Sequence record: LR746311
DNA length: 64,000 nt
DNA from: Shigella phage vB_SsoM_113
Direction: 5' to 3' (one strand)
Shown here: piece after piece, positions 1 through 64,000 of the stretch
Numbering within the stretch: position 1 is the stretch's first letter
Layout of the letters: each line of letters opens with the position of its first letter
Position numbers and translations under genes: made by a program
The notes under the pieces: generated by a model
Databases searched by the model: none
The model's input: the letters and a program-made list of their open reading frames with translations, nothing else
Told to the model about the DNA's origin: nothing

Positions 1-581
1 ATAAAATTAATAATAAAATTTATATTGGTGTGCATTCTACCGAAAATTTAGATGATGGATATATGGGTTCTGGTAAATTATTAAAACGAGCCCAAGATAA
101 GTATGGTATAGAAAATTTCTCTAAAGAAATATTAGAGTATTTTGATGATAAAGAATCTATGCTTGAAGCCGAGAAAAATATTGTTACAGAAGAGTTTTTA
201 AATAGACCAGATGTGTATAATTTAAAACTTGGCGGTGAAGGTGGATGGGACCATATAAATAATTATCCTATGACAGATCAGCAACGCGAATTAATTTCAT
301 TGGGTGTTAAAAAGGCACATTCTAATGGAAAATTAAAAGGATGGTCTTCAAATGGATTAATGAAGAATGGCTTTGCTGGTAAAACTCATTCTCAAGAAGC
401 TAAACGTAAAATAGCAAAAGCGAACGAAGCAAAAGTTTCTGCAGATGAAAGAAAAAGAAGAATAGAAATTTCTAAATTATATGATTTTTCTAAGCGCGGT
501 GAATTATCTAAATATGCTAAGCATATTGTCGTAAGTCATACTCAAGCAAAAAGAATTCTAAATCAAATTAACAATATATAA
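1..581 (+). CDS. segB: GIY-YIG homing endonuclease (SegB-like), 5' end outside window
   Basis: Open in frame from window edge to stop at 579-581; N-terminus KIYIGVHST...YMGSGKLL fits the YIG half of GIY-YIG; sits directly upstream of the tRNA cluster as recalled for T4 segB. Confidence 0.6.
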   Translation, partial: KINNKIYIGVHSTENLDDGYMGSGKLLKRAQDKYGIENFSKEILEYFDDKESMLEAEKNIVTEEFLNRPDVYNLKLGGEGGWDHINNYPMTDQQRELISLGVKKAHSNGKLKGWSSNGLMKNGFAGKTHSQEAKRKIAKANEAKVSADERKRRIEISKLYDFSKRGELSKYAKHIVVSHTQAKRILNQINNI

Positions 582-587
582 ATATTT

Positions 588-677
588 GGAGGCGTGGCAG
601 AGTGGTTTAATGCACCGGTCTTGAAAACCGGCAGTCGCTCCGGCGACTCATAGGTTCAAATCCTATCGCCTCCGCCA
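588..677 (+). tRNA. tRNA-Ser (anticodon UGA), class II, encoded CCA
   Basis: Acceptor GGAGGCG/CGCCTCC; anticodon stem CCGGT/ACCGG with loop CTTGAAA; long variable arm; T-arm TAGG-TTCAAAT-CCTA; 3' GCCA. Confidence 0.85.
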
Positions 678-682
678 GTTTT

Positions 683-758
683 GCTGATTTAGCTCAGTAG
701 GTAGAGCAACTCACTTGTAATGAGAAGGTCGGCGGTTCGATTCCGTCAATCAGCACCA
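683..758 (+). tRNA. tRNA-Thr (anticodon UGU), encoded CCA
   Basis: Acceptor GCTGATT/AATCAGC; D-arm GCTC-AGTAGGTA-GAGC; anticodon loop CTTGTAA; T-loop TTCGATT; 3' ACCA. Confidence 0.85.
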
Positions 759-759
759 A

Positions 760-834
760 GGCCCTGTAGCTGGAAGGTTCAAGCAAGCGACTCATAATCG
801 CCAGATGGTGGTTCAATTCCACCCAGGGCCACCA
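760..834 (+). tRNA. tRNA with CAU anticodon (Ile2-type if lysidine-modified, otherwise Met), encoded CCA
   Basis: Acceptor GGCCCTG/CAGGGCC; anticodon loop CTCATAA; T-arm GGTGG-TTCAATT-CCACC; T4 carries a CAU-type tRNA-Ile at the equivalent position (recalled). Confidence 0.75.
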
Positions 835-843
835 AATTAATTT

Positions 844-930
844 GGGGAGTTATCCCGTAGAGGTAGCGGTGTGGACTGTAAATCCATTGTCATTGCGACT
901 CGGGTGGTTCGACTCCATCACTCCCCACCA
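844..930 (+). tRNA. tRNA-Tyr (anticodon GUA), class II, encoded CCA
   Basis: Acceptor GGGGAGT/ACTCCCC; anticodon stem TGGA/TCCA with loop CTGTAAA; long variable arm; T-loop TTCGACT. Confidence 0.75.
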
Positions 931-934
931 ATTT

Positions 935-1009
935 GGATGTGTAGCTCAATGGCAGAGCGATCGCCTGTTAAGCGATTGGTTATAGGTTCGAATCCTATCA
1001 CGTCCGCCA
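935..1009 (+). tRNA. tRNA-Asn (anticodon GUU), encoded CCA
   Basis: Acceptor GGATGTG/CACGTCC; anticodon stem ATCGC/GCGAT with loop CTGTTAA; T-arm TAGG-TTCGAAT-CCTA. Confidence 0.8.
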
Positions 1010-1013
1010 AATC

Positions 1014-1089
1014 CGAGGCATAGCTCAGAAGGAAGAGCAAGGACCTTCTAAGTCCTAGGTCGTAGGTTCGATCCCTACTGCCTCGACCA
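1014..1089 (+). tRNA. tRNA-Arg (anticodon UCU), encoded CCA
   Basis: Acceptor CGAGGCA/TGCCTCG; anticodon stem GGAC/GTCC with loop CTTCTAA; T-arm GTAGG-TTCGATC-CCTAC. Confidence 0.85.
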
Positions 1090-1105
1090 ATTAAGTGAGG
1101 AAAAT

Positions 1106-1456
1106 ATGAAAGGTAATGTTTATTTAGTAGTTCATGATTTAACATTCTATTTTAATCATAATGACACTGTTATTTCTGAACGTGTAATTAATTTGCTTTA
1201 TCAGCATGCAGATTATGTTTATGTCGAAAACGAATATGGTCATTGGCAATTTCTCAAAAATCGTTCATTTGGTTTAGATGGTTACGAATATTTTGAACGT
1301 AAAGACCTTTTAGATAAAATTCCGTTATCTACACAATATCAAAATCACAAGTCTTTATATAAATGCCGTCCAATTCGAAATGCTGAATCTGCGTATGAAG
1401 CAATTGATTTATGGCGTAAACGCCGTGAACAGATTGATGCTTTAAAAGAATATTAA
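1106..1456 (+). CDS. hypothetical protein (116 aa)
   Basis: ORF track; SD GAGG 7 nt upstream of ATG; immediately follows tRNA-Arg. Confidence 0.6.
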   Translation: MKGNVYLVVHDLTFYFNHNDTVISERVINLLYQHADYVYVENEYGHWQFLKNRSFGLDGYEYFERKDLLDKIPLSTQYQNHKSLYKCRPIRNAESAYEAIDLWRKRREQIDALKEY

Positions 1457-1767
1457 GAAACCGGGTCGCTACCGGTAAGTCGTCGGACTGATGTTCCCTG
1501 GGTAAGGACTGGCATTAACAAATCTTTATGATCTGTTAATGTCCCCTTACATCACAGCAGAAACGGCGCGCAGAATTATCGATTCGAGGAAATATTTTTG
1601 CCGTAAGCCGAGTAGCGTTTTTGACGGAACGTTCGGATATGGTCGAGATATGGCCTTTTAAAAATATTGAGTAGCGTCAACTGCTTAATAACCGGGTTCG
1701 AATCCCGGCGTTTCGTACAAACACTTGCCTTAGCAGGTGGAACCCCGACAAGGTTGCCGCAAGGCTT
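1457..1767 (+). ncRNA. candidate small stable RNA(s) downstream of tRNA cluster
   Basis: About 310 nt with no ORF, tRNA-like T-arm CCGGG-TTCGAAT-CCCGG near 1690-1707, ends at a strong terminator; T4 has two stable RNAs (rnaC, rnaD) beside its tRNAs (recalled). Confidence 0.3.
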
Positions 1768-1796
1768 AGCCCCGACCGAAAGGTTGGGGCTTTTTA
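1768..1796 (+). terminator. rho-independent terminator (10-bp stem, GAAA loop, T-run)
   Basis: AGCCCCGACC-GAAA-GGTTGGGGCT followed by TTTTT. Confidence 0.7.
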
Positions 1797-1797
1797 G

Positions 1798-1805
1798 TAT
1801 AAATA
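1798..1805 (+). promoter_or_regulatory. T4-type late promoter box TATAAATA
   Basis: Exact TATAAATA about 40 nt upstream of the first CTS-protein gene. Confidence 0.6.
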
Positions 1806-1845
1806 CAGTAGTATATTAAATCCACGAATTAAAACAGGAAATAAG

Positions 1846-2319
1846 ATGAAATCATATGCTCAATTTTTAAATGAAGCGGTGTTAAATGAAGCATCTAGCA
1901 CCGAAATTCAAGCTGTCGCAAAAGCAGCCATTGCAGCGGGTAAATATTCCTATAAAGATGCTTCTGACGAATCACGATTCCAGTTTGCTCGCGACATGAA
2001 AGCAGAAGGATTTACGGGAAATGCAGTTAGTATGGCCTGGAAAAGTTTAGTTGCTACTGGCGCTGCTTTTGCAAAGGCTTCGGGTAAACCTGCTCCTAAA
2101 GCAGATCCTAAAGCTACACAAGAAAAAAATATCGTTAAAGGAATTATCGCTAAATATGAAGCTATCCTTAAAGAGCTTTTAGTAATCAAAACCGAAGGCC
2201 AAAAGTTAGCCCGTGCTTATAGTTTCAAAGATAATCCGCATGTTCACTCTCTTGAGTATGTTGAAGACATCCAAAAAATTATTAAAGACCGCATTTGGTC
2301 TGCTAAACAAATCAAATAA
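1846..2319 (+). CDS. internal head protein-like (capsid targeting sequence at N-terminus)
   Basis: N-terminus MKSYAQFLNEA matches the T4 internal-protein targeting pattern MKTYQEFIAEA (recalled); late promoter upstream; terminator downstream. Confidence 0.7.
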   Translation: MKSYAQFLNEAVLNEASSTEIQAVAKAAIAAGKYSYKDASDESRFQFARDMKAEGFTGNAVSMAWKSLVATGAAFAKASGKPAPKADPKATQEKNIVKGIIAKYEAILKELLVIKTEGQKLARAYSFKDNPHVHSLEYVEDIQKIIKDRIWSAKQIK

Positions 2320-2327
2320 CATTCTTA

Positions 2328-2355
2328 ACCCCAGCCGAAAGGTTGGGGCTTTTTA
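2328..2355 (+). terminator. rho-independent terminator, near-duplicate of 1768-1796
   Basis: ACCCCAGCC-GAAA-GGTTGGGGCT plus TTTT; 3' half identical to the terminator at 1778-1798. Confidence 0.7.
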
Positions 2356-2444
2356 GTTTGAATCACTCGGATAACGCTGTTACGGATAATAACAAAGTAA
2401 TAAATAATTAATAACCAACCGATAGATTATTTCAAGGATTTTAA

Positions 2445-3008
2445 ATGAAAACCTATGCCGAATTTTTAACCGAAGCAGCAAAATTACCATCTGAAGCAGA
2501 TCTTACTAAAGTATTCTTCCACTTGGACCCAAAAGACCGCGGCGATTTTCTTAAGTGGAAAGCTAAAGCTATTGAAATGTACAACATCGATAATAGTTCT
2601 TTTACAATGAGTCAAGAAAATAAATTCAATAAAGCATTTTTCAAAATTTCTAAGAAATTGGCATCTGGCGCTCAGGTTCCTAAATCTGTATTAGCTACTC
2701 CTGAACGTGCACCTGTTAAAATTTCTAAGAATATGTTCGACACTAAAAAATACGTTAATGCTTTGAATAAAGCTCTTGATGCATTGGATGATGCAAAGAA
2801 GGCAGCCCGCGATCTTCAAGACGTGTACACCGATTTTGACCGCAAAACTAAAGGTTCTATTTCAAATAGCGAACGCAATAGTGTAAGTGTTTATTCTGAT
2901 AGCCTTGATGTTCTTGGCGATGCGTATACTGAAATTAAAAATCGTATTAACACTGCATCTAAGCTAAAAGCTGCTGCAGAAGCTATAATAACTAAACTAG
3001 GTAAATAA
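2445..3008 (+). CDS. internal head protein-like (capsid targeting sequence at N-terminus)
   Basis: N-terminus MKTYAEFLTEAAKLP; basic and Lys-rich; terminator hairpin follows. Confidence 0.7.
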   Translation: MKTYAEFLTEAAKLPSEADLTKVFFHLDPKDRGDFLKWKAKAIEMYNIDNSSFTMSQENKFNKAFFKISKKLASGAQVPKSVLATPERAPVKISKNMFDTKKYVNALNKALDALDDAKKAARDLQDVYTDFDRKTKGSISNSERNSVSVYSDSLDVLGDAYTEIKNRINTASKLKAAAEAIITKLGK

Positions 3009-3016
3009 TTTTAAAT

Positions 3017-3041
3017 CCCTATCTAAATGATAGGGCTTTTT
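3017..3041 (+). terminator. rho-independent terminator
   Basis: CCCTATC-TAAAT-GATAGGG followed by CTTTTT. Confidence 0.6.
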
Positions 3042-3164
3042 GGTATTTAGGCCTTTCTGGACCTCTCTAGGCATCATTTAGTTTATACCCTTTATAATAT
3101 ATTATCCTATCCTTTAATTGCCCATCCCTGCCCTAGAATTCCCTAAAAATTTTTTCACAAAACT

Positions 3165-3194
3165 GTTTACATCTCTGTTCTTCCATGGTACTAT
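3165..3194 (+). promoter_or_regulatory. T4-type early promoter (GTTTAC ... TGGTACTAT)
   Basis: A/T-rich upstream TTTTTCACAAAA, -35 GTTTAC, 18-bp spacer, extended -10 TGGTACTAT; part of a cassette repeated elsewhere. Confidence 0.7.
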
Positions 3195-3237
3195 ACAACT
3201 ATCAACTACTGATATAGAAAACAACTTGGAGAATGAA

Positions 3238-3501
3238 ATGGATAATTACGGCGAACTGTTCAACTTCTTTATGAAATGCGTTTCAGAAGATTTCGGTCGT
3301 ACAGTGAATGATATTAAAGTTATCGGTCCTGATCATCCGATGTTTGAAACTTACGCAGTAATGGGTAATGAAGACGGTCAGTGGTATACTGTAAAAGTTG
3401 TGATTAATATGTTCACAGCAGAAGGTTATGTTAAACTGTCTTCTAAAGTTTACCACGATAACGACGAAATCGCAGAAGAATATTTCAATAATATGAAATA
3501 A
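3238..3501 (+). CDS. hypothetical protein (87 aa)
   Basis: ATG at 3238 with GGAG 6 nt upstream; the track ORF from 3118 would run through its own promoter. Confidence 0.6.
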   Translation: MDNYGELFNFFMKCVSEDFGRTVNDIKVIGPDHPMFETYAVMGNEDGQWYTVKVVINMFTAEGYVKLSSKVYHDNDEIAEEYFNNMK

Positions 3502-3502
3502 G

Positions 3503-3531
3503 TTTACACAGGCTCATGATTGAGATATTAT
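3503..3531 (+). promoter_or_regulatory. T4-type early promoter with flanking 10-bp dyad
   Basis: GTTTAC at 3503-3508, -10 TATTAT; perfect inverted repeat ACAGGCTCAT / ATGAGCCTGT at 3508-3517 and 3530-3539. Confidence 0.6.
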
Positions 3532-3556
3532 GAGCCTGTAACTTGAGGAGAACATT

Positions 3557-3892
3557 ATGAAACGTAACTTTAGTAAAGCTTTTTGTAATCGAAATTATTA
3601 TCCCGAAGAGCTTTTTGAATCTAAGGAATTTAAAGAGTTTAACGAACGCTCTCAAAACATGCCTGTACAGTGGGTATTGGATTATGCTAACCGTATCTTT
3701 GAAGGTGTACGTTTCGTTGGCCCTGATGATGAAGCTCCTTATTTTAAAAAGGCTTGGGAACTTGCTAACCAAGCATATATCAATGCTTTAGAATCTTCTA
3801 AAGGCACTGACGATGATTTTACTTTATTGGCTATCAATGATGCCGTTATCGAGGCCATTGACGTCTTTATCGATGAGATAGACGAAGAATAA
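3557..3892 (+). CDS. hypothetical acidic protein (111 aa)
   Basis: ORF track; SD GAGGAG upstream; promoter upstream. Confidence 0.65.
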   Translation: MKRNFSKAFCNRNYYPEELFESKEFKEFNERSQNMPVQWVLDYANRIFEGVRFVGPDDEAPYFKKAWELANQAYINALESSKGTDDDFTLLAINDAVIEAIDVFIDEIDEE

Positions 3893-3922
3893 GTTTACAA
3901 TCTATTAAAAACGTGATATTAT
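3893..3922 (+). promoter_or_regulatory. T4-type early promoter
   Basis: GTTTAC at 3893-3898, about 18-bp spacer, -10 TATTAT. Confidence 0.55.
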
Positions 3923-3949
3923 CTAATTGTATCAACCTAAGGAAATACT

Positions 3950-4543
3950 ATGAACACACTGAAGAAAATTGTTGAGTTTATTCGCACTAAACTTGGTTCT
4001 GCTATGGCTAAAAATTTATCTGTTGAAGAACAGTATACTGCTGCGGCAGCAAAACTACTTGATAAAATTAAAGATCTAAAAACTGCTTCTGTTAAATCTA
4101 TTAATGAAGAAAAACGTATTCGTGAACTTATTGTCGAAAAGAATCGACAGGCTGAATCAAAAGAGCGTGAAATTCGTAAACTTCTTTCCGAAGGTCAAGA
4201 TGTAACAATGCATGCTAAACTTGGTTTACTATATCGTCGAACAGCTGAGCAGTTGACTACTAAGGCTGACGGTTATGCTGAAATGCGAATTGAAATCGCC
4301 AAGAAAGTAGTTGAGTTAGATGATGCTCGTCAAGAGCTTGCAGTTAAATTGGAATATATCCGTGAAACTCGTGCGGCAAATGCCCTTGGAATTAGTACTG
4401 CAGATGATGTAGTTGAAATTGCAGCACTGACTAAGGTTGATATTGAAGATACCCTTGCTCGAGTTGAAACCTTTAATGGTAATATTTCTGGGGTTGAAAC
4501 TACCTCTGCCGATGTTCAGGAATACATTAATTCTCTGAAATAA
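3950..4543 (+). CDS. coiled-coil protein, possibly PspA/IM30-like (197 aa)
   Basis: Long heptad-rich helical sequence with a layout resembling E. coli PspA (recalled); SD AAGGAA upstream; PspA assignment is tentative. Confidence 0.6.
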
Positions 4544-4546
4544 TGA

Positions 4547-4566
4547 TAAGGGGCTTCGGCCCCTTA
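4547..4566 (+). terminator. terminator-like hairpin (weak U-tract)
   Basis: AAGGGGC-TTCG-GCCCCTT; trailing U-run is poor. Confidence 0.4.
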
Positions 4567-4584
4567 TACTTGGAGTAAATAGGA

Positions 4585-5559
4585 ATGAAAATGAAAATGC
4601 AAAGTGATTTCAATTCAATGTTTGAAGAGTTCCAAAGACAGGTTGATGTTCCAGACCAATTACTAAATGCTCTTAAACGCATGGCAGAAGGACGTAATTA
4701 CTATTGGGGGTCTTCATATGAAACCGATGAAAGCCTTTCCGGAAGATTTTCTAGAGGTAAAAAGTCTTTAATACGTCCTGGAATACTCATTAACAGTATT
4801 GAATCAATTCATTCATTGATGTGTGATTTTGATGTTGAATTTACTGATTTCATTTCTCCTGAATGGACGGTTTGTTATTTAAACGACGATTATGATTATC
4901 TTGGCGTTTATAGTTTAAGTGATGCATGGTTTAAACGTAATTTACAAAAATCAAATTTATTTTATATTGATACTACGGTAAAATTTCAGGGAAAGAAATA
5001 TTTCTTTACTCTTATAGTTGACTCTGAAACAAAATATGAAAATAAGCGTATTCTTAGTAAAAAGAATATCTTAACTATTGTTGATGATCTTTTTGATAAA
5101 TTCGTAGAAAATCCCAATTTTGAAAGCGATTTATTATTAGAAAATTTGTTAAGGAATGTAGAGAATATGTCAAAGCCATCACTATACCTTCCAAGTAAAC
5201 CTGTGAAGTATGAACCAAAGCGTCAGCTAATTTCTACTGATGTGTTAATAGGTCCTGTGGTAGCTGTATCATTTGTGATTTTGGTGATTGCTGGAATGGT
5301 TATAGACGTTATGACTGATATTGAATCTGGTGTAATATTTGGAGCAACACTAATTCTTCCATTGGTAGTTCCGCTTTTATTAGTACCTGTAAATTGGGTA
5401 GGATACTGGTATCAAGGAAGACATTATCGTAAACGTGTACGTGATTGGAAAGCTCAGTGTAAAAAGATTAAAAAGGAACACCAGCTTAAGCTAGATATGT
5501 ATGAATTTGATGAAATTATGAAATTTGTTAAGGAATCACGATGCAAAAGCCAAAACTAA
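4585..5559 (+). CDS. membrane-anchored protein (324 aa), C-terminal TM segments
   Basis: ORF track; hydrophobic stretches near residues 210-270; charged tail containing Cys. Confidence 0.65.
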   Translation: MKMKMQSDFNSMFEEFQRQVDVPDQLLNALKRMAEGRNYYWGSSYETDESLSGRFSRGKKSLIRPGILINSIESIHSLMCDFDVEFTDFISPEWTVCYLNDDYDYLGVYSLSDAWFKRNLQKSNLFYIDTTVKFQGKKYFFTLIVDSETKYENKRILSKKNILTIVDDLFDKFVENPNFESDLLLENLLRNVENMSKPSLYLPSKPVKYEPKRQLISTDVLIGPVVAVSFVILVIAGMVIDVMTDIESGVIFGATLILPLVVPLLLVPVNWVGYWYQGRHYRKRVRDWKAQCKKIKKEHQLKLDMYEFDEIMKFVKESRCKSQN

Positions 5560-5903
5560 ATAAAGTCAAATATTCGTTTCCTGAGGCACTATTAATTCTT
5601 GCTGTATCAGTATTTGCAGCTCTTGCGGGTAGTCTTATTGGATTGTTAATTGACTGTTTTATTTTAAACATCGATAGTTCAGCAATTATAACAGATGTTT
5701 GGAGTGAACTTCGTTTTACTATAGCGATTTCATTATTTTCATTCTTTGGTACCATGTTATATTTTCATTATGATAATTTTAAAATAAATTGGCAAAGAAA
5801 AAAGGATTACAAAATACAATTAAAGGAATATAATAGCTATATGTCTTATATTGAAAAAGAATCAATGGAAGAGTTTGTGAGTGATTGTAGGAAAATTAAA
5901 TGA
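5541..5903 (+). CDS. small membrane protein (120 aa)
   Basis: ORF track; two hydrophobic helices; tail ...CRKIK resembles neighbours. Confidence 0.6.
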   Translation: MQKPKLNKVKYSFPEALLILAVSVFAALAGSLIGLLIDCFILNIDSSAIITDVWSELRFTIAISLFSFFGTMLYFHYDNFKINWQRKKDYKIQLKEYNSYMSYIEKESMEEFVSDCRKIK

Positions 5904-6388
5904 TTTTAAAAACTCGCTGGTATGATTTAGATGATGGGGACGATGGCATTTCAGTTGATAGAGTTGACTGGAGCGGCTGTTCTGAAGATACAAAGAAACG
6001 ATTAATTAGGGAGTTTAGAATGGGATATCAAGCAGTTAAGCCATCTACTGTAACAGATGATAAATTCGTGTGTATTCATAATGGTCGTGCTAAGTTAACG
6101 AATGCTGAATGGTTCACAGATAAGATTATGATTCTGTGGTATATCATTAGTCTTCCTGTGTCATCATTCGTATTTTACTTTTTTATAAAAAATCCAATGG
6201 ACAGAATAGGAGATTGGATTCTTTTAACCATACTTGTTAATATTTTTACAGCATCAATATTATCAGGAATATGGTACATGTTCATTGAAATGCCATGGCG
6301 GATGCGCAGACAACAAAAGATTTTTGATGAAAAGAAATATGCTCAAAATTTAAATAATTTTATCACTGAATGCAGGAAATTAAAATGA
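5900..6388 (+). CDS. membrane protein (162 aa)
   Basis: ORF track; two hydrophobic helices; tail ...ECRKLK. Confidence 0.6.
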   Translation: MILKTRWYDLDDGDDGISVDRVDWSGCSEDTKKRLIREFRMGYQAVKPSTVTDDKFVCIHNGRAKLTNAEWFTDKIMILWYIISLPVSSFVFYFFIKNPMDRIGDWILLTILVNIFTASILSGIWYMFIEMPWRMRRQQKIFDEKKYAQNLNNFITECRKLK

Positions 6389-6825
6389 AAACATTATCAG
6401 CTGGTATTATCTTTATGACAGAAGATAAAGATTTATTTATGGGACGAGTTACCGGTTCTCGTAAACCTGGAATGATGGCACATCGCTGGGATATTCCAAA
6501 GGGGCGTGTAGAAAGTTCTGATTTGAATGCACTGGAAGCTGCAAAAAGAGAATGCTCAGAAGAGACTGGTTTTATCGATTATAATCCAGACCTTCTAGAA
6601 GACTTAGGTGTATTTAAATATTCTAGTAATAAAGACTTACAGTTATTTTATTATACGATTCCAGTAGAGCATGAGATGTTTAGAAATTGCCATTGCGAGT
6701 CTTATTTTGAAAATAAAGATGGCGTTATGATTCCAGAGATGGATGCTTTTGCTCTTATTCCTCGTACTCAGTGGCAATATGTGATGGGTCCTTCACTTTA
6801 CCGAATAATGAACAACCTCTTTTAA
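6385..6825 (+). CDS. nudE: Nudix hydrolase
   Basis: Nudix box GRVESSDLNALEAAKRECSEETGF; immediately upstream of e, as T4 nudE (e.1). Confidence 0.75.
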   Translation: MKTLSAGIIFMTEDKDLFMGRVTGSRKPGMMAHRWDIPKGRVESSDLNALEAAKRECSEETGFIDYNPDLLEDLGVFKYSSNKDLQLFYYTIPVEHEMFRNCHCESYFENKDGVMIPEMDAFALIPRTQWQYVMGPSLYRIMNNLF

Positions 6826-7356
<531 letters not shown>

Positions 7357-7363
7357 AGCTATT

Positions 7364-7392
7364 TACTTTCTCCTAGAATTGTGATAGTATAT
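7364..7392 (+). promoter_or_regulatory. early promoter-like element upstream of denV
   Basis: -35-like ATTTAC, 17-bp spacer, TGTGATAGTAT extended -10. Confidence 0.5.
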
Positions 7393-7415
7393 TCACAGTT
7401 ACTTGGAGGGATAAA

Positions 7416-7832
7416 ATGACTCGTATTAATTTGACTTTAGTATCTGAACTTGCTGATCAACATTTAATCGCAGAATACCGTGAATTGCCGCGTGTTTTTG
7501 GTATAGTTCGTAAGCATGTGGCAAACGGTAAGCGCGTTAAAGATTTTAAAATATCTTCTAAATTTATTTTAGGTTCTGGTCATGTTACTTTCTTTTACGA
7601 TAAGTTAGAATTTTTGCGAAAGCGTCAATCGGACATTATAACGGAATGCTTAAAACGCGGGTTCAGTATAAAAGATACTGAAGTTCCTGACATCAGCGAT
7701 ATTCCAGTAGAATGGAAAAATGATTATAATCCATGCAAATCAGCTATTAAGTTGAGTCAACAACGACTCGATGAAAAAATTTTAATGAAGCCACACTGGT
7801 ATAAGTATTACGGCAAAAATATTTACATTTAA
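7416..7832 (+). CDS. denV: endonuclease V (pyrimidine dimer DNA glycosylase)
   Basis: 138 aa; N-terminus [17 protein letters not shown]...[10 protein letters not shown] matches recalled T4 endoV. Confidence 0.95.
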
Positions 7833-7929
7833 ATAACATGGGAATAACCTGGACCTCATGATTCTGTGAGGGATTCCCACCAACCTGTAATAAGGTCGAG
7901 CCCAAGTGCGGTAATGGGTAAATACAGAA

Positions 7930-8517
7930 ATGGACAATTCATGCGCCATGGAATGGCCCAAATTTAGAGAGAATAAAATGAGAACATTTTTAACTGGTCC
8001 TTATCTATCCCTGATGAATGCTTTTACACACCATTCTGATGCTAGAGTAGAAGAAATTTGTAAAAACGAATATATCCTGCCATTTGAAGACTTGCTTAAA
8101 CAGTATTGCACACTTCGACTAGACGGTGGACGTCAATCTGGTAAATCAATTGCTGTGACTAACTTTGCTGCTAATTGGTTGTATGATGGCGGAACAGTTA
8201 TTGTTCTTTCTAATACTTCAGCTTACGCTAAAATTTCTGCAAATAACATTAAAAAGGAATTTTCACGTTATTCTAATGATGATATACGTTTTCGTTTATT
8301 TACTGATTCTGTACGCAGTTTTATTGGTAATAAAGGAAGCAAGTTCAGAGGTTTATCGCTTTCGCGAATTTTGTATATAATTGATGAGCCTGTCAAATCT
8401 CCTGATATGGATAAGATTTACGATATTCATATTGAAACTGTGCAACACTGCTGCAATAGTAAATGCTGCATTGGCGGTATTACTCGTCCGCAGTTTTTCG
8501 TAATTGGAATGCAATGA
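7930..8517 (+). CDS. hypothetical protein with P-loop-like GGRQSGKS and C-terminal Cys cluster
   Basis: ORF track; start may instead be ATG at 7978; Walker-A-like GxxxxGKS; CCNSKCC near C-terminus. Confidence 0.55.
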   Translation: MDNSCAMEWPKFRENKMRTFLTGPYLSLMNAFTHHSDARVEEICKNEYILPFEDLLKQYCTLRLDGGRQSGKSIAVTNFAANWLYDGGTVIVLSNTSAYAKISANNIKKEFSRYSNDDIRFRLFTDSVRSFIGNKGSKFRGLSLSRILYIIDEPVKSPDMDKIYDIHIETVQHCCNSKCCIGGITRPQFFVIGMQ

Positions 8518-8843
8518 TGACAGATACGCAACTTTTCGAATATCTTTATTTTTCGCCAAAAACTATTAAAAATAAATTGGTGAATCATTTTGAAATTTTG
8601 GCAAATAACAACGTCTTGAGCGAATTTTATCCCAAGCAATACAAATTACAAAAAGGTGTATTCAAAGGATGCAGAGTTTTGTGCACTGCTCCTAATGCAA
8701 GATTAATGAATAAAATTCCATATTTTACCATGGAATTTATTGATGGACCATTTAAAGGATTAATTACTCAAAGTTTAATGGCATATGATTCTGAGCCATT
8801 TTTAATTAAAGAACAATCTTGGATAAAATTATTTTCTAATTGA
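8514..8843 (+). CDS. hypothetical protein (about 110 aa)
   Basis: ATGATG start overlapping the preceding stop; the track ORF begins upstream at 8463. Confidence 0.5.
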   Translation: MMTDTQLFEYLYFSPKTIKNKLVNHFEILANNNVLSEFYPKQYKLQKGVFKGCRVLCTAPNARLMNKIPYFTMEFIDGPFKGLITQSLMAYDSEPFLIKEQSWIKLFSN

Positions 8844-8849
8844 GGTTAT

Positions 8850-9212
8850 ATGAAAGCATATCAAATTCTTGAAGGCACACATAAAGGTACTATTTATTTT
8901 GAAGATGGTATTCAAGCACGAATTATTGTCTCTAAAACCTTTAAAGTGGACTCTTTTGTAGACCCAGAAATTTTCTACGGTTTGCATGCCCGTGAAATTG
9001 AAATTGAGCCACAGCCTACAGTTAAAATTGAAGGTGGTCAACACCTGAACGTTAACGTTCTGCGTCGTGAAACTCTGGAAGATGCAGTTAAGCATCCGGA
9101 AAAATATCCGCAGCTGACCATCCGTGTATCCGGTTATGCAGTTCGCTTTAACTCTCTGACTCCGGAACAGCAGCGCGACGTTATCGCTCGTACCTTTACT
9201 GAGAGCTTGTAA
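8850..9212 (+). CDS. autonomous glycyl radical cofactor (GrcA/YfiD-like)
   Basis: C-terminal 60 aa [60 protein letters not shown] matches recalled E. coli GrcA with glycyl-radical motif RVSGY; host-like codons in 3' half. Confidence 0.85.
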
Positions 9213-9433
9213 TGGCAAAGATAATTATTGAAGGTTCTAAAGATGTGTTAAATGCTTTCGCCGAGTGGTTTAGTAATTCAGGCGAACAGCAATTTAATGA
9301 AGCGTGGACCATGGGTGATATTGATGGAATTTATCCTACGACAGAAATTTCTGTTCAAGGATATGGCATTCATGAACCTATTCGTTTAGTTGAATATGAT
9401 TTATGTACTGGTGAGGAAGTCAAATATGATTGA
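9212..9433 (+). CDS. hypothetical protein (73 aa)
   Basis: ORF track; tightly packed. Confidence 0.5.
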   Translation: MAKIIIEGSKDVLNAFAEWFSNSGEQQFNEAWTMGDIDGIYPTTEISVQGYGIHEPIRLVEYDLCTGEEVKYD

Positions 9434-9692
9434 AGATATTAAAGGTTATAAGCCACATACCGACGAAAAAATCGGTAAAGTAAATGCTATTAAAGACGCT
9501 GAAGTTCGTTTAGGACTTATCTTTGATGCTTTATATGATGAATTCTGGGAAGCACTAGATAATTGCGAAGACTTTGAACTCGCGAAGAATTATGCTGAAA
9601 GCCTCGATCAGTTAGCTATTGCTAAAACGAAACTCAAAGAAGCCAGTATGTGGGCTTGTCGTGCTGTGTTCCAACCAGAGGAAAAATACTAA
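9426..9692 (+). CDS. hypothetical protein (88 aa)
   Basis: ATG at 9426 with GGAAG upstream; track ORF starts at 9390. Confidence 0.5.
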
Positions 9693-9970
9693 TGGCTCAA
9701 TTAAGCGCAGGGTTTGGTTATGAGTATTATACTGCCCCTCGTCGTGTGTCTGCTGCTCCTAAGAAAATTCAAAGTCTTGATGACTTCCAGGAAGTAGTCC
9801 GTAACGCTTTCCAGGACTATGCACGGTATCTTAAAGAAGATTCACAGGACTGTCTCGAAGAAGATGAAATTGCTTACTATACGCAGCGTCTTGAACAGCT
9901 CAAAAATCTACATGAGGTTCGTGCAGAAGTTTCAAAGTCTATGAATAAATTGATTAGATTTAAAGAATAA
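9692..9970 (+). CDS. hypothetical protein (92 aa)
   Basis: ATG overlapping preceding stop (TAATG); track ORF starts at 9650. Confidence 0.5.
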
Positions 9971-9973
9971 CTG

Positions 9974-10002
9974 TTTACTTTTCCTCTTGACTGTGGTATA
10001 AT
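9974..10002 (+). promoter_or_regulatory. T4-type early promoter with flanking dyad
   Basis: GTTTAC, 17-bp spacer, TGGTATAAT; inverted repeat CTCTTGACTG / CAGTTAAGAG brackets the -10. Confidence 0.7.
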
Positions 10003-10029
10003 TTTTCTATCAGTTAAGAGGAGAACAAC

Positions 10030-10491
10030 ATGACTATCAATACAGAAGTTTTTATCCGTCGAAATAAGCTTCGTCGTCATTTTGAGTCGGAGTTTCGTCA
10101 AATTAACAATGAGATTCGTGAGGCATCAAAAGCAGCAGGAGTCTCATCGTTTCATCTAAAATATTCTCAACATCTTCTTGATCGTGCAATTCAACGGGAG
10201 ATTGATGAGACATATGTTTTTGAATTATTCCATAAAATAAAAGACCATGTTTTAGAAGTTAATGAATTCCTGAGTATGCCTCCGCGTCCTGACATTGACG
10301 AGGATTTTATTGATGGGGTTGAATATCGTCCTGGACGTTTAGAAATCACAGATGGAAATCTTTGGCTTGGATTTACGGTTTGTAAGCCTAATGAGAAGTT
10401 CAAAAACCCGTCACTTCAATGCAGGATGGCAATTATCAACAGTCGTCGTTTACCAGGAAAGGCTTCTAAAGCAGTAATTAAAACTCAATGA
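10030..10491 (+). CDS. regB: RegB endoribonuclease
   Basis: 153 aa; matches recalled T4 RegB in length and N-terminus MTINTEVFIRRNKLRRHFESEF. Confidence 0.85.
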   Translation: MTINTEVFIRRNKLRRHFESEFRQINNEIREASKAAGVSSFHLKYSQHLLDRAIQREIDETYVFELFHKIKDHVLEVNEFLSMPPRPDIDEDFIDGVEYRPGRLEITDGNLWLGFTVCKPNEKFKNPSLQCRMAIINSRRLPGKASKAVIKTQ

Positions 10492-10498
10492 GGTAAGC

Positions 10499-11044
10499 AT
10501 GAGAAAAGCACTACTCGCTGGTCTATTGGCCATTTCAATGATGGCACATAGCTCCGAGCATACTTTCAGTAATGTCCAACTCGATAACATGCGTTACGCA
10601 TATCAATTCGGGGAACAATTTTCTAAGGATGGAAAATATAAAACACACAAAAATATCCACAAGAGCGGATTAGGTCATATAATGGCTGCTATTTTGTGGC
10701 AAGAAAGCTCTGCCGGAGTTAATTTAAAATCTAAACCAAAGCATCATGCCTATGGAATGTTCCAAAATTATTTGCCTACTATGCGAGCAAGAGTTAAGGA
10801 ACTTGGTTATAATATGACCGATGCTGAAATAAAAAGAATGTTGAATAAACGGTCCAATTCAGCTTCCTGGGCGTACATTGAACTTTCTTATTGGTTAAAT
10901 ATACATAAGGGCGATATAAGAAAGGCGATATCCTCTTATAATTCGGGATGGAATGTTAAAGCAGGTTCTAAATATGCTTCTGAAGTCCTAGAAAAGGCTA
11001 ATTACCTTAAAAATAATAAACTTTTGGAAATAGTAAATGACTAA
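10499..11044 (+). CDS. secreted protein with signal peptide (Vs.1-like position)
   Basis: N-terminal signal peptide MRKALLAGLLAISMMAHS; 181 aa. Confidence 0.6.
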   Translation: MRKALLAGLLAISMMAHSSEHTFSNVQLDNMRYAYQFGEQFSKDGKYKTHKNIHKSGLGHIMAAILWQESSAGVNLKSKPKHHAYGMFQNYLPTMRARVKELGYNMTDAEIKRMLNKRSNSASWAYIELSYWLNIHKGDIRKAISSYNSGWNVKAGSKYASEVLEKANYLKNNKLLEIVND

Positions 11045-11384
11045 AATTTTGGTTTTATGTATAGGATTAATTTCATTTTCTGCTTCTGCGTTAGCAGATA
11101 CATCATATACTGAAATTAGAGAGTATGTAAACCGTACTGCCGCGGATTATTGTGGGAAAAATAAAGCATGCCAAGCTGAATTTGCGCAGAAATTAATATA
11201 TGCATATAAAGACGGAGAAAGAGATAAATCAAGCAGATACAAAAATGATACATTGTTAAAACGATATGCTAAAAAGTGGAATACCTTAGAATGTTCAGTT
11301 GCGGAGGAGAAAGATAAAGCCGCTTGTCATTCAATGGTTGACCGTTTAGTAGATTCTTATAATCGAGGATTGAGTACTAGATGA
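11037..11384 (+). CDS. vs: valyl-tRNA synthetase modifier-like (115 aa)
   Basis: 115 aa as recalled for T4 Vs and in the regB/tk interval; identity not verified. Confidence 0.45.
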   Translation: MTKILVLCIGLISFSASALADTSYTEIREYVNRTAADYCGKNKACQAEFAQKLIYAYKDGERDKSSRYKNDTLLKRYAKKWNTLECSVAEEKDKAACHSMVDRLVDSYNRGLSTR

Positions 11385-11860
11385 TTGTAAAATATATCAA
11401 GGGCGATATTGTCGCCCTATTTCTTCAAGGTAATATTATTGCGCACGGGTGCAATTGCTTCCACACAATGGGCTCTGGCGTAGCGGGTCAATTAGCAAGA
11501 GCCTATCCCAAAATTTTAGAAATAGATAAAACCACTACCGAGTACGGTTCTCGTGATAAATTAGGCGATATGTCTATTGTTTTTAAACATAGTCCTACGG
11601 GATTTGGTATATGCTATAACCTGTATACACAATACGAACCGGGTCCTAATCTTGATTATGGTGCTTTAGTAAACTGCATGATAGAATTAAATCTACAGGC
11701 AGAAACCCTTTTGTTTAAACCAGTAATTTACATTCCACGTATAGGTTGCGGTATTGCTGGCGGCGATTGGGATAAGGTTTCTAAATTAATCGACATGTTT
11801 ACTCCTGATATTGATTTAATAGTGGTGGATTATGAAAGTACATTACCCGCATCCGTTTGA
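11381..11860 (+). CDS. macro domain protein (ADP-ribose binding/processing)
   Basis: Macro-domain glycine-rich motifs NIIAHGCNC...GSGVAG and IGCGIAGG; 159 aa. Confidence 0.7.
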   Translation: MIVKYIKGDIVALFLQGNIIAHGCNCFHTMGSGVAGQLARAYPKILEIDKTTTEYGSRDKLGDMSIVFKHSPTGFGICYNLYTQYEPGPNLDYGALVNCMIELNLQAETLLFKPVIYIPRIGCGIAGGDWDKVSKLIDMFTPDIDLIVVDYESTLPASV

Positions 11861-12044
11861 TCCTAAAAACAAAGTGGAAATTATTCGTCAATGGGAACGC
11901 ATTTGCCGTACTAAATGCCCAATTAATAGTCCACATGGTGTAGATAAAGACTATATTGGAACATTCGTTGAATATACCTTTATTGATAAGAAAGGTCGTA
12001 AACAACACGTAGAAGAATATTGTTTAAAGGTTACATGGTTATGA
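11832..12044 (+). CDS. hypothetical protein (70 aa)
   Basis: ORF track. Confidence 0.45.
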   Translation: MKVHYPHPFDPKNKVEIIRQWERICRTKCPINSPHGVDKDYIGTFVEYTFIDKKGRKQHVEEYCLKVTWL

Positions 12045-12247
12045 GCCAAACAAGTATTCTTAAAAATGCCCACTGCGAAAAGTGTGAATGGCCAGTTGTT
12101 TTTGCTTTATGTAATGATGAAATGGCTTGTGATTTCGATTATTGGTGCTATTGTTCTAATAAAGGATGCATCAATCATAAAGGTGAAGGATTTTATTCAG
12201 GATTTTATCCTTATCCCGATTTCGTTAAAGAAGGTAAACCAAAATGA
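12020..12247 (+). CDS. hypothetical Cys-rich small protein
   Basis: ORF track; CxxC pairs (CEKCEW, CYCSNKGC) suggest metal binding; start uncertain. Confidence 0.45.
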   Translation: MFKGYMVMSQTSILKNAHCEKCEWPVVFALCNDEMACDFDYWCYCSNKGCINHKGEGFYSGFYPYPDFVKEGKPK

Positions 12248-12417
12248 ATAGTTTTGAGTTACAATATGAAGTGTTATGTGAGCTTGATAATTTAATTGAA
12301 CTCGCTGTCAATAAAGGTTTTGCCATTGGAATCGGTCAAAAAGATACTGGTCATTTAACTATGGAAATATTTAAGCAAAAGCGAATTATTTTAAAACTCC
12401 TGGAAATTAATATATGA
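12244..12417 (+). CDS. hypothetical small protein (57 aa)
   Basis: Hand-translated ORF MNSFELQYEVLCELDNLIELAVNKGF..., start overlapping preceding stop; below the track's 60-aa cut-off. Confidence 0.4.
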   Translation: MNSFELQYEVLCELDNLIELAVNKGFAIGIGQKDTGHLTMEIFKQKRIILKLLEINI

Positions 12418-12599
12418 GTCTGAGTAAAGAACAAAAAGATAAATTGTTTGAGCTTATCCATGAACTTCTAGATGAGCATACAGAAGCAAACACCTTTTAT
12501 GATGAATGCGGCCCGCTATCTCCCGATCAGCAAGAAGAATTTGCTGATCGGTTTGATAAGAAAGAAAACGAATTAATAGCTTATGTGAATACGCTTTAA
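12414..12599 (+). CDS. hypothetical small helical protein (61 aa)
   Basis: ORF track; shares the N-terminal pattern of the 14230-15331 array. Confidence 0.5.
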   Translation: MSLSKEQKDKLFELIHELLDEHTEANTFYDECGPLSPDQQEEFADRFDKKENELIAYVNTL

Positions 12600-12608
12600 G
12601 AAGGTGAT

Positions 12609-13190
12609 ATGGCGAGTTTAATTTTTACTTACGCAGCAATGAATGCTGGAAAATCTGCTTCTCTTTTGACTGCTGCACATAATTATAAAGAACGCGGAAT
12701 GGGTGTATTAGTTCTTAAGCCTGCTATTGATACTCGCGATTCTGTCTGTGAAGTCGTTTCTCGCATTGGAATTAAGCAGGAAGCGAATATTATTACGGAT
12801 GATATGGATATTTTTGAGTTCTATAAATGGGCTGAAGCACAAAAAGATATTCATTGTGTATTTGTAGATGAAGCCCAGTTTTTAAAAACTGAACAGGTGC
12901 ATCAATTAAGCCGAATTGTTGATACATATAATGTTCCTGTTATGGCTTATGGACTAAGGACTGATTTCGCTGGAAAATTATTTGAAGGTTCTAAAGAACT
13001 TTTGGCGATTGCAGATAAACTTATTGAACTAAAGGCAGTTTGTCATTGTGGTAAAAAAGCTATTATGACAGCTCGATTAATGGAAGATGGAACACCAGTT
13101 AAAGAAGGTAATCAAATCTGTATTGGTGATGAAATTTATGTTTCTTTGTGTAGAAAACATTGGAATGAATTAACTAAAAAGCTCGGTTAG
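12609..13190 (+). CDS. tk: thymidine kinase
   Basis: 193 aa; P-loop MNAGKSASLL; matches recalled T4 Tk. Confidence 0.95.
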   Translation: MASLIFTYAAMNAGKSASLLTAAHNYKERGMGVLVLKPAIDTRDSVCEVVSRIGIKQEANIITDDMDIFEFYKWAEAQKDIHCVFVDEAQFLKTEQVHQLSRIVDTYNVPVMAYGLRTDFAGKLFEGSKELLAIADKLIELKAVCHCGKKAIMTARLMEDGTPVKEGNQICIGDEIYVSLCRKHWNELTKKLG

Positions 13191-13200
13191 TGTAAAAGTT

Positions 13201-13208
13201 ATAAATAG
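13201..13208 (+). promoter_or_regulatory. late promoter box TATAAATA
   Basis: Exact TATAAATA about 25 nt upstream of ORF 13233. Confidence 0.55.
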
Positions 13209-13232
13209 GTTTATCTAACTAAAGGGGTATAT

Positions 13233-13445
13233 ATGCTACAATTAACTGAAAAGCAACTTCGCAATCTTACTGTTCTTCAATTAGATGAAATTCGTAGGGA
13301 AGTTGGAAATATCATTTCAGCTTTGCGTCGAGAAGTATCACTCAACCAATCTCCGGCAGACTATACTAGATTGCGAAATTTTGAAAAATACCTTGATAAA
13401 GTTAAGGCCGTGCATCGGCATAAAGTAAATACAGGACAAAAATGA
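13233..13445 (+). CDS. hypothetical protein (70 aa)
   Basis: ORF track; SD AAAGGGG upstream. Confidence 0.55.
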
Positions 13446-13457
13446 TAGGAGGCCTTT

Positions 13458-13751
13458 ATGGCCTTAAAAGCAACGGCACTATTTGCCATGCTAGGATTAG
13501 CGTTTGCTTTATCTCCACCAATTGAAGCGAATGTCGATCCTCATTTTGATAAATTTATGGAATCTGGTATTAGACACGTTTATATGCTTTTTGAAAATAA
13601 AAGCGTAGAATCATCTGAACAGTTCTATAGTTTTATGCGAACGACTTATAAAAATGACCCGTGCTCTTCCGATTTTGAATGTATAGAGCGAGGCGCGGAG
13701 ATGGCACAATCATACGCTAGAATTATGAACATTAAATTGGAGACTGAATGA
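13458..13751 (+). CDS. rI: lysis inhibition regulator RI
   Basis: 97 aa with N-terminal signal-anchor; MALKATALFAMLGL...NVDPHFDKFMESGIRHVYMLF matches recalled T4 RI. Confidence 0.9.
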   Translation: MALKATALFAMLGLAFALSPPIEANVDPHFDKFMESGIRHVYMLFENKSVESSEQFYSFMRTTYKNDPCSSDFECIERGAEMAQSYARIMNIKLETE

Positions 13752-14134
13752 AATTCAGCGACTTTTCACAAAGTGGAAAACCTTCAAAGGCAGATGAATA
13801 CTTAGGTTTATTAATGGCTGCACAAGCTTATTTTCATTCTGCACATTTTGAAACTAAAAGTTATGCTAGACACAAAGCATACGATTTTATTTTCTCTGAA
13901 TTGCCAGATTTGATTGATAAATTTGGTGAGCAATATTTGGGGTATTCTGGTAGAAAATACACGCCTTCTATTCCAGATGCCAGTAAACTTCCTACCGATA
14001 CAATTAAAATGATTGATCACATACTAGATCAATCTAACAGCATTTATAAAGAAATGCCTCCAGCCATTCAAAGCACGATAGATGATATCACTGGGATGTT
14101 TTACCAGAGTAAATATCTTCTTTCCCTCGAATAA
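13748..14134 (+). CDS. hypothetical protein (128 aa)
   Basis: ORF track; start overlaps rI stop. Confidence 0.6.
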
Positions 14135-14138
14135 CATT

Positions 14139-14162
14139 AGTCTCCTTCGGGAGACTTTTTTC
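14139..14162 (+). terminator. rho-independent terminator
   Basis: AGTCTCC-TTCG-GGAGACT followed by TTTTTT. Confidence 0.75.
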
Positions 14163-14171
14163 ATTTTACCG

Positions 14172-14201
14172 GTTTACTTTCAATTTGAGCTGTGATACTA
14201 T
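14172..14201 (+). promoter_or_regulatory. T4-type early promoter
   Basis: GTTTAC, 18-bp spacer, TGATACTAT. Confidence 0.65.
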
Positions 14202-14229
14202 ACAACCATCGGATAAAGAGGAGAACAAC

Positions 14230-14418
14230 ATGAAAATTGAAGCACTCAATCAAGAAGGAAATATCTACGTCATCATTAATGGTGATTTTTTCGTCGACAT
14301 GGATGAAGTTACTAGTGAAGAACTTGTAGAACTTCTTAAGAAACGTTATGATATGTGTGATGAAGCTGCAACTCATATGGCGTGTGCAATATTCTCTCTT
14401 TCATATGTGGTGGAATAA
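14230..14418 (+). CDS. small helical protein (62 aa), member of tandem small-ORF array
   Basis: ATG at 14230 with GAGGAG upstream. Confidence 0.55.
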
Positions 14419-14621
14419 TGACTAGAATTGAACAAGCAGATAAAATTAAAGAATTGGTAGCTTTAATTCGCAAAGCAGATGAGGAACTTAGTGACTTTGC
14501 TTGGTTTTCGGCAGGCATTGCAAATAAAGGTATTGAAAAATTTGAAGCTAAAGTTAATAATGCTGTAGAAGCTTTAGATATGTTTCTTGATGAAATTATC
14601 GATCATAATACGAGAGTTTAA
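14418..14621 (+). CDS. small helical protein (67 aa), array member
   Basis: ATG overlapping preceding stop; [17 protein letters not shown]... Confidence 0.55.
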   Translation: MTRIEQADKIKELVALIRKADEELSDFAWFSAGIANKGIEKFEAKVNNAVEALDMFLDEIIDHNTRV

Positions 14622-14623
14622 GT

Positions 14624-14818
14624 ATGCTGACAAGTGAACAGTTTGAAAAAATCATTAAATTAGCACGTGATATTGAAATAGATTCATACCAATTAGCAGT
14701 TGAGCATTGTGAAGGATACTCATACGATGGTATAGAAGCAGCTAAAAAGGATTTGGATAAATCCAAAGCTAAGTTAGTTCAATATCTTGAAATGATTAGG
14801 TGGAATAATGAAAACTGA
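14624..14818 (+). CDS. small helical protein (64 aa), array member
   Basis: ORF track; MLTSEQFEKIIKLARDI... Confidence 0.55.
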   Translation: MLTSEQFEKIIKLARDIEIDSYQLAVEHCEGYSYDGIEAAKKDLDKSKAKLVQYLEMIRWNNEN

Positions 14819-14982
14819 AAAGCAGATGTTTTTAATGAAGCTAATTGAAGAATATGCTAATGCAGTTTCTGACTATGAGTATTCTGCTCGGGAAAGAGGT
14901 ACAGCTTTCGCAAAGGAAGAAATGAAAATCATGGTTGATGCTCACACAAAGCTTCAGAATTTTATTGAAAACGTCATTTAAT
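14809..14982 (+). CDS. small helical protein (57 aa), array member
   Basis: Hand-translated ORF MKTEKQMFLMKLIEEYANAV... Confidence 0.4.
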
Positions 14983-14983
14983 G

Positions 14984-15013
14984 GTTTACAAGTTGGCAAG
15001 GTTATGGTATAGT
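14984..15013 (+). promoter_or_regulatory. T4-type early promoter with imperfect flanking dyad
   Basis: GTTTAC, 18-bp spacer, TGGTATAGT. Confidence 0.65.
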
Positions 15014-15145
15014 AATCTTGTCAACTGCCAAGGAGAAGAGAATGAAAGTTTTGTTTGTTGTGTATGTGATGATTCAATACAATTACCCAATGTTTACTTA
15101 TAATCTGGTGAACAACATTATTGATATTATTCAAAGGAGCATGTA

Positions 15146-15331
15146 ATGACAGATGAACAAGCTTTTAAGTTAAGAGAATTAATTGAGACTTATAGTAAAG
15201 CTGTTCGTGCATCAACAATTATTGATGAATCAGCTTTCTCCGGACACGCTAATAAGATTAAATACAAAACTCTTATGGAAGAAGCTAAAGTAAATCTTGA
15301 TTCTTATATTAAAACTTTAATTGGTAAATAA
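15146..15331 (+). CDS. small helical protein (61 aa), array member
   Basis: ORF track; SD AAGGAG upstream; MTDEQAFKLRELIETY... Confidence 0.55.
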   Translation: MTDEQAFKLRELIETYSKAVRASTIIDESAFSGHANKIKYKTLMEEAKVNLDSYIKTLIGK

Positions 15332-15332
15332 T

Positions 15333-15875
15333 ATGAAAGCTATTATTGAAACAACTGATTTGTTCGGTGATCTAGTTATCGAAAAACGTGGTAATGTATA
15401 CGTTCTGACACAGGAAGACGATAGTATTACTATTCTTCCTATGGAACTAGCTGCGATTTTATCTTATACTCCCCCAGGAGTTACCAGTGTAACTAATATC
15501 ACAGGCGACCTCCAAGTTCGTTTTTATCGTGGCACTCACGGTGGTAATATTGAAACTGAACTTGTGTGTCTTTCTATCAATAATTGGGCAACATTCGTTG
15601 TTAAGGTGAAAGAATTCTTGGAATCTGAATCAGCCGAAACATCTGAAAAGGCTAAACTTCAATGGGCTAAAGATCGCAGTGCTAGCATTATTAATCCAGT
15701 AGCTGCAAACTATACTACGACTTTGGATGTCAAAACTTCTTATGAAGATGGTGATGTCGTACTTGTTCGCCAAATTGATGATTCTCGAGCACATATTGTC
15801 ACATTTACCAAAGACGAAGCTATTGCGCTAAAGACTTATCTCGATTCTGTCATTCCAACTATGATTTCAAAGTGA
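15333..15875 (+). CDS. hypothetical protein (180 aa), paralog of next gene
   Basis: ATG at 15333; C-terminus DEAIALKTYLDSVIPTM resembles SEAEAMIKYLTTVTPSM of the next ORF. Confidence 0.6.
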   Translation: MKAIIETTDLFGDLVIEKRGNVYVLTQEDDSITILPMELAAILSYTPPGVTSVTNITGDLQVRFYRGTHGGNIETELVCLSINNWATFVVKVKEFLESESAETSEKAKLQWAKDRSASIINPVAANYTTTLDVKTSYEDGDVVLVRQIDDSRAHIVTFTKDEAIALKTYLDSVIPTMISK

Positions 15876-15881
15876 GGAAAT

Positions 15882-16403
15882 ATGTTTATTTCAAGTGAAA
15901 GCGGTTTAATTCGTGTTGAATTTAAAAATGACATCTTTCTTATTCAAGGAGATGATATTATTAAAATGAGTTATGATGAAATCAAGAAAATTTGTCATGC
16001 TCTTGAAAGTCATGGAAAAGTGAACGCTGTTATTGATATAGGTGATTTATGGGTGACACTTTATGAAGTATCCGAAGGATTTAACATTGAAGATGAAAAC
16101 AACATCTTAGCTATTGACAAAAGAAGTGATTTGTTTGATGTGTTAAAAGTTTATGAACAGTCAAACGGTGGAAGAAAAGCTGCATTGATTTATCAAAAAC
16201 CACATTCATGTGGAACTGCTTCAATCATTTCAGATATTGAAGATGAAACTGATACTTATATGTGTGTTTTAAAAGCTGGTGGTGACCGTCATCCGGATTT
16301 TATTTCTATTCGTCAAAACAATGGAGAAATTTCATTATCAAAATCAGAAGCTGAAGCTATGATTAAGTATTTAACAACTGTTACACCTTCAATGAAAGGA
16401 TGA
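15882..16403 (+). CDS. hypothetical protein (173 aa), paralog of previous gene
   Basis: ORF track; SD GAGGAA upstream. Confidence 0.6.
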   Translation: MFISSESGLIRVEFKNDIFLIQGDDIIKMSYDEIKKICHALESHGKVNAVIDIGDLWVTLYEVSEGFNIEDENNILAIDKRSDLFDVLKVYEQSNGGRKAALIYQKPHSCGTASIISDIEDETDTYMCVLKAGGDRHPDFISIRQNNGEISLSKSEAEAMIKYLTTVTPSMKG

Positions 16404-16873
16404 TTATAATTATGGTTATTAATGAAAACTCTTGGCATTATAAATTATTCAAAATGTTTAACGACGAATGGAAACGACCTAAGACACTTTGTGCATATTT
16501 TTGGTCTATTGTTATCCCTACATTTTTCGTTTCTTTTTTCGGATGTACTATACTCGCAGGTCTAACTATTATCTGTGCAGAAATCATACAGAAATGGCTT
16601 ATTTTTGGTAGTTTATGGACTCTTATTCCATCAGCATTTATACTTGCCATTTTGCTTGTTTTACTTATTATTGGTTCATTTGTTATTCCTGCACAACTAC
16701 ATGAAAAATATAAAGATTATAAATGGAAAAAGGATTATGCTTTACATGTAGAAAATATTGATAGGGCGTATAAAGGTTTACCTCCTATTCAACCCAAGAA
16801 ATCTATTATCGTCGAATTTTTAAAAGCGCGTAAAGCTAAAGTATGTCCTGTTATTGAATATAAGGCTGAATGA
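16400..16873 (+). CDS. membrane protein (157 aa, about three TM helices)
   Basis: ORF track; hydrophobic segments. Confidence 0.6.
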   Translation: MIIIMVINENSWHYKLFKMFNDEWKRPKTLCAYFWSIVIPTFFVSFFGCTILAGLTIICAEIIQKWLIFGSLWTLIPSAFILAILLVLLIIGSFVIPAQLHEKYKDYKWKKDYALHVENIDRAYKGLPPIQPKKSIIVEFLKARKAKVCPVIEYKAE

Positions 16874-17883
16874 TGAAAACAGTAATGAAAAGCTATTTTG
16901 GTAGTCATCTTTATGGAACTTCTACTCCAGAATCTGATGTAGATTTTAAAGAAATCTTTGTTCCTCCTGCTCGCGATATTCTTATCGGAAATGTTAAAGA
17001 GCATATGAGTAAAAACACTAACAACACATCATCTAAAAACACTAAAGATGATATTGACCATGAACTATATAGTCTTAAGTATTTCTTTAAATTAGCTGCA
17101 GATGGTGAAACTGTAGCATTGGATATGCTCCACACTCCACCGGAACTAGTGGTTAAATCTGATTTGCCTGATGTATGGAAGTTTATTCAAGACAATCGTT
17201 CTCGTTTTTATACGACTAACATGAAATCCTATTTAGGATATGTTCGCAAGCAAGCTTCTAAATACGGTGTTAAGGGTTCTCGTTTGGCCGCATTACGTGA
17301 TGTATTGAAAGTAGTTAATCAAATCCCTGAGCAATGGGTTGATTACCAAGAAGACGGTTCCATTAAGCAGCGTCGAACTAAAGTTGAAGATATTAAGCAT
17401 CGTCTTCCAGAGAACGAATTCTGTGAATGGGTATTCCATAATCATGAGAAAACAGGCCCACAAACGTTCTACACCGTGTTGGGTCGTAAATATCAAACAA
17501 TGCTTTCTCTTATCGAGCTTAAGCAATCTTTGAATAAACTTGATGCTGAATACGGCGAACGCGCTCGTAAGGCCGAAGCTAATGAGGGCATTGACTGGAA
17601 AGCTCTGAGTCATGCTTGCCGTGGTGGACTCCAACTATTGGAAATTTACAAAACTGGTGACTTAGTCTATCCACTTCAAGATGCTCCATTTATTCTCGAC
17701 GTGAAGTTGGGTAAACATCCATTTAAAACTGTTCAAGAGTTTTTGGAAGATGTGGTCGATCAAGTAGAAGCAGCATCCATTGAAGCTTCTAAGAACGGTA
17801 TGCAGCAAAAAGTAGACATGGGTTTCTGGGATGACTTCCTTGAGAGGGTTTATCTTGAAAACCACCGAAGTTATTATAAATGA
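16870..17883 (+). CDS. Pol-beta superfamily nucleotidyltransferase-like protein (337 aa)
   Basis: N-terminal YFGSHLYGTSTPESDVDF fits the GS-x10-DxD nucleotidyltransferase signature; about 230-aa helical C-terminal extension. Confidence 0.65.
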   Translation: MMKTVMKSYFGSHLYGTSTPESDVDFKEIFVPPARDILIGNVKEHMSKNTNNTSSKNTKDDIDHELYSLKYFFKLAADGETVALDMLHTPPELVVKSDLPDVWKFIQDNRSRFYTTNMKSYLGYVRKQASKYGVKGSRLAALRDVLKVVNQIPEQWVDYQEDGSIKQRRTKVEDIKHRLPENEFCEWVFHNHEKTGPQTFYTVLGRKYQTMLSLIELKQSLNKLDAEYGERARKAEANEGIDWKALSHACRGGLQLLEIYKTGDLVYPLQDAPFILDVKLGKHPFKTVQEFLEDVVDQVEAASIEASKNGMQQKVDMGFWDDFLERVYLENHRSYYK

Positions 17884-17885
17884 TA

Positions 17886-17909
17886 GGGAGCCTTCGGGCT
17901 CCCTTTTTT
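17886..17909 (+). terminator. rho-independent terminator
   Basis: GGGAGCC-TTCG-GGCTCCC followed by TTTTTT. Confidence 0.8.
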
Positions 17910-17933
17910 ATTTCAAAATTTTTTCACAAAACG

Positions 17934-17963
17934 GTTTACAAGCATAAAGCTTTATGGTACTAT
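17934..17963 (+). promoter_or_regulatory. T4-type early promoter (repeated cassette)
   Basis: TTTTTTCACAAAACGGTTTACA ... TGGTACTATACAACTATCAACT, near-identical to cassettes at 3151 and 45311. Confidence 0.7.
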
Positions 17964-17997
17964 ACAACTATCAACTGATACGGATTTGGGGAATAAA

Positions 17998-18147
17998 ATG
18001 AAAACTACGTTAATTGAAGTAAAAAAGTTGATTGACACAGAAGAAATTTCAGCTTATTTTGAAAATTTCTTAGAAGATGCAACTGAAGATAACGCAGTTT
18101 ATCTCGCTCAGAAAATTATAGAAACATATTTGGAGCAGAATCAATGA
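17998..18147 (+). CDS. hypothetical small acidic protein (49 aa)
   Basis: Hand-translated ORF with SD GGGG upstream and cassette-type leader; below the track cut-off. Confidence 0.4.
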   Translation: MKTTLIEVKKLIDTEEISAYFENFLEDATEDNAVYLAQKIIETYLEQNQ

Positions 18148-18407
18148 CAGTTTACGTAGATGTTTTAATGAATCATGGATGGAAACTTCGCGGTCATCCA
18201 ACTAAAAATTGTCATATGTTCACTGATGGAGATATTGAAGAGCTTCATAAAATGGCAGAAGCAATAGGAATGAAACGTTCTTGGTTTCAAGATAAACGCA
18301 TTAAACATTATGACTTACATGCTCGCCGACGCCAAAAAGCCGTAGAACTTGGAGCTGTAGAAGTATCTCGTCGCGAAGCAGTAAAAATTTGGCAAACATT
18401 AAAATAA
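18144..18407 (+). CDS. DUF4031-like small protein (87 aa)
   Basis: MTVYVD...HYDL pattern recalled for the DUF4031 family; assignment tentative. Confidence 0.5.
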   Translation: MTVYVDVLMNHGWKLRGHPTKNCHMFTDGDIEELHKMAEAIGMKRSWFQDKRIKHYDLHARRRQKAVELGAVEVSRREAVKIWQTLK

Positions 18408-18410
18408 ATT

Positions 18411-18440
18411 GTTTACAGTAGGGTAGTAGTGTGATACTAT
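18411..18440 (+). promoter_or_regulatory. T4-type early promoter with flanking dyad
   Basis: GTTTAC at 18411-18416, -10 TACTAT; inverted repeat TAGGGTAGTAG / CTATTACCCTA. Confidence 0.6.
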
Positions 18441-18476
18441 TACCCTATCAAAACAAATGTGAAATTGGAGAATAAA

Positions 18477-19445
18477 ATGAAAACTGTAACTATCAATAAG
18501 GGTATCTACTTCGGTAAAGAAATCTCTGGAACTTTTGAGCTCTTAGGCGAATGGTTCCCAGATAATGCTCCGGTAGATGCACAAGGAGATGGTAAAGTTT
18601 TTGTTGAAATTGACGGTAAACGTCGCGGTGTTTGGGTTTACAAATCAGATATTTCATATGATGGTGTAAAAGTTGAAGAAGTTAAAGAATCGTATGAAGA
18701 TATGAAAACCCGCATTAATAAAAGATTTAATGTTATGGGAATGATGACGAATGGTATTATTAATGGAAATATTCGTTCATTGATTATCTCTGGTGCAGCA
18801 GGTATTGGTAAAACGTATTCTTTAGATAAAGCTTTGAATAAAGCAAATGATATTGGATACATTGAATATAAAAGCATTAATGGTAAAATCTCTGGTATTG
18901 GTCTTTATGAGCAGCTTTGGAATAATCGTGAAGAGAATTCTGTCCTTTTGATTGATGATGTGGATGTTTTCTCTGATATGGATATTCTTAATCTTCTAAA
19001 AGCCGCTCTGGACACTGGAGAGACCCGTAAAGTCTGCTGGAGCACTGCGTCTTCTTACTTAGAAGAAAAAGGCATTGAGCGTGAGTTTGAATTTAAAGGA
19101 ACGATTGTTTTTATCACAAACGTTGACATTGACCGCGAATTAGACCGTGGTACTAAACTTGCTCCACATTTACAAGCATTAGTGTCCCGCTCGGTTTATT
19201 TAGATTTGGGTGTTCACACTAATGAAGAAATTATGGTCAGGGTTGAAGATGTTATTCTTTCAACTGACATGATGCAAAAGCGCGGTCTTTCTGATGAAGA
19301 AACTTATAAAGCATTATCATGGATGAAAGTTAATGTTAATCGTTTACGCAATGTTTCACTGCGTACTGCTCTTTATCTTGCTGACTTTATTATGACCGAC
19401 AAAAACGGTTGGGAAGAAATCGCTGAGGTTACTCTTCTGAAATAA
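18477..19445 (+). CDS. AAA+/P-loop ATPase (322 aa)
   Basis: Walker A GAAGIGKT, Walker B LLIDDVD, sensor-like FITNVD; ATG at 18477 with GGAG upstream. Confidence 0.7.
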   Translation: MKTVTINKGIYFGKEISGTFELLGEWFPDNAPVDAQGDGKVFVEIDGKRRGVWVYKSDISYDGVKVEEVKESYEDMKTRINKRFNVMGMMTNGIINGNIRSLIISGAAGIGKTYSLDKALNKANDIGYIEYKSINGKISGIGLYEQLWNNREENSVLLIDDVDVFSDMDILNLLKAALDTGETRKVCWSTASSYLEEKGIEREFEFKGTIVFITNVDIDRELDRGTKLAPHLQALVSRSVYLDLGVHTNEEIMVRVEDVILSTDMMQKRGLSDEETYKALSWMKVNVNRLRNVSLRTALYLADFIMTDKNGWEEIAEVTLLK

Positions 19446-19546
19446 TTCATAAGAGGACTTCTATGACAAAAAGGCAGTTCAGAAATAGATTATATGGACT
19501 GCCATTAAAAAGATGACTAGAATTAAACTGGTGAATGGAGGTAGTG

Positions 19547-19849
19547 ATGTTATACTCAAAGGCTCGTGAAATTTACGAAACTAAAATTAAAGAAGCAGTA
19601 TTTCAGTTCGCAACGACAATGCGATGGACAAATGACTGGGAGTATTCAAAAAATCATAAGAAGCCCATGGTGACAAGAAAGGCTCATATGTTAGTGTTAA
19701 TAGACCGTGAGCAGATTAAAGCCCGAGAAGCCCTCCAGAATCATAAAAAGGCTGCCTTTGAATGGTTTATGGATAACACTGCTCCTGAGACCAAGAAAGC
19801 GGTAAGTGCATGGTTCAGTGGAAAAAATTGTGAAAGAAGTTTCTTTTAG
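19547..19849 (+). CDS. hypothetical protein (100 aa)
   Basis: ATG at 19547 after GGAGG; track ORF starts at 19535. Confidence 0.5.
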   Translation: MLYSKAREIYETKIKEAVFQFATTMRWTNDWEYSKNHKKPMVTRKAHMLVLIDREQIKAREALQNHKKAAFEWFMDNTAPETKKAVSAWFSGKNCERSFF

Positions 19850-19851
19850 TG

Positions 19852-19881
19852 GTTTACAAGACTGTTCCTCTGTGGTACTAT
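19852..19881 (+). promoter_or_regulatory. T4-type early promoter (repeated cassette)
   Basis: GTTTACAAGACTGTTCCTCTGTGGTACTATACAACTATCAACT, identical over about 45 bp to 45324-45366. Confidence 0.7.
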
Positions 19882-19909
19882 ACAACTATCAACTACGGAG
19901 GAACACAAA

Positions 19910-20437
19910 ATGAACGCTAAAGATATTTTCAACTTGGTAAATTACAACGATGGTAAATTTAAATCTGAGGCACAAAGCAAGTTCTTTAATGACATCTCAA
20001 TCGGAGGTGAAATCACTGTTGATGGAGGACAAATTTACAAATCCCGTTGGAATTGGATCGTTATTATTGATGAGATCGGTATTGTAGAAATTTACAAAAA
20101 TACGAATAAAAATCGTACATTACACTGGTCTCGTGATACTAACGAACAGTACAAAAAGGATAAAGCATCTAAATTATCTCGTGTAACTCAAGAAGATATT
20201 GAGTTCATCAAGAAAGATATTTTAATGTATGATAACTTAATTGCTGAAGAGCAAGCTGTTATTGATAAATTTGACGAGATTAAAGCTTCTCGTGAAATTC
20301 CTGATTTTATGAAAGAATCAGTAAATGAACGATACACTCTCATTTCAGAGCGTATTGAAACTTACAAAAAGCAAAGAGCTGAACGCCAAAATACTCTTCG
20401 GAAGTTTGAAGAACGGTTAAAGACGGTACTCGCATAA
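19910..20437 (+). CDS. hypothetical protein (175 aa)
   Basis: ORF track; SD GGAGG upstream. Confidence 0.6.
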   Translation: MNAKDIFNLVNYNDGKFKSEAQSKFFNDISIGGEITVDGGQIYKSRWNWIVIIDEIGIVEIYKNTNKNRTLHWSRDTNEQYKKDKASKLSRVTQEDIEFIKKDILMYDNLIAEEQAVIDKFDEIKASREIPDFMKESVNERYTLISERIETYKKQRAERQNTLRKFEERLKTVLA

Positions 20438-20440
20438 CCG

Positions 20441-20463
20441 CTTTATACCAAGGATGGTATAAT
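20441..20463 (+). promoter_or_regulatory. extended -10 promoter-like element inside a palindrome
   Basis: TTATACC-AAGGAT-GGTATAAT: TGGTATAAT extended -10 within a 7-bp inverted repeat; no clear -35. Confidence 0.35.
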
Positions 20464-20492
20464 GGTTCTAAGCCCTTTTAATTGAGATTATT

Positions 20493-20900
20493 ATGAAACA
20501 GTTGATAATTAAAAGATTGAATTTATTGATATGTTGTTTATGTGTAGTAGTTGCATATGGTTATTACGCAATTAATGATTATATGCATTATAAAGATTAT
20601 GATGTTACTGTAGTTAATACCATTACAGGAACACAAGGAAAAGGGTCTAGTTTATCGTTTATTGCCGTATATGAACTCAAAGATGGTTATAGATTTAGTG
20701 AATATATTTCCCCAGAGATGTATTCTTCAATAGAAAAAGGTGATAATATTACTGTAAGTTTACGTCCTTTCGACGTAAAACAGACATTGTTTGATAATAT
20801 TGTTTGGTTCTTTGGAATGGTATTAGTTCAATCTGTGTGTGGTGCTTATATAGTCTGTTCCATCTTATTCTGTATATTTAGTAAAATTGAAATTGAGTGA
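20493..20900 (+). CDS. membrane protein (135 aa)
   Basis: ORF track; N- and C-terminal hydrophobic helices. Confidence 0.6.
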   Translation: MKQLIIKRLNLLICCLCVVVAYGYYAINDYMHYKDYDVTVVNTITGTQGKGSSLSFIAVYELKDGYRFSEYISPEMYSSIEKGDNITVSLRPFDVKQTLFDNIVWFFGMVLVQSVCGAYIVCSILFCIFSKIEIE

Positions 20901-20907
20901 GGAAAAT

Positions 20908-21798
20908 ATGTCAGTAGTAATTAATAATGTCAATGCAGTAATTAAATCTTTAGTTAATAAAAAAATGATGAATGAATGGACTGTATTTCGCAGTGCAGAG
21001 CCAGATAAATTTTTTCATAGATTTAACCCAACTTTGGATTTGAATGTTATTGACAGAGATGTTCATGCAGAAATTTTAGATAAGTTTAAAGTTGATATTG
21101 GATTTGGATTAGAAAAACATTTGCAGCGAACAAACGGATCTGGAATGAGTTTATCTAATCGCATTATGAAAGCCCTTAATAAAATTGGAGCATTGTCTCG
21201 TATTAACGCGAGTGAAATCCTTCGTAATTATAATAAAGGATATGACCTTTATGGTCGACTAATGCCAAAATTATCATTCGATCAAATGATTGCGGATTTG
21301 TGGGAAAATCAAAGACGATTATTAGCATTAGGCGCTCGATTAGCTAAAGGTCTAGATAAACAAATGATTTTTAAGACCAATAATACAGAAGACCTTAAAT
21401 GCTTTAAATTTAGTATTCGTGGCGATGATTATTATATCAGAGCTCGCTCTACAGATTATGTCAATATGGGGCATCATCTCTGTTTAGCTTTTGAAGTTTT
21501 AAAAGAAGCTGGAACATTAGAATATTCATCTGGTGCAAAATGCCCTATTGGTTCAAGTTGTATTTTAATTTATCGCCCGGATGAATCCAGTTCAACTACA
21601 TTGCCTACGAAACCTGTATCAGTTCGTAGTAACGAAAAACATTCTGAACAAATTGATTATTTTAATAAACAGATTGAAGAGCTGAATATTTCTATTCAAC
21701 AATATGATGATGAAATTTTCAGACTATCTGGACTGAGTAGTAAAGCTAAATCTGAGCGTGAAAAGTTAATTAAAATTGTCGATTTACTTAAATCTTAA
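20908..21798 (+). CDS. paralog family member A, C-terminal coiled coil (296 aa)
   Basis: ATG at 20908 after GAGGAAAA; helical tail EQIDYFNKQIEELNISIQQYDDEIFRL... Confidence 0.65.
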   Translation: MSVVINNVNAVIKSLVNKKMMNEWTVFRSAEPDKFFHRFNPTLDLNVIDRDVHAEILDKFKVDIGFGLEKHLQRTNGSGMSLSNRIMKALNKIGALSRINASEILRNYNKGYDLYGRLMPKLSFDQMIADLWENQRRLLALGARLAKGLDKQMIFKTNNTEDLKCFKFSIRGDDYYIRARSTDYVNMGHHLCLAFEVLKEAGTLEYSSGAKCPIGSSCILIYRPDESSSTTLPTKPVSVRSNEKHSEQIDYFNKQIEELNISIQQYDDEIFRLSGLSSKAKSEREKLIKIVDLLKS

Positions 21799-21806
21799 GG
21801 AATACC

Positions 21807-22829
21807 ATGAAAACTCGTTCTCAAATTGAAGATATGGTTCGTAATGCCAGCTATACTCGTGATGCTATGACGTTTTTGTGTGAAAATAATTTAGACCTTG
21901 GTAAAGTTAATTGTTCCATTCATGCCTTTAAACATCTGAACAGCAGTGAATGGGTGCGCAATTTTAACCAAGCAGGATATATTACACAAATGACGGCTCG
22001 TGAGCAGCTCACTGATTTCTGTAAAACTATTGATTATAAAAATCCTCTATTTGTTCAAGGTGTTGGCCAAAGTAAGGTCGATTTATCATCTGGATTTTTC
22101 AATCCAAATCATTATCGTATTGAATGGAGATTTATTGCTCTATTCCGTAAACAATTAAAACAAATTTTATCAATTGCGAGTCGATTAAAAGGTTCTGATA
22201 TTAACTTAAAGAATCTGAAATTTGATGGTTATACTCTTCAGATGGAAGTAAGACCATTAAAAGAAAATAACAGAACTGCGCGAATTAGCTTTAAACCTAA
22301 TACAAAAAATTCTCTTTCAATTTGCGAATGCCTTAAATCACAGTTGACAGAAGCATTTAAGTATATGGATGTTGTTGCCGCTGTTCAGTCTAAGATTTTA
22401 CCTCATTTTGAGCGAAATTGGGAACATACAACAACGTATGAACTTGATATGATCGTTTCATTTAAATACGATTTTTTGAGAAAGGACGAAGTCCCACAAG
22501 AGAAAAAGCAGGAAGTGCAAGATAACTTAAATTTATCCAATTACTCATCAAACGATCCTAAATTTTGGATGTATAGTTCAAGTAATAAAGATGCATGGAA
22601 ATTCAATAAAGTGAATTTTCTTCCTGTTGAAAATCCGAGTCTTAAACCTGTTGAAAAATGGCATGCGGATGCGATTGAGAAGTCTATCAAGGCAGTAGAT
22701 GATGAACTCGTTAAAGCAACTAATGAAGTGTTAGAAGCTGAAAAGATGCTAGAAAAAGCTCAAGAAAAAGTCAAAAATCTTACGAAGCAACGTTCTAAAC
22801 TGAACAATGCACTAAATGCACTAAACTAG
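21807..22829 (+). CDS. paralog family member B, C-terminal coiled coil (340 aa)
   Basis: ORF track; internal motif WRFIALFRKQLKQILSIASRL shared with member C; coiled-coil tail. Confidence 0.65.
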   Translation: MKTRSQIEDMVRNASYTRDAMTFLCENNLDLGKVNCSIHAFKHLNSSEWVRNFNQAGYITQMTAREQLTDFCKTIDYKNPLFVQGVGQSKVDLSSGFFNPNHYRIEWRFIALFRKQLKQILSIASRLKGSDINLKNLKFDGYTLQMEVRPLKENNRTARISFKPNTKNSLSICECLKSQLTEAFKYMDVVAAVQSKILPHFERNWEHTTTYELDMIVSFKYDFLRKDEVPQEKKQEVQDNLNLSNYSSNDPKFWMYSSSNKDAWKFNKVNFLPVENPSLKPVEKWHADAIEKSIKAVDDELVKATNEVLEAEKMLEKAQEKVKNLTKQRSKLNNALNALN

Positions 22830-22859
22830 TTTACTTTGCCACAAGGATGTGGTATAATG
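22830..22859 (+). promoter_or_regulatory. T4-type early promoter
   Basis: GTTTAC, 18-bp spacer, TGGTATAAT. Confidence 0.65.
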
Positions 22860-22886
22860 TTCTTACTTTCTACTGAGGAGATTAAT

Positions 22887-23888
22887 ATGACTCGTAACGA
22901 ATATATCAAATCATTCAATAGCGTTATTGATGATAAAGTTAAGACTGTGTCTAGTCAGAATAGTGTTATTTCCATTATCAATCAATGGCTCAATAATACT
23001 GATGCAAGTATTGTTTCTTCAAGCAAATTTATTCATGAAGTTCATAAAATTTCTAGTCGCGAATATAAAGATGATATTAAGGAAACTTTTAAAGGTTCTC
23101 GTCTTCTTTCATATTTAGTTAATCAAGATATTCTTGGTAAATTTGGGAAAGAAATTAAACGAACTAAAGATGTAGTAGGATACAGTTGGTTCGGTGATGT
23201 TAATTCTTATCATCTTAATAATAAAGAAGACCCTGAGAATATTTTTACTCGTCGTTGGATTAGTAATTTTAGACTTTTCAAGAAGCAAATTCTAAAATCA
23301 GCTTCTAAATTATGCTATGGTGATTATCGTCAAATCCATCCTTGGGCTTCTGATATGATTATCATAAAAGAATATGAGCTTGATAAAAATAAAGCAGCTA
23401 TTTTTGTGAATTATGAATTTTTTACACCAGAAGCTAATCAAAAGAACATTAATAAATTTTTCTCAATTGCTAGCGATATAACTCGTCAGTTAGAGACCGC
23501 ATTACTTTGTATGGAAACAGTAGAAAATATTCATACTTATCCTTTTAAGAATATATGCGGTTGGGAAGGATATAAAATTGTAGTTAGTCTCCGTGAAGTA
23601 AAGTGTGCGTACTCACCGACTGATAAAGAAATTTACCAACAAAAATGTGATGAAATTGTGAATACTCCTAAAGAAGAAACTACCCTTGAGGAACTAATGG
23701 AATGTCTTGACGATTCACCTGAACCGGTAGAAATTCGTCCAGAAGTTATTGCACTAGAAAAAGCTTATAAAGAAGTTCTAGAAATTTCTAATAAAGCGCA
23801 GAAAGATTATGAGCAGGCTAAAAGGATTTGGGAAGAATCTGTTAATCGCCTGGATCGTCTTGAACAAGCTTTACAGTTAATTAAGTAA
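22887..23888 (+). CDS. paralog family member C, C-terminal coiled coil (333 aa)
   Basis: ATG at 22887 after GAGGAG; internal motif WISNFRLFKKQILKSASKL; coiled-coil tail. Confidence 0.65.
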   Translation: MTRNEYIKSFNSVIDDKVKTVSSQNSVISIINQWLNNTDASIVSSSKFIHEVHKISSREYKDDIKETFKGSRLLSYLVNQDILGKFGKEIKRTKDVVGYSWFGDVNSYHLNNKEDPENIFTRRWISNFRLFKKQILKSASKLCYGDYRQIHPWASDMIIIKEYELDKNKAAIFVNYEFFTPEANQKNINKFFSIASDITRQLETALLCMETVENIHTYPFKNICGWEGYKIVVSLREVKCAYSPTDKEIYQQKCDEIVNTPKEETTLEELMECLDDSPEPVEIRPEVIALEKAYKEVLEISNKAQKDYEQAKRIWEESVNRLDRLEQALQLIK

Positions 23889-23940
23889 TTTAAAGCCAAG
23901 GATGGCTCGGAGTATAAATCATTAACCAAGTGAGAAGAAC

Positions 23941-24867
23941 ATGAAAACTCGTAAACATTATATTGATTATTTTGACAGCCTTATTACTAAACACCGTAAT
24001 TATCAGATCGGACACAGAGCAGTAATCAATAATATTCTTCGTGATTTTTTAGACTATATTGGATGGGAAAACCATATTTGTAAAGATACACAAAATGCAT
24101 ATTCACATTCTCTTGGTTCTTTGCTAGAGTGGTTCAAACGTTCCCGATTACTATCTTCTGTAATAGCTGTTAATAATGTTAAAAAATTTATGTATCCAAG
24201 CTACATTGAGACTAATGTATCAAATGCTAATGTTGTTACATTTAATATTATTAATGACGTGAAAAGAACTTATTTAGAAGAATGGTTTTCTAAAAATAGT
24301 AAAGAAAAATTCGCTAGTGAGTTTTCAGGTGAATTTAATGAGAACGTTAATATGCTTTTTAAGCATTCTCGTAGACTGTTTTGTCATGGTGATAATCGTA
24401 CTATTAATGTGAATGTAAAAGACTGGGTTACTGCTAAATTCACTCCATCATCCCAGAATGGACAATTTGAATTATCAATTATCATTTGTGCTCCGCACGA
24501 GATATATAAAAATCTTCCGTATATGAAACCGCACGAAGCTAATAAACACAATGAAACTATTAGTTCTTTGGCTTATAATTTGCGTGAGTTATTATCTAAT
24601 ATGGATGTAGTTAAATCCTTTGATGATAATACGAATTATGGTCTTTCACTGTTTGAAACTAAATTTGTTATTAAGTTAAAGGACCCCAGCGAATTTAAAC
24701 CTACACCAAAGCACAATCATGGGAATGATACTATGAAAGAAGAACGTGAATATCTCAGTGCTCGTTTGATTGAAGTTGAAAAACAGATTGAAGAGCATAC
24801 TAAAGTTCTTAAGGCTTTAACCGCCAAAGCAGATGGTTTACGTGATGCTATTGAGGTGCTGAAATGA
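23941..24867 (+). CDS. paralog family member D, C-terminal coiled coil (308 aa)
   Basis: ORF track; SD GAGAAG upstream; coiled-coil tail EEREYLSARLIEVEKQIEEHTKVLKAL... Confidence 0.65.
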   Translation: MKTRKHYIDYFDSLITKHRNYQIGHRAVINNILRDFLDYIGWENHICKDTQNAYSHSLGSLLEWFKRSRLLSSVIAVNNVKKFMYPSYIETNVSNANVVTFNIINDVKRTYLEEWFSKNSKEKFASEFSGEFNENVNMLFKHSRRLFCHGDNRTINVNVKDWVTAKFTPSSQNGQFELSIIICAPHEIYKNLPYMKPHEANKHNETISSLAYNLRELLSNMDVVKSFDDNTNYGLSLFETKFVIKLKDPSEFKPTPKHNHGNDTMKEEREYLSARLIEVEKQIEEHTKVLKALTAKADGLRDAIEVLK

Positions 24868-25181
24868 AAAAGCGTCTATTAGAAGATATTGCAGCTTCAA
24901 GTAATTCCAGTCTAATTAAAATTATTATGGCTGGTGAAGAAGACGATTTGGAAATGCGTGGAAAGATTCATGGTTGTGACGATTTAGATTTTAAACCTCC
25001 AGCTTGGGATGCCATTATGGCTATGGTTGAACGTCGCGAAAGGGCTTCTAAAAACGTTCCTAATTGTCCTGAATGCGGTACTGAACAGGTACAATTAGTT
25101 CATTGGCAAACTAGTAATCTTCGTTATAAATGTCGTCATTGTAAACACCGATTTGAGAGAGAAGAAAATGTCCAAGCGTAA
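24864..25181 (+). CDS. zinc-ribbon protein (105 aa)
   Basis: C-terminal CPECG...CRHCKH four-Cys motif. Confidence 0.6.
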
Positions 25182-25419
25182 AGAATATATGAAGACTGCT
25201 GAAATGGCAGTCCGCGAATTAGCAATAGCTTATTATTATGAACATGGTAAATTTCCTGATAGATACAGCGTGCTTAAATCTGCTTTAACTCGTTCATATA
25301 AAAATATGCTATCAGAAGTAAGTGATATTATATACAAACATAAAGAACAAACGGGCCAAAGTCTTGATTACGACGAGACTTTTAAACAAGTACTAGGAAT
25401 TAAGGAATATTATGTTTAA
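25168..25419 (+). CDS. hypothetical protein (83 aa)
   Basis: ATG at 25168; track ORF starts at 25153. Confidence 0.5.
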
Positions 25420-25675
25420 AGTATATGGTTATGATAGCAGTATCCATAAATGCGTGTATTGTGATAATGCAAAACGTCTTTTGACTGTGAAGAAACAGCC
25501 GTTTGAATTTATCAACATTATGCCGGAAAAAGGTGTTTTTGATGATGAGAAAATCGCTGAGCTTCTGACGAAACTAGGTCGTGATACTCAAATTGGTTTG
25601 ACAATGCCGCAAGTATTTGCTCCTGATGGAAGTCATATTGGTGGATTTGACCAATTGCGGGAATACTTTAAATGA
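25412..25675 (+). CDS. nrdC: glutaredoxin/thioredoxin NrdC
   Basis: 87 aa; [23 protein letters not shown] with CVYC active site matches recalled T4 NrdC. Confidence 0.9.
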
Positions 25676-25887
25676 TGCTCGAAGGAACTGATTATATCCA
25701 TGACTACCGCGGAAGCGCGGTATATGTAGGTGATGAGGTTGCAGTTTATTATGGGTATGGAACTTTGATGACAGCAAAGGTTATTCAAATTAAAAATAAT
25801 CGTGCTAAACTCGAAGTTTATTATTCTAATGGTGAAAAGTCTATTTCTAAATGGAAATATGGCGATTGTATGGTCAAACTGGGGTAA
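25672..25887 (+). CDS. hypothetical protein (71 aa)
   Basis: ORF track. Confidence 0.5.
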   Translation: MMLEGTDYIHDYRGSAVYVGDEVAVYYGYGTLMTAKVIQIKNNRAKLEVYYSNGEKSISKWKYGDCMVKLG

Positions 25888-25889
25888 AT

Positions 25890-26060
25890 ATGATTTACGA
25901 TATTAGCGTATCAAGAACTCCGTCAATGGTTACTATTCCTGCTGAAGAATTAGATCGTCTTCAGAAAATTGAAGAACTTCTTTGGGAAATTGAATCTGAT
26001 TTGCCATCAGGACTAGAATCCTGGATTGATTATGAAGAACTTAATAAATTGCGAAATTAA
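25890..26060 (+). CDS. hypothetical small protein (56 aa)
   Basis: ATG at 25890; track ORF starts at 25851. Confidence 0.4.
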   Translation: MIYDISVSRTPSMVTIPAEELDRLQKIEELLWEIESDLPSGLESWIDYEELNKLRN

Positions 26061-26070
26061 TTGGTGAAAA

Positions 26071-26391
26071 ATGACTATTGAAAATAAATTAGATGTTGAT
26101 GCAGTTCTGAGTGAAATCATCGAAGACCATGATGCATTTTCAGAAAATTATGATTTCGATTTTTCGGATTATCTTAAACCTGTCGAAATAGAAGATTGGG
26201 TACAAGATGGCAAATGCCAATATCGTCAGTGTGTTTATTTTAGTCCAAAACATAACGTTCATGTGTCTGTAAATGAAACTCGCTCAGGTTCTTACCATTC
26301 TGACTGGTATTATGCAGTTCCGACTGTTGAACTAGTCGAGCCCCATGAACGTGTAGTAACTCAGACAATACGAGAATGGATTACGCTATAA
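26071..26391 (+). CDS. hypothetical acidic protein (106 aa)
   Basis: ORF track. Confidence 0.55.
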   Translation: MTIENKLDVDAVLSEIIEDHDAFSENYDFDFSDYLKPVEIEDWVQDGKCQYRQCVYFSPKHNVHVSVNETRSGSYHSDWYYAVPTVELVEPHERVVTQTIREWITL

Positions 26392-26514
26392 AACCTTGGT
26401 GGGCGGCTAGATGGGAAACTGTAGAGCCAGAGCCGGAAGAACCGGTTTACACTGATGAAGAAACAGTATATAATGAACCAACGATAAACGACTTAATTGA
26501 TATGGAGATGGGAT

Positions 26515-26961
26515 ATGATTGCAGTAGATAAGTGGTTTAAAATTAATCGTGCTGATAAAGAGCTGTGTAATTACTGGCCGGAACTTGGTGCAGGTACTGT
26601 CTTTAAAGTTCGTGAACTTGTAAAAGAATGTGAAGATGATATAGAACCTGATACTGGAATTATTGAAATTGAACTTTCTGGTGGAAAGATTATTAACATC
26701 TACGATAAGCCAACTGCCTATTGGTGCTTATGGAATACTGAATCAGTAGAAAATGGCGAAATTGAAGAGGTCGTAGAACGAGTTGATCAAGTTATTCATA
26801 AACCTAAAGCCGCTTTTCAAGGTGAACGCATTTCATATGCATTAGCTAAATTAGCTGCACAAGAAAATAACGATGGTTATGAAGGAAATTTGATGCAAGC
26901 TGCGGCAGAATATATTGAATGGCTTGAAACTCAAAATTCTTTTTCTGACCGAGCGTTTTAA
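26515..26961 (+). CDS. hypothetical protein (148 aa)
   Basis: ATG at 26515 after GGAGATGGG; position upstream of gene 49. Confidence 0.55.
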   Translation: MIAVDKWFKINRADKELCNYWPELGAGTVFKVRELVKECEDDIEPDTGIIEIELSGGKIINIYDKPTAYWCLWNTESVENGEIEEVVERVDQVIHKPKAAFQGERISYALAKLAAQENNDGYEGNLMQAAAEYIEWLETQNSFSDRAF

Positions 26962-27137
26962 TGAAAACCGAATTAATTTATACTGAAAAGTTAAATGGTG
27001 GTAAAGTCTGGAAACTTTTTATTAAAGGAAGTCCTACTGACCCTAATATGACCACTTGTGTAGGAACTTATTCTCGTCCTACTAAAAAGATGATTCGACA
27101 ATATAAGCGATTGCATCGAATGTTTTACAATACTTGA
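26961..27137 (+). CDS. hypothetical small basic protein (58 aa)
   Basis: Hand-translated ORF starting at TAATG overlap. Confidence 0.35.
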   Translation: MKTELIYTEKLNGGKVWKLFIKGSPTDPNMTTCVGTYSRPTKKMIRQYKRLHRMFYNT

Positions 27138-27178
27138 AAATAATAAATACCCTTATCTATTTAAGGTAAGGGTTTATT

Positions 27179-27652
27179 ATGTTATTGACTGGCAAATTAT
27201 ATAAAGAAGAAAAACAGAAATTTTATAACGCACAAAACGGTAAATGCTTAATTTGCCAACGAGAACTAAATCCTGATGTTCAAGCTAATCACCTTGACCA
27301 TGACCATGAATTAAATGGACCAAAAGCAGGAAAGGTACGTGGATTGCTCTGTAATCTTTGCAATGCAGCGGAAGGTCAAATGAAACATAAATTTAATCGT
27401 TCTGGCTTAAAGGGACAAGGCGTTGATTATCTTGAATGGTTAGAAAATTTACTTACTTATTTAAAATCCGATTACACCCAAAATAATATTCACCCTAACT
27501 TCGTTGGAGATAAATCAAAGGAATTTTCTCGTTTAGGAAAAGAGGAAATGATGGCTGAGATGCTTCAAAGAGGATTTGAATATAATGAATCTGACACTAA
27601 AACACAATTAATAGCTTCATTTAAGAAGCAGCTTAGAAAGAGTTTAAAATGA
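27179..27652 (+). CDS. 49: endonuclease VII (Holliday junction resolvase)
   Basis: 157 aa; Cys-rich N-terminus CLICQRELNP...HLDHDHELNG matches recalled T4 gp49. Confidence 0.9.
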   Translation: MLLTGKLYKEEKQKFYNAQNGKCLICQRELNPDVQANHLDHDHELNGPKAGKVRGLLCNLCNAAEGQMKHKFNRSGLKGQGVDYLEWLENLLTYLKSDYTQNNIHPNFVGDKSKEFSRLGKEEMMAEMLQRGFEYNESDTKTQLIASFKKQLRKSLK

Positions 27653-29466
27653 CAATTGAAAAAGAAATTGAAGGATTGATTCATAAAACTAATAAAGACC
27701 TTTTAAACGAGAATGCTAATAAAGATTCTCGTGTTTTTCCAACTCAACGGGACCTTATGGCTGGTATTGTGTCTAAACACATTGCCAAAAATATGGTCCC
27801 GTCTTTTATTATGAAAGCGCATGAAAGCGGAATTATCCATTTCCATGATATTGATTATTCCCCTGCTCTTCCATTTACTAATTGCTGTTTAGTAGATTTA
27901 AAAGGAATGCTTGAGAACGGATTTAAGCTCGGTAATGCGCAGATTGAAACTCCTAAATCAATCGGCGTTGCTACTGCAATTATGGCACAAATTACTGCAC
28001 AGGTTGCTTCTCATCAATATGGCGGAACGACTTTTGCGAATGTAGATAAAGTACTTTCTCCTTATGTTAAACGCACCTATGCAAAACATATTGAGGACGC
28101 AGAAAAATGGCAAATCGCTGATGCGTTGAATTATGCCCAATCTAAAACAGAAAAAGACGTATACGATGCATTCCAAGCTTATGAATATGAAGTAAATACT
28201 CTCTTTAGTTCAAACGGACAAACGCCTTTTGTAACAATTACATTTGGTACGGGAACTGACTGGACTGAACGAATGATTCAGAAAGCAATTCTGAAAAATC
28301 GTATTAAAGGTCTTGGTCGCGATGGGATAACTCCTATTTTCCCTAAGCTTGTTATGTTCGTTGAAGAAGGTGTTAATCTTTATAAAGACGATCCAAACTA
28401 TGATATTAAGCAGCTTGCTCTAGAGTGTGCAAGCAAAAGAATGTATCCTGATATTATTTCAGCTAAGAACAATAAAGCTATCACCGGTTCATCTATTCCT
28501 GTTTCTCCAATGGGTTGCCGTAGTTTCTTGAGCGTATGGAAAGATTCGACTGGTAATGAAATTCTTGATGGACGTAATAATCTTGGCGTTGTAACACTGA
28601 ATCTTCCTCGCATTGCGTTAGATTCTTATATTGGAACACAGTTCAATGAACAGAAATTTGCTGAATTGTTCAATGAACGAATGGATTTGTGTTTTGAAGC
28701 TTTGATGTGTAGAATTAGTTCCTTAAAAGGAGTTAAAGCGACTGTTGCTCCTATTCTTTACCAAGAAGGTGCATTTGGGGTTCGTCTTAAACCTGATGAC
28801 GACATAATTGAGTTATTTAAAAACGGTAGAAGTTCAGTGTCCTTAGGATACATTGGTATTCACGAATTGAATATTCTTGTCGGTCGTGATATTGGACAGG
28901 AAATTTTAACTAAAATGAATGCTCGTCTTAAGCAGTGGACTGAAAGAACCGGTTTTGCTTTTAGCTTGTATTCTACTCCTGCTGAAAACCTGTGCTATCG
29001 CTTCTGTAAACTTGATACTGAGAAATATGGAAGTGTAAAGGATGTTACTGATAAAGGCTGGTACACTAACAGTTTCCATGTTTCAGTAGAAGAAAATATC
29101 ACTCCGTTTGAAAAGATTTCTCGCGAAGCCCCATATCATTTCATTGCGACAGGTGGTCACATTTCTTATGTTGAACTTCCTGATATGAAAAATAACCTAA
29201 AAGGTCTTGAGGCTGTATGGGATTATGCTGCACAACATTTAGATTATTTTGGTGTTAATATGCCGGTAGATAAATGTTTTACATGCGGAAGTACCCATGA
29301 AATGACTCCTACTGAAAACGGGTTTGTTTGTTCTATTTGTGGAGAAACTGATCCTAAAAAGATGAACACAATAAGAAGAACTTGTGGCTATTTGGGAAAT
29401 CCGAATGAACGCGGATTTAATCTTGGAAAAAATAAAGAAATCATGCATAGGGTTAAACACCAATGA
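27649..29466 (+). CDS. nrdD: anaerobic ribonucleoside-triphosphate reductase
   Basis: 605 aa, continuous (no intron); C-terminal Zn-ribbon and glycyl-radical region; matches T4 NrdD length. Confidence 0.92.
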   Translation: MTIEKEIEGLIHKTNKDLLNENANKDSRVFPTQRDLMAGIVSKHIAKNMVPSFIMKAHESGIIHFHDIDYSPALPFTNCCLVDLKGMLENGFKLGNAQIETPKSIGVATAIMAQITAQVASHQYGGTTFANVDKVLSPYVKRTYAKHIEDAEKWQIADALNYAQSKTEKDVYDAFQAYEYEVNTLFSSNGQTPFVTITFGTGTDWTERMIQKAILKNRIKGLGRDGITPIFPKLVMFVEEGVNLYKDDPNYDIKQLALECASKRMYPDIISAKNNKAITGSSIPVSPMGCRSFLSVWKDSTGNEILDGRNNLGVVTLNLPRIALDSYIGTQFNEQKFAELFNERMDLCFEALMCRISSLKGVKATVAPILYQEGAFGVRLKPDDDIIELFKNGRSSVSLGYIGIHELNILVGRDIGQEILTKMNARLKQWTERTGFAFSLYSTPAENLCYRFCKLDTEKYGSVKDVTDKGWYTNSFHVSVEENITPFEKISREAPYHFIATGGHISYVELPDMKNNLKGLEAVWDYAAQHLDYFGVNMPVDKCFTCGSTHEMTPTENGFVCSICGETDPKKMNTIRRTCGYLGNPNERGFNLGKNKEIMHRVKHQ

Positions 29467-29933
29467 ATTATGATAGATTTTATCCTTGTGATTTTGTGAA
29501 TGGCCCTGGATGCAGGGTCGTTCTTTTCGTTACAGGTTGTTTGCATAAATGCGAAGGGTGTTATAATAAATCAACATGGAATGCTAGAAATGGCATTCCA
29601 TTCACTGGTGAAACACTGGAACAATTAATTGAATGTTTGAATAATGATTATATAGAAGGATTAACTATAACTGGAGGAGACCCTCTCTATCCTGATAACC
29701 GAGATGTTGTTCATTGCATTGTTCAAACAGTAAAAAATCTTTATCCAAATAAAAGCATTTGGTTGTGGACAGGATATAAGTTTGAGGATATTAAACAACT
29801 AGAAATGCTTAAATATGTTGATGTTATTATTGATGGGAAGTATGAGAAAAATCTTCCGACTAAAAAGCTGTGGCGAGGATCAGATAATCAGCGACTTTGG
29901 TCAAATACCGATGGGGTGTGGAAACATGATTAA
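29463..29933 (+). CDS. nrdG: anaerobic RNR activating enzyme (radical SAM)
   Basis: 156 aa; Cys-rich radical-SAM-type N-terminus CLHKCEGC; overlaps nrdD stop. Confidence 0.88.
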   Translation: MNYDRFYPCDFVNGPGCRVVLFVTGCLHKCEGCYNKSTWNARNGIPFTGETLEQLIECLNNDYIEGLTITGGDPLYPDNRDVVHCIVQTVKNLYPNKSIWLWTGYKFEDIKQLEMLKYVDVIIDGKYEKNLPTKKLWRGSDNQRLWSNTDGVWKHD

Positions 29934-30048
29934 ATTGAATTATATTATGGACACTATAAATGATATGATTTTTCATTTTGGTCCAGAATTTTATTCGCAA
30001 TATAGTTTAGTGCTTATCAATGCTTGGTTAATCAATTAAGGGTAAAAT

Positions 30049-30261
30049 ATGTATAAATTTCGCAAAGGTTTAGCTGATTTTCTTACAACTGTAACATTCT
30101 TTCTGTTTATGGCAGTTGGAGCTATTTTCCTTATTCCTTTTATTGTTATATTTTTCGTGATTAGTTTGATTTCTCCAGAAAAAGGACTGTCTTCTAGCGA
30201 GTTCAATGAGCGTCTGGATAAAATTACTAATAAGCTGAATGCTGCTCTTAGTAAGGAATAG
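30049..30261 (+). CDS. small membrane protein (70 aa)
   Basis: ORF track in clear intergenic gap; one long hydrophobic helix. Confidence 0.5.
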   Translation: MYKFRKGLADFLTTVTFFLFMAVGAIFLIPFIVIFFVISLISPEKGLSSSEFNERLDKITNKLNAALSKE

Positions 30262-30263
30262 TT

Positions 30264-30572
30264 GTGAAACAAAACAAGATTGAAGTCTATGGAATTCCAG
30301 ATGAAGTAGGTCGTTGTCCTGGATGTCAATCAGTTACAAAACTTCTAAAGGAGCTCAATGCTCCTTTTACTTTCTATAAAGTTCTTACAAATAATGGTAA
30401 GATTGAGTATGATCGTCCACTGATTGTATCTCTTGCTAAACGATCTGGATTCACATCTCTTAACATTCGTTATCCAGTCATTTTCATCAATGATTCTAGA
30501 CAAAAGAACATTAAACACTTCAAAGAAACTCTCATTTCACTTGGATATGATAGAGATATCATAGAAGATTAA
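30264..30572 (+). CDS. nrdH: glutaredoxin-like protein (NrdH-like)
   Basis: 102 aa; CPGC redox motif; GTG start after AAGGAA; position after nrdG. Confidence 0.65.
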   Translation: MKQNKIEVYGIPDEVGRCPGCQSVTKLLKELNAPFTFYKVLTNNGKIEYDRPLIVSLAKRSGFTSLNIRYPVIFINDSRQKNIKHFKETLISLGYDRDIIED

Positions 30573-30576
30573 GACG

Positions 30577-30597
30577 GGCCCTCTGGGCCTTTCTTTC
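30577..30597 (+). terminator. terminator-like hairpin
   Basis: GGGCC-CTCT-GGGCC... followed by TTTCTTTC. Confidence 0.5.
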
Positions 30598-30670
30598 TCA
30601 CATTCTGTATATTACCATTCTAAGCTATCGTTCCCTTCTTATCGTTCCCTAAAATAATTTTCACAAAGTT

Positions 30671-30700
30671 GTTTACAACAAGTTCAAACTGTGGTATTAT
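30671..30700 (+). promoter_or_regulatory. T4-type early promoter
   Basis: TTTTCACAAAGTTGTTTACA, 18-bp spacer, TGGTATTAT. Confidence 0.65.
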
Positions 30701-30730
30701 TAACATATGAATTGCCTTTGAGGATTTGAT

Positions 30731-30913
30731 ATGGTTGTGGTTGATAAAGAAATTAAAAAGGGACAATATTATTTTATTAATGGTAATGTTGTTCGTGTTA
30801 CTTACGTAAACGGTTTTGAAGTTTATTATCTTATACTCAAGTTACATAAACAGATGATTTGTGACCGTGCTGTATTTAGTTCAGTTGCTAAGGAAATTAA
30901 ACTCCATGGGTAA
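30731..30913 (+). CDS. hypothetical protein (60 aa)
   Basis: ORF track; SD GAGG upstream. Confidence 0.5.
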   Translation: MVVVDKEIKKGQYYFINGNVVRVTYVNGFEVYYLILKLHKQMICDRAVFSSVAKEIKLHG

Positions 30914-31199
30914 AACGTATCGTCGTAAAGATTTAAAAGTACGTGATTATGACTATTTCGGAAAGCGTAAAGCTCCTGATGGTGTAAGTCATAAAGATAT
31001 GGTTGAAAACATTTTTCGCTCTGATAAATGGCGTAGAATGAAAGGCATCGATTCAGAAGTTAAAGATGAGCTAAATCGCCAATTACGTGGTGAAGTAAGA
31101 AAGTTGAAAAAATCAGTTTACATTGATGATGATTTTGATTATAATACTTCTCAACGAGTTGCTAAGCGTAAATCAAACGAGTGCTATCGTTACAGCTGA
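30906..31199 (+). CDS. hypothetical basic protein (97 aa)
   Basis: ATG at 30906; Arg/Lys-rich, possible nucleic-acid binder. Confidence 0.5.
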   Translation: MGKTYRRKDLKVRDYDYFGKRKAPDGVSHKDMVENIFRSDKWRRMKGIDSEVKDELNRQLRGEVRKLKKSVYIDDDFDYNTSQRVAKRKSNECYRYS

Positions 31200-31206
31200 G
31201 GAAAAT

Positions 31207-31338
31207 ATGAATATCAAACGCATGCTTTTTAAACAAGGATTATACACTTTAAATGTTGCTCCAAAGGGCGATACGACCAAGTGGTCAGTAAATGACTGGA
31301 TTAAATTTATTGATGAAAATGGTAACTGGAAAATTTAA
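31207..31338 (+). CDS. hypothetical small protein (43 aa)
   Basis: ATG after GAGGAAAA; short. Confidence 0.35.
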   Translation: MNIKRMLFKQGLYTLNVAPKGDTTKWSVNDWIKFIDENGNWKI

Positions 31339-31539
31339 ATGAATCCTGAATCTAAATTATCGCAACGAATTTCTGAAGCTCGTCGTCAGTTCTTTGAAAA
31401 TATGATAGCCCAAGGTATTGATGACGAAGTTTTTCTAAACTGGTTTTGGAATCACAAATATTCAAGTTGCTCAGGAGCGATATTAATATCAGCCGCAATG
31501 ATGTACGAAGGCTGGAAGGGTGCCAAACGGTTTAGCTAA
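31339..31539 (+). CDS. hypothetical protein (66 aa)
   Basis: ORF track; followed by terminator. Confidence 0.5.
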   Translation: MNPESKLSQRISEARRQFFENMIAQGIDDEVFLNWFWNHKYSSCSGAILISAAMMYEGWKGAKRFS

Positions 31540-31560
31540 GGGCTTCGGCCCTTTTTTTGG
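31540..31560 (+). terminator. rho-independent terminator
   Basis: AGGGC-TTCG-GCCCT followed by TTTTTTT. Confidence 0.8.
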
Positions 31561-31593
31561 ATAATAAAATTTTAATGCAATTGAGGATAATGT

Positions 31594-31899
31594 ATGACTA
31601 TTCAAATTAAAAACGCCATCAATTCTTACGCATATGATAAAGTAGTTTCTTTGCTAGAAAAAGGCGATATTGTAACTCCTCAAATTTTGGATAAATGGGA
31701 AAAAGAGCTTCATCAGACGATGAAACAGAATGATCAGAAGATTGGGCGCAATACTGTCCGTGAATTGTTGGTTCAATATATCTTGTCAGAATTTGATGTT
31801 AAAGCTTTTGGCGTAGAATCTAAAGCTTATCAAAAGCATGAAATTTCCGATAAAACTATTCGTCGTATGAAAAATCAACGCAAGAAAAAAATTTGCTGA
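31594..31899 (+). CDS. hypothetical protein (101 aa)
   Basis: ORF track; SD GAGGA upstream. Confidence 0.55.
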   Translation: MTIQIKNAINSYAYDKVVSLLEKGDIVTPQILDKWEKELHQTMKQNDQKIGRNTVRELLVQYILSEFDVKAFGVESKAYQKHEISDKTIRRMKNQRKKKIC

Positions 31900-31917
31900 T
31901 CTGAAAATTGCTAAGGT

Positions 31918-32139
31918 ATGAATATGAACGAAGCTCTTATTAACGATTTACGTCTTGCCGGATATGAAGTAAATACAAATGGCATTGGTTTAACTCAAAT
32001 TGAAGGAAATGGATTCATCCTTGAGTATGAATTTAGCCAATGGTGGTTATACGCTAATTACGGCGAATTGATTGAATATGTTGACCAGTTTGATTCACTA
32101 GATGCAGCTCTTGAAGCGGCTAAGTTGATGAATGTATGA
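31918..32139 (+). CDS. hypothetical protein (73 aa)
   Basis: ORF track. Confidence 0.5.
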   Translation: MNMNEALINDLRLAGYEVNTNGIGLTQIEGNGFILEYEFSQWWLYANYGELIEYVDQFDSLDAALEAAKLMNV

Positions 32140-32405
32140 AATTAATTAATATTTCTATTGCTATTGAAAATTTTGGTATTTTCTATGTTGACCAATACAT
32201 GAAAATTTCATTTTTCCCAAATAAAACTGGTGTTGGATATTGGGAAAGCCATGTTTCTGAATTAAATGAAAGTAAATATTCTAATACCCATAAAAAGTTT
32301 TTAGACTTTTTATATCGCGCTGATATTACTGAACATTATATAGATATTCATGAATTTAAAAAGATGATGGAGAAAGTGTTCCAAGCATACTGCTTACTTA
32401 GATAA
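32136..32405 (+). CDS. hypothetical protein (89 aa)
   Basis: ORF track. Confidence 0.5.
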   Translation: MKLINISIAIENFGIFYVDQYMKISFFPNKTGVGYWESHVSELNESKYSNTHKKFLDFLYRADITEHYIDIHEFKKMMEKVFQAYCLLR

Positions 32406-32418
32406 CTGATATCCTCTA

Positions 32419-32462
32419 TGCTTTAAGATAGATCTTCAAATATTATGATATAATAGATCTAT
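32419..32462 (+). promoter_or_regulatory. MotA-box-like motif and -10-like elements inside an 8-bp dyad, upstream of gene 55
   Basis: TGCTTTA at 32419-32425; TATAAT at 32449-32454; inverted repeat ATAGATCT / AGATCTAT; spacing not ideal for a canonical middle promoter. Confidence 0.3.
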
Positions 32463-32483
32463 GAATTGAGCTAAGAGGTGAAA

Positions 32484-33041
32484 ATGTCAGAAACTAAGCC
32501 TAAATATAATTACGTAAACAATAAAGAGCTTTTACAAGCTATTATTGATTGGAAAACAGAATTAGCAAATAATAAAGACCCAAATAAAGTAGTTCGTCAG
32601 AATGATACTATCGGATTAGCCATTATGCTTATTGCAGAAGGCTTATCTAAACGTTTCAACTTTTCAGGATACACCCAATCCTGGAAACAAGAAATGATTG
32701 CAGATGGTATAGAAGCTTCTATTAAGGGGCTTCATAATTTTGATGAAACGAAATATAAAAACCCACATGCATATATAACTCAAGCTTGTTTTAATGCATT
32801 CGTCCAACGTATTAAAAAAGAACGTAAGGAAGTTGCAAAGAAATACAGTTACTTCGTTCACAATGTCTATGACAGTCGTGACGACGATATGGTTGCGTTA
32901 GTAGATGAAACTTTTATTCAAGACATCTACGATAAAATGACGCATTACGAAGAATCAACCTATAGAACACCGGGGGCTGAAAAGAAAAGTGTTGTAGACG
33001 ATTCTCCTAGTTTGGATTTTTTATATGAGGCTAACGATTAA
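32484..33041 (+). CDS. 55: late-transcription sigma factor gp55
   Basis: 185 aa; [24 protein letters not shown] matches recalled T4 gp55; ATG at 32484 after GAGG. Confidence 0.9.
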
Positions 33042-33243
33042 CCTCTCCGGATTCTTGGAAGAAATACCTGAAGTTGAAGCTATTCCCTATTTACTTAAAA
33101 TGTATCTCAGGGAAGTTTTAGCTCTTGACATTGATATTGATCCAGAAAATCCGTATGATACCGCTTTTAAATCTAACGGTGTAGAATTAAACTATCGGTA
33201 TCATTTAACAGATGATGATTTTTATTTTATATTAGAGAAATAA
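33025..33243 (+). CDS. hypothetical protein (72 aa)
   Basis: ORF track. Confidence 0.45.
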
Positions 33244-33244
33244 T

Positions 33245-33562
33245 ATGACTGATAAACCCGAAATTAATGATGAAGTGGAAAAGCTTATTTCTTCTATTGA
33301 AGAAAAGAACCGTCTTGAAGCAGAAAGAAAAGCAAATAAGTTATTGTCTAAAAACAAACGTGAACTGAACCGTCTTTATAAGTACGCTCAGATTGCAGCT
33401 GAAAACAATAATTTTGCTCAATACGAATACGCTATCAAGAAAAGTCGGGATATTCTAAAACAGCCATATAACGATGAACTCATTAGTATTCTTTGGAAGA
33501 CTACTAGATCGCAGATTGAGGATATGATTGATGCTTACACACGTAAAATTCAAGCGTCTTAA
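33245..33562 (+). CDS. hypothetical protein (105 aa)
   Basis: ORF track. Confidence 0.55.
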   Translation: MTDKPEINDEVEKLISSIEEKNRLEAERKANKLLSKNKRELNRLYKYAQIAAENNNFAQYEYAIKKSRDILKQPYNDELISILWKTTRSQIEDMIDAYTRKIQAS

Positions 33563-33737
33563 AATTAATGCAGGATTTACTGAATCTTTGAATGGTCATC
33601 TTTGTGTGAAAATTTCTGAAAAAGAATACCATGATAGTTCAATTAAAGAAGTTAATCCTCCTATTGTAAGAGCAGACCCTAATATGAAAGTGTGGGTTGA
33701 TTCTTATCAAGTTAAAAAATGGTGGCAACTGTGAAAG

Positions 33738-33911
33738 ATGAACGCCCAGACTTGTGAAATAGATTATAATAAAATTCGTTCCTCTAAAGTAGAAATGATG
33801 AGGCGCTTTAAAGAGTCTCATGATAAAGCTAAAGCAGAAGGAACTATAACACATAAACGTATAAAATTTAGAAGCTCTAACGAGCCTCTGTATGGTGTAT
33901 TATGCGGATAG
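33738..33911 (+). CDS. hypothetical small protein (57 aa)
   Basis: Hand-translated ORF; ends just before a GGAGC-TTCG-GCTCC hairpin. Confidence 0.35.
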   Translation: MNAQTCEIDYNKIRSSKVEMMRRFKESHDKAKAEGTITHKRIKFRSSNEPLYGVLCG

Positions 33912-33929
33912 GAGCTTCGGCTCCTATAT

Positions 33930-33953
33930 TGCTTTATAAATTTTTGGTAAAAT
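33930..33953 (+). promoter_or_regulatory. candidate MotA-dependent middle promoter for a-gt
   Basis: MotA box TGCTTTA, about 11-bp gap, -10 TAAAAT. Confidence 0.45.
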
Positions 33954-33977
33954 AAACCAAAACAATGAGGATATTAA

Positions 33978-35180
33978 ATGAAAGTATGCATTTTTATGGC
34001 TCGAGGTCTTGAAGGTTGTGGCGTAACTAAATTTTCTCTTGAGCAGCGTGATTGGTTTATTAAAAATGGTCATGAAGTAACTTTGGTTTATGCTAAAGAT
34101 AAATCATTTACCCGTAATTGCGCGCATGATTATAAATCATTTTCAATTCCGGTTTTATTGGCAAAAGAATACGATAAAACACTTAAGCTGGTAAATGATT
34201 GTGATATTCTAATTATCAATTCAGTTCCTGCTACTTCAGTAGAAGAAGACACTATTAATAACTATAAAAAAATTATTGATAACATTAAACCTTCGGTTCG
34301 TGTTGTAGTTTATCAACATGACCATTCTTCTCTTTCTTTGCGCCGAAATTTGGGATTAGAAGAAACTGTTCGTCGAGCTGATGTTATTTTTAGTCATTCT
34401 GATAATGGTGATTTTAATAAAGTTCTGATGAAAGAATGGTATCCAGAAACAGTTTCTCTGTTTGATGATATTGAAGAAGCACCGACTGTATACAACTTTC
34501 AGCCTCCTATGGATATTGCGAAGGTTCGATCAACCTACTGGAAAGATGTTTCTGAAATTAACATGAATGTCAACCGTTGGATTGGTCGTACGACTACATG
34601 GAAAGGTTTTTATCAGATGTTTGATTTTCACGAAAAACATCTTAAACCTGCAGGACTAAGTACTATTATGGAAGGTCTGGAACGTTCTCCAGCGTTCATT
34701 CCTATTAAAGAAAAAGGAATTCCATACGAGTATTATCGTCTTCATCAAGTAGACCAAATTAAAATTGCTCCTAATTTGCCGACGCAAATTCTCGACCGTT
34801 ATGTAAATAGCGAAATGCTTGAACGCATGAGTAAATCCGGATTTGGTTATCAGTTGAGTAAGTTGGACAAAAAATATCTACAACGTTCTTTAGAATATAC
34901 TCATCTCGAGCTTGGTGCATGTGGAACAATTCCAGTATTTTGGAAATCTACTGGCGAAAATTTAAAATTCCGTGTTGATAATACTCCGTTAATTTCTCAT
35001 GATAGCGGTATCGTTTGGTTTGATGAAAATGACATGGAATCAACATTTGAACGTATTAAAGAACTGTCATCTGACCGAGCTCTTTATGACCGTGAACGCG
35101 AAAAAGCTTATGAATTTTTGTATCAGCATCAAGATTCAAGCTTCTGCTTTAAAGAACAGTTTGACATTATTACAAAATAA
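33978..35180 (+). CDS. a-gt: DNA alpha-glucosyltransferase
   Basis: 400 aa; MKVCIFMARGLEGCGVTKFSLEQRDWFIKNGHEVTLVYAKDKSF matches recalled T4 alpha-gt. Confidence 0.92.
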   Translation: MKVCIFMARGLEGCGVTKFSLEQRDWFIKNGHEVTLVYAKDKSFTRNCAHDYKSFSIPVLLAKEYDKTLKLVNDCDILIINSVPATSVEEDTINNYKKIIDNIKPSVRVVVYQHDHSSLSLRRNLGLEETVRRADVIFSHSDNGDFNKVLMKEWYPETVSLFDDIEEAPTVYNFQPPMDIAKVRSTYWKDVSEINMNVNRWIGRTTTWKGFYQMFDFHEKHLKPAGLSTIMEGLERSPAFIPIKEKGIPYEYYRLHQVDQIKIAPNLPTQILDRYVNSEMLERMSKSGFGYQLSKLDKKYLQRSLEYTHLELGACGTIPVFWKSTGENLKFRVDNTPLISHDSGIVWFDENDMESTFERIKELSSDRALYDREREKAYEFLYQHQDSSFCFKEQFDIITK

Positions 35181-35194
35181 AGGGCTTCGGCCCT
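35181..35194 (+). terminator. terminator-like hairpin (weak U-tract)
   Basis: AGGGC-TTCG-GCCCT immediately after a-gt stop. Confidence 0.45.
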
Positions 35195-35356
35195 TTAGCT
35201 TTATACGGAGTTTGATATAATGATATTTCTTGGATATGTGATACTTTTTCTCGCATTTTATCTATTCACTAGAGCATGTTGGATTGGGTTCTTTAGCACT
35301 CCGGACGGATTTATTTCAATAATTTTATTTTGCATTTCAATGACGGTTCTTGATAT

Positions 35357-35980
35357 ATGAAAAAATATATAACTTATTTAACAATATATAGTGGAGATAA
35401 ACTTCCTCCTTTTTATATTGGATCTACGTCTTTAGATAGGCATTTAGCTGGATATCATGGTTCAGTTTTATCTAAAAAGTATAAGAAAATTTATAATAAA
35501 GAGCTTTCAGATAATCCTCACTTATTTGATTCATGCATTTTAGCTGAATTTGATACGCGTGAAGAAGCTATTAAATGCGAGTTATATTATCAACGATTGC
35601 ATGATGCAGTTAAAAATCCATTATTCTTTAATATGTCATATGCTGCTCCAAAAGGTTCATTTGGAAGAGATAATAAAGGACAAAATCATCCATTATATGG
35701 TTCTCATAATTGTAAAGGAAATATACATTCACATGATCCATTAACAGGAAAATCTGCCTTTTTGCCTTATATTCCAGAAGGTTATGTAAAAGGAAGGTCA
35801 AATAAATTTAAAGCTTCATCACATAATAAAGGTAAAAAATGGTATAATAACGGAGTTAAGCAAATGTTGTGTCATGAACCTCCTGGTCCTGAATGGACAA
35901 AAGGAAAAATTAAAGAACTGGTTTCAAAAGCAGCTAAATTAGGATGGAAAAGACACCATGAAAATACTAAACTTGGGTGA
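35357..35980 (+). CDS. GIY-YIG homing endonuclease-like protein (seg/mob-type)
   Basis: N-terminal ITYLTIYSGDK...FYIGSTS GIY-YIG-like motif; Gly/His/Lys-rich NUMOD-like repeats; wedged between a-gt and 47 and overlapping the 47 start. Confidence 0.65.
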   Translation: MKKYITYLTIYSGDKLPPFYIGSTSLDRHLAGYHGSVLSKKYKKIYNKELSDNPHLFDSCILAEFDTREEAIKCELYYQRLHDAVKNPLFFNMSYAAPKGSFGRDNKGQNHPLYGSHNCKGNIHSHDPLTGKSAFLPYIPEGYVKGRSNKFKASSHNKGKKWYNNGVKQMLCHEPPGPEWTKGKIKELVSKAAKLGWKRHHENTKLG

Positions 35981-36977
35981 TTGGCATTTAGGCGTTAAAG
36001 CTGATGATGAGTGGATTCGCGGTATTCAAATTGATGGAATTAAGCAAGCGATAGAATATTCTAAGAAAAATGGAATTACTGTATGGATTCAATATGGTGA
36101 TATTTTTGATGTGCGAAAAGCAATCACACATAAAACTATGGAGTTTGCCCGTGAAATAGTTCAAATGCTTGATGGTGCTGGAATCACATTACATACTATT
36201 GTAGGAAATCACGATCTCCACTACAAAAATGTAATGCATCCAAATGCTTCTACTGAGCTTTTGGCTAAATATCCTAATGTTAAAGTATATGATAAGCCTA
36301 CTACAGTAGATTTTGACGGATGTTTGATTGATTTAATTCCTTGGATGTGCGAAGAAAATACTGGTGAAATTCTTGAACACATCAAAACTTCATCTGCTTC
36401 TTTTTGTGTTGGTCACTGGGAACTGAATGGATTTTATTTTTATAAAGGAATGAAATCTCACGGTCTTGAACCTGATTTCCTTAAGACTTATAAAGAGGTG
36501 TGGTCTGGTCACTTCCATACTATCTCTGAGGCTGCTAACGTCAGATATATTGGGACACCATGGACACTAACTGCGGGTGACGAGAATGACCCTCGTGGGT
36601 TCTGGATGTTTGATACAGAAACAGAACGAATGGAATTTATTCCAAACAACACCACCTGGCATCGTCGAATTCAATATCCATTTAAGGGGAAAATTGACTA
36701 TAAAGATTTTACAAATCTATCAGTACGTGTTATAGTAACTGAAGTAGACAAAAATCTAACGAAGTTCGAATCTGAACTAGAAAAAGTTGTGCATTCATTA
36801 CGAGTTGTGTCAAAGATTGATAACTCTGTCGAGTCAGATGATAGTGAAGAAGTTGAAGTTCAATCTCTTCAGACATTGATGGAAGAATACATTAATGCAA
36901 TTCCAGACATCACTGATTCTGACCGTGAAGCACTTATTCAATATGCAAATCAGTTATATGTAGAGGCAACACAATGA
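35958..36977 (+). CDS. 47: recombination endonuclease subunit gp47 (Mre11-like)
   Basis: 339 aa; phosphoesterase motifs LGDWHLG, GDIFD, GNHD. Confidence 0.92.
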   Translation: MKILNLGDWHLGVKADDEWIRGIQIDGIKQAIEYSKKNGITVWIQYGDIFDVRKAITHKTMEFAREIVQMLDGAGITLHTIVGNHDLHYKNVMHPNASTELLAKYPNVKVYDKPTTVDFDGCLIDLIPWMCEENTGEILEHIKTSSASFCVGHWELNGFYFYKGMKSHGLEPDFLKTYKEVWSGHFHTISEAANVRYIGTPWTLTAGDENDPRGFWMFDTETERMEFIPNNTTWHRRIQYPFKGKIDYKDFTNLSVRVIVTEVDKNLTKFESELEKVVHSLRVVSKIDNSVESDDSEEVEVQSLQTLMEEYINAIPDITDSDREALIQYANQLYVEATQ

Positions 36978-37237
36978 CTTTTGATGAATTTAAAAATGTT
37001 ATGATGAGTCAGCATTTTGAATGCGAAGTAAAAGATGATATTGGGCATAAAGAAATTATTGAATATTGGTTTGAACCGCTAGAGGTTGAAGATAATTGTA
37101 TTAAAAAGGTTACGGTCTGCACTGACTGGGCTGTATCTTTTAACTTCAACATTTTAGATAATGACACACCTAAATCATTACAAGATATGGCTGTATCTTG
37201 TATTAAGGATGCATACTGTGAAGTTTTTGACATTTGA
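36974..37237 (+). CDS. hypothetical protein (87 aa)
   Basis: ORF track; between 47 and 46. Confidence 0.5.
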   Translation: MTFDEFKNVMMSQHFECEVKDDIGHKEIIEYWFEPLEVEDNCIKKVTVCTDWAVSFNFNILDNDTPKSLQDMAVSCIKDAYCEVFDI

Positions 37238-37424
37238 CCTTAACGATGAATTCATAGCAAATATTGATTACACTGAAGAAGATTCTAGATATGTTGGAAT
37301 AATTTATATCACATCAAAAGCAGCACAAGGTGTTGTTTGCATGGCTGAATTTGATGAATACTTTTTAGATTATGATGATATGATAGAATGGTCTAAAAGA
37401 TACATTAAAAGGAATCTTTTGTGA
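37209..37424 (+). CDS. hypothetical protein (about 71 aa, start uncertain)
   Basis: Track ORF 37161-37424; internal ATG at 37209 chosen; acidic. Confidence 0.35.
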   Translation: MHTVKFLTFDLNDEFIANIDYTEEDSRYVGIIYITSKAAQGVVCMAEFDEYFLDYDDMIEWSKRYIKRNLL

Positions 37425-39103
37425 AGAATTTTAAATTAAACCGAGTTAGGTATCAAAATATAATGTCAGTAGGTGGAAATCCTATTGACATTCAACTAGA
37501 TAAGTTTCAAAAAACTCTTATTACTGGACGAAATGGCGGTGGTAAGTCTACTATGTTAGAAGCCATCACATTTGGGCTTTTTGGCAAGCCATTTCGTGAT
37601 GTAAAGAAAGGTCAATTAATAAACAGCACAAATAAGAAAGAACTTTTAGTTGAACTGTGGATGGAATATGATGAAAAAAAGTACTATATCAAAAGAGGAC
37701 AAAAACCGAATGTTTTCGAAATCACCGTTAACGATACACGTCTTAATGAATCTGCCAGCAGTAAAGATTTCCAAGCAGAATTTGAACAGCTTATCGGAAT
37801 GTCATACGCCAGTTTCAAACAGATCGTCGTACTCGGCACGGCTGGATATACCCCTTTTATGGGCTTATCCACTCCTGCAAGAAGAAAACTCGTCGAAGAC
37901 CTGCTCGAAGTAGGAACATTAGCTGAAATGGATAAGCTCAATAAAGCACTAATACGTGAATTAAATTCACAAAACCAAGTGCTTGATGTTAAAAAAGATA
38001 GTATTATCCAACAAATTAAAATATATAATGATAACGTTGAACGCCAGAAAAAATTAACTGGTGATAACCTTACTCGTCTACAGAATATGTATGATGATTT
38101 GGCAAAAGAAGCCAGAACGCTAAAATCGGAAATAGAAGAAGCTAATGAAAGATTAGTTAATATTGTTTTGGATGAAGACCCGACTGATGCATTTAATAAA
38201 ATCGGTCAAGAAGCATTTTTAATTAAATCAAAAATTGACTCGTATAATAAAGTCATTAATATGTATCACGAAGGTGGATTATGTCCAACCTGTTTGTCAC
38301 AATTAAGTTCCGGTGATAAAGTTGTTTCTAAAATTAAAGATAAAGTTTCTGAATGCACACATTCGTTTGAACAGCTTTCAACACATCGTGATAATTTAAA
38401 AGTTCTCGTTGATGAATACCGAGATAATATTAAAACCCAGCAGACGTTGGCGAATGATATTCGCAATAAAAAGCAATCTCTAATCACGACGGTAGATAAA
38501 GCTAAAAAAGTTAAAGCAGCTATAGAAAAAGCATCATCCGAGTTTATTGACCATGCTGATGAAATAGCACTGCTTCAAGAAGAACTTGATAAAATTGTTA
38601 AGACAAAAACTAATTTAGTAATGGAAAAATACCACAGAGGAATTTTGACTGATATGCTCAAAGATTCTGGTATTAAAGGTGCTATTATTAAAAAGTACAT
38701 TCCATTATTTAATAAGCAAATTAACCATTATCTTAAAATAATGGAAGCGGATTATGTGTTTACATTAGATGAAGAATTTAATGAGACAATTAAATCCCGT
38801 GGTCGCGAAGATTTTAGTTATGCTTCATTTAGTGAAGGTGAAAAAGCACGAATCGATATTGCTCTTTTATTTACTTGGCGTGATATTGCTTCTATCGTAT
38901 CTGGTGTTAGTATTAGTACATTAATTCTTGATGAAGTGTTTGATGGGTCATTTGATGCCGAAGGTATTAAAGGTGTAGCTAATATTATAAATTCAATGAA
39001 AAATACTAATGTTTTTATAATTTCGCATAAAGACCATGACCCGCAAGAATATGGTCAGCATCTTCAAATGAAGAAAGTTGGTCGATTTACTGTAATGGTT
39101 TAA
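37421..39103 (+). CDS. 46: recombination endonuclease subunit gp46 (Rad50-like ATPase)
   Basis: 560 aa; Walker A GRNGGGKST, long coiled coil, CPTC zinc hook, signature/Walker B near C-terminus; GTG start. Confidence 0.92.
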   Translation: MKNFKLNRVRYQNIMSVGGNPIDIQLDKFQKTLITGRNGGGKSTMLEAITFGLFGKPFRDVKKGQLINSTNKKELLVELWMEYDEKKYYIKRGQKPNVFEITVNDTRLNESASSKDFQAEFEQLIGMSYASFKQIVVLGTAGYTPFMGLSTPARRKLVEDLLEVGTLAEMDKLNKALIRELNSQNQVLDVKKDSIIQQIKIYNDNVERQKKLTGDNLTRLQNMYDDLAKEARTLKSEIEEANERLVNIVLDEDPTDAFNKIGQEAFLIKSKIDSYNKVINMYHEGGLCPTCLSQLSSGDKVVSKIKDKVSECTHSFEQLSTHRDNLKVLVDEYRDNIKTQQTLANDIRNKKQSLITTVDKAKKVKAAIEKASSEFIDHADEIALLQEELDKIVKTKTNLVMEKYHRGILTDMLKDSGIKGAIIKKYIPLFNKQINHYLKIMEADYVFTLDEEFNETIKSRGREDFSYASFSEGEKARIDIALLFTWRDIASIVSGVSISTLILDEVFDGSFDAEGIKGVANIINSMKNTNVFIISHKDHDPQEYGQHLQMKKVGRFTVMV

Positions 39104-39158
39104 TTTATAAGAGATTATGCTTTAATTTATTAGAGTATAATCTCTATGGAGGAAAAAC

Positions 39159-39347
39159 ATGGAATATTCAACTGGACAGCATCTATTAACTATTCCTGAA
39201 ATAAAACGATATATTCTGAGAAATAATTTTTCTAATGAAGAGCATATAGTTACTGAATCTATGCTTAAGAATGCATTTAAAGCAGAATATACGAAAATAA
39301 TGTCCAACAGAAATGAAGCTTGGACTGTTACTGATTATTATGACTAA
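39159..39347 (+). CDS. hypothetical protein (62 aa)
   Basis: ORF track; SD GGAGG upstream. Confidence 0.55.
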   Translation: MEYSTGQHLLTIPEIKRYILRNNFSNEEHIVTESMLKNAFKAEYTKIMSNRNEAWTVTDYYD

Positions 39348-39356
39348 AGGTGTATT

Positions 39357-39746
39357 ATGACTAAAATTACTGTGAATTATACTGTTGATGTAAAAGATAT
39401 TCAGCCAAAACACGTGCGTTCTGATTCAAATCCACAAAACCAAAATAAAATTCGTCGAGCATGGGTTTTGTCTCTTTCTGATAACGCGATGGAAGTTATT
39501 CAGAACAAAATTAAATCTGCACCTGCTCGTCATGCGTATTATGAAGCTATCGATCGTGAAGTAAGTAATAAATGGATTGAACTAATGCGCAAACATACGA
39601 CAGAATCTTTAAATGCTGGTGCTAAATTTATTATGACTTCATGTGGTGAGCGCCTTGAAGATGATTATTGTGGTAATGCAGATGAACGTCTAATTGTTGC
39701 TGCTCAAATTGTTGCGGAAACAATTGCTGCCGATTTTAATCGTTAA
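39357..39746 (+). CDS. rpbA: RNA polymerase binding protein RpbA-like
   Basis: 129 aa, located immediately upstream of gene 45 as T4 rpbA (recalled); not verified. Confidence 0.55.
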
Positions 39747-39772
39747 TTGCTTTATTAAATTAGTTATAAAAT
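39747..39772 (+). promoter_or_regulatory. candidate MotA-dependent middle promoter for gene 45
   Basis: MotA box TTGCTTTA at 39747-39754, 12-bp gap, -10 TAAAAT. Confidence 0.55.
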
Positions 39773-39801
39773 TAAATCTCATTTGAATTGAAGGAAATTA
39801 C

Positions 39802-40488
39802 ATGAAACTGTCTAAAGATACTACTGCTCTGCTTAAAAATTTCGCTACTATTAACTCTGGTATTATGCTTAAATCTGGTCAATTTATTATGACTCGCGCA
39901 GTTAATGGTACAACTTATGCGGAAGCAAATATTTCTGACACTATTGATTTTGATGTAGCAATTTACGATTTGAACGGTTTTCTCGGTATTCTGTCCCTAG
40001 TTAATGACGATGCAGAAATTTCCCAGTCAGAAGATGGAAATATTAAAATTGCTGATGCTCGTTCAACAATTTTTTGGCCAGCAGCTGATCCGAGCACAGT
40101 AGTGGCTCCTAATAAACCAATTCCATTCCCGGTAGCATCTGTTGTTACTGAAATTAAAGCTGAAGACCTTCAACAACTGTTGCGTGTATCTCGTGGTCTG
40201 CAGATTGATACAATTGCTATCACAGTAAAAGAAGGTAAAATCGTAATTAACGGTTTTAATAAAGTAGAAGATTCTGCTTTGACCCGTGTTAAATATTCTT
40301 TGACTCTTGGTGATTATGATGGTGAAAATACATTTAATTTCATTATCAATATGGCAAATATGAAAATGCAACCAGGAAATTATAAACTTCTGCTCTGGGC
40401 AAAAGGTAAACAAGGTGCTGCTAAATTTGAAGGTGAACACGCGAATTATGTAGTAGCTCTTGAAGCTGATTCTACCCACGATTTTTAA
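39802..40488 (+). CDS. 45: sliding clamp gp45
   Basis: 228 aa; MKLSKDTTALLKNFATINSGIMLKSGQFIMTRAVNGTTYAEANISD matches recalled T4 gp45. Confidence 0.96.
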   Translation: MKLSKDTTALLKNFATINSGIMLKSGQFIMTRAVNGTTYAEANISDTIDFDVAIYDLNGFLGILSLVNDDAEISQSEDGNIKIADARSTIFWPAADPSTVVAPNKPIPFPVASVVTEIKAEDLQQLLRVSRGLQIDTIAITVKEGKIVINGFNKVEDSALTRVKYSLTLGDYDGENTFNFIINMANMKMQPGNYKLLLWAKGKQGAAKFEGEHANYVVALEADSTHDF

Positions 40489-40490
40489 TA

Positions 40491-40506
40491 AAGGGCTTCG
40501 GCCCTT
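40491..40506 (+). terminator. terminator-like hairpin (no clear U-tract)
   Basis: AAGGGC-TTCG-GCCCTT right after gene 45 stop. Confidence 0.4.
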
Positions 40507-40537
40507 AAATTTACACTAAAACTTGAATGAGGAAATT

Positions 40538-41497
40538 ATGATTACTGTAAATGAAAAAGAACACATTCTTGAACAGAAATATCGTCCATCTACTATCGAT
40601 GAATGTATTCTTCCCGCCTTTGATAAAGAAACCTTTAAATCTATTACAAGTAAAGGTAAAATTCCACATATTATTCTTCATTCTCCTTCTCCAGGAACAG
40701 GTAAAACAACTGTAGCAAAAGCATTGTGTCATGATGTAAATGCTGATATGATGTTTGTGAATGGATCAGACTGTAAAATTGATTTCGTTCGTGGTCCTTT
40801 GACTAATTTTGCTAGTGCAGCTTCATTTGATGGTCGTCAAAAAGTAATCGTTATTGATGAATTTGACCGTTCAGGGCTAGCAGAGTCTCAACGACATCTT
40901 CGTTCCTTTATGGAAGCTTATAGTTCAAACTGTAGTATTATTATTACTGCTAACAATATTGATGGTATTATTAAACCGCTTCAGTCACGCTGCCGAGTTA
41001 TTACGTTCGGTCAACCGACTGATGAAGATAAAATTGAAATGATGAAGCAGATGATTCGTCGATTGACTGAAATCTGTAAGCATGAAGGAATTGCTATAGC
41101 TGATATGAAAGTTGTAGCAGCTTTGGTTAAAAAGAATTTTCCTGATTTTCGTAAAACTATTGGTGAGCTCGATAGTTATTCATCTAAAGGTGTTTTGGAT
41201 GCTGGTATTTTATCACTGGTTACTAACGATCGTGGTACTATTGATGATGTTCTTGAATCTCTCAAAAATAAAGATGTTAAACAGCTCAGAGCTTTAGCGC
41301 CAAAATATGCAGCTGATTATTCGTGGTTCGTAGGTAAACTTGCCGAAGAAATCTATACACGTGTAACTCCGCAAAGTATTATTCGTATGTATGAAATTGT
41401 TGGTGAAAATAACCAGTATCATGGAATTGCGGCTAATACGGAATTACATTTAGCATATCTTTTCATTCAATTAGCATGCGAAATGCAGTGGAAGTGA
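40538..41497 (+). CDS. 44: clamp loader large subunit gp44
   Basis: 319 aa from ATG 40538; Walker [11 protein letters not shown]; matches recalled T4 gp44. Confidence 0.95.
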
Positions 41498-41498
41498 T

Positions 41499-42062
41499 AT
41501 GAGCTTATTTGAAGATGATATTCAATTAAACGAGCATCAAGTTGCTTGGTATTCAAAAGATTGGACAGCTGTCCAATCTGCTGCTGATTCTTTCAAGGAA
41601 AAAGCTGAAAATGAATTTTTTGAAATAATTGGAGCTATTAATAATAAAACTAAATGCTCTATTGCTCAAAAAGATTATTCAAAATACATGGTTGAGAATG
41701 CATTATCACAATTTCCTGAATGCATGCCAGCTGTATATGCTATGAATTTAATTGGATCAGGTTTAAGCGATGAAGCCCATTTTAATTATCTGATGGCTGC
41801 CGTTCCTCGGGGTAAAAGATATGGTAAATGGGCAAAACTGGTCGAAGATTCTACCGAAGTATTGATTATTAAGTTACTTGCTAAGCGGTATCAAGTTAAT
41901 ACAAATGATGCAATTAACTATAAATCAATTCTTACTAAAAATGGAAAACTTCCTTTAGTATTAAAAGAACTAAAAGGTTTAGTCACGGATGATTTTTTGA
42001 AAGAAGTGACTAAGAACGTAAAAGAACAGAAACAACTCAAAAAACTAGCATTGGAATGGTAA
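41499..42062 (+). CDS. 62: clamp loader small subunit gp62
   Basis: 187 aa; immediately after 44; matches T4 gp62 size and position. Confidence 0.9.
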
Positions 42063-42063
42063 A

Positions 42064-42432
42064 ATGATTGAAATTACTCTTAAAAAACCTGAAGATTTTC
42101 TGAAAGTAAAAGAAACTTTGACTCGTATGGGAATTGCTAATAATAAAGATAAAGTTTTGTATCAGTCCTGCCACATTCTTCAGAAAAAAGGACTATACTA
42201 TATCGTCCATTTTAAAGAAATGCTTCGTATGGATGGTCGCCAGGTTGAAATGACAGAAGAAGATGAAGTTCGCCGTGATTCGATTGCGTGGCTGTTAGAA
42301 GATTGGGGACTGATTGAAATCGTTCCTGGTCAAAGAACTTTTATGAAAGATTTAACCAATAACTTCCGAGTTATTTCTTTTAAACAAAAACATGAATGGA
42401 AACTCGTTCCAAAATATACGATTGGTAATTAA
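42064..42432 (+). CDS. regA: translational repressor RegA
   Basis: 122 aa; MIEITLKKPEDFLKVKETLTRMGIAN matches recalled T4 RegA. Confidence 0.92.
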   Translation: MIEITLKKPEDFLKVKETLTRMGIANNKDKVLYQSCHILQKKGLYYIVHFKEMLRMDGRQVEMTEEDEVRRDSIAWLLEDWGLIEIVPGQRTFMKDLTNNFRVISFKQKHEWKLVPKYTIGN

Positions 42433-42434
42433 GC

Positions 42435-42452
42435 AAGGGGCTTCGGCCCCTT
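42435..42452 (+). terminator. terminator-like hairpin after regA
   Basis: AAGGGGC-TTCG-GCCCCTT; weak U-tract. Confidence 0.4.
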
Positions 42453-42473
42453 ATTTGGAGTATAATATATTAA

Positions 42474-42510
42474 GAGCCTAATAACTCGGGCTATAAACTA
42501 AGGAATATCT
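42474..42510 (+). promoter_or_regulatory. gene 43 translational operator hairpin plus SD
   Basis: GAGCC-UAAUAACUC-GGGCU hairpin just upstream of SD AAGGAA; matches the gp43 autoregulatory operator recalled from T4. Confidence 0.7.
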
Positions 42511-45207
42511 ATGAAAGAATTTTATATCTCTATCGAAACAGTCGGAAATAACATTGTTGAGCGCTATATTGATGAAAACGGAAAGGAACGTACTCGTGAA
42601 GTAGAATATCTTCCGACTATGTTTAGGCATTGTAAGGAAGAGTCAAAATACAAAGACATTTATGGTAAAAATTGTGCTCCTCAAAAATTTCCATCAATGA
42701 AAGATGCACGAGACTGGATGAAGCGGATGGAAGACATCGGTCTCGAAGCTCTCGGTATGAACGATTTTAAACTCGCTTATATCAGTGATACATATGGTTC
42801 AGAAATTGTTTATGACCGAAAATTTGTTCGTGTAGCTAACTGTGACATTGAGGTTACTGGTGATAAATTTCCTGACCCAATGAAAGCAGAATATGAAATT
42901 GATGCTATCACTCATTATGATTCAATTGATGATCGTTTTTACGTCTTTGATTTGTTGAATTCAATGTACGGTTCAGTATCAAAATGGGATGCAAAGTTAG
43001 CTGCTAAGCTTGACTGTGAAGGTGGTGATGAAGTTCCTCAAGAAATTCTTGACCGAGTAATTTATATGCCATTTGATAATGAGCGCGATATGCTCATGGA
43101 ATATATTAATCTCTGGGAACAGAAACGACCTGCTATTTTTACTGGTTGGAATATTGAGGGATTTGACGTTCCGTATATCATGAATCGTGTTAAAATGGTT
43201 CTCGGTGAACGTAGTATGAAACGCTTCTCTCCAATCGGTCGAGTAAAATCTAAACTAATTCAAAATATGTACGGTAGTAAAGAAATTTATTCTATTGATG
43301 GCGTATCTATTCTTGATTATTTAGATTTGTACAAGAAATTCGCATTTACTAATTTGCCATCGTTCTCTTTGGAATCAGTTGCTCAACATGAAACCAAAAA
43401 AGGTAAATTGCCGTACGATGGTCCTATTAATAAACTTCGTGAGACTAATCATCAACGATACATTAGTTATAACATCATTGACGTAGAATCAGTTCAAGCA
43501 ATTGATAAAATTCGTGGGTTTATCGATCTAGTTTTAAGTATGTCTTATTACGCTAAAATGCCTTTTTCTGGTGTAATGAGTCCTATTAAAACTTGGGATG
43601 CTATTATTTTTAACTCGCTGAAAGGTGAACATAAGGTTATTCCTCAACAAGGTTCGCACGTTAAACAGAGTTTTCCGGGTGCATTTGTATTTGAACCTAA
43701 ACCGATTGCTCGTCGATACATTATGAGTTTTGACTTGACGTCTCTATATCCTAGCATTATTCGTCAGGTTAACATTAGTCCTGAGACTATTCGTGGGCAG
43801 TTTAAAGTTCATCCAATTCATGAATATATCGCAGGAACAGCTCCTAAGCCAAGTGATGAATATTCTTGCTCTCCGAATGGATGGATGTATGATAAGCACC
43901 AAGAAGGTATCATTCCAAAGGAAATCGCTAAAGTATTTTTCCAGCGTAAAGATTGGAAAAAGAAAATGTTCGCGGAAGAAATGAATGCCGAAGCTATTAA
44001 AAAGATTATTATGAAAGGCGCAGGGTCTTGCTCAACTAAACCAGAAGTTGAACGATATGTTAAGTTCAGTGATGATTTCTTAAACGAATTATCGAATTAC
44101 ACCGAATCTGTTCTTAATAGTCTGATTGAAGAATGTGAAAAAGCTGCTACACTTGCTAACACAAATCAGCTGAACCGTAAAATTCTTATTAACAGTCTTT
44201 ATGGTGCTCTTGGTAATATTCATTTCCGTTACTATGATTTGCGAAATGCTACTGCTATCACAATTTTCGGTCAAGTCGGTATTCAGTGGATTGCTCGCAA
44301 AATTAATGAATATCTGAATAAAGTATGTGGAACTAATGGTGAAGATTTCATCGCAGCAGGTGATACTGATTCAGTATATGTTTGTGTAGATAAAGTTATT
44401 GAAAAAGTAGGTCTTGATCGCTTTAAAGAACAAAATGATTTAGTTGAATTCATGAATCAGTTTGGTAAGAAAAAGATGGAACCTATGATTGATGTTGCAT
44501 ATCGTGAGTTATGTGATTATATGAATAACCGCGAGCATCTGATGCATATGGACCGTGAAGCTATTTCTTGCCCTCCGCTTGGTTCAAAGGGTGTTGGTGG
44601 ATTTTGGAAAGCGAAAAAACGTTATGCTCTGAACGTTTATGATATGGAAGATAAGCGATTTGCCGAACCGCATCTAAAAATCATGGGTATGGAAACTCAA
44701 CAAAGTTCAACACCAAAAGCAGTACAAGAAGCTCTCGAAGAAAGTATTCGTCGTATTCTTCAGGAAGGTGAAGAGTCTGTTCAAGAATACTACAAGAACT
44801 TTGAGAAAGAATATCGTCAACTTGATTATAAAGTTATTGCTGAAGTAAAAACTGCGAATGATATAGCGAAATATGACGATAAAGGTTGGCCAGGATTTAA
44901 ATGCCCGTTCCATATTCGTGGCGTACTAACTTATCGTCGAGCTGTTAACGGTTTAGGCGTAGCTCCAATTTTGGATGGAAATAAGGTAATGGTTCTTCCA
45001 TTACGTGAAGGAAATCCATTTGGTGATAAGTGCATTGCTTGGCCATCGGGCACAGAACTTCCAAAAGAAATTCGTTCTGACGTACTGTCTTGGATTGACT
45101 ACTCAACTTTGTTCCAAAAATCGTTTGTTAAACCACTTGCTGGTATGTGTGAATCGGCAGGTATGGACTATGAGGAAAAAGCTTCGTTAGACTTCCTGTT
45201 TGGCTGA
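42511..45207 (+). CDS. 43: DNA polymerase gp43 (family B)
   Basis: 898 aa; exonuclease motifs and polymerase motifs YGDTDS and KKRYA present. Confidence 0.97.
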   Translation: MKEFYISIETVGNNIVERYIDENGKERTREVEYLPTMFRHCKEESKYKDIYGKNCAPQKFPSMKDARDWMKRMEDIGLEALGMNDFKLAYISDTYGSEIVYDRKFVRVANCDIEVTGDKFPDPMKAEYEIDAITHYDSIDDRFYVFDLLNSMYGSVSKWDAKLAAKLDCEGGDEVPQEILDRVIYMPFDNERDMLMEYINLWEQKRPAIFTGWNIEGFDVPYIMNRVKMVLGERSMKRFSPIGRVKSKLIQNMYGSKEIYSIDGVSILDYLDLYKKFAFTNLPSFSLESVAQHETKKGKLPYDGPINKLRETNHQRYISYNIIDVESVQAIDKIRGFIDLVLSMSYYAKMPFSGVMSPIKTWDAIIFNSLKGEHKVIPQQGSHVKQSFPGAFVFEPKPIARRYIMSFDLTSLYPSIIRQVNISPETIRGQFKVHPIHEYIAGTAPKPSDEYSCSPNGWMYDKHQEGIIPKEIAKVFFQRKDWKKKMFAEEMNAEAIKKIIMKGAGSCSTKPEVERYVKFSDDFLNELSNYTESVLNSLIEECEKAATLANTNQLNRKILINSLYGALGNIHFRYYDLRNATAITIFGQVGIQWIARKINEYLNKVCGTNGEDFIAAGDTDSVYVCVDKVIEKVGLDRFKEQNDLVEFMNQFGKKKMEPMIDVAYRELCDYMNNREHLMHMDREAISCPPLGSKGVGGFWKAKKRYALNVYDMEDKRFAEPHLKIMGMETQQSSTPKAVQEALEESIRRILQEGEESVQEYYKNFEKEYRQLDYKVIAEVKTANDIAKYDDKGWPGFKCPFHIRGVLTYRRAVNGLGVAPILDGNKVMVLPLREGNPFGDKCIAWPSGTELPKEIRSDVLSWIDYSTLFQKSFVKPLAGMCESAGMDYEEKASLDFLFG

Positions 45208-45220
45208 TAGAATAAATCTA

Positions 45221-45241
45221 GGGACCTCCGGGTCCCTTTTT
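45221..45241 (+). terminator. rho-independent terminator
   Basis: GGGACC-TCCG-GGTCCC followed by TTTTT. Confidence 0.8.
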
Positions 45242-45323
45242 CATACAAGTAATATAAATCTATACTTAAGAAAAATAGATGATTCTAGGTCCTGTAAATT
45301 CATTAAAAATTTTTCACAAAACT

Positions 45324-45353
45324 GTTTACAAGACTGTTCCTCTGTGGTACTAT
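45324..45353 (+). promoter_or_regulatory. T4-type early promoter (repeated cassette)
   Basis: TTTTTCACAAAACTGTTTACAAGACTGTTCCTCTGTGGTACTATACAACTATCAAC. Confidence 0.7.
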
Positions 45354-45387
45354 ACAACTATCAACCAATACAAATTTGGAGAATGAA

Positions 45388-45768
45388 ATGAAAATTGCTA
45401 TTTTGGTTATTGCATTAGGTCTTACTGGTTGTGTAGCTCAAGGACCGGTAGTAAATCAGTCTGATGCAGGAAAAATTGTAAACTGTTCAAGCAAATTTTA
45501 TAATCCTAACGTCAAGTGTTATAAAGAGGCTCCAAAACAGACAGTAGAACAAATGCAGGCGAATTTTGACGAAGCTATTCGTCCAGACGAATCTGCTCAA
45601 GCATATCGTAATTCGGATGTAATTACACGCGAAGAAAAAATTGAAAACTACTGCGCCGAACTTTGGGCTAATTGGGCTAATAATTACCAATGGCGTACTG
45701 GTAAAAACGCTCCGATGGAGTATGTAGTGAATTCTTATAATTCATGCGTAAAAAATTTGACTAAGTGA
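45388..45768 (+). CDS. predicted lipoprotein (126 aa)
   Basis: Signal peptide with lipobox LTGC; ATG at 45388 after GGAGAATGAA. Confidence 0.65.
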   Translation: MKIAILVIALGLTGCVAQGPVVNQSDAGKIVNCSSKFYNPNVKCYKEAPKQTVEQMQANFDEAIRPDESAQAYRNSDVITREEKIENYCAELWANWANNYQWRTGKNAPMEYVVNSYNSCVKNLTK

Positions 45769-45775
45769 GGAAAAG

Positions 45776-46027
45776 ATGGAAACTTTAGTAGCAGGTTCAA
45801 TTTTTATGGTTTTAGTTTCAGGCGTGTTGGCTATTATTATATACATGCTTCCGTGGTTCATCGCCTTGATGCGTGGGTCAAAATCGACAGTAGGAATCTT
45901 TTTCACGTCTTTACTGTTTAATTGGTCAATTATTGGTTGGTTTATTACATTTATTTGGTCAATTGCGGGTGAAACTAAAAAATCCGCACAACCAAATCAA
46001 GTAATTATCATCAGAGAGAAGGAATGA
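45776..46027 (+). CDS. imm: immunity to superinfection membrane protein
   Basis: 83 aa, two TM helices; position between 43 and 42 as T4 imm. Confidence 0.8.
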   Translation: METLVAGSIFMVLVSGVLAIIIYMLPWFIALMRGSKSTVGIFFTSLLFNWSIIGWFITFIWSIAGETKKSAQPNQVIIIREKE

Positions 46028-46173
46028 AAAGCAAAATTTTAGCAGTATTGCTTTTAATCTTGATGATTATAATAAGTATATACTATAGCGTAACGGTTCC
46101 TTGTATGATTCCGACACTTATTATAGGTTGGGGTTTATTACTGTTACAAGTTAAATATGAATGCATCAATTGA
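46024..46173 (+). CDS. small hydrophobic membrane peptide (49 aa)
   Basis: Hand-translated ORF overlapping imm stop. Confidence 0.35.
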   Translation: MKSKILAVLLLILMIIISIYYSVTVPCMIPTLIIGWGLLLLQVKYECIN

Positions 46174-46180
46174 GGTTTAA

Positions 46181-46921
46181 ATGATTAACGATTATATGAC
46201 AGTTGAAGAAATCCGTCTTGATTTGGGTCTTGCATTAAAGGAAAAAGATTTCGTAATTGATAAAACTGGTGTTAAAACTATTGAAATTATTGGTGCATCA
46301 TTTGTAGCAGATGAACCTTTTATTTTTGGCGCTCTTAATGATGAATACATTCAGCGTGAACTTGAATGGTATAAGTCTCAAAGTCTGTTTGTTAAAGATA
46401 TTCCAGGTGAAACACCGAAGATTTGGCAACAGGTAGCATCTTCTAAAGGCGAAATTAACTCAAATTATGGTTGGGCCATCTGGTCAGAAGATAACTATGC
46501 CCAGTATGATATGTGTTTAGCTGAACTTGGTCAAAATCCTGATTCTCGACGTGGTATCATGATTTATACTCGTCCATCTATGCAGTTTGACTACAATAAA
46601 GATGGTATGTCAGATTTCATGTGTACGAATACCGTACAGTATCTGATTCGTGACAAGAAAGTCAATGCAGTTGTTAATATGAGAAGCAATGACTGCTGGG
46701 CAGGCTATCGTAATGATTATGCATGGCAAAAATACGTACTAGATAAATTAGTATCTGATTTGAATGCAGGCGACCCATCGCGGCAATATAAAGCAGGTTC
46801 TATTATATGGAACGTTGGAAGTCTTCATGTGTACGAAAATCAGTTTTATTTAGTTGACCATTGGTGGAACACTGGTGAAACTCATATTGCTAAAAAGGAT
46901 TATACTGGAAAATGGAAGTAA
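46181..46921 (+). CDS. 42: dCMP hydroxymethylase
   Basis: 246 aa; thymidylate-synthase-like fold sequence matching recalled T4 gp42. Confidence 0.95.
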   Translation: MINDYMTVEEIRLDLGLALKEKDFVIDKTGVKTIEIIGASFVADEPFIFGALNDEYIQRELEWYKSQSLFVKDIPGETPKIWQQVASSKGEINSNYGWAIWSEDNYAQYDMCLAELGQNPDSRRGIMIYTRPSMQFDYNKDGMSDFMCTNTVQYLIRDKKVNAVVNMRSNDCWAGYRNDYAWQKYVLDKLVSDLNAGDPSRQYKAGSIIWNVGSLHVYENQFYLVDHWWNTGETHIAKKDYTGKWK

Positions 46922-47553
46922 ATGTGCCACATGTTTATAAGTATAAACATCCTAAAACTAAAAAGTGGTATATAGGAAGTCATGATGGTCACAACCCAAA
47001 TTATGATGGTTCGGGTGTAGTTTGGCAACATGCTAAAAAGAAATATGGAATAAAATCCTTTAATAAAGAAATATTATATGAAGGACCAATGTTTAGACAG
47101 GTTGAAGAAATTATTTTAACTTGTTTAGATGCTGCTAATTGTCCGGATTCATATAATTTAAAGAATGAAGCATGGGGAGGAAGTTTTCCAGGCAAATTAA
47201 ATGGAATGTACGGTAAAAAACTATCTCCAGAAGAAAGATATAAGTGCGGAAATGCCTTTCGTGGAATCAAGCGTCCTGATCATTCTAAAAGAATGAAAGG
47301 CGAAGGTAATCCAATGTATGGTAAAAATGAGCAGGCATATGGAATTATAAATCGAGCAAAGGAAAATTCTGGTAAAACTTATGAAGAAATTTTTGGCGCA
47401 GAAAAAGCTAAAATAATTAAAGAAACGATGTCTAAAAATCGTAAAGGAAAACCTCATAATTTGATAGAAAAAATATGTCCGCATTGCGGACTAAAAGGAC
47501 GTGGGCCAAATATGACAAGATACCATTTTGACAAATGTAAGGCACTTAAATGA
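46912..47553 (+). CDS. GIY-YIG homing endonuclease-like protein (seg-type)
   Basis: N-terminal HVYKYKHPKTKKWYIGSHDG...YDGSG GIY-YIG motif; NUMOD-like GKK repeats; C-terminal CPHCG zinc knuckle; between 42 and the glycosyltransferase. Confidence 0.7.
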   Translation: MEVNVPHVYKYKHPKTKKWYIGSHDGHNPNYDGSGVVWQHAKKKYGIKSFNKEILYEGPMFRQVEEIILTCLDAANCPDSYNLKNEAWGGSFPGKLNGMYGKKLSPEERYKCGNAFRGIKRPDHSKRMKGEGNPMYGKNEQAYGIINRAKENSGKTYEEIFGAEKAKIIKETMSKNRKGKPHNLIEKICPHCGLKGRGPNMTRYHFDKCKALK

Positions 47554-48392
47554 TTCAATTCGTAATTCCAAGCTATCAACGCGTAGGGGCAGTTTCTGCC
47601 CTTGATATGTTTCCATCTGATTATGAACCACATATTGTAGTACGTAAACATGAAGAAAAAGCTTATTATGATGCTTACGGGTCTAGAGCCAAAATTATAA
47701 CTATTCCTGATGATGTCAATGGAATTGCTGGTACTCGTAAAGCAATTACTGATATGTATGCAGGTCAACGAATTTGGATGATTGATGATGATACTACTAT
47801 TCGTATGAGTTCAATGCGAAAAAGAGATGATCGTCGCTGCGTAGATAAAATTAATCAGTTAACTCGTGAACAGTTCTATGAATTGATTCAATACGTCGAA
47901 GATGCCATGGATTGTGGGTATTATCACGGTCATGCTCGTCTACCTATTTTTAAAATTACTTCATCTTGGGGTAATTATCGTGAAAATTCATATGGATTCA
48001 CGAATACTTGGTATGACCTCGGGAAACTTACAACAGAACAAATTGGATATGGAAAAATTGATTTATGCGAAGATATGTATGCATTTCTCAATTTAATTAA
48101 TCAAGGTTATCCGCATTTGGCCTTGTTCAAATATCTGGTTGTATCTGGAAAAGCGCAAGCTCCAGGCGGATGTAGTTCAATTCGTAGTAATTCAAAACAT
48201 AATAGAGCTCTTGAGCAAATCAATAGAGAGTTTCCAGAGCAAGCTCGTTGGAAAACATCGAATATTGAAAAGAGAAAATCGTTGGGTGAAGAAGACGAGC
48301 CATTAAAGGTTCTTCGCATGTGTGTTTCGCGCAAAGAAAAATCAGAAGCGTTTCATAAGTTTAATGCTATTCATCCAATAGCAGTTGATTAA
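47550..48392 (+). CDS. glycosyltransferase, not T4 beta-gt-like (280 aa)
   Basis: N-terminal VIPSYQR and WMIDDD (DxD) motifs typical of GT-A glycosyltransferases; occupies the beta-gt locus. Confidence 0.65.
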   Translation: MIQFVIPSYQRVGAVSALDMFPSDYEPHIVVRKHEEKAYYDAYGSRAKIITIPDDVNGIAGTRKAITDMYAGQRIWMIDDDTTIRMSSMRKRDDRRCVDKINQLTREQFYELIQYVEDAMDCGYYHGHARLPIFKITSSWGNYRENSYGFTNTWYDLGKLTTEQIGYGKIDLCEDMYAFLNLINQGYPHLALFKYLVVSGKAQAPGGCSSIRSNSKHNRALEQINREFPEQARWKTSNIEKRKSLGEEDEPLKVLRMCVSRKEKSEAFHKFNAIHPIAVD

Positions 48393-48469
48393 TGCCTAAA
48401 TTTATTGTGTTATAATTACTTTATCTTTAACCAGTGAGGAAAATATAATGATGCCTATGGAAAAAATGA

Positions 48470-49651
48470 ATGTCTATTGCAGATTTAAAATCCCGTTTGA
48501 TTAAAGCTTCCACTTCTAAAATGACTGCTGAACTGACTACATCTAAATTCTTTAATGAAAAGGATGTAATCCGTACAAAAATCCCAATGCTTAATATCGC
48601 TATTTCTGGTGCAATTGATGGTGGTATGCAGTCTGGTTTAACCATTTTTGCAGGTCCTTCTAAACACTTTAAATCAAATATGTCTTTGACTATGGTTGCG
48701 GCGTATTTGAACAAATATCCTGACGCGGTATGTCTATTCTATGATAGCGAATTTGGTATTACTCCAGCTTATTTGCGATCCATGGGAGTTGACCCGGAAC
48801 GAGTAATTCATACACCAATTCAGTCAGTTGAACAGCTGAAAATTGATATGGTGAATCAGCTTGAAGCTATTGAGCGTGGTGAAAAAGTTATTGTATTCAT
48901 CGACTCAATTGGTAATATGGCTTCTAAGAAAGAAACGGAAGATGCCTTGAATGAAAAATCTGTGGCAGATATGACTCGTGCTAAATCACTGAAGTCATTA
49001 TTCCGTATTGTTACTCCTTATTTTAGTATTAAAAACATTCCGTGTGTTGCGGTTAACCATACAATTGAAACAATTGAAATGTTTAGTAAAACCGTGATGA
49101 CAGGTGGTACAGGCGTAATGTATTCGGCTGATACTGTGTTCATTATCGGTAAGCGCCAGATTAAAGATGGTTCTGATCTTCAGGGGTATCAATTTGTTCT
49201 AAATGTAGAAAAATCTCGTACCGTTAAAGAAAAAAGTAAATTCTTTATTGATGTTAAATTTGACGGTGGCATCGATCCTTATTCTGGATTGTTAGATATG
49301 GCTCTTGAATTAGGATTTGTGGTAAAACCTAAAAATGGCTGGTATGCTCGTGAATTTCTTGACGAAGAAACCGGTGAGATGATTCGCGAAGAAAAATCTT
49401 GGCGTGCAAAAGATACCAATTGCACTACATTCTGGGGTCCTTTATTTAAGCATCAGCCATTCCGAGATGCTATTAAACGCGCTTATCAGTTAGGTGCTAT
49501 TGATAGTAATGAAATTGTTGAAGCTGAAGTTGATGAATTGATTAACTCAAAGGTTGAAAAATTTAAATCTCCAGAAAGTAAAAGTAAATCAGCAGCTGAT
49601 TTAGAAACTGACCTAGATCAGTTAAGTGATATGGAAGAATTTAATGAATAA
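48470..49651 (+). CDS. uvsX: recombinase UvsX (RecA-like)
   Basis: 393 aa; Walker A GPSKHFKS; DLKSRLIKASTSK N-terminus matches recalled T4 UvsX. Confidence 0.95.
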   Translation: MSIADLKSRLIKASTSKMTAELTTSKFFNEKDVIRTKIPMLNIAISGAIDGGMQSGLTIFAGPSKHFKSNMSLTMVAAYLNKYPDAVCLFYDSEFGITPAYLRSMGVDPERVIHTPIQSVEQLKIDMVNQLEAIERGEKVIVFIDSIGNMASKKETEDALNEKSVADMTRAKSLKSLFRIVTPYFSIKNIPCVAVNHTIETIEMFSKTVMTGGTGVMYSADTVFIIGKRQIKDGSDLQGYQFVLNVEKSRTVKEKSKFFIDVKFDGGIDPYSGLLDMALELGFVVKPKNGWYAREFLDEETGEMIREEKSWRAKDTNCTTFWGPLFKHQPFRDAIKRAYQLGAIDSNEIVEAEVDELINSKVEKFKSPESKSKSAADLETDLDQLSDMEEFNE

Positions 49652-49988
49652 AGATGATTTAGATTTAGATCTAGAAATTATTGATGAATCCCCCTCTTCG
49701 GAGGGGGAAGAAGAAAGAAAAGAACGTCTTTTTAATGAATCTCTTAAGATAATTAAATCTGCCATGGAAAATGTTATCCAGGAGATTGTCATTAAACTAG
49801 AAGATGGTTCTACACACATTGTGTATGTGACAAAATTAGATTGGGTTGATGGAAAAGTCGTAATGGACTTTGCTGTTCTTGACCAAGAAAGAAAAGCTGA
49901 GTTAGCTCCTCATGTAGAAAAATGTATTACAATGCAACTACAAGATGCATTTAATAAAAGGTCAAAGAAAAAATTTAAATTCTTTTAA
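49644..49988 (+). CDS. 40: gp40-like head assembly protein
   Basis: 114 aa from ATG 49644; between uvsX and 41 as T4 gene 40. Confidence 0.6.
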   Translation: MNKDDLDLDLEIIDESPSSEGEEERKERLFNESLKIIKSAMENVIQEIVIKLEDGSTHIVYVTKLDWVDGKVVMDFAVLDQERKAELAPHVEKCITMQLQDAFNKRSKKKFKFF

Positions 49989-49997
49989 GGAGTAAGT

Positions 49998-51425
49998 GTG
50001 GTAGAAATTATTCTTTCCCATCTCATATTTGATCAAGCTTATTTTTCAAAAGTTTGGCCATATATGGATTCAGAATATTTTGAAAGTGGTCCAGCTAAAA
50101 ATACATTCAAATTAATTAAATCTCATGTTAATGAATACCATAGCGTTCCATCTATTAATGCGTTAAATGTTGCATTAGAAAATAGTTCATTTACTGAAAC
50201 AGAATATTCTGGTGTAAAAACACTTATTTCAAAACTGGCCGATTCGCCAGAAGACCACAACTGGTTAGTAAAAGAAACAGAAAAATATGTTCAGCAAAGG
50301 GCGATGTTTAATGCTACGTCTAAAATAATTGAAATTCAAACTAATGCTGAGCTTCCTCCAGAAAAACGAAATAAGAAAATGCCAGATGTAGGTGCTATTC
50401 CTGACATCATGCGCCAAGCATTATCAATTTCATTTGATAGTTACGTTGGTCATGATTGGATGGATGACTACGAAGCACGTTGGCTATCTTATATGAATAA
50501 AGCTCGTAAGGTTCCATTTAGACTCAAAATTCTAAATAAAATTACTAAAGGTGGAGCTGAAACTGGAACACTGAACGTTTTAATGGCTGGTGTTAACGTC
50601 GGTAAGTCATTAGGTCTGTGTTCATTGGCAGCAGATTATTTGCAGCTCGGACATAATGTTCTTTACATTTCCATGGAAATGGCAGAAGAAGTCTGTGCTA
50701 AGCGTATTGATGCTAATATGCTTGATGTTTCTCTTGATGACATTGATGATGGGCATATTTCTTACGCTGAGTATAAAGGAAAAATGGAAAAATGGCGTGA
50801 GAAATCTACTCTTGGACGTTTAATCGTTAAACAGTATCCTACTGGTGGAGCAGACGCTAATACATTCAGGTCTCTCTTGAATGAATTGAAGCTCAAGAAG
50901 AATTTTGTTCCAACAATCATTATTGTTGACTATCTGGGTATTTGTAAATCTTGCCGCATCAGAGTTTATTCAGAAAATAGTTACACAACTGTTAAAGCTA
51001 TCGCAGAGGAATTGCGTGCTCTGGCTGTTGAAACCGAAACTGTTCTTTGGACCGCAGCACAGGTTGGTAAACAAGCTTGGGACTCTTCTGATGTTAACAT
51101 GAGCGATATTGCAGAATCTGCCGGCCTTCCAGCAACAGCCGATTTTATGCTTGCGGTCATTGAAACCGAGGAGCTAGCAGCTGCTGAACAACAACTCATT
51201 AAGCAAATCAAATCACGATATGGTGATAAGAATAAATGGAATAAGTTTTTGATGGGTGTTCAAAAAGGAAATCAAAAATGGGTAGAAATTGAGCAAGATT
51301 CTACTCCAACCGAAGTGAACGAAGTAGCAGGTTCACAGCAGATTCAGGCTGAACAGAATCGCTATCAAAGAAACGAATCCGCTCGAGCTCAGTTAGATGC
51401 TTTGGCAAATGAATTAAAATTTTAG
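49998..51425 (+). CDS. 41: replicative DNA helicase gp41
   Basis: 475 aa; GTG start; Walker A GVNVGKS; matches recalled T4 gp41 N-terminus MVEIILSHLIFDQAYFSKV. Confidence 0.95.
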   Translation: MVEIILSHLIFDQAYFSKVWPYMDSEYFESGPAKNTFKLIKSHVNEYHSVPSINALNVALENSSFTETEYSGVKTLISKLADSPEDHNWLVKETEKYVQQRAMFNATSKIIEIQTNAELPPEKRNKKMPDVGAIPDIMRQALSISFDSYVGHDWMDDYEARWLSYMNKARKVPFRLKILNKITKGGAETGTLNVLMAGVNVGKSLGLCSLAADYLQLGHNVLYISMEMAEEVCAKRIDANMLDVSLDDIDDGHISYAEYKGKMEKWREKSTLGRLIVKQYPTGGADANTFRSLLNELKLKKNFVPTIIIVDYLGICKSCRIRVYSENSYTTVKAIAEELRALAVETETVLWTAAQVGKQAWDSSDVNMSDIAESAGLPATADFMLAVIETEELAAAEQQLIKQIKSRYGDKNKWNKFLMGVQKGNQKWVEIEQDSTPTEVNEVAGSQQIQAEQNRYQRNESARAQLDALANELKF

Positions 51426-51454
51426 TTTACAAGCCGACAAGACTATGGTATAGT
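51425..51454 (+). promoter_or_regulatory. T4-type early promoter with 12-bp flanking dyad
   Basis: GTTTAC, -10 TGGTATAGT; inverted repeat CCGACAAGACTA / TAGTCTTGTTGG. Confidence 0.65.
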
Positions 51455-51483
51455 AGTCTTGTTGGTTAAATGAGGAGATTGTT

Positions 51484-51666
51484 ATGGAATTGGTAAAGGT
51501 AGTTTTTATGGGGTGGTTTAAGAACGAAAGCATGTTTACTAAAGAGATCACAATGATGAAAGATGACGTTCAATGGGCTACTACTCAATATGCTGAAGTT
51601 AATAAAGCGCTAGTTAAAGCTTTCATTGATGACAAGAAGGTATGTGAAGTGGATTGCCGAGGATAA
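51484..51666 (+). CDS. dmd: Dmd, inhibitor of RnlA/LsoA toxins
   Basis: 60 aa; MELVKVVFMGWFKNESMFTKEI... matches recalled T4 Dmd (gene 61.5). Confidence 0.9.
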   Translation: MELVKVVFMGWFKNESMFTKEITMMKDDVQWATTQYAEVNKALVKAFIDDKKVCEVDCRG

Positions 51667-51667
51667 T

Positions 51668-51925
51668 ATGCATATCGTTTTATTTAAACCTACTCCGTAT
51701 AATGTCAGGAAAAATACTCAATTCAAAGCACTTATTGCAGATACGTGGGAATTAGTATTAGATATTCCGGCAGAAGAAAGCCCTCCATTTGGTCGAGTGG
51801 AATTTATTAAGTTTGTTGTGCGCCCTACAAAGCGACAGATTCGTCAATGCAAAAGATACTTTCGTAAAATCGCCAAGTTAGAGAAACAGTTTGTAACATG
51901 TGATTATGCAGAAGTTTTAAAATAA
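51668..51925 (+). CDS. hypothetical basic protein (85 aa), T4 61.4 position
   Basis: ATG at 51668 after GAGGA. Confidence 0.55.
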   Translation: MHIVLFKPTPYNVRKNTQFKALIADTWELVLDIPAEESPPFGRVEFIKFVVRPTKRQIRQCKRYFRKIAKLEKQFVTCDYAEVLK

Positions 51926-51927
51926 CT

Positions 51928-51957
51928 GTTTACTTTTATTGGAAATTGAGATACTAT
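51928..51957 (+). promoter_or_regulatory. T4-type early promoter
   Basis: GTTTAC, 18-bp spacer, -10 TACTAT. Confidence 0.6.
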
Positions 51958-51985
51958 ATAAACATAAACTACTGAGGAGATTATC

Positions 51986-52279
51986 ATGAAAAAATTTATC
52001 TTTGCTGCAATTTTTGCTTTATCTTCTTGCGCTGCTCAGCCTGCTATGGCGGGTTATGACAAAGATTTGTGCGAATGGTCTATGACTGCAGATCAGACTG
52101 AAGTTGAAATTCAAATTGAAGCGGATATTATGAATATCGTTGAACGTGATCGTCCTGAAATGAAAGCTGAAGTGCAAAAACAACTTAAATCTGGTGGTGT
52201 AATGCAGTATAATTATGTTCTGTATTGCGATAAAAACTTTAATAATAAAAATATCATCGCTGAAGTGGTAGGTGAGTAA
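51986..52279 (+). CDS. sp: Spackle-like periplasmic protein
   Basis: 97 aa with signal peptide MKKFIFAAIFALSSCAAQPAMA; position matches T4 sp (61.3). Confidence 0.7.
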   Translation: MKKFIFAAIFALSSCAAQPAMAGYDKDLCEWSMTADQTEVEIQIEADIMNIVERDRPEMKAEVQKQLKSGGVMQYNYVLYCDKNFNNKNIIAEVVGE

Positions 52280-52291
52280 TTAGAGGTTAGT

Positions 52292-52648
52292 ATGTATAGT
52301 TCTGAATTTTCATATTTAAAAATGGAAAAAATTTCATACGATTTTATAGATGAAAAGGTTTATTACAGCTTCCATGAACCACGTTTTAATAGTGAGGTTG
52401 GGTTTATTATAGTAAAAGACAATTTCATTTTAAAAATATATTCGGCATTAAAGGATTTTCACTACGAAAATATTAACCTAAAATTTGATAAAGAAAACGT
52501 TCGTAATTGCGCAGTAACAATTACAGGAAATAAAGGTACATGCGTTATGCTATCTGATGAAATTAATGATTTGTTAAATGATGTAGAAAAAGTTGCTATT
52601 CCATCGATTGATGACCAAATTTTTAATGCTTTTATGAATAGAGGTTAA
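52292..52648 (+). CDS. hypothetical protein (118 aa), T4 61.2 position
   Basis: ORF track; SD GAGG upstream. Confidence 0.55.
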   Translation: MYSSEFSYLKMEKISYDFIDEKVYYSFHEPRFNSEVGFIIVKDNFILKIYSALKDFHYENINLKFDKENVRNCAVTITGNKGTCVMLSDEINDLLNDVEKVAIPSIDDQIFNAFMNRG

Positions 52649-52649
52649 T

Positions 52650-52814
52650 ATGAAAACATATAAAGAATTTATTAAAGAAGATATGGTAGCTGGAGATTCA
52701 GGTGGTAATCCTGAAAATATCTCCACTGGAACAACGTCAGGTGCTGTAGTAAATAAAGGTCCTGAACAGATTCCTAAAAAGAAAAAAGAGGAATCTAAAG
52801 AAAAAGAAGAGTAA
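52650..52814 (+). CDS. small protein with capsid-targeting-sequence-like N-terminus (54 aa)
   Basis: Hand-translated MKTYKEFIKEDMVAGDSGG...KKKKEESKEKEE; SD GAGG upstream; ends 2 nt before the gene 61 start. Confidence 0.5.
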   Translation: MKTYKEFIKEDMVAGDSGGNPENISTGTTSGAVVNKGPEQIPKKKKEESKEKEE

Positions 52815-52816
52815 AA

Positions 52817-53845
52817 ATGTCATCAATACCTTGGATTGATAATGAGTTTGCATACCGTGCATTGGCTCATTTACCTAAATTCGCACAAGTAAATAATAGT
52901 TCAACTTTTAAATTACGGTTTAGATGTCCTGTTTGTGGAGATTCAAAAACCGACCAAAATAAAGCCCGTGGATGGTATTATGGTGATAATAATGAAGGAA
53001 ATATTCACTGTTATAACTGTAACTATCATGCACCAATCGGAATATATTTAAAGGAGTTTGAACCTGATTTATATCGTGAGTATATCTTTGAAATAAGAAA
53101 AGAAAAAGGTAAAAGTCGTCCAGTAGAAAAACCTAAAGAACTTCCTAAACAACCTGAGAAGAAAATAATTAAATCTCTTCCGTCATGCATTAGATTAGAT
53201 AAACTGGCGGAAGACCATCCAATTATAAAATATGTAAAAGCTCGTTGTATTCCAAAGGATAAATGGAAATATCTTTGGTTTACAACCGAATGGCCTAAAT
53301 TAGTTAATAGTATAGCGCCAGGAACATATAAAAAGGAAATACCTGAGCCTCGTCTTGTTATTCCAATTTATAATGCTAACGGAAAAGCTGAGTCTTTTCA
53401 AGGACGTGCATTAAAGAAAGATGCTCCTCAAAAATATATCACCATCAAAGCTTATCCTGAGGCAACAAAAATTTATGGAGTCGAACGAGTCAAAGATGGT
53501 GATGTATATGTTCTAGAAGGACCTATAGATTCACTTTTTATTGAAAATGGTATAGCTATTACGGGTGGTCAATTAGACCTAGAAATTGTTCCATTTAAAG
53601 ATAGACGTGTGTGGGTTTTAGATAATGAACCTCGTCACCCTGACACTATTAAACGAATGACTAAATTGGTTGATGCAGGAGAAAGGGTTATGTTTTGGGA
53701 TAAATCTCCCTGGAAATCAAAAGATGTTAATGATATGATTAGAAAGGAAGGTGCAACCCCTAAACAAATTATGGAATATATGAAAAATAATATTGCCCAA
53801 GGGTTGATGGCTAAAATGCGGCTATCTAAATATGCTAAGATTTAA
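52817..53845 (+). CDS. 61: DNA primase gp61
   Basis: 342 aa; N-terminal Zn-ribbon CPVCGDSK...CYNCNYH and TOPRIM region. Confidence 0.93.
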   Translation: MSSIPWIDNEFAYRALAHLPKFAQVNNSSTFKLRFRCPVCGDSKTDQNKARGWYYGDNNEGNIHCYNCNYHAPIGIYLKEFEPDLYREYIFEIRKEKGKSRPVEKPKELPKQPEKKIIKSLPSCIRLDKLAEDHPIIKYVKARCIPKDKWKYLWFTTEWPKLVNSIAPGTYKKEIPEPRLVIPIYNANGKAESFQGRALKKDAPQKYITIKAYPEATKIYGVERVKDGDVYVLEGPIDSLFIENGIAITGGQLDLEIVPFKDRRVWVLDNEPRHPDTIKRMTKLVDAGERVMFWDKSPWKSKDVNDMIRKEGATPKQIMEYMKNNIAQGLMAKMRLSKYAKI

Positions 53846-54042
53846 ATTAACCCAACTAAAGCAAATGCTAAATCTACGAATGTATCAAGAGTAATTACTG
53901 GAATATTAACGCCATGAGCAATAGCAATTGGCGATAAAACAAAATTCCAGAGTAAAATTCCTACCATAGCAGAAATAGTAAAAGCTATACGTTTTTTATT
54001 ACCTTTTATGGCATTAACAAGTGCCATTAATTTTTGTACCAT
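53842..54042 (-). CDS. small hydrophobic membrane protein (66 aa) on the opposite strand
   Basis: Only non-overlapped minus-strand ORF in the window; SD AAGGAGG 4 nt upstream of ATG; two predicted TM helices. Confidence 0.5.
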   Translation of the reverse strand: MVQKLMALVNAIKGNKKRIAFTISAMVGILLWNFVLSPIAIAHGVNIPVITLDTFVDLAFALVGLI

Positions 54043-54055
54043 ATGTCCTCCTTAT

Positions 54056-54079
54056 TGCTTTATATATTTATTGTATAAT
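54056..54079 (+). promoter_or_regulatory. candidate MotA-dependent middle promoter for gene 56
   Basis: MotA box TGCTTTA, 11-bp gap, TATAAT. Confidence 0.5.
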
Positions 54080-54113
54080 TAATCTACTAACCCATGAATT
54101 GAAAGGAAAAATA

Positions 54114-54632
54114 ATGGCTTACTTTAATGAATGTAGTCAACTGATTGAAGGCGCTGATAAAGCTCAAAATGAATACTGGGATATTCTCGGCGATGAAAAA
54201 GACCCGCTGCAGGTTATGCTTGATATGCAGAAATCTCTGCAGGTTCGTTTAGCTAAAGATAAACCTGAATATAACCGTCATCCTGATGATTTGGCTACTG
54301 CAGGTGAAGTTGTTGATTGGCTGCGTAATCAGAAAGATTATATTGATGATGAATTCCGCGAACTTCTGACTTCTCTTGGTGGTATGAGCAATGGCGAAAA
54401 AGATGCATCTGCTGTATGGAAGCCTTGGAAGTCGCAACACGGTGAACGTCGTGAAACTCTGATTACTGATTTGTCTCCACAAGACCAGTTGGAAATTAAA
54501 TTCGAAATGATTGATATTCTTCATTTCGTTCTGAACATGTTCCAAGGCCTCGGTCTTACGGCTGAAGAAATCTTTAAACTTTATTATCTGAAAAATGCTG
54601 AAAACTTCGCTCGTCAAGACCGAGGTTATTAA
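54114..54632 (+). CDS. 56: dCTPase/dUTPase gp56
   Basis: 172 aa from ATG 54114 with SD AAAGGAAAA; MAYFNECSQLIEGADKAQNEYWDILG matches recalled T4 gp56. Confidence 0.9.
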   Translation: MAYFNECSQLIEGADKAQNEYWDILGDEKDPLQVMLDMQKSLQVRLAKDKPEYNRHPDDLATAGEVVDWLRNQKDYIDDEFRELLTSLGGMSNGEKDASAVWKPWKSQHGERRETLITDLSPQDQLEIKFEMIDILHFVLNMFQGLGLTAEEIFKLYYLKNAENFARQDRGY

Positions 54633-54856
54633 TGGCTCGTTTAAATAAACGCCAGCTTAAGAAAGCCCACAAGAAACGTATTGACCAGCTATTTAAAAAT
54701 TATGACAAGGAGCTCACATACGAGCTCTTATCTAATCAGCTTCGTGCAGTTGATTGGGGTGTAGAAGAAGGTCTTGATGAAATTTTTGTCAGTAAAGAAG
54801 CCTTAAAATTAATTATAGAGCATTCAAATGAAAATATCCAAAGAAGAATTTATTAG
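54632..54856 (+). CDS. hypothetical protein (74 aa)
   Basis: ORF track; start overlaps gene 56 stop. Confidence 0.55.
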   Translation: MARLNKRQLKKAHKKRIDQLFKNYDKELTYELLSNQLRAVDWGVEEGLDEIFVSKEALKLIIEHSNENIQRRIY

Positions 54857-55001
54857 ACGACAAAAAGCTTTAATTAATTTATACGAGTGGTATGCCTATC
54901 AACTTAAAGTAGATAGCTCTAATATAAATGCTGTAATGGCTTTATATAAACAAATTCAAGATGAACACGAATTCCTGGCACAAGTTTTCATTGAAGACTG
55001 A
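54828..55001 (+). CDS. hypothetical small protein (57 aa)
   Basis: Hand-translated ORF. Confidence 0.35.
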   Translation: MKISKEEFIRRQKALINLYEWYAYQLKVDSSNINAVMALYKQIQDEHEFLAQVFIED

Positions 55002-55009
55002 TATAAATA
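55002..55009 (+). promoter_or_regulatory. late promoter box TATAAATA upstream of soc
   Basis: Exact TATAAATA about 30 nt upstream of soc. Confidence 0.65.
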
Positions 55010-55040
55010 CACCTGTAATTAAACAATAAAGGAGTTTATT

Positions 55041-55277
55041 ATGGGTGGTTTCGTTAACATCAAGACCTTTACTCATCCAGCGGGTGAAGGCAAAGAAGTT
55101 AAAGGTATGGAAGTTTCTGTTCCGTTTGAAATTTATTCTAACGAGCATCGTATCGCAGATTCTCATTATCAAATCTTTCCGTCAGAAAAAGCAGCTTATT
55201 CTGATGTAGTTTCCGATGCAGCAACTTGGAAAACTAAGAATACTGCAATGTTTACGCCTACAGAAATAGGTGGTTAA
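55041..55277 (+). CDS. soc: small outer capsid protein Soc
   Basis: 78 aa; MGGFVNIKTFTHPAGEGKEVKGMEVSVPFEIYSNEHRIAD closely resembles recalled RB69-type Soc. Confidence 0.88.
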   Translation: MGGFVNIKTFTHPAGEGKEVKGMEVSVPFEIYSNEHRIADSHYQIFPSEKAAYSDVVSDAATWKTKNTAMFTPTEIGG

Positions 55278-55285
55278 AATTCAAG

Positions 55286-55310
55286 GACTCCTTCGGGAGT
55301 CCTTTTTTCA
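55286..55310 (+). terminator. rho-independent terminator
   Basis: GGACTCC-TTCG-GGAGTCC followed by TTTTTTC. Confidence 0.8.
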
Positions 55311-55319
55311 TTTTACCTG

Positions 55320-55349
55320 TTTACTTTCCAAAATGAGTATGGTATAATA
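55320..55349 (+). promoter_or_regulatory. T4-type early promoter
   Basis: GTTTAC, 18-bp spacer, TGGTATAAT. Confidence 0.7.
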
Positions 55350-55374
55350 GAATTATCTTACAGAGGAGAGCACT

Positions 55375-55581
55375 ATGTTAAATCGCTGGATTAAACCAAA
55401 TGAAGATTTAGATATTATCATTTCACGGCATGTAATGAAGAAATATGAACTACAGCCATGGTCTACAGAAGTTGTTGTGCATTCATTTATGATGTACGCA
55501 GATGGTTCTGTCGAATTTAATGCAGAGATTCGATATGATTATGGCGAGAAGCAAGTTGAATTCAAAAGAGGCTTTTTGTAA
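55375..55581 (+). CDS. hypothetical protein (68 aa)
   Basis: ORF track; SD GGAGAG upstream. Confidence 0.55.
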   Translation: MLNRWIKPNEDLDIIISRHVMKKYELQPWSTEVVVHSFMMYADGSVEFNAEIRYDYGEKQVEFKRGFL

Positions 55582-55919
55582 TGTTTATCTTTAATTGGTT
55601 TAAAAGTTTCTTTACGGATTTTTTCTCTACGACTCCCGGAGAAGGTGTAGTTCCTATTTCAAATGACTACCTTCCTTTAACTGTAGTTGAATATGTTTAT
55701 ATGGGAGATGGAACAGTAGAAGCAGTTACTATGACTTATGAAGAAGCCCAGGAATATTATAAAAATCCTTGGCGTTGGTCAACACCTACATCATCTAATA
55801 CGCAGAATACACAGTCTAGTTCTGATTCATATGATACTAATGTTCCTGTTCATGTGTGGACGGGCGATTCATGTGGAAGTTCTTGTGATTCTAGTTGTTC
55901 ATCTACATCTTGTGATTGA
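55581..55919 (+). CDS. hypothetical protein with Ser/Cys-rich C-terminal tail (112 aa)
   Basis: ORF track; tail [18 protein letters not shown]. Confidence 0.55.
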
Positions 55920-55927
55920 GGAAAATT

Positions 55928-56413
55928 ATGGAAGCAATTTTGTTTGAAATGTATATTAGCAGTGATAGCATGGCGTTTGCTAAAGATATTCCAATTACAG
56001 TAGCAGTAATAATTGATAAAAGATATGATAATAACATGTATCTAGTAGAAGATTTTATTTCAATGCCAGTTCCAGAAGATGTTGAAATAAAACTTAAAAA
56101 GATCGGAATTATTGAAACTGTACGAAATTCTCCATTTATGTCAATTCAAGCATTTACTAAATCTAACTATATTGATGTTGCTGAATCATATTATAACAAT
56201 AAACCATTGCCATTATATTCATATGATTCAGTATATGACTGGAAAATAGATAAAGGAAATAAATTTATAATTACGGAAGAAAATGCGCTGTCATATTTTA
56301 TTACCTCTTTATGGAATAGTTTAAATCCAAATTTGCTAAAAATTCATAAATTTGACGATGCTCCTACTATTGTTTTAGGTAAAACAAATGAAAGTTCTGA
56401 AGAAGATGCTTGA
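55928..56413 (+). CDS. hypothetical protein (161 aa)
   Basis: ATG at 55928 after GAGGAAAA. Confidence 0.55.
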
Positions 56414-56591
56414 ATGGTTCAATAGACCAAACTCAATGTATATTGATGATGGTTGGGTTGAACAAGCAAATAAAGAAATGCAGAACGAATCGGAAGAATG
56501 GATGAAATCAATGATTAGTGCTGAGAAAGAAAAGAAATTAGAACGCTCAGCGCTTAAATTGATGAGAGACATCTATGGGGATAAATCATGA
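56388..56591 (+). CDS. hypothetical protein (67 aa or shorter)
   Basis: ORF track; start uncertain. Confidence 0.4.
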
Positions 56592-56744
56592 ACAGAGATA
56601 TGACATTAGAAGAGGCTAAAGCTAAAGCAAATGAAGCAATGGATTTGCTTCTTAAAATTGGCAGTAAAATGATGGAAGAAAATGAGAAATATATCCAGGA
56701 AAACAAAATTCCTGACGGTCCATTAGTAGGCAAAAGGAAATCAC

Positions 56745-57215
56745 ATGATTGAAGTAGCAAAACATTATTCAATAGAATTTATGTCTAAAGAAGGTAAATC
56801 AGTAAATGCACTTGATAAAAAATGCTCATTAATTATTCCTTTAGTAGAAAATCCGGATCTTTTAATTAAAGATATAAAAGAAAGAAAATATCCAGAAAAT
56901 GTTATTCTAATTATAAAGCATACTGAAGATATTTTACAGAATACTGATTCACCGTTTTCTTCTTCTGAAGCTTTAACTATTAAAGGCTATAAAAGAGCCC
57001 ATGAATATGGTCTTTTTGACCTGTTTGAAGACGATAAAGTTAAATTAGCGAGTCAACCTTCTAAAAGTAAAACATTCATTATTGAAGATATTAAAGATAT
57101 AAATGCATTTGTTAAGATGGTCTGGGCTCATTTTGACGTTGGACTACGCTGGAGAATATCCGAAGAAGAAAGAAAGATTATTGAAGCTAATCGTTATTTT
57201 GGTTTTTATCGCTAG
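56745..57215 (+). CDS. hypothetical protein (156 aa)
   Basis: ORF track; line-numbering reads 1 nt off the track here. Confidence 0.55.
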
Positions 57216-57223
57216 GAATTAGT

Positions 57224-57406
57224 ATGGATTTATTTGAGATGTTAGAAGATAATCATTCTACGAATATCCAGAATGATTCTAGTGATTATAAGAAAGAGTA
57301 CCGTATAGTATTACAGAATTATGGAATTGAAGCCCCAGATGCTCTTCTAGAAGAACTAGCTTCATACCATCTTGACCCTCCGCCTTGGGCTCCCTGGGCA
57401 AAATAA
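57224..57406 (+). CDS. hypothetical acidic protein (60 aa)
   Basis: ORF track. Confidence 0.5.
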   Translation: MDLFEMLEDNHSTNIQNDSSDYKKEYRIVLQNYGIEAPDALLEELASYHLDPPPWAPWAK

Positions 57407-57417
57407 TTCAAAAAGTT

Positions 57418-57447
57418 GTTTACTTTCCTTCCTAACAATGATATGAT
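57418..57447 (+). promoter_or_regulatory. T4-type early promoter
   Basis: GTTTAC, 18-bp spacer, -10 TATGAT. Confidence 0.6.
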
Positions 57448-57473
57448 AGCTTCTGAAGTATATGGAGGCTATC

Positions 57474-58097
57474 ATGATTATTAATCTCGCAGATGTTGAA
57501 CAGTTATCTATAAAAGCTGAAAGTGTTGATTTTCAATATGATATGTACAAAATGGTCTGTGAAAAATTTACTGACTTTGAACAGTCAGTTCTTTGGCAGT
57601 GTATGGAAGCCAAAAAGAATGAAGCTCTTCATCGGCAGTTGAATAAAATCGTTAAAAAGCATTTAACTAAATCGCCTTATCAGCTATATCGTGGTATATC
57701 AAAATCGACAAAAGAACTCATTAAAGATTTACAAGTTGGAGAAGTGTTTTCAACGAACAGAGTAGATTCATTTACTACTAGTTTGCACACAGCATGTGGT
57801 TTTTCTTATGTTGAATATTCCACTGAAATAATATTTCGCTTAAAAACTGACAAAGCTTTTAATTATTCTGACCATATCAGCGATATTATACTTTCTTCTC
57901 CTAATACTGAGTTTAAGTATACATATGAAGATACTGATGGATTAGATTCAGAACGTACTGATAACTTAATGATGATTGTACGTGAACAAGAATGGATGAT
58001 TCCAATTGGAAAGTATAAAATAACTTCTATTTCAAAAGAAAAATTACACGATTCATTTGGAACATTTAAAGTGTATGATATTGAGGTAGTTGAATGA
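57474..58097 (+). CDS. modB: ADP-ribosyltransferase ModB-like
   Basis: 207 aa from ATG 57474 after GGAGG; paralog of next ORF; size and order match T4 modB then modA (recalled). Confidence 0.7.
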   Translation: MIINLADVEQLSIKAESVDFQYDMYKMVCEKFTDFEQSVLWQCMEAKKNEALHRQLNKIVKKHLTKSPYQLYRGISKSTKELIKDLQVGEVFSTNRVDSFTTSLHTACGFSYVEYSTEIIFRLKTDKAFNYSDHISDIILSSPNTEFKYTYEDTDGLDSERTDNLMMIVREQEWMIPIGKYKITSISKEKLHDSFGTFKVYDIEVVE

Positions 58098-58696
58098 AAT
58101 ATTCAGCAATGCAATTAAAAGATTTTAAAATAAAATCAATGGATGCATCGGTGCGTGCTTCTATTCGTGAAGAATTACTTTCTGAAGGATTTAATTTATC
58201 CGAAATTGAACTTTTAATTCATTGTATTACTAATAAGCCAGACGATCATTCTTGGTTAAATGAAATAATCAAATCTCGTTTGGTTCCAAACGATAAACCT
58301 CTTTGGAGAGGTGTTCCAGTTGAGACTAAGAAGGTGTTAAATCAAGGAATTGATATTATTACATTTGATAAAGTAGTATCAGCTTCATATGATAAAAATA
58401 TAGCTCTACATTTTGCTTCTGGATTAGAATACAACACACAAGTTATTTTTGAATTCAAAGCTCCTATGGTGTTTAATTTCCAGGAGTATGCTATAAAAGC
58501 TTTACGTTGTAAAGAATATAGCCCGAGTTTTAAATTTCCGGATAGCCATCGTTATCGTAATATGGAATTAGTTTCAGATGAACAAGAAGTAATGATACCA
58601 GCTGGAAGTGTATTTAGAATTGCGGATAGATACGAGTATAAAAAGTATTCAACATACACTATCTATACTCTTGATTTTGAAGGATTTAATCTATAA
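58094..58696 (+). CDS. modA: ADP-ribosyltransferase ModA-like
   Basis: 200 aa; paralog of preceding ORF (shared LWRGV/LYRGI and EQEVMIPAG/EQEWMIPIG segments). Confidence 0.7.
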   Translation: MKYSAMQLKDFKIKSMDASVRASIREELLSEGFNLSEIELLIHCITNKPDDHSWLNEIIKSRLVPNDKPLWRGVPVETKKVLNQGIDIITFDKVVSASYDKNIALHFASGLEYNTQVIFEFKAPMVFNFQEYAIKALRCKEYSPSFKFPDSHRYRNMELVSDEQEVMIPAGSVFRIADRYEYKKYSTYTIYTLDFEGFNL

Positions 58697-58751
58697 TGGA
58701 AGGACTTAGATTCATTATACCATGAAAGTTTTAAAGCATTTTCATAAAGTT

Positions 58752-58781
58752 GTTTACAAGTTGAAGTAAAAATGTTATAGT
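58752..58781 (+). promoter_or_regulatory. T4-type early promoter
   Basis: GTTTAC, 18-bp spacer, -10 TATAGT. Confidence 0.6.
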
Positions 58782-58810
58782 ATAAGTAGTTAACCGTCCG
58801 TGAGAAAAAT

Positions 58811-59557
58811 ATGAAACTGTCTAAAAATCAAATTCGTAAAATTACACGTCGTCTAGAGCATACCCAGGCATCTGCTAAAAGACGTTCTAAAGATTTTAAC
58901 TTAGACTTCAATTACATTAAGAACATTTTAGATCAGAAAGTTTGCGCTTACTCGGGAGAACCTTTTGATAATCGTATTGAAGGAGAGAAATTATCATTAG
59001 AACGTTTTGATAATAACGTTGGATACATTAAAGGGAATGTTATTGCAGTAAAGAAAAAGTACAATACATTTCGTTCTGATTATACTTTAGAAGAGTTGAT
59101 TGAAAAGCGTGATTTATTTGCTTTGCGAATTGGTCGTTCATCTGCGAAAAAAGTTCATAAACTAAATTTAGATGAAAAGAAATGGGCTAAAATCAAAAAG
59201 ACTTATAATCAAATTAAAGCTATACAGAAAAAACGTGAAAACCGAATTGAGCACATTTCTCAGCTTTCTAAATCAAAACAGACCTCTGACGTTAAGCTAA
59301 CGATTGTAGCACTCAAAGCTCGTATTGATGGTTCTCGTATAGCAGAAGGTGCTGAAGTTGTTAAATTGAACGTTCTTCTTAAAGGCTCTGATTGGAAAAC
59401 TGTGAAAAAGTTGTCAGAAGCAGAAATGCAATATGATATGTGTGATAAAATTATTCAAGGTGTAGAGCGGTATCAAAACTTGTCTTTTATTGATAAACTT
59501 AAACTAAAAAGAGGATATCCGCTAAATTGTTCAATTTTTAAACTTATCCGAGGATAA
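58811..59557 (+). CDS. srd: Srd-like protein (248 aa)
   Basis: Size and position between modA and dda match T4 srd (recalled); sequence not verified. Confidence 0.45.
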   Translation: MKLSKNQIRKITRRLEHTQASAKRRSKDFNLDFNYIKNILDQKVCAYSGEPFDNRIEGEKLSLERFDNNVGYIKGNVIAVKKKYNTFRSDYTLEELIEKRDLFALRIGRSSAKKVHKLNLDEKKWAKIKKTYNQIKAIQKKRENRIEHISQLSKSKQTSDVKLTIVALKARIDGSRIAEGAEVVKLNVLLKGSDWKTVKKLSEAEMQYDMCDKIIQGVERYQNLSFIDKLKLKRGYPLNCSIFKLIRG

Positions 59558-59558
59558 T

Positions 59559-59870
59559 ATGTTTTATGTATATGCGATAGTGTATAGAGACAAAGATGGA
59601 TTTGCAGTGCCTGTTCCTCTTGATGAACACCGCCCTGCTGTATTTTTTGAAAGGGAGATTGCTGATAAAGTATTTACCACTCTTAAAGAGCAGTATCGAC
59701 TAGCTTTGGGTATGGGAATTCCGAGATTAGTTGAGACTCCACGTAAGTTTTGGTTTAATAAAATAGAAGTTAAACATGTTAAGCCTGATGTAGACACGCA
59801 AAGATTATATCGGCGAATTTTAGATACTGGGCGTATTGTTAGTATACCAATTGCAGGGAATTTACGATGA
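59559..59870 (+). CDS. hypothetical protein (103 aa), dda.1 position
   Basis: ORF track; overlaps dda start. Confidence 0.55.
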   Translation: MFYVYAIVYRDKDGFAVPVPLDEHRPAVFFEREIADKVFTTLKEQYRLALGMGIPRLVETPRKFWFNKIEVKHVKPDVDTQRLYRRILDTGRIVSIPIAGNLR

Positions 59871-61186
59871 CATTTGATGATTTGACCGAAGGCCAGAAAA
59901 ATGCCTTTAACATCGTTATGAGGGCTATTAAAGAAAAGAAACATCATGTAACTATTAATGGACCTGCTGGTACTGGTAAGACTACTCTTACTAAGTTCAT
60001 CATTGAAGCTTTAATATCTACAGGCGAAACTGGCATTATTTTAGCAGCTCCTACTCATGCAGCTAAAAAGATTCTTTCAAAACTATCAGGGAAAGAAGCG
60101 AGTACTATTCACAGTATTCTCAAAATTAACCCGGTAACATATGAAGAAAACGTTCTTTTTGAACAAAAAGAAGTACCGGATTTAGCTAAATGTAGAGTAT
60201 TAATCTGCGACGAAGTGTCAATGTATGATAGAAAGCTATTTAAAATTCTGCTTTCAACTATCCCGCCGTGGTGTACTATAATTGGAATAGGCGATAATAA
60301 GCAAATTAGACCTGTTGACCCAGGAGAAAACACTGCTTATATCAGTCCATTCTTTACACACAAAGATTTTTATCAGTGTGAACTCACTGAAGTTAAACGC
60401 AGTAATGCTCCTATTATTGATGTAGCTACTGATGTTCGCAACGGTAAGTGGATTTATGATAAAGTTGTTGACGGGCATGGAGTACGTGGATTTACTGGTG
60501 ATACCGCTTTACGCGATTTTATGGTAAATTATTTTTCAATCGTAAAATCACTAGATGATTTGTTTGAAAATCGCGTAATGGCATTTACGAATAAATCTGT
60601 CGACAAGTTAAATAGCATTATTCGCAAAAAGATTTTTGAAACTGATAAAGATTTTATTGTCGGTGAAATTATTGTAATGCAGGAACCATTAATTAAAACA
60701 TATAAAATTGATGGAAAGCCTGTGTCAGAAATTATTTTTAATAACGGACAATTAGTTCGTATTATAGAAGCAGAGTATACATCAACATTTGTTAAAGCTC
60801 GTGGTGTTCCTGGAGAATATCTAATTCGTCATTGGGATTTAACAGTAGAAACTTACGGCGATGATGAATATTATCGTGAAAAGATTAAAATAATTTCATC
60901 TGATGAAGAGCTGTATAAGTTTAACTTATTTTTAGGTAAAACGGCAGAAACTTATAAAAATTGGAATAAAGGTGGAAAAGCTTCATGGAGTGATTTTTGG
61001 GATGCTAAATCACAGTTTAGTAAAGTGAAAGCACTTCCTGCATCAACATTCCACAAAGCTCAGGGCATGTCTGTAGACCGTGCTTTCATCTATACACCTT
61101 GTATTCATTATGCAGATGCTGAATTGGCTCAGCAGCTTCTTTATGTTGGTGTCACTCGTGGTCGTTATGATGTGTTTTATGTGTGA
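59867..61186 (+). CDS. dda: Dda DNA helicase (SF1B)
   Basis: 439 aa; Walker A GPAGTGKTT; MTFDDLTEGQKNAFNIVM matches recalled T4 Dda. Confidence 0.96.
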   Translation: MTFDDLTEGQKNAFNIVMRAIKEKKHHVTINGPAGTGKTTLTKFIIEALISTGETGIILAAPTHAAKKILSKLSGKEASTIHSILKINPVTYEENVLFEQKEVPDLAKCRVLICDEVSMYDRKLFKILLSTIPPWCTIIGIGDNKQIRPVDPGENTAYISPFFTHKDFYQCELTEVKRSNAPIIDVATDVRNGKWIYDKVVDGHGVRGFTGDTALRDFMVNYFSIVKSLDDLFENRVMAFTNKSVDKLNSIIRKKIFETDKDFIVGEIIVMQEPLIKTYKIDGKPVSEIIFNNGQLVRIIEAEYTSTFVKARGVPGEYLIRHWDLTVETYGDDEYYREKIKIISSDEELYKFNLFLGKTAETYKNWNKGGKASWSDFWDAKSQFSKVKALPASTFHKAQGMSVDRAFIYTPCIHYADAELAQQLLYVGVTRGRYDVFYV

Positions 61187-61192
61187 GGATAT

Positions 61193-61453
61193 ATGATTAA
61201 CATCAATTCAAAATATTTAAATCGTCTAATAGATGGTATAAAGAAGCATACTGATAAGCAAGATAACCTCAGTGTTATGATAACAGGAGCTGAGCTCCTT
61301 TATAAGCTTAATCTTATAAGTGATACTATACTAGCAATTAAACGAATTGAAAAACAATCATATCATAGTAATACAGACACGGTAATTACGCTAGATGAAA
61401 GTGTCTGTAAGCTGCTGATTAAATTTGAGGAAGCTATTCGTGGAAATAACTAA
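61193..61453 (+). CDS. hypothetical protein (86 aa)
   Basis: ORF track; SD GAGGA upstream. Confidence 0.55.
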   Translation: MININSKYLNRLIDGIKKHTDKQDNLSVMITGAELLYKLNLISDTILAIKRIEKQSYHSNTDTVITLDESVCKLLIKFEEAIRGNN

Positions 61454-61685
61454 AGATCAGTTTTATCTTCTTCAAGATAAAGTAAGCGAAATTTATGAAA
61501 TATCTTATAGTAAAAATTATGAAACTGTAAAAATTGAGTCTAGTAAGTTAATGCTTCAATTGGAAGAAATTGAACGAGATTTGACTGCGTTAGAATTCTT
61601 TTGCGGTAGAGTGAAAACTGTCACAATCAGTGATTATATTTTAGGTGAAATTAGCCATCTTTATAAGGCGATTATTAATGTTTGA
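61425..61685 (+). CDS. hypothetical protein (86 aa)
   Basis: ORF track. Confidence 0.5.
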   Translation: MRKLFVEITKDQFYLLQDKVSEIYEISYSKNYETVKIESSKLMLQLEEIERDLTALEFFCGRVKTVTISDYILGEISHLYKAIINV

Positions 61686-62361
61686 TTTTATTATAGATTT
61701 TGAAACAATGGGAAGCGGTGAAAAGGCAGCTGTTATTGATTTGGCTGTTATTGCCTTTGACCCTAATCCAGAAGTAGTTGAAACATTTGATGAATTAGTT
61801 TCACGTGGCATTAAAATCAAATTTGATTTAAAAAGCCAAAAAGGACATCGTCTTTTTACTAAAAGCACTATCGAATGGTGGAAAAATCAGTCTCCTGAAG
61901 CTCGAAAAAATATTGCACCATCAGATGAAGATGTAAGCACCATCGATGGTATTGTAAAATTTAATGATTATATCAATGCACATAACATCGATCCTTGGAA
62001 ATCTCAGGGCTGGTGCCGTGGAATGTCGTTTGATTTTCCAATTTTAGTCGATCTCATTCGCGATATTCAACGTCTTAACGGCGTTTCCGAGAATGAGCTT
62101 GACACATTTAAGTTAGAACCTTGTAAATTCTGGAATCAGCGTGATATTCGTACCAGAATTGAAGCACTTCTGCTTGTTCGTGATATGACCACATGTCCTC
62201 TTCCAAAGGGAACTTTAGATGGATTCGTTGCACATGATTCTATTCATGACTGTGCGAAAGACATCCTGATGATGAAGTATGCTTTGCGGTATGCTATGGG
62301 TCTTGAAGATGCTCCGTCAGAGGAAGAGTGCGATCCTCTGTCTCTTCCAACAAAACGATAA
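61678..62361 (+). CDS. dexA: exonuclease A (DnaQ-like 3'-5' exonuclease)
   Basis: 227 aa from ATG 61678; N-terminal FDFIIDFET acidic exonuclease motif; position after dda. Confidence 0.8.
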   Translation: MFDFIIDFETMGSGEKAAVIDLAVIAFDPNPEVVETFDELVSRGIKIKFDLKSQKGHRLFTKSTIEWWKNQSPEARKNIAPSDEDVSTIDGIVKFNDYINAHNIDPWKSQGWCRGMSFDFPILVDLIRDIQRLNGVSENELDTFKLEPCKFWNQRDIRTRIEALLLVRDMTTCPLPKGTLDGFVAHDSIHDCAKDILMMKYALRYAMGLEDAPSEEECDPLSLPTKR

Positions 62362-62384
62362 AAAGTAGCTATTTTGAATTAATA

Positions 62385-62414
62385 GTTTACAAACTCTTGG
62401 GACCAGAGTATAAT
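62385..62414 (+). promoter_or_regulatory. T4-type early promoter with perfect 7-bp flanking dyad
   Basis: GTTTAC, -10 TATAAT; inverted repeat GGGACCA / TGGTCCC. Confidence 0.65.
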
Positions 62415-62458
62415 GGTCCCGTGGAGTATAAAATCTTTTTAACAAGTGAGAGATAACT

Positions 62459-62956
62459 ATGATTATTAATATTGGTGAAATTGCTCGTGTATCTGATAAA
62501 TCCCGTTCTAAAGCAACAGGAAAATTGGTTGAAATTGTAAGCATTCAGCTTAAACATGGTGTTAAAGATGAAGATTCTGAAGTAAAAGTGCGTATCATTC
62601 CTAAAGATGGAAAGTCTAAACCTCAGTTTGGCTATGTTCGTGCGAAATTTCTTGAATCTGCGTTTTTGAAAGCTGTTCCTGCTAAAGGAATTGAAACGAT
62701 TGATACTTCGCACGTAGGTGTAGACTTTAAGTGGAAACTCGGTCAAGCTATTAAGTTCGTTGCTCCTTATGAATTCGAATTTACTGAAGATGAGGAAGGG
62801 GTTGTTCAAAAACACCGTACTCGCGCTATGTGTGCATACATTACCGATCAGTGGGTAGAAGATGGCGTTAAGTTGTACAACGCGGTATTTTTAGGAACAT
62901 ACAAAGTCATTCCTGAAAGTTGGATTAAACACTATAGCAAAGCCCGCTATGCATAA
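62459..62956 (+). CDS. hypothetical protein (165 aa)
   Basis: ORF track; SD GAGAGA upstream. Confidence 0.6.
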   Translation: MIINIGEIARVSDKSRSKATGKLVEIVSIQLKHGVKDEDSEVKVRIIPKDGKSKPQFGYVRAKFLESAFLKAVPAKGIETIDTSHVGVDFKWKLGQAIKFVAPYEFEFTEDEEGVVQKHRTRAMCAYITDQWVEDGVKLYNAVFLGTYKVIPESWIKHYSKARYA

Positions 62957-62980
62957 AGTTTAAAATTTTTTCATAAAACT

Positions 62981-63010
62981 ATATACATCGGTAGTTGATT
63001 ATGGTACTAT
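62981..63010 (+). promoter_or_regulatory. early promoter cassette variant with degenerate -35
   Basis: ATATAC in place of GTTTAC, then TGGTACTAT; leader near-identical to the 3195-3240 leader. Confidence 0.45.
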
Positions 63011-63053
63011 ATCAATATCAACTACTGATACAGAAAACAACTTGGAGAATAAA

Positions 63054-63323
63054 ATGGAAAATTTAATTATCATCGAACAATCTTTCAACGATTATGGTAT
63101 GGCTTACGGTTATCGTGCGATAATGGAAGATTCTCGTGGATGTGTTATCGATATTGCAGAATGCAAAGATTTACTGCAGCTTTTGAAGATTGTTCGCAAA
63201 AATTGGGATTGTGAAAACATTAAAGCTCGTGTTGTAACGGAAGAAGAAACTGTTTTTCATGATGTAAAATTCGCCAAAGGTGCTGCTACTCTTCTGAAAC
63301 GCATCGCTCCACTGTTCAATTAA
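63054..63323 (+). CDS. hypothetical protein (89 aa)
   Basis: ATG at 63054 after GGAGAATAAA, same leader as ORF 3238. Confidence 0.55.
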   Translation: MENLIIIEQSFNDYGMAYGYRAIMEDSRGCVIDIAECKDLLQLLKIVRKNWDCENIKARVVTEEETVFHDVKFAKGAATLLKRIAPLFN

Positions 63324-63336
63324 TGAGGAAATTGTA

Positions 63337-63552
63337 ATGAAACGTAAAACTGTTCAGAAATGCACTAATGACGAATTTGAAGATGTATTATTCGATCCAG
63401 ATTTGGTAGTAGTTCAAAAGGAACACACTGCTAAGTTTACTCACTTGACTTCGGTTTATGTGTATGAAAAGGTTGGTGATAAACACCCTATTTACGGTGT
63501 ATTCCGTGAAATTACTGAAGATGGCACAACTTACTGGAAGGAAATTTATTAA
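63337..63552 (+). CDS. hypothetical protein (71 aa)
   Basis: ORF track; SD GAGGAAA upstream. Confidence 0.55.
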
Positions 63553-63965
63553 TGGCTATTAAATTTGAAGTTAATAAATGGTATCAATTTAAAAATAAAC
63601 AAGCTCAAGAAGCTTTTATTGAAGACCATGCTGAGAATAAAATTTATGCAAAACGTTTAGGTATGCAACCTTTTAAAATCTTGGATGTTGATTCTCTTCA
63701 AACTCCAACTAAAATTATGACATCTAACGAAACACTATTTTTATATAGAGATACTTGCGATGAAAATTATATTTGTCTTTTAGCGGACGATGCAGAGTTC
63801 TTTGATGAAGTGGAAAATCCATATCAGGCAGCTGAAGAGCAAGAGCAGGAAGAGCAAGAACAAATAGAAGATTTCACAGAATTTCCTGTCATGAAAGTTA
63901 CTATTGAAAATAATGAACAGGCATGGTCCTTGTATCAGATGTTGAAAGCACACTTTAAGGAATAA
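63552..63965 (+). CDS. hypothetical acidic protein (137 aa)
   Basis: ORF track; [10 protein letters not shown] acidic tract. Confidence 0.55.
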
Positions 63966-64000
63966 TTATGCCAATGTATGATTATAAATGCCAATCCGAA

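Follow-up and report, generated by a model that had tools for sequence, protein, structure and literature searches.

What does a T4-like phage do with a nucleotidyltransferase whose gene overlaps that of a small membrane protein and is preceded by a pair of paralogs? This question is raised by a locus in Shigella phage vB_SsoM_113 (sequence record LR746311), of which a window of 64,000 nucleotides was analyzed. The window is a segment of a Tequatrovirus (T4-like) genome. At the DNA level, Escherichia phage AV119 is 96% identical to the region under study, and 725 phage records match this region. The original prediction, made from the sequence letters, recognized a Pol-beta-type nucleotidyltransferase, implied that it forms a module with the adjacent genes and held that its function cannot be told from sequence. 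Below, the identity of the gene, its family, its neighbors and its probable role are discussed in turn.

Gene Order and Identity of the Nucleotidyltransferase Gene

The features of the locus are listed in Table 1. All four ORFs of the original prediction were found on the plus strand at the positions given there. Upstream of them lies an early-promoter-like site, which probably is the start of a transcription unit ending after the nucleotidyltransferase gene. This unit would be closed by the intrinsic terminator located just past that gene. The ACG-C40 counterpart of the 61-aa ORF bears the label 'helicase loader', presumably an automatic annotation. The region around the nucleotidyltransferase gene is rich in nucleotide-metabolism genes (tk, nrdC), and the phage has a cluster of six tRNA genes (588-1089). 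Neither an RNA ligase nor a Pnkp gene was found within the 64-kb window; in T4-type genomes, the genes of the T4-type Pnkp and RNA ligase are located elsewhere.

Table 1. Features of the nrdC.11 locus, with positions in the 64-kb window.
Feature	Position	Strand	Remarks
Terminator-like hairpin preceding the early-promoter-like site	14139-14156		
T4 early-promoter-like site	14985..15013	+	TTTACA-17-TATAGT, TG upstream; consensus scan only
Small ORF, 61 aa	15146..15331	+	phrog_4859; 92% identity to ACG-C40 gene
MobD.1 (y05I) paralog A, 180 aa	15333..15875	+	T4_y05I_N 3.3e-31, T4_y05I_C 5.1e-17; phrog_1502
MobD.1 (y05I) paralog B, 173 aa	15882..16403	+	three beta4-alpha repeats, predicted PUR/Whirly-like fold
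Small membrane protein, 153 aa	16412..16873	+	157 aa from ATG 16400; phrog_944 'membrane protein' 1.9e-49
NrdC.11 ortholog, predicted Pol-beta-fold nucleotidyltransferase, RlaP family, 336 aa	16873..17883	+	alternative start ATG 16870
Catalytic motif G10-S11-x10-D22-V-D24 (numbered from M16873)	16900..16944	+	read from sequence
Further acidic residues D60, D62, D84	17050..17124	+	conserved in 133/140, 136/140 and 135/140 relatives
Beta-sheet insert of the C-terminal region (approximately residues 154-208)	17332..17496	+	DSSP of AF2 model
Intrinsic terminator, directly 3' of the nucleotidyltransferase gene	17885..17910	+	AGGGAGCC-TTCG-GGCTCCCT, then T run
Early-promoter-like sites downstream of the terminator	17935-17963 and 18412-18440		

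The product of the nucleotidyltransferase gene is 98% identical to T4 NrdC.11 over 336 aa, the two proteins being of equal length, and 99% identical to the T2 protein. It matches phrog_388 (3.5e-135), and the gene was found in 1,517 phage records. As in T4, the mobD.1 region lies upstream of the gene and nrdC.10 downstream, and the order from nrdC.10 to nrdC.8 is conserved. On the basis of this identity and of its position, which is that of the T4 NrdC.11 orthologous group in Straboviridae, the ORF is assigned as nrdC.11 of a T4-like phage. T4 NrdC.11 itself (NP_049709) occupies the same gene slot and is annotated as a nucleotidyltransferase under the name '38.9 kDa protein'; it has been classed as a COG3541 nucleotidyltransferase since 2006 (PMC1524935). 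The surroundings differ in two respects. Directly upstream of nrdC.11, T4 has mobD, which encodes an HNH homing endonuclease, whereas this position is taken here by a second MobD.1 paralog and the membrane protein. Moreover, two additional small genes (a 49-aa ORF and DUF4031) separate nrdC.11 from nrdC.10. The ORF had been placed at 16870-17883; it exists and stops at that point, but the ATG at 16873 is the likelier start, as an AAGG is located 7 nt upstream and the annotations of T4 and ACG-C40 give a protein of 336 aa. T4 tolerates deletion of the nrdC.11-mobD.3 block (PMC9825161), which fits the expectation for a counter-defense accessory gene.

The Catalytic Core

The GS-x10-DxD signature of the original prediction is present exactly as it was written. 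In a set of 140 relatives (34-54% identity), G10 and S11 occur in every sequence, and D22 and D24 in 139. Taken together with the match to the Pfam family RlaP (E 3e-11), this conservation argues that the signature is not a chance match. Of the acidic residues further downstream, D60 and D62 lie at the start of a strand (61-67) in the AlphaFold (AF2) model. In the hhalign alignment with canonical RlaP, these two stand opposite an invariant segment, LD..GWD, and D84 opposite E110, which is likewise invariant. The third metal ligand is probably D60 or D62, to judge from these positions. The pattern by which the Pol-beta superfamily is recognized, i.e., hG[GS] and, 9-13 residues later, [DE]h[DE]h, is thus accompanied by a third carboxylate on a later strand and by a mixed alpha/beta core fold.

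The AF2 model is confident (pLDDT 94.8) and consists of a Pol-beta core and a larger C-terminal region. The only meaningful matches in a fold search with this model were Pol-beta nucleotidyltransferases (HalB, 3c18 and kanamycin nucleotidyltransferase). In profile searches of the N-terminus, Pfam RlaP scored above threshold and NTP_transf_2 matched weakly. The prediction of a Pol-beta-type nucleotidyltransferase is therefore borne out by the RlaP profile, the conservation of the motif and the fold search. Both checks that had been proposed along with it turned out in its favor, as the N-terminus falls into a Pol-beta family by profile search and the motif aspartates are conserved in homologs.

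Other searches returned nothing that points to a more specific activity. Sequence searches of the PDB, conducted with the single protein and with a profile of the 140 sequences, detected no relative, and none of the solved structures is near enough to NrdC.11 to infer its substrate. As to the domains of CCA-adding enzymes and poly(A) polymerases, no PolyA_pol-type Pfam match at E<=0.1 and no NCBIfam match was obtained. Among CD-NTase and defense profiles, there was no PADLOC match at E<=0.01, and neither a CD-NTase nor cGAS appeared among the fold matches listed. In general, the NCBIfam and PADLOC searches gave no match for any gene of the locus.

Membership of the RlaP Family and the C-terminal Region

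RlaP stands for RNA-ligase-associated Pol-beta. NrdC.11 scores 43.9 bits against the Pfam RlaP profile (PF10127), which has a gathering threshold of 23, and 139 of the 140 relatives match the profile as well. When compared with canonical RlaPs by hhalign, the nucleotidyltransferase core is aligned with a probability of 95% (E 3e-8), with GS, DxD and the later acidic residues in register: G10/S11...D22xD24 of NrdC.11 stand opposite G37/S38...D49xD51. By these profile and alignment data, NrdC.11 is classified as an RlaP-family nucleotidyltransferase of the Pol-beta superfamily. In a sequence-similarity network, T4 NrdC.11 belongs to RlaP cluster 5 and the Pseudomonas RlaPs to cluster 1a (2025 preprint, PMC12776372).

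Canonical RlaP, represented by PfRlaP and PaRlaP, which Pseudomonas encodes in rtcB-rlaP-rtcA operons, has the same overall organization as NrdC.11, with an N-terminal nucleotidyltransferase domain and a mainly helical C-terminal region. However, NrdC.11 is about 80 residues longer, and the match to the RlaP profile covers only positions 23-142 of 249, which corresponds to the N-terminal half of the phage protein. The 'long helical extension' noticed earlier is mainly helical, but in the AF2 model it is interrupted by a beta-sheet insert (about residues 154-208). Canonical RlaP proteins of about 250 aa would, by their length, be too short to accommodate a beta insert of that size. The alignment of the C-terminal 200 or so residues with 12 canonical RlaPs is not significant (hhalign, E 0.2-0.3); this also holds for the top local alignment, which puts K243-x3-H247-x2-R250 opposite a canonical K-x3-Y-x2-R helix. 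In PfRlaP, the C-terminal region forms an RNA-binding cleft. Because this region of NrdC.11 does not align with that of canonical RlaP and has an extra beta insert, the choice of substrate could differ.

The Upstream Genes

The two ORFs at the start of the locus, which had been described as paralogs with similar C-termini, are paralogs, but their similarity spans the whole length (29% identity, E 3e-9) and both domains of the MobD.1 family. For Pfam PF24449 and PF24448, with thresholds of 24.9 and 27, the scores are 108.3 and 62.4 bits in paralog A and 116.5 and 82.9 bits in paralog B. Paralog A shares 46% identity with T4 MobD.1 and 68-70% with the alleles of loci L012/L013 (tblastn), and paralog B is without a counterpart in T4. 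A structure model, of moderate quality since it stems from a shallow alignment and with a pLDDT of about 60 in the C-terminal repeat, suggests a PUR/Whirly-like fold for the MobD.1 proteins. This is the single-stranded nucleic-acid-binding fold of PUR-alpha, Whirly and MRP1-MRP2, with which the MobD.1 paralogs share only 10-15% identity.

The genes that follow are closely packed. The stop codon of paralog B (16401-16403) overlaps the ATG at 16400 of the membrane-protein ORF, whose own stop codon (TGA, 16871-16873) overlaps the start of the nucleotidyltransferase gene. The real start of the membrane-protein ORF is likely the ATG at 16412, as the N-terminus encoded from there, M-I-I-N-x-N-S-W-H, is conserved in the family. 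The protein has two hydrophobic blocks of about 35 residues. In the family alignment, W8, H9, C27, Y29, K143 and C145 are invariant; the termini are conserved and look cytoplasmic, and the hydrophobic middle part is variable. Since both termini are basic and conserved, an even number of transmembrane segments (2 or 4) is likelier than three. The coupling to a 3-TM protein that had been proposed is thus upheld as regards the overlap of the genes, whereas the number of segments is doubtful.

No Pfam family scored above threshold for the membrane protein, and a deep search for its relatives yielded T4-like phages only, without domain annotation. The gene is present in 932 phage records, as against 1,517 with the nucleotidyltransferase. 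In T4-like phages it is an accessory gene, and it evolves fast. The nucleotidyltransferase is encoded without it in T4, at locus L005 and in Aeromonas, Vibrio and jumbo phages. As T4 and other phages keep the one gene without the other, neither a functional pairing of the nucleotidyltransferase and the membrane protein nor the implied module that also comprises the paralog pair is supported. The MobD.1 pair and the membrane-protein gene are best regarded as syntenic accessory genes and not as demonstrated partners of the enzyme. In Agrobacterium phage Atu_ph07, four multi-TM ORFs in tandem precede the nucleotidyltransferase gene; they were considered as counterparts as well and were rejected, as profile comparison showed no similarity between them and the T4-type membrane protein.

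RNA-Repair Genes beside Bacterial Relatives

Genes of the NrdC.11 type are also found in bacteria, and relatives with 32-53% identity were used to study gene neighborhoods. A full-length canonical RlaP is encoded directly downstream in 10 of the 61 assessable loci, and the kinase-phosphatase-ligase Pnkp in the vicinity in five loci. One locus encodes a Pnkp-like protein with kinase, phosphoesterase and T4-type RNA ligase domains. Besides these, RtcA (two loci) and Hen1 (one locus) are immediate neighbors. These genes support an RNA-repair role of the NrdC.11 type. About 80% of the bacterial relatives are without an RNA-repair neighbor, and clustering of all neighbors in 80 bacterial loci revealed no universal partner. 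Membrane proteins are not enriched upstream of the relatives either (1/26).

In bacterial Pnkp operons, NrdC.11-type and canonical RlaP genes occur in tandem. Being encoded side by side, the two types are presumably not redundant.

Proposed Function and Alternatives

The activity of the family has been described for canonical members. Pseudomonas RlaPs add one or two NMPs to the 3'-OH of RNA, DNA and protein not being acceptors, and their preferred substrate is a mimic of a nicked tRNA, in which the 5' half, i.e., the 3' end at the break site, is labeled much more strongly than the 3' half. Canonical RlaP discriminates little between NTPs and accepts dATP when the acceptor is RNA; in total E. 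coli RNA, it labels full-length RNAs of tRNA size. These assays covered the cluster-1a Pseudomonas proteins PfRlaP and PaRlaP only (PMC12776372). For phage RlaPs, a restore-then-ligate role has been predicted (PMC7824862).

With a probability of roughly 60%, NrdC.11 is an RlaP-type enzyme that restores 3' nucleotides of damaged RNA, chiefly tRNA halves, before resealing. Its metal site, formed by G-S...DxD and the third aspartate, would move one or two NMPs from NTPs to the 3'-OH of damaged RNA. The main acceptors would be tRNA halves made by host anticodon nucleases, and NrdC.11 would put back the nucleotides lost to 'trimming' nucleases such as RloC. The phage Pnkp and RNA ligase would then reseal the refilled tRNA. 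The nrdC.11 gene would be transcribed last in an early unit that stops at the terminator at 17885. This reading joins observations of the present analysis (orthology, sequence family, conservation of catalytic residues, fold, and the RNA-repair neighbors in bacterial relatives) to the activity of canonical RlaP as known from literature; from these, we infer the same activity for the NrdC.11 type and a part in tRNA repair during infection. To regard the function as beyond the reach of sequence is accordingly too pessimistic, as RlaP membership and bacterial neighborhoods favor RNA 3'-end repair over a signaling or toxin role.

Several other roles have to be weighed. NrdC.11 might serve tRNA 3'-end (CCA) repair or maturation, rebuilding eroded or missing terminal nucleotides of phage or host tRNAs instead of mending anticodon-loop breaks. 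The addition to RNA 3'-OH ends by RlaP is the chemistry needed, and both the phage's own six tRNA genes and the labeling of full-length tRNA-sized E. coli RNAs would suit it. Such a role is nevertheless unlikely in view of the lack of a match to CCA-adding enzyme families, the low NTP specificity of canonical RlaP and its preference for the break-site 3' end of the nicked mimic, and bacterial neighbors that are break-repair enzymes of the ligase and kinase-phosphatase kind. In the service of host takeover, NrdC.11 might also nucleotidylylate a protein or a small molecule, for instance by AMPylating a host target or through a KNTase/MNT-like modification. This is suggested by its fold neighbors, among which are an MNT antitoxin and the nucleotidyltransferases for kanamycin, lincosamide and streptomycin, and the diverged C-terminal region would permit another acceptor; we consider it quite unlikely. 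Terminal-transferase-like addition of nucleotides to DNA ends in phage DNA metabolism would agree with membership of the Pol-beta superfamily, with the tk and nrdC surroundings and with the nearest structure, HalB, which makes DNA. It is made extremely improbable by the inactivity of canonical RlaP on DNA acceptors, although dATP is usable on RNA, and by the RNA-repair enzymes that adjoin the bacterial relatives.

HalB also brings the membrane protein back into the discussion. In the Hailong system, HalB (PDB 9dbh) is a nucleotidyltransferase that synthesizes oligodeoxyadenylate, and its partner HalA is a membrane channel. NrdC.11 could likewise synthesize an oligonucleotide or nucleotide signal together with the adjacent membrane protein, as a Hailong-like pair of nucleotidyltransferase and TM protein or as a decoy by which the phage feeds or blocks a defense of this kind, but this is hardly credible. 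Identity between HalB and NrdC.11 is 13%, with no sequence relationship detected, HalB (about 217 aa) is without the long C-terminal region of NrdC.11, and HalA is unrelated by sequence to the phage membrane protein. Membership of Hailong was rejected on account of these sequence data and because the two-gene pairing is not obligate in phages. A bolder statement is that the overlapping genes form a Hailong-like pair in which an oligonucleotide made or tailed by NrdC.11 controls the membrane protein or decoys host defense, with no tRNA repair. In a milder version, the NrdC.11 type would be a functionally distinct second class of RlaP whose beta insert is a new module for RNA recognition; in T4-like phages it would act on its own, in bacteria in succession with canonical RlaP. 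Such proposals are very improbable.

Significance for T4-like Phages

Finding nrdC.11 in this phage adds nothing new in itself, as it is an ORF of a textbook phage that was already annotated as a nucleotidyltransferase and assigned to RlaP in literature. If it is true that the T4-type enzyme restores nucleotides cut by wobble-excising nucleases (RloC), the classic story of tRNA repair by T4 Pnkp and Rnl1 would be completed. This question of restoration is directly testable with T4 genetics, and the tandem NrdC.11-type and canonical RlaP genes, together with the predicted MobD.1 fold, could help such work.

Identity of the nucleotidyltransferase

The ORF ending at 17883 had been taken for a Pol-beta-type nucleotidyltransferase (NTase) with a GS-x10-DxD signature, and profile searches indeed place its N-terminus in this family. 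The protein exceeds the threshold of Pfam RlaP, PF10127 (43.9 bits versus 23; E 3e-11), with NTP_transf_2 as the sole other, faint Pfam match, and 139 of 140 diverse relatives match RlaP as well. In an alignment of 140 relatives (34-54% identity to the NTase), G10 and S11 of the motif are invariant and the aspartates D22 and D24 are kept in 139, numbered from M16873. Further acidic positions are conserved (D60 in 133, D62 in 136 and D84 in 135), as are K243 (139) and, in all 140, Y131, H247, R250 and P267. In the AlphaFold model, which is confident (pLDDT 94.8, pTM 0.85), an NTase core (~1-115) is followed by two long helices, an insert of beta-sheet (~154-208) and a C-terminal bundle of helices. 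The long helical extension of the original prediction is thus present, although it encloses a beta-sheet insert. The family placement of the N-terminus and the conservation of the motif aspartates, the two points on which the original prediction could have failed, both uphold the Pol-beta assignment. Identity and fold of the NTase are near certain.

The gene is nrdC.11 of a T4-like phage, which is already known, having been annotated and classified before; its membership in COG3541/RlaP has been on record since 2006 (PMC1524935). The NTase is 98% identical to T4 NrdC.11 and 99% to the T2 protein. The genes tk, rI.1, rI, rI.-1, mobD.x, nrdC.11, nrdC.10, nrdC.9 and nrdC.8 follow the T4 order, read on the opposite strand. 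The region matches 725 phage records, almost all T4-like phages of enterobacteria, and is 96% identical in DNA to Escherichia phage AV119. Relatives of the NTase were found in 1,517 phage records, a range that runs from Escherichia to Aeromonas, Vibrio, Acinetobacter and jumbo phages. Searching a library with clusters at 50% identity gave 3,412 matching clusters at E<=0.001 and 818 at E<=1e-30; among the 150 matches listed, nearly all span almost the full NTase length.

In a profile-profile comparison with twelve canonical RlaPs (~255-275 aa), the N-terminal core aligned with 95% probability (E 3e-8); GS, DxD and the acidic residues that follow fell on equivalent positions. The RlaP profile is matched at positions 23-142 of 249 only, and the C-terminal ~200 residues gave no significant alignment with canonical RlaP (E 0.2-0.3). 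The best local alignment there puts K243-x3-H247-x2-R250 on the canonical K-x3-Y-x2-R helix, a lead suggesting that NrdC.11-type proteins are RlaPs carrying an insertion of ~90 residues.

Organization of the locus

The four ORFs predicted at 15333-17883 are real and tightly packed.

Features of the nrdC.11 locus and its surroundings
Feature	Position	Strand	Remarks
tRNA cluster	588-1089		Ser-TGA, Thr-TGT, Met/Ile-CAT, Tyr-GTA, Asn-GTT, Arg-TCT
Preceding terminator	14139-14156
MobD.2-MobD.5-type ORFs	14415-14621, 14624-14818, 14808-14981, 15146-15331
T4 early-promoter-like site	14985-15013		consensus match
MobD.1 paralog A	15333-15875	+	180 aa
MobD.1 paralog B	15882-16403	+	173 aa
Membrane protein	16400 or 16412 to 16873	+	157 or 153 aa, strongly hydrophobic
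NTase	16870 or 16873 to 17883	+	337 or 336 aa
Terminator-like strong hairpin	17885-17910		UUCG loop and T run, directly 3' of NTase gene
T4 early-promoter-like sites	17935 (17935-17963) and 18412		consensus match, new units beyond hairpin
Gene pair	17986-18407		49-53-aa ORF (phrog_6888); DUF4031 protein (87 aa, Pfam 1.6e-21)
NrdC.10	18459-19445

Both NTase start candidates are overlapped by the membrane ORF stop (TGA 16871-16873). ATG 16873 is the likelier start, since AAGG lies 7 nt upstream and the 336-aa product is the one annotated in T4 and in the comparison phage ACG-C40. The ATG at 16400 is overlapped by the stop of paralog B; translation from ATG 16412 yields the N-terminus conserved in the family, M-I-I-N-x-N-S-W-H. 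Given the surrounding promoter-like sites and terminators, identified by consensus matching, the four genes appear to make up the distal portion of a single early transcription unit.

The upstream ORF pair is paralogous, as had been proposed, but the likeness extends over the whole length (29% identity, E 3e-9) rather than the C-termini alone. Both carry Pfam T4_y05I_N and T4_y05I_C, named after T4 MobD.1, of which T4 has one copy. The model of paralog B, of moderate confidence (pLDDT 75.6; N-domain ~88, C-domain ~60), contains three beta4-alpha repeats. Compared with most of its close relatives, paralog A is a mosaic: it is 46-48% identical to the T4 and ACG-C40 copies versus 68-70% to those of the related loci L012 and L013, in a setting of flanking genes that match ACG-C40 at 90-99% identity. 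The pattern suggests that alleles were exchanged between T4-like lineages. The small ORFs further upstream share a weak pattern (T.EQ..K..EL..Y..AV ... L..[FY][IL]; 20-25% identity) and may form a tandem array of diverged paralogs; the label 'helicase loader' carried by one of them in some records appears to be automatic annotation.

Between nrdC.11 and nrdC.10 lie two small genes that T4 is without, preceded by an early-promoter-like site. This slot is an accessory-gene hotspot, because ACG-C40 has an additional ModB-like ADP-ribosyltransferase gene inserted there. NrdC.10, a P-loop ATPase of AAA/STAND-like type, shows 70-79% conservation among T4-like genera; its matches to Pfam AAA_14, AAA_22 and nSTAND3 are weak and below threshold. 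The Tyr and Asn tRNAs of the six-tRNA cluster are not known from T4.

The membrane protein and its link to the NTase

The membrane protein belongs to phrog_944, matched no Pfam family, and found relatives in T4-like phages only, in searches of phage records and a deep search. Its hydrophobic middle varies freely between conserved termini (N-terminal M.IN.NSWH.KL...P.SLC.YFWK; C-terminal FIKARK.K.CP.IEF, with the motif K.CP.IEF). W8, H9, C27, Y29, K143 and C145 are invariant, and the Cys and His residues on the two cytoplasmic-looking ends may form a small module that binds a metal or a partner.

Most enterobacterial T4-like phages carry the membrane gene upstream of the NTase gene; in some, another ORF separates them, e.g., an HNH-like ORF in the related locus L009. 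The membrane protein evolves much faster (25-35% identity where the NTase has 64-82%). The NTase is kept without it in T4, where the homing endonuclease gene mobD takes its place, in the phage locus L005, and in Aeromonas, Vibrio and jumbo phages. Near bacterial NrdC.11-type genes, membrane neighbours were not above background. Functional partnership is not supported, since common descent would by itself be expected to leave the two genes adjacent in related phages. In the Agrobacterium jumbo phage Atu_ph07, four tandem overlapping small multi-TM ORFs precede an NTase homolog of 30% identity (L034:2438-4023); no similarity between these ORFs and the T4-type membrane protein was detected.

Association with RNA repair

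The name RlaP reflects an association with RNA ligase genes; the prediction of Burroughs and Aravind (2016), as quoted in PMC7824862, is that RlaP puts back nucleotides that cleaved RNAs have lost, ahead of ligation, phages included. Scanning prokaryotes at one genome per species yielded 156 stretches encoding NrdC.11-type relatives; neighbourhoods were taken from the best 80 (32-53% identity), among which no universal neighbour was found. A full-length canonical RlaP lies directly downstream in 10 of the 61 loci with enough downstream sequence (including L087, L107, L089, L090, L103, L052 and L071), matching the whole Pfam profile with 175-212 bits, often with overlapping stop and start. In these tandems the NrdC.11-type proteins measure ~310-350 aa and their partners ~255-275 aa. 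Among the best 80, Pnkp (kinase-phosphatase-ligase) occurs in five loci and a kinase, phosphoesterase and T4-type RNA ligase protein in one; RtcA (two loci) and Hen1 (one) are immediate neighbours. The order in L087 (3338-8274) is Pnkp, NrdC.11-type, canonical RlaP, Macro domain. These neighbours connect RNA break repair with the NrdC.11 type itself and not merely with its Pfam family, and the tandems suggest two non-redundant classes cooperating in RNA repair.

Proposed function

The NTase is probably (about 0.6) an RNA 3'-end nucleotidyltransferase that fills gaps in cleaved tRNAs, its presumed substrate, before Pnkp/ligase sealing. It would add back removed nucleotides at the RNA 3' end, after which phage Pnkp and RNA ligase would restore functional tRNA. 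In a December 2025 preprint, two Pseudomonas RlaPs added one or two NMPs to an RNA 3'-OH, with Mn2+ preferred, and RlaP partly restored aminoacylation of a tRNA short of one anticodon-loop nucleotide (PMC12776372). The assays covered Pseudomonas RlaPs; T4 NrdC.11 is a member in separate sequence cluster 5 (PMC12776372). T4 tolerates an nrdC.11-mobD.3 deletion (PMC9825161).

Repair of the CCA end is an unlikely role; on a nicked-tRNA mimic, the Pseudomonas enzymes prefer the end at the break site (PMC12776372). Nucleotidylylation of a protein or small molecule is still less probable, and nucleotide addition to DNA ends would be very surprising; the same enzymes were inactive on DNA and protein (PMC12776372). 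A system like Hailong, in which the NTase HalB synthesises oligodeoxyadenylate and HalA is a membrane channel, comes to mind because HalB is the top structural match and Hailong is likewise a membrane-protein and NTase operon (PMC13434031). However, neither protein is related by sequence to its Hailong counterpart, a defence-profile search gave no match and the pairing is not obligate, making this reading highly improbable.

Follow-up and report, generated by a model that had tools for sequence, protein, structure and literature searches.

Genes A to D of Shigella phage vB_SsoM_113 (LR746311), which lie in a 64,000-nucleotide stretch of DNA analysed as a whole (hereafter the window), are on sequence comparison the ordinary T4 genes nrdC.6, nrdC.5, nrdC.4 and nrdC.3 in their usual place, and they belong to one superfamily descended from one ancestral gene, with a similarity that extends beyond the coiled coil and is drawn from sequence profiles for the pairs B-C and C-D and from predicted structures for A. 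Databases treat A, B and the pair C/D as separate families with no relation to one another, which are joined here; the genes themselves and the role of nrdC.5 against the defence protein Dsr1 were known already, and what is new is the link that unites nrdC.3,.4,.5 and.6 in one superfamily. The reading that we favor, and that seems to us probable if by no great measure, is that the four products are one family of coiled-coil-oligomerised, stoichiometric defence inhibitors in which each paralogue has a target of its own. Each protein would oligomerise via its C-terminal tail, while its variable globular part would act as a stoichiometric inhibitor by binding to a single anti-phage sensor or effector of the host and blocking it; gene B, as the NrdC.5 orthologue, would disarm Dsr1, and the targets of A, C and D would be different defence proteins or further variants of the Dsr1 type.

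The identity of the genes is clear from their neighborhood as well as from their products. The open reading frame coordinates agree with the original prediction of four consecutive genes on the plus strand encoding 296, 340, 333 and 308 aa (Table 1), all four of which start with ATG and have a Shine-Dalgarno-like GAGG/AGGA upstream. When T4 proteins were compared to the window by tblastn, the matches were colinear, with A to D in the order and orientation of T4 between nrdC.7 and nrdC.2, and the region is syntenic gene for gene with both the T4 and the T2 annotation. Amino acid identity to T4 is 97% for A (over 259 aa), 91% for B, 90% for C and 91% for D, which makes A, C and D orthologues of NrdC.6, NrdC.4 and NrdC.3. 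The window shares 95-99% DNA identity with Tequatroviruses (megablast), which places it among them, and the four-gene block is matched over at least 80% of its length by 464 records. Gene B matches PF23882 with 422.3 bits and an E of 1.6e-126 (residues 1-340 on model positions 1-307), where the gathering threshold is a whole-protein score of 30 bits, and PHROG HMMs are matched at full length by A (phrog_2257, E 5.5e-151), B (PHROG 2351, E 1.3e-167), C (phrog_1435, E 2e-164) and D (phrog_1435, E 3.5e-99). The candidate promoter site 5' of gene C, which reached 10/12 in a consensus scan and has an extended -10, may function as such; nrdC.5 is classed as an early gene in the literature.

Table 1. 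Features of the four-gene block, in positions of the window.
Feature	Position	Strand	Description
gene A	20908-21798	+	296 aa; orthologue of T4 nrdC.6; PHROG 2257; precomputed Pfam PF26899
gene A heptad tail	21634-21795	+	residues about 243-296; a pair of helices separated at GLSS; heptad analysis and AF2
gene B	21807-22829	+	340 aa; orthologue of T4 nrdC.5; Pfam DUF7235 (PF23882); PHROG 2351
gene B heptad tail	22668-22826	+	residues about 288-340; a/d hydrophobic fraction 0.93 vs 0.54 in shuffles
T4 early-type promoter-like site	22829-22858	+	directly 5' of gene C; GTTTAC, 17-nt spacer (TTTACT to TATAAT hexamers), TGgTATAAT
gene C	22887-23888	+	333 aa; orthologue of T4 nrdC.4; PHROG 1435; precomputed Pfam PF26897
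gene C central alpha/beta domain	23148-23591	+	residues 88-235; counterpart of the part swapped between nrdC.3 alleles
gene C heptad tail	23739-23885	+	single helix, residues 285-332; heptad analysis and AF2
gene D	23941-24867	+	308 aa; orthologue of T4 nrdC.3; PHROG 1435; closest paralogue is gene C
gene D heptad tail	24724-24864	+	residues about 262-308; heptad analysis

The original prediction had also described the interval from rI to nrdC as roughly twice that of T4. This does not hold, since the interval measures 11.66 kb in this phage against 10.8 kb in T4, where the same four genes are present; the block is thus not expanded, and T4 and T2 carry the same genes in unchanged order. A difference from the T4 reference record concerns gene A, which is complete at 296 aa with its coiled-coil tail, while nrdC.6 in that record is 275 aa with a frameshifted end. 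Public T2 records likewise show nrdC.6 and nrdC.4 as frameshifted or split. Another T4 annotation has nrdC.6 at its full 891 nt, and the split copies in public records may be sequencing errors.

That the four genes are diverged duplicates, as had been proposed from a few common motifs, is borne out by profile and structure comparison, although it is almost invisible to pairwise alignment. A plain all-vs-all BLASTP is nearly empty, with the C-D pair alone coming up (24% identity, E 0.015), and by itself would have led to a wrong rejection of the paralogy. Profile-profile comparison of the family alignments with hhalign, with P0056 left out, is significant for C-D (98.4%, E about 5e-15) and B-C (95.7%, E 8.8e-9), and it remains so after the tails are cut off (C-D E 4.7e-15; B-C 95.6%, E 1.1e-8). 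P0056 is a natural nrdC.5/nrdC.3 fusion that is without nrdC.4, and natural fusions and internal duplications occur in the family. An apparent tail match between B and D (hhalign E 2.5e-6) was discarded as spurious, caused by the presence of P0056 in family B; with P0056 left out, the direct B-D comparison gives a probability of 22%. The link of gene A to the superfamily is weaker because sequence profiles alone reach a P of about 1e-3 to the other three, and A is joined by AlphaFold2 models, Foldseek and the common motifs. The gene C model matches JS10 NrdC.6 with an E of 3e-6 in Foldseek, and the A and C models have five significant BFVD targets in common (IME523, PM2, Acj9, Mineola and Cronus). 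Both AF2 models have their secondary-structure elements in identical order, and the predicted-structure similarity of A to other members corresponds to a TM of 0.41-0.47. A superfamily-wide comparison of columns finds motifs common to all four families, and those from which duplication had been proposed, W..F+..IL..AS+L and M(D/E).V, sit in aligned, high-confidence columns.

All four proteins follow a common plan, in which a helical bundle of variable sequence at the N-terminus is followed by an alpha/beta domain in the center, then by a linker that is disordered and often acidic, and finally by a conserved C-terminal coiled-coil helix. In gene C the central domain runs from a small sheet through a helix pair carrying W..F+..IL..AS+L..GD, a hairpin and a long helix ending in M-E-T-V to a further hairpin. 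The heptad tails described in the original prediction were recovered in all four proteins with lengths of 45-55 residues, and 0.79-0.93 of their a/d positions are hydrophobic, compared with 0.54 ± 0.07 for shuffled sequences; other segments of these proteins do not exceed 0.71. The AF2 models (pLDDT 77 for A and 82.8 for C) end in long helices, spanning residues 285-332 in C (48 residues) and 243-272 plus 278-295 in A (30 + 18). With their heptad periodicity, hydrophobic a/d core and long helix, the tails have the sequence properties of coiled coils, and they may well drive oligomerisation. The absence of a catalytic motif, which had also been noted, extends to the whole superfamily, in which, the terminal LK apart, conservation is limited to columns of hydrophobic residues, Gly or Pro, with no conserved catalytic residues; to judge from these columns, A to D are not enzymes. 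Searches of Pfam, NCBIfam, PADLOC and PDB sequences returned nothing significant beyond DUF families, and matches to syntaxin, BrxC and PgrA were set aside as sub-threshold coiled-coil noise.

The C-terminal helix ends in L..A(I/L)..LK, a signature common to all four tails, and between genera no other part of the proteins is as well conserved as the tails. Together with the finding of at least two or three members in tandem in every genus examined, this could also mean that the four proteins assemble through their related tails in a single hetero-oligomeric complex and are not four independent inhibitors. We regard such a complex as distinctly unlikely. The number of family genes varies: Tequatrovirus has four, Dhaka-, Gapriver- and Mosigvirus have three each, and Acj61 has two. 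There are natural variants without nrdC.4 (P0056) or without the nrdC.6 tail (the T4 reference record), and plasmid-borne nrdC.5 alone rescued a T4 deletion clone on Dsr1, although the text consulted leaves unsaid whether the deletion in that clone also took out the paralogues.

According to Srikant et al. (2022; PMC9391042), T4 nrdC.5 expressed alone restores infection by a T4 deletion mutant on MG1655 with Dsr1, a SIR2/TPR NADase defence protein. The statement in the original prediction that the function of the family is unknown is therefore outdated for B. Gene B is like T4 NrdC.5 in position, in its 340 aa, in its 91% amino acid identity and in its full-length DUF7235 match, but about 9% of the residues differ and the anti-Dsr1 phenotype belongs to the T4 allele; gene B probably keeps this activity. 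The literature searched (DUF7235, anti-Dsr1, Dsr1 inhibitor) holds no published mechanism for T4 NrdC.5. By analogy with DSAD1, the inhibitor of DSR2 from SPbeta-like Bacillus phages, which is likewise a small non-enzymatic blocker of a defence-associated sirtuin, Dsr1 may be inhibited by direct binding. The analogy is functional: homology was considered and rejected, as no similarity to DSAD1 in sequence or fold was found.

Because a role in countering Dsr1 has been published for their paralogue nrdC.5, the other three genes make good anti-defence candidates, and A, C and D may plausibly be anti-defence factors too. This tie turns nrdC.6, nrdC.4 and nrdC.3, which have long been "hypothetical proteins" in T4, into concrete and cheaply testable candidates, and gives the same status to the structural relatives that we find in T4-like phages of Klebsiella, Acinetobacter, Serratia, Erwinia and Pectobacterium. 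In T4 the four genes are dispensable accessory genes: HIDEN-SEQ scored nrdC.3,.4,.5 and.6 as non-essential, and a genome-reduced T4 has lost nrdC.1-6 as a block (PMC9825161). The main text of the HIDEN-SEQ study reports nrdC.1, and none of nrdC.3-.6, as positive on the hosts tried. Among the neighboring genes, nrdC.1 acts against Septu and gp49.2 against OLD.

The Lon inhibitor pin, nrdC.1 and gp49.2 are like A to D in being non-essential members of the same hyperplastic early-gene block with similar dN/dS, but they show no sequence relationship to them, occur in single copy and are much smaller, at 51-161 aa. The dN/dS of B, C and D (0.18-0.20) is near that of pin (0.19) and nrdC.1 (0.24), and nrdC.8,.10,.11, nrdC, gp49 and nrdD have values of 0.02-0.05, so that B, C and D evolve much faster than their neighbors, with a dN/dS about tenfold higher. 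Somewhat at odds with the favored reading, dN/dS remains well below 1, and gene A is rather constrained within Tequatrovirus (0.05-0.08). Identity to Mosigvirus is 23-53% for the family and 79-99% for the flanking genes. The nrdC.3 alleles exchange their central domain as a cassette between a conserved N-terminus and a conserved tail, and the tail of gene D is 77-90% conserved even against the divergent ime09 allele. The high dN/dS, the divergence from Mosigvirus, the cassette swaps and the fusions and duplications are the signature of an arms race. The idea of a fast-diverging counter-defence family in the original prediction is thus upheld by the homology, the high dN/dS and the anti-Dsr1 activity of T4 nrdC.5, and what falls away is the "expanded" block. 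The pattern of a conserved tail and a variable, swappable central domain suggests that target specificity is located in the latter, a clue of use both in charting the interaction with Dsr1 and in forecasting host range for T4-like phages in therapy.

It could be argued that nrdC.5 is the only anti-defence member, and that A, C and D either bind the housekeeping machinery of the host as accessory takeover factors or are duplicates in nearly neutral decay, since nrdC.3,.4 and.6 have no reported phenotype and public copies are frameshifted or split (nrdC.6 in the T4 reference; nrdC.6 and nrdC.4 in T2). This seems rather unlikely to us, given that hundreds of Tequatrovirus genomes keep all four genes intact at a dN/dS well below 1, that different Straboviridae subfamilies have retained the family in one and the same slot, and that the split copies may be artefacts, as the 891-nt nrdC.6 illustrates. 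The exchange of the nrdC.3 central domain between genera also argues against it, as this suggests selection for specificity switching.

The superfamily is confined to phages and narrow. A family search retrieved just 18 representatives of 1.84 billion at E<=1e-3, and no relative was found outside T4-like (Straboviridae) phages. With nrdC.8 as a tblastn anchor, matches are confined to four Tevenvirinae genera, and Acinetobacter phage Acj61 carries a tandem pair of structural homologues in the interval from nrdC to nrdC.10, which sequence profiles missed and whose link is structural only. The slot is ancient, family members having been kept in it across subfamilies. A bolder version of the inhibitor reading, which we hold to be very doubtful, would make the array a modular inhibitor platform in the nrdC-nrdC.10 slot of all Straboviridae, in which a conserved coiled-coil oligomerisation tail and N-terminus frame a hypervariable central domain that recombination can exchange and that derives from or mimics a tail-terminator-like virion protein, and each paralogue or allele is a decoy jamming a different pattern-recognition sensor of the host, Dsr1 first. 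If true, the array would be the phage counterpart of a diversified immune-evasion family, with a specificity readable from the cassette. To the proposal of decoys built like a structural protein of the phage, with a central domain that resembles tail-terminator or tail-completion proteins and would occupy defence sensors of virion proteins, we would give a slimmer chance still.

A thioredoxin or glutaredoxin, the name under which many phage records list these genes, was considered and rejected, as the proteins have no CXXC active site and not a thioredoxin fold, and the widespread "thioredoxin" annotation of nrdC.3-.6-type genes in phage records is a naming artefact. Some public records label these genes "Mur ligase".

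The four tandem genes A, B, C and D are the orthologues of T4 nrdC.6, nrdC.5, nrdC.4 and nrdC.3, respectively, since the window matches T4 and T2 gene for gene when compared with the annotated regions of both phages and by tblastn of T4 proteins (amino acid identity to T4 of 97% for A, 91% for B, 90% for C and 91% for D). The order begins with tk, rI.1, rI, rI.-1 and mobD.5 to mobD.1, continues through nrdC.11, nrdC.10, nrdC.9, nrdC.8 and nrdC.7 to A-D, and proceeds 3' of these with nrdC.2, nrdC.1, nrdC, 49.2, 49.1, pin, gene 49, nrdD and nrdG; A-D are familiar T4 genes at their usual location. Positions 20400-25700 matched 655 phage records by megablast, with Tequatroviruses of Escherichia and Shigella foremost (95-99% identity) and T2 at 94.6%. 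The description of the rI-nrdC block as expanded does not hold, as 11,664 bp separate the end of rI from the start of nrdC here vs. ~10.8 kb in T4 (19 annotated genes), and gene content differs from T4 only slightly (the window lacks mobD and 49.3). The open reading frames hold up in coordinates and in the lengths originally stated (296, 340, 333 and 308 aa), and each begins with ATG behind a GAGG/AGGA site. Minus-strand ORFs in the A-D region are all at most 57 aa, and the GC skew is consistent with + strand transcription. The promoter-like site upstream of C may, judging by its sequence, act as an early promoter, and the literature calls nrdC.5 an early gene.

Coordinates of features in the window and, where stated, in other records
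Feature	Position	Remark
rI	13458-13748	
Stretch ahead of nrdC.11	15882-16873	no mobD homing endonuclease; 173-aa protein, then 157-aa ORF directly upstream of nrdC.11
nrdC.11	16870-17883	
Two small + strand ORFs, 53 aa and 87 aa	17986-18407	between nrdC.11 and nrdC.10
A	20908-21798	
Early-type promoter-like site, GTTTAC-N17-TGgTATAAT	22829-22858	just upstream of C
D	23941-24867	
nrdC.1 orthologue	25177-25419	counter-defence gene recently reported
nrdC	25412-25675	
Two small ORFs in place of 49.3	25672-26060	common to T2 and HX01
49.2 orthologue	26071-26391	counter-defence gene recently reported
nrdD to nrdG	27649-29933	nrdD a single uninterrupted 605-aa ORF without I-TevII intron, and no mobC between the genes, both unlike T4
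Phage ime09 nrdC.3	4501-5430	compared with D
T4 reference nrdC.6 (NC_000866)	12067-12894	275 aa

The proposal that A-D are diverged tandem duplicates gained almost nothing from all-vs-all BLASTP, which was nearly uninformative outside C-D (24% identity over 270 aa, E 0.015), but was upheld for C-D and B-C by hhalign of family profiles. The family alignments comprised collected homologues of A, B and C, to which we added syntenic genes of Gaprivervirus VR26, Dhakavirus IME281, and Mosigvirus HX01 and phiC120. Each of these three genera carries a triplet of one c6-like, one c5-like and one c4/c3-like gene, whereas nrdC.4 and nrdC.3 are both present only in Tequatrovirus. The figures exclude P0056, a natural nrdC.5/nrdC.3 fusion, from family B; a B-D link obtained with it included drops to 22% once it is removed. 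The previously noticed motif pair WRFIALFRKQLKQILSIASRL / WISNFRLFKKQILKSASKL and the MDVV/METV site both lie within confidently aligned columns.

Profile-profile comparisons of the A-D families by hhalign
Comparison	Probability	E	Columns
C-D	98.4%	about 5e-15	about 210
B-C	95.7%	8.8e-9	248
B-C, 55-residue tails cut off	95.6%	1.1e-8	170
B vs merged C+D	97.2%	3e-11	247
B-D, direct	22%	1e-3	135
A-B (A 87-146, B 50-128)	12-25%	about 1e-3	60

It is predicted structure that joins A to the other three. In the AlphaFold2 models of C (pLDDT 82.8) and A (pLDDT 77.1) the elements follow an identical order, running from N-terminal helices through short strands, a helix pair, a hairpin and a long helix to a second hairpin, a low-confidence linker and a terminal helix. 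In BFVD, Foldseek matched the C model to NrdC.3 of fPS-65 (E 1e-8) and NrdC.6 of JS10 (E 3e-6, TM 0.41/0.47), and significant targets in IME523, PM2, Acj9, Mineola and Cronus are common to both models. A MAFFT alignment of 21 sequences gives motifs found in all four families, namely a (G/S)xLS..xA...LxxF/Y helix, a ..R..L...A.+L..G helix, L..AL..M..V, a Pro before the tail and a terminal L..A(I/L)..LK, and contains no conserved polar residue with catalytic potential. The observation of a family is right and the link is new in detail: A-D belong to a single family that is non-enzymatic and diversifies rapidly. Sequence searches connect A-D to no solved structure, and the fold resemblance is taken as that of a generic two-layer alpha/beta sandwich, a lead and not homology. 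Many GenBank records call nrdC.3-nrdC.9 "thioredoxin", and one gene "Mur ligase domain-containing protein"; for A-D the thioredoxin label is baseless, since they have no CXXC, no Trx Pfam match and no Trx fold, and is an artefact of name propagation.

When 1.84 billion representatives were searched exhaustively by HMMER with a B/C/D profile, no more than 18 proteins scored E<=1e-3, some ten of which are full length; by sequence the family is confined to T-even-like phages. Structural relatives are 300-370-aa proteins of T4-like phages of Acinetobacter, Klebsiella, Enterobacter, Pectobacterium, Erwinia and Serratia. The two structural matches in Acj61 (Twarogvirinae), an Acinetobacter phage, are neighbouring genes, p120 and p121, that occupy the A-D slot between nrdC and nrdC.10; each has a coiled-coil end.

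A-D diverge far faster than neighbouring genes: identity to Mosigvirus is 32% for A, 23% for B and 53% for D, with no match for C, compared with 79-99% for nrdC.11,.10,.8, nrdC and gp49. Between window and T4, B, C and D have a dN/dS of 0.18-0.20 and A one of 0.05 (conserved neighbours 0.02-0.05, pin 0.19, nrdC.1 0.24). Between genera, the tail and helix pair are best conserved, and the N-terminal 80 residues and hairpin/long-helix region vary most. Within Tequatrovirus nrdC.3 is dimorphic, with two deep allele classes (>=88% or about 60% identity to D), the second of which is like Mosigvirus in the central domain only. The ime09 protein, 87% identical to Mosigvirus HX01 in its entirety, matches D at about 93% over the first 60 residues (1-30 100%, 31-60 87%) and 77-90% over the last 40, with just 33-63% in the centre, the result of a recombinational swap of the central domain by inter-genus cassette exchange.

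Several variants were also encountered. In P0056, NrdC.5 residues 146-272 run in frame into the C-terminal half of an NrdC.3 of Mosigvirus type, which implies a deletion of nrdC.4. P0236 (173 aa) couples 120 unrelated N-terminal residues to the final 53 of NrdC.5, with 100% identity to the B tail, and is perhaps a further recombinant or an artefact of assembly. P0120, the 378-aa NrdC.6 of Shigella phage Sf25, has about 83 of its residues (aa 177-259) duplicated internally in tandem, and nrdC.6 and nrdC.4 are both in fragments in T2 record LC348380. The T4 reference NrdC.6 has a frameshifted C-terminus without the coiled-coil tail; since the T4 annotation of the HIDEN-SEQ supplement gives nrdC.6 as 891 nt, like A, the reference may contain an error or reflect a lesion of the laboratory strain.

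One family member already has a published counter-defence role. An evolved T4 deletion clone lost plating on ECOR17, deletion of host dsr1 brought plating back, and cloned Dsr1 protected MG1655 against the clone (PMC9391042). The T4 orthologue of B neutralises Dsr1, and the original suggestion of counter-defence is well founded for that orthologue; "function unknown" is outdated for B (PMC9391042). We found in the literature no published mechanism for NrdC.5 and no published function of nrdC.3,.4 or.6. A-D are dispensable accessory genes: T4 nrdC.3,.4,.5 and.6 are non-essential in HIDEN-SEQ, and nrdC.1-6 are lost as a block in genome-reduced T4 (PMC9825161). That A, C and D instead have a role other than counter-defence is a less likely alternative. 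Counter-defence genes lie nearby, namely nrdC.1 (anti-Septu; 95% to T4 in the window) and gp49.2 (93% to T4 gp49.2, with anti-OLD activity reported in T6). Dsr1 combines a SIR2 NADase with a fused TPR sensor, which recognises the phage major capsid protein (preprint PMC12803255). Mimicry of a structural protein by A-D is an unlikely alternative.

The heptad-like tails are borne out statistically, with hydrophobic a/d fractions in the best register of 0.86 (A), 0.93 (B), 0.79 (C) and 0.79 (D), against 0.54-0.57 (sd 0.06-0.07) in shuffles of the same tail residues and a maximum of 0.71 elsewhere in the proteins. AlphaFold2 gives C one terminal helix of 48 residues and A a broken one (30+18). A single hetero-oligomeric complex of A-D held together by such tails is an unlikely alternative. 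In the counter-defence mechanism that we propose, B would keep anti-Dsr1 activity, the variable globular part would bind its target stoichiometrically and the conserved tail would supply oligomerisation and avidity; defence sirtuins are themselves oligomeric, DSR2 being described as a tetramer. The targets of A, C and D would then be other defence proteins or variants, and the family is a source of testable anti-defence candidates, of moderate interest.

Elsewhere in the window, the 53-aa and 87-aa ORFs had no tblastn match in the loci of T4, T2, HX01, phiC120, VR26 and IME281; Pfam clearly assigns the 87-aa one to DUF4031 (E 1.6e-21). Both T4_y05I_N and T4_y05I_C of Pfam ("putative transcription factor") match the 173-aa protein. 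The NrdG sequence is closer to those of T2 and Mosigvirus (99% identity) than to that of T4 (just 80%).

Follow-up and report, generated by a model that had tools for sequence, protein, structure and literature searches.

A T2/T6-type glucosyltransferase gene and a putative homing endonuclease gene in the 42-uvsX interval of Shigella phage vB_SsoM_113

In phages T2 and T6, the product of gene 42, dCMP hydroxymethylase, is the source of the hmC precursor. This enzyme (gp42) supplies hmdCMP, after which the alpha-glucosyltransferase (alpha-gt) adds an alpha-glucose to hmC in DNA, and the beta-glucosyl-HMC-alpha-glucosyltransferase (ba-gt) attaches a further, beta-1,6-linked glucose taken from UDP-glucose, yielding gentiobiosyl-hmC. 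In T4, the order of genes in the corresponding interval is 42, b-gt, segA and uvsX. The T2/T6 enzyme, also known as TAGT (PF20691), has a GT-A fold and makes gentiobiosyl-hmC from alpha-glucosyl-hmC (PMC13216743). Meanwhile, the free-standing endonucleases of T4 cut the gene beside their own insertion site (PMC2988022), a pattern that the locus described here matches.

We analysed a stretch of 64,000 nucleotides (the window) from Shigella phage vB_SsoM_113 (LR746311), which is a T2/T6-type Tequatrovirus. The genes that concern us are the following.

46181-46921, + strand: gene 42, dCMP hydroxymethylase (Pfam Thymidylat_synt, E 9e-15; about 90% nucleotide identity to gene 42 of T4, T2 and T6)
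46912-47553, + strand: predicted free-standing Seg-type GIY-YIG homing endonuclease gene (seg), 213 aa (PHROG 314, E 1.8e-31; SegA, E 5e-9)
47550-48392, + strand: predicted ba-gt/TAGT, 280 aa, GT-A fold (T2/T6 identity, PHROG 842, Pfam PF20691, AlphaFold model)
48470-49651: uvsX, the right-hand flank of the interval
33978-35180, + strand: alpha-glucosyltransferase (alpha-gt; Pfam AGT PF11440, E 5e-236)

Both ORFs that an earlier note had placed between gene 42 and uvsX are present, at 46912-47553 and 47550-48392 on the + strand. Its description of a beta-gt locus taken over by another transferase and a GIY-YIG gene stands as far as the presence of the two genes goes; the T4 interval also holds segA beside beta-gt, so a GIY-YIG gene in the 42-uvsX interval is not novel per se. 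The seg gene of the window is, nevertheless, a different gene from T4 segA and lies on the opposite side of the transferase. It is tightly packed: the first 10 nt are shared with the end of gene 42, and the stop overlaps the ATG of ba-gt (ATGA). A promoter and terminator scan of 45900-48600 found 13 promoter-like sites against 12.3 in shuffled sequence, which is no excess. The arrangement is very common among phages and already annotated; the earlier note had missed this, along with the segA of the T4 interval.

The 280-aa ORF was identical to the T2 enzyme at 275 of 280 positions (98%) and shared 97.5% identity with that of T6. It also matched PHROG 842, annotated as beta-glucosyl-HMC-alpha-glucosyltransferase (E 2.5e-88), and the Pfam TAGT family PF20691 (37.8 bits, gathering cut-off 27.5). 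Formal alignment revealed no similarity to T4 beta-gt, the best BLASTP segment having an E of 3.4, and the Pfam search gave no match to PF09198, the T4 beta-gt family. A PDB sequence search with the transferase also returned no match. By homology, the 280-aa ORF is the known T2/T6 ba-gt, as had been proposed from the letters alone together with its unlikeness to T4 beta-gt. This identity is textbook biology and already known, and we regard it as routine annotation rather than discovery. This transferase, at 90% identity or higher, occurs in about 470 phage records. Since an IMG/VR scan with the transferase yielded five loci only, GenBank phage records were used as the comparison set.

The two motifs quoted in support of a GT-A-type enzyme, VIPSYQR and DDD, were found at residues 5-11 and 79-81, and their cores are conserved as follows.

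47568-47582, + strand: PSYQR motif of ba-gt, residues 7-11 (no variation at P7, S8, Y9 and R11 among 11 homologues)
47784-47792, + strand: DxD-type motif of ba-gt, DDD at residues 79-81 (invariant in 11 homologues; at the end of model strand E74-78)

The AlphaFold model of the enzyme (pLDDT 78, pTM 0.81) retrieved, as top PDB entries in a fold search, the GT2-type GT-A enzymes WrtF, K4CP, TarP and TarS, with E from 1e-6 to 1e-4 and TM of about 0.45-0.5. Model and fold search thus agree with the GT-A call, as does the published description of the family (PMC13216743).

In the infected cell, the alpha-gt of the window (33978-35180) would make the alpha-glucosyl-hmC acceptor, to which ba-gt would add the second glucose to give gentiobiosyl-hmC. 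Judging from sequence, the DNA of this phage should therefore carry gentiobiosyl-hmC, like that of T6, and be free of beta-glucosyl-hmC. The enzyme might instead use another sugar or acceptor than its T2/T6 counterparts, with a different DNA modification as the result, as TAGT-family enzymes are diverse, the 1-2% sequence differences from T2/T6 may affect activity, and NCBIfam holds no model that gives the 280-aa protein a name. We consider this very improbable, given the near identity to T2 and T6, the intact invariant residues and the alpha-gt available in the window to make the acceptor. Indirect chemical evidence comes from phage vB_Eco_CP, whose DNA contained about two thirds alpha-5-gentiobiosylmethyl-dC by HPLC/MS (PMC13390438) and whose enzyme, at the same locus, is 98.6% identical to the one in the window. 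The prediction of gentiobiosyl-hmC in turn sets the expected behaviour of the phage towards defences that depend on DNA modification, among them GmrSD/BrxU-type enzymes and alpha-glucosyl-hmC glycosylases.

The 213-aa ORF shared 32% identity with T4 SegA (E 5e-9) and could be divided into three parts.

46930-47196, + strand: GIY-YIG catalytic domain, approximately residues 7-95 (I-TevI profile match, model fold)
47197-47475, + strand: linker with NUMOD3-like helical repeats, presumed to bind DNA (Pfam NUMOD3, 18.1 bits, cut-off 20.4)
47476-47538, + strand: C-terminal CCHC zinc-finger-like module with C189, C192, H205 and C209 (invariant in 31 family members)

Family profiles recognised the single protein poorly. 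Pfam GIY-YIG (PF01541) gave no match to it even at E 10, TIGR01453 scored 25 bits against a cut-off of 56 bits, and a PDB sequence search with it returned no useful match. Among its homologues, some carry precomputed matches to PF01541 or PF19835, and that of Yersinia phage MHG19 passes the 20.4-bit NUMOD3 cut-off with 21.7 bits. The I-TevI catalytic domain (1LN0) was reached by the family profile only (E 0.0057), over its whole length. The GIY/YIG-type motifs correspond to VYKY at residues 8-11 (V8-Y9-K10) and YIG at 20-22 (Y20-I21-G22). In an alignment of 31 homologues Y20 and G22 are invariant, Y9 is conserved in at least 90%, and the near-invariant E65 and N82 align in the profile with the Glu and Asn of I-TevI (E75, N90). 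No Arg of the catalytic domain is invariant in this alignment, and a counterpart of I-TevI R27, the Arg that follows YIG, is not evident; the YxGSG motif and K44 take up that region. The structural model (pLDDT 87) had 1MK0/1LN0, the I-TevI catalytic domain, as its top PDB match (probability 1.00), with a target-normalised TM of 0.67 and an rmsd of 2.8 A over the full 97-residue domain. From homology and model, we assign the ORF to the free-standing GIY-YIG endonuclease genes of Seg type, and the earlier reading of it as seg-like is upheld by the SegA homology and by the I-TevI profile match and fold. We also considered whether it is the orthologue of T4 segA shifted across the transferase. 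This was rejected, the two proteins being only 32% identical and different at the C-terminus; moreover, each of the two can be found beside ba-gt; in PD112, for instance, segA follows it.

The seg gene was found at exactly this site in 77 phage records, with 95-100% identity, and was not found in the corresponding interval of T2, T6 or T4. It amounts to an exact insertion of 632 bp at the border of gene 42 and ba-gt, and the ATGA stop/start overlap with ba-gt is kept. While copies of seg are 99-100% identical, the adjoining genes diverge by 4-6% and seg status is not reflected in the grouping of ba-gt alleles, which speaks for horizontal spread in recent times. Compared across genomes, it shows the marks of a homing gene, namely presence or absence at one precise site and far lower divergence than its flanks. 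It appears to be an uncharacterised but ordinary-looking selfish endonuclease gene, and our literature searches found no paper on an endonuclease gene at this place, after gene 42 and before the transferase. Beyond these phages, we examined four metagenomic homologues, at 44-65% identity; each comes immediately 3' of a gene of the Thymidylat_synt family, although the surroundings otherwise differ, and the gene downstream of seg homologues varies, being a T4-type beta-gt in MHG19, IMPDH in the distant locus L029 and a helicase in L030.

The presence of decayed copies, some frameshifted or truncated (phages Roth67, GF and Shinka), fits a mobile gene and also raises the question of whether seg is an inactive or domesticated remnant. 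The tail of gene 42 that accompanies it, described below, would then go back to a single ancient recombination event involving a distant phage and would since have been passed on vertically. The missing Pfam GIY-YIG match and the lack of an obvious catalytic Arg fit such a reading, and defunct endonuclease genes are known from T4 itself (PMC2790892). We hold it to be quite unlikely, since the ORF in the window is intact and 71 of the 77 records have copies at least 99% identical despite the divergence of the flanks. In addition, conservation of the catalytic Tyr/Tyr/Gly/Glu/Asn and of the zinc-finger ligands extends through the 31 homologues, down to about 32% identity, and the family stays 3' of TS-family genes across unrelated contexts.

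The clue to the target of a presumably active enzyme came from gene 42, which we compared between 8 loci with seg and 13 without it, drawn from roughly 540 records.

46682-46911, + strand: 3' part of gene 42 co-inherited with seg, a putative co-conversion tract (divergence; 38 fixed differences)
46682-46708, + strand: recoded patch, gene 42 codons 168-176, RSND-CWAGY versus RSND-VVFGF (candidate recognition/cleavage site in seg-less alleles)
46834-46843, + strand: second recoded patch of gene 42, YENQ versus YSRH (alternative candidate target, weaker, as seg+ locus L031 keeps SRH)

Between the two groups, this tract diverges by 17-24% and other parts by 2-7%, while seg+ loci differ from one another in the tract by about 1%. 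The divergence linked to seg does not extend beyond 46682-46911 and on the right breaks off abruptly at the seg stop. The first patch has fixed differences at 17 of its 27 nt, a clustering reached in none of 100,000 permutations. The CWAG allele also accompanies seg in Klebsiella phage Mexia, in MHG19 and in metagenomic locus L031, and the seg-less Klebsiella phage K65evo3 keeps VVFGY. Meanwhile, CWAG is not present in the more distant seg+ loci L029 and L030. Because of these two loci, and of the SRH in L031, we leave the exact target within gene 42 at the level of candidates. The divergent tail could be hitch-hiking donor sequence instead of an immunity polymorphism. A direct origin of the tail from Klebsiella or Yersinia phages was rejected because of the 65 nt at 46709-46773, which lie within the tract, hold no fixed difference between seg+ and seg- loci, and correspond to a protein stretch that differs in Klebsiella phages.

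An active endonuclease could also have its target outside gene 42, the candidates being the 5' end of ba-gt, the junction of 42 with ba-gt, and the transferase gene downstream. The insertion splits the ATGA junction of gene 42 and ba-gt, which alone would be enough to protect seg+ genomes, and the cleavage site proposed in gene 42 comes from sequence comparison. Yet no seg-linked divergence exists to the right of the seg stop, and the homologues adjoin TS-family genes whatever lies downstream of them (beta-gt, IMPDH or helicase). In the seg-less recombinants BYEP01 and PD112, likewise, the seg-type tract reaches to about 46865 and no further downstream. Hence, we rate a target outside gene 42 as unlikely.

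Homing of seg through cleavage of seg-less gene 42 is, from these comparisons, the likely process. During mixed infection, the endonuclease would cut both strands of a seg-less gene 42 in its 3' part, most likely in the segment coding for RSNDVVFGF, about 205-230 bp upstream of the seg start codon. Repair by recombination with the seg+ genome would then copy seg together with the resistant gene 42 tail, that is, the CWAGY allele. We are highly confident in the explanation as a whole, in which the 280-aa ORF is ba-gt and seg would home by way of seg-less gene 42. More tentatively, and with a chance that we put somewhat short of even, seg may be the first recognised member of a Seg lineage specialised on thymidylate-synthase-fold genes. 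Such an enzyme would cut the DNA that encodes residues 168-176 of dCMP hydroxymethylase, the active-site segment immediately preceding Asp179, and spread along with a resistant allele in which three to four residues are altered there (VVFGF to CWAGY). If so, several genera of T4-like phages would have an essential nucleotide-modification enzyme whose catalytic core undergoes amino-acid replacement driven by a selfish endonuclease. The seg gene adds an uncharacterised member, with a predicted target in gene 42, to the free-standing endonucleases of T-even phages, and gives the 42-uvsX interval two alternative endonuclease insertion sites that flank the DNA-sugar transferase.

The transferase is closest to the ba-gt (also ggt) of T2 and T6, with which it shares length, position between gene 42 and uvsX, an alpha-gt partner, invariant motifs and GT-A fold; five or six substitutions set it apart. 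R11 and the complete DDD are intact in it, which is not so in the T2 and T6 stocks that were sequenced, and it is preceded by a seg gene, which theirs is not. T4 beta-gt (PF09198) occupies the same map position and has the same general role, the glucosylation of hmC in DNA; however, it is a GT-B enzyme as opposed to GT-A (PMC13216743), it has no detectable sequence similarity, and its acceptor is hmC rather than alpha-glucosyl-hmC.

As for the endonuclease, T4 SegA belongs to the same family, has a GIY-YIG domain followed by NUMOD3-type repeats and resides in the same interval (PMC2988022). SegA, which lacks the C-terminal CCHC zinc finger, is encoded between beta-gt and uvsX and targets uvsX, whereas the seg gene of the window precedes the transferase and probably targets gene 42. 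Its overlap with the upstream gene, about 10 nt with no promoter signal above chance, resembles that of T4 SegF, whose gene overlaps the upstream ORF by 11 bp (PMC2988022). SegF and SegG carry out "intronless homing" with localised marker exclusion. They likewise cut in a neighbouring conserved gene, as we infer here, and a divergent, presumably resistant target allele is co-inherited with the endonuclease gene, as in the window. Cleavage and biased inheritance have been demonstrated for SegF and SegG, whereas for seg they are deduced from comparative sequence data. Finally, I-TevI, from the td intron of T4, shares the catalytic fold, the motifs and the modular plan of catalytic domain, linker and zinc element, with about 19% identity over the catalytic domain. 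Both enzymes are tied to a thymidylate-synthase-fold gene, I-TevI being intron-encoded within its gene and seg standing free after it.

Gene 42, which encodes the dCMP hydroxymethylase gp42, is followed by three further ORFs in a close array, all on the + strand. The features relevant here are:

46181-46921, + strand: gene 42, 246 aa, Thymidylat_synt fold (Pfam)
46912-47553, + strand: seg gene, 213-aa ORF
47550-48392, + strand: ba-gt, 280-aa ORF
48470-49651, + strand: uvsX
33978-35180: acceptor-forming alpha-gt (PF11440, E 5e-236)

The VIPSYQR and DDD motifs claimed for the 280-aa ORF in the earlier note were both found, and residues P7, S8, Y9, R11 and D79-D81 were invariant in an alignment of 11 homologues. 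Its assignments to phrog_842 "beta-glucosyl-HMC-alpha-glucosyltransferase" (E 2.5e-88, PHROGs) and to the Pfam family TAGT (PF20691, score above the gathering threshold), along with 275 of 280 residues identical to T2 in direct comparison, bear out the proposal that this is the T2/T6 beta-glucosyl-HMC-alpha-glucosyltransferase. No similarity was detected between T4 beta-gt and this protein (best segment, E 3.4), as had been claimed. Searching 50,697 phage records by tblastn yielded 688 matching records, 472 of them with at least 90% identity, T2 (98.2%) and T6 (97.5%) among them. The GT-A-type fold was likewise supported: an AlphaFold model from the family alignment (pLDDT 78, pTM 0.81) matched the GT2-type GT-A enzymes WrtF, K4CP, TarP and TarS in the PDB. 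This is in line with PMC13216743, which assigns T6 TAGT, described there as glucosylating alpha-glucosyl-hmC, to GT-A and both T4 alpha-gt and T4 beta-gt to GT-B. Nucleosides have been measured in ten Tequatroviruses with alpha-GT and TAGT at the beta-gt position, and alpha-5-gentiobiosylmethyl-dC was found (PMC13390438); one of the ten, vB_Eco_CP, encodes at the same locus an enzyme 98.6% identical to that of the window. Collectively, homology, fold, the alpha-gt gene and these nucleosides identify the 280-aa ORF as the ba-gt of T2/T6, as the earlier note had proposed. This reading is established biology.

The ba-gt genes of all three sequenced T2/T6 stocks are altered at an otherwise invariant position. 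In T6 MH550421 (L001:2001-2843), codon 10 is a TAG stop and the annotated gene accordingly begins at an internal Met; T6 AP018814 (L032:902-1741) displays a 3-nt deletion that reduces DDD to DD; and T2 AP018813 (L002:2001-2843) displays R11H and P251S. The window copy is free of all these changes, which could have arisen as lesions in laboratory stocks or as errors of sequencing. The gentiobiosyl content of T2 is low, about 5%, and the change in its ba-gt might be related to this. The sequence TAGGGGCAG-TTT-CTGCCCTTG within codons 12-19 of ba-gt (47584-47604) is a GC-rich hairpin of 9 bp, with a run rich in T after it. The hairpin is kept in T2 and T6, the annotation of Yersinia phage fPS-2 lists it as a terminator, and it may act in attenuation or regulation of ba-gt expression. 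Both kinds of transferase occur together in a metagenomic T4-like phage (L031:2270-5536, Logan SRR30563987 contig), in which gene 42 is followed, in this order, by seg, a TAGT homologue (63% identity to the window ba-gt), an adjoining T4-type beta-gt (PF09198) and uvsX.

The 213-aa ORF is identified as a Seg-type GIY-YIG endonuclease gene. Its protein matches PHROG 314 "homing endonuclease" (E 1.8e-31), T4 SegA (32% identity, E 5e-9) and T4 SegC (35%); the match to TIGR01453 fell below threshold, and Pfam GIY-YIG gave no direct match to the window protein. We identified 69 relatives among 5.8 billion proteins searched. In an alignment of 31 of these, Y20 and G22 of the YIG motif were invariant, as were C189, C192, H205 and C209 of a CCHC zinc-finger-like module, and Y9 (the GIY-type Tyr), E65 and N82 were conserved in at least 90%. 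The best PDB match of the family profile was the whole I-TevI catalytic domain (E 0.0057), and the top structural matches of the model (pLDDT 87) were I-TevI 1MK0/1LN0 (prob 1.00, rmsd 2.8 A); no counterpart of I-TevI Arg27 was evident. The SegA homology and the I-TevI profile and fold matches uphold the suggestion of a GIY-YIG seg-like gene. GenBank lists it as hypothetical, "putative homing endonuclease" or "putative GIY-YIG homing endonuclease", our literature search found no paper on it, and it is best viewed as an uncharacterised addition to a well-known endonuclease class. The original observation was real and its interpretation correct: beside a known and very common transferase stands an uncharacterised endonuclease gene of a well-known kind.

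The start of the seg ORF overlaps the 3' end of gene 42 over 10 nt, and its TGA overlaps the ba-gt ATG (ATGA). It is the sole endonuclease insertion between gene 42 and uvsX in the window and lies upstream of the transferase, ba-gt and uvsX being separated by 77 nt. In T4, where the order is 42, beta-gt, segA, uvsX, the interval also holds a GIY-YIG gene, but a different one and on the opposite side of the transferase; none of the 15 homing endonuclease genes of T4 lies between gene 42 and beta-gt, and uvsX is the SegA cleavage target (PMC2988022). Escherichia phage PD112 (L034:1856-2033), of the ba-gt type, carries between ba-gt and uvsX a segA whose N-terminus is nearly identical to T4 SegA, indicating that the 42-uvsX interval has two alternative endonuclease insertion sites, one on either side of the transferase.

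In T2, T6, RB10, HY01 and others, gene 42 overlaps ba-gt directly. Seg DNA occurs at exactly this site in 77 phage records (71 at 99% identity or more), as a 632-bp insertion with the junction AAATGATTCAATTC kept. We aligned 8 loci with the gene (seg+) and 13 without it (seg-). Seg copies were 99-100% identical, and gene 42 and ba-gt diverged by 2-7% within and between groups. The exception was 46682-46911, where seg+ and seg- alleles differed by 17-24% and were near-uniform inside each group; right of the seg stop codon, no seg-linked divergence was found among these 21 loci. The 38 fixed differences were strongly clustered, 17 of them within 27 nt (46682-46708; reached in 0/100,000 permutations), and 46834-46843 forms a second cluster. 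In the first, gp42 residues 168-176 are recoded from RSND-VVFGF to RSND-CWAGY, with Ser changing from TCA to AGC; in T4 dCMP hydroxymethylase this segment lies just N-terminal of Asp179, the cytosine-specifying residue. Within the tract, 46709-46773 forms a 65-nt gap lacking fixed differences (such a gap arose in 2/100,000 permutations), so the tract is a mosaic and not a single uniformly diverged foreign segment. In BYEP01 and PD112, which lack seg, the tract is of the seg type between 46682 and about 46865 and of the ordinary type beyond; consistent with such carriers, the seg-type tail occurs in 84-86 records and the gene in 77. Judging from these alignments, the seg gene appears to be mobile, or to have been so recently.

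The association with gene 42 extends to other phages. Seg lies directly 3' of a CWAG-type gene 42 in Klebsiella phage Mexia (70% identical), Yersinia phage MHG19 (L023:1992-3737; 65%) and the metagenomic locus L031 (65%), and Klebsiella phage K65evo3, without seg, has VVFGY. The gene downstream of seg in MHG19 is a T4-type beta-gt and not ba-gt, so seg tracks gene 42 independently of the transferase type. A Thymidylat_synt-family gene lies directly 5' of the seg homologue in all four metagenomic loci examined (44-65% identity), and the remaining context varies: L029 has IMPDH, thymidine kinase and dCMP deaminase genes, and L030 has a helicase gene. CWAG is absent from more distant seg+ loci, and the second patch (YSRH/YENQ) is still SRH in L031. 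Decayed copies also occur: Klebsiella phage Roth67 (L025:1475-2029) retains only the part of the gene beyond the GIY/YIG motifs, its N-terminal catalytic motifs being gone, and the Shinka copy is frameshifted. In Klebsiella phage vB_KpnM_GF (L024:1364-2100), a partial genome record in which assembly error is possible, a deletion has taken out the last ~30 gene 42 codons and most of seg, joining what is left of gene 42 to the C-terminal end of seg; the hydroxymethylase would thereby be truncated.

Based on these findings, we postulate that the endonuclease would cut seg-less gene 42 somewhere in the final 240 bp, the patch coding for VVFGF or its close surroundings being the likeliest place, and that repair would then copy the seg gene together with a resistant gene 42 tail. 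The promoter scan gave no signal above chance at the seg locus, which, with the overlap with gene 42, fits the "promoter-less cassette" class (PMC2988022). The proposed scheme would follow the same pattern as T4 SegF, SegG, SegE and MobE, each of which cuts a gene adjoining its own (PMC2988022).
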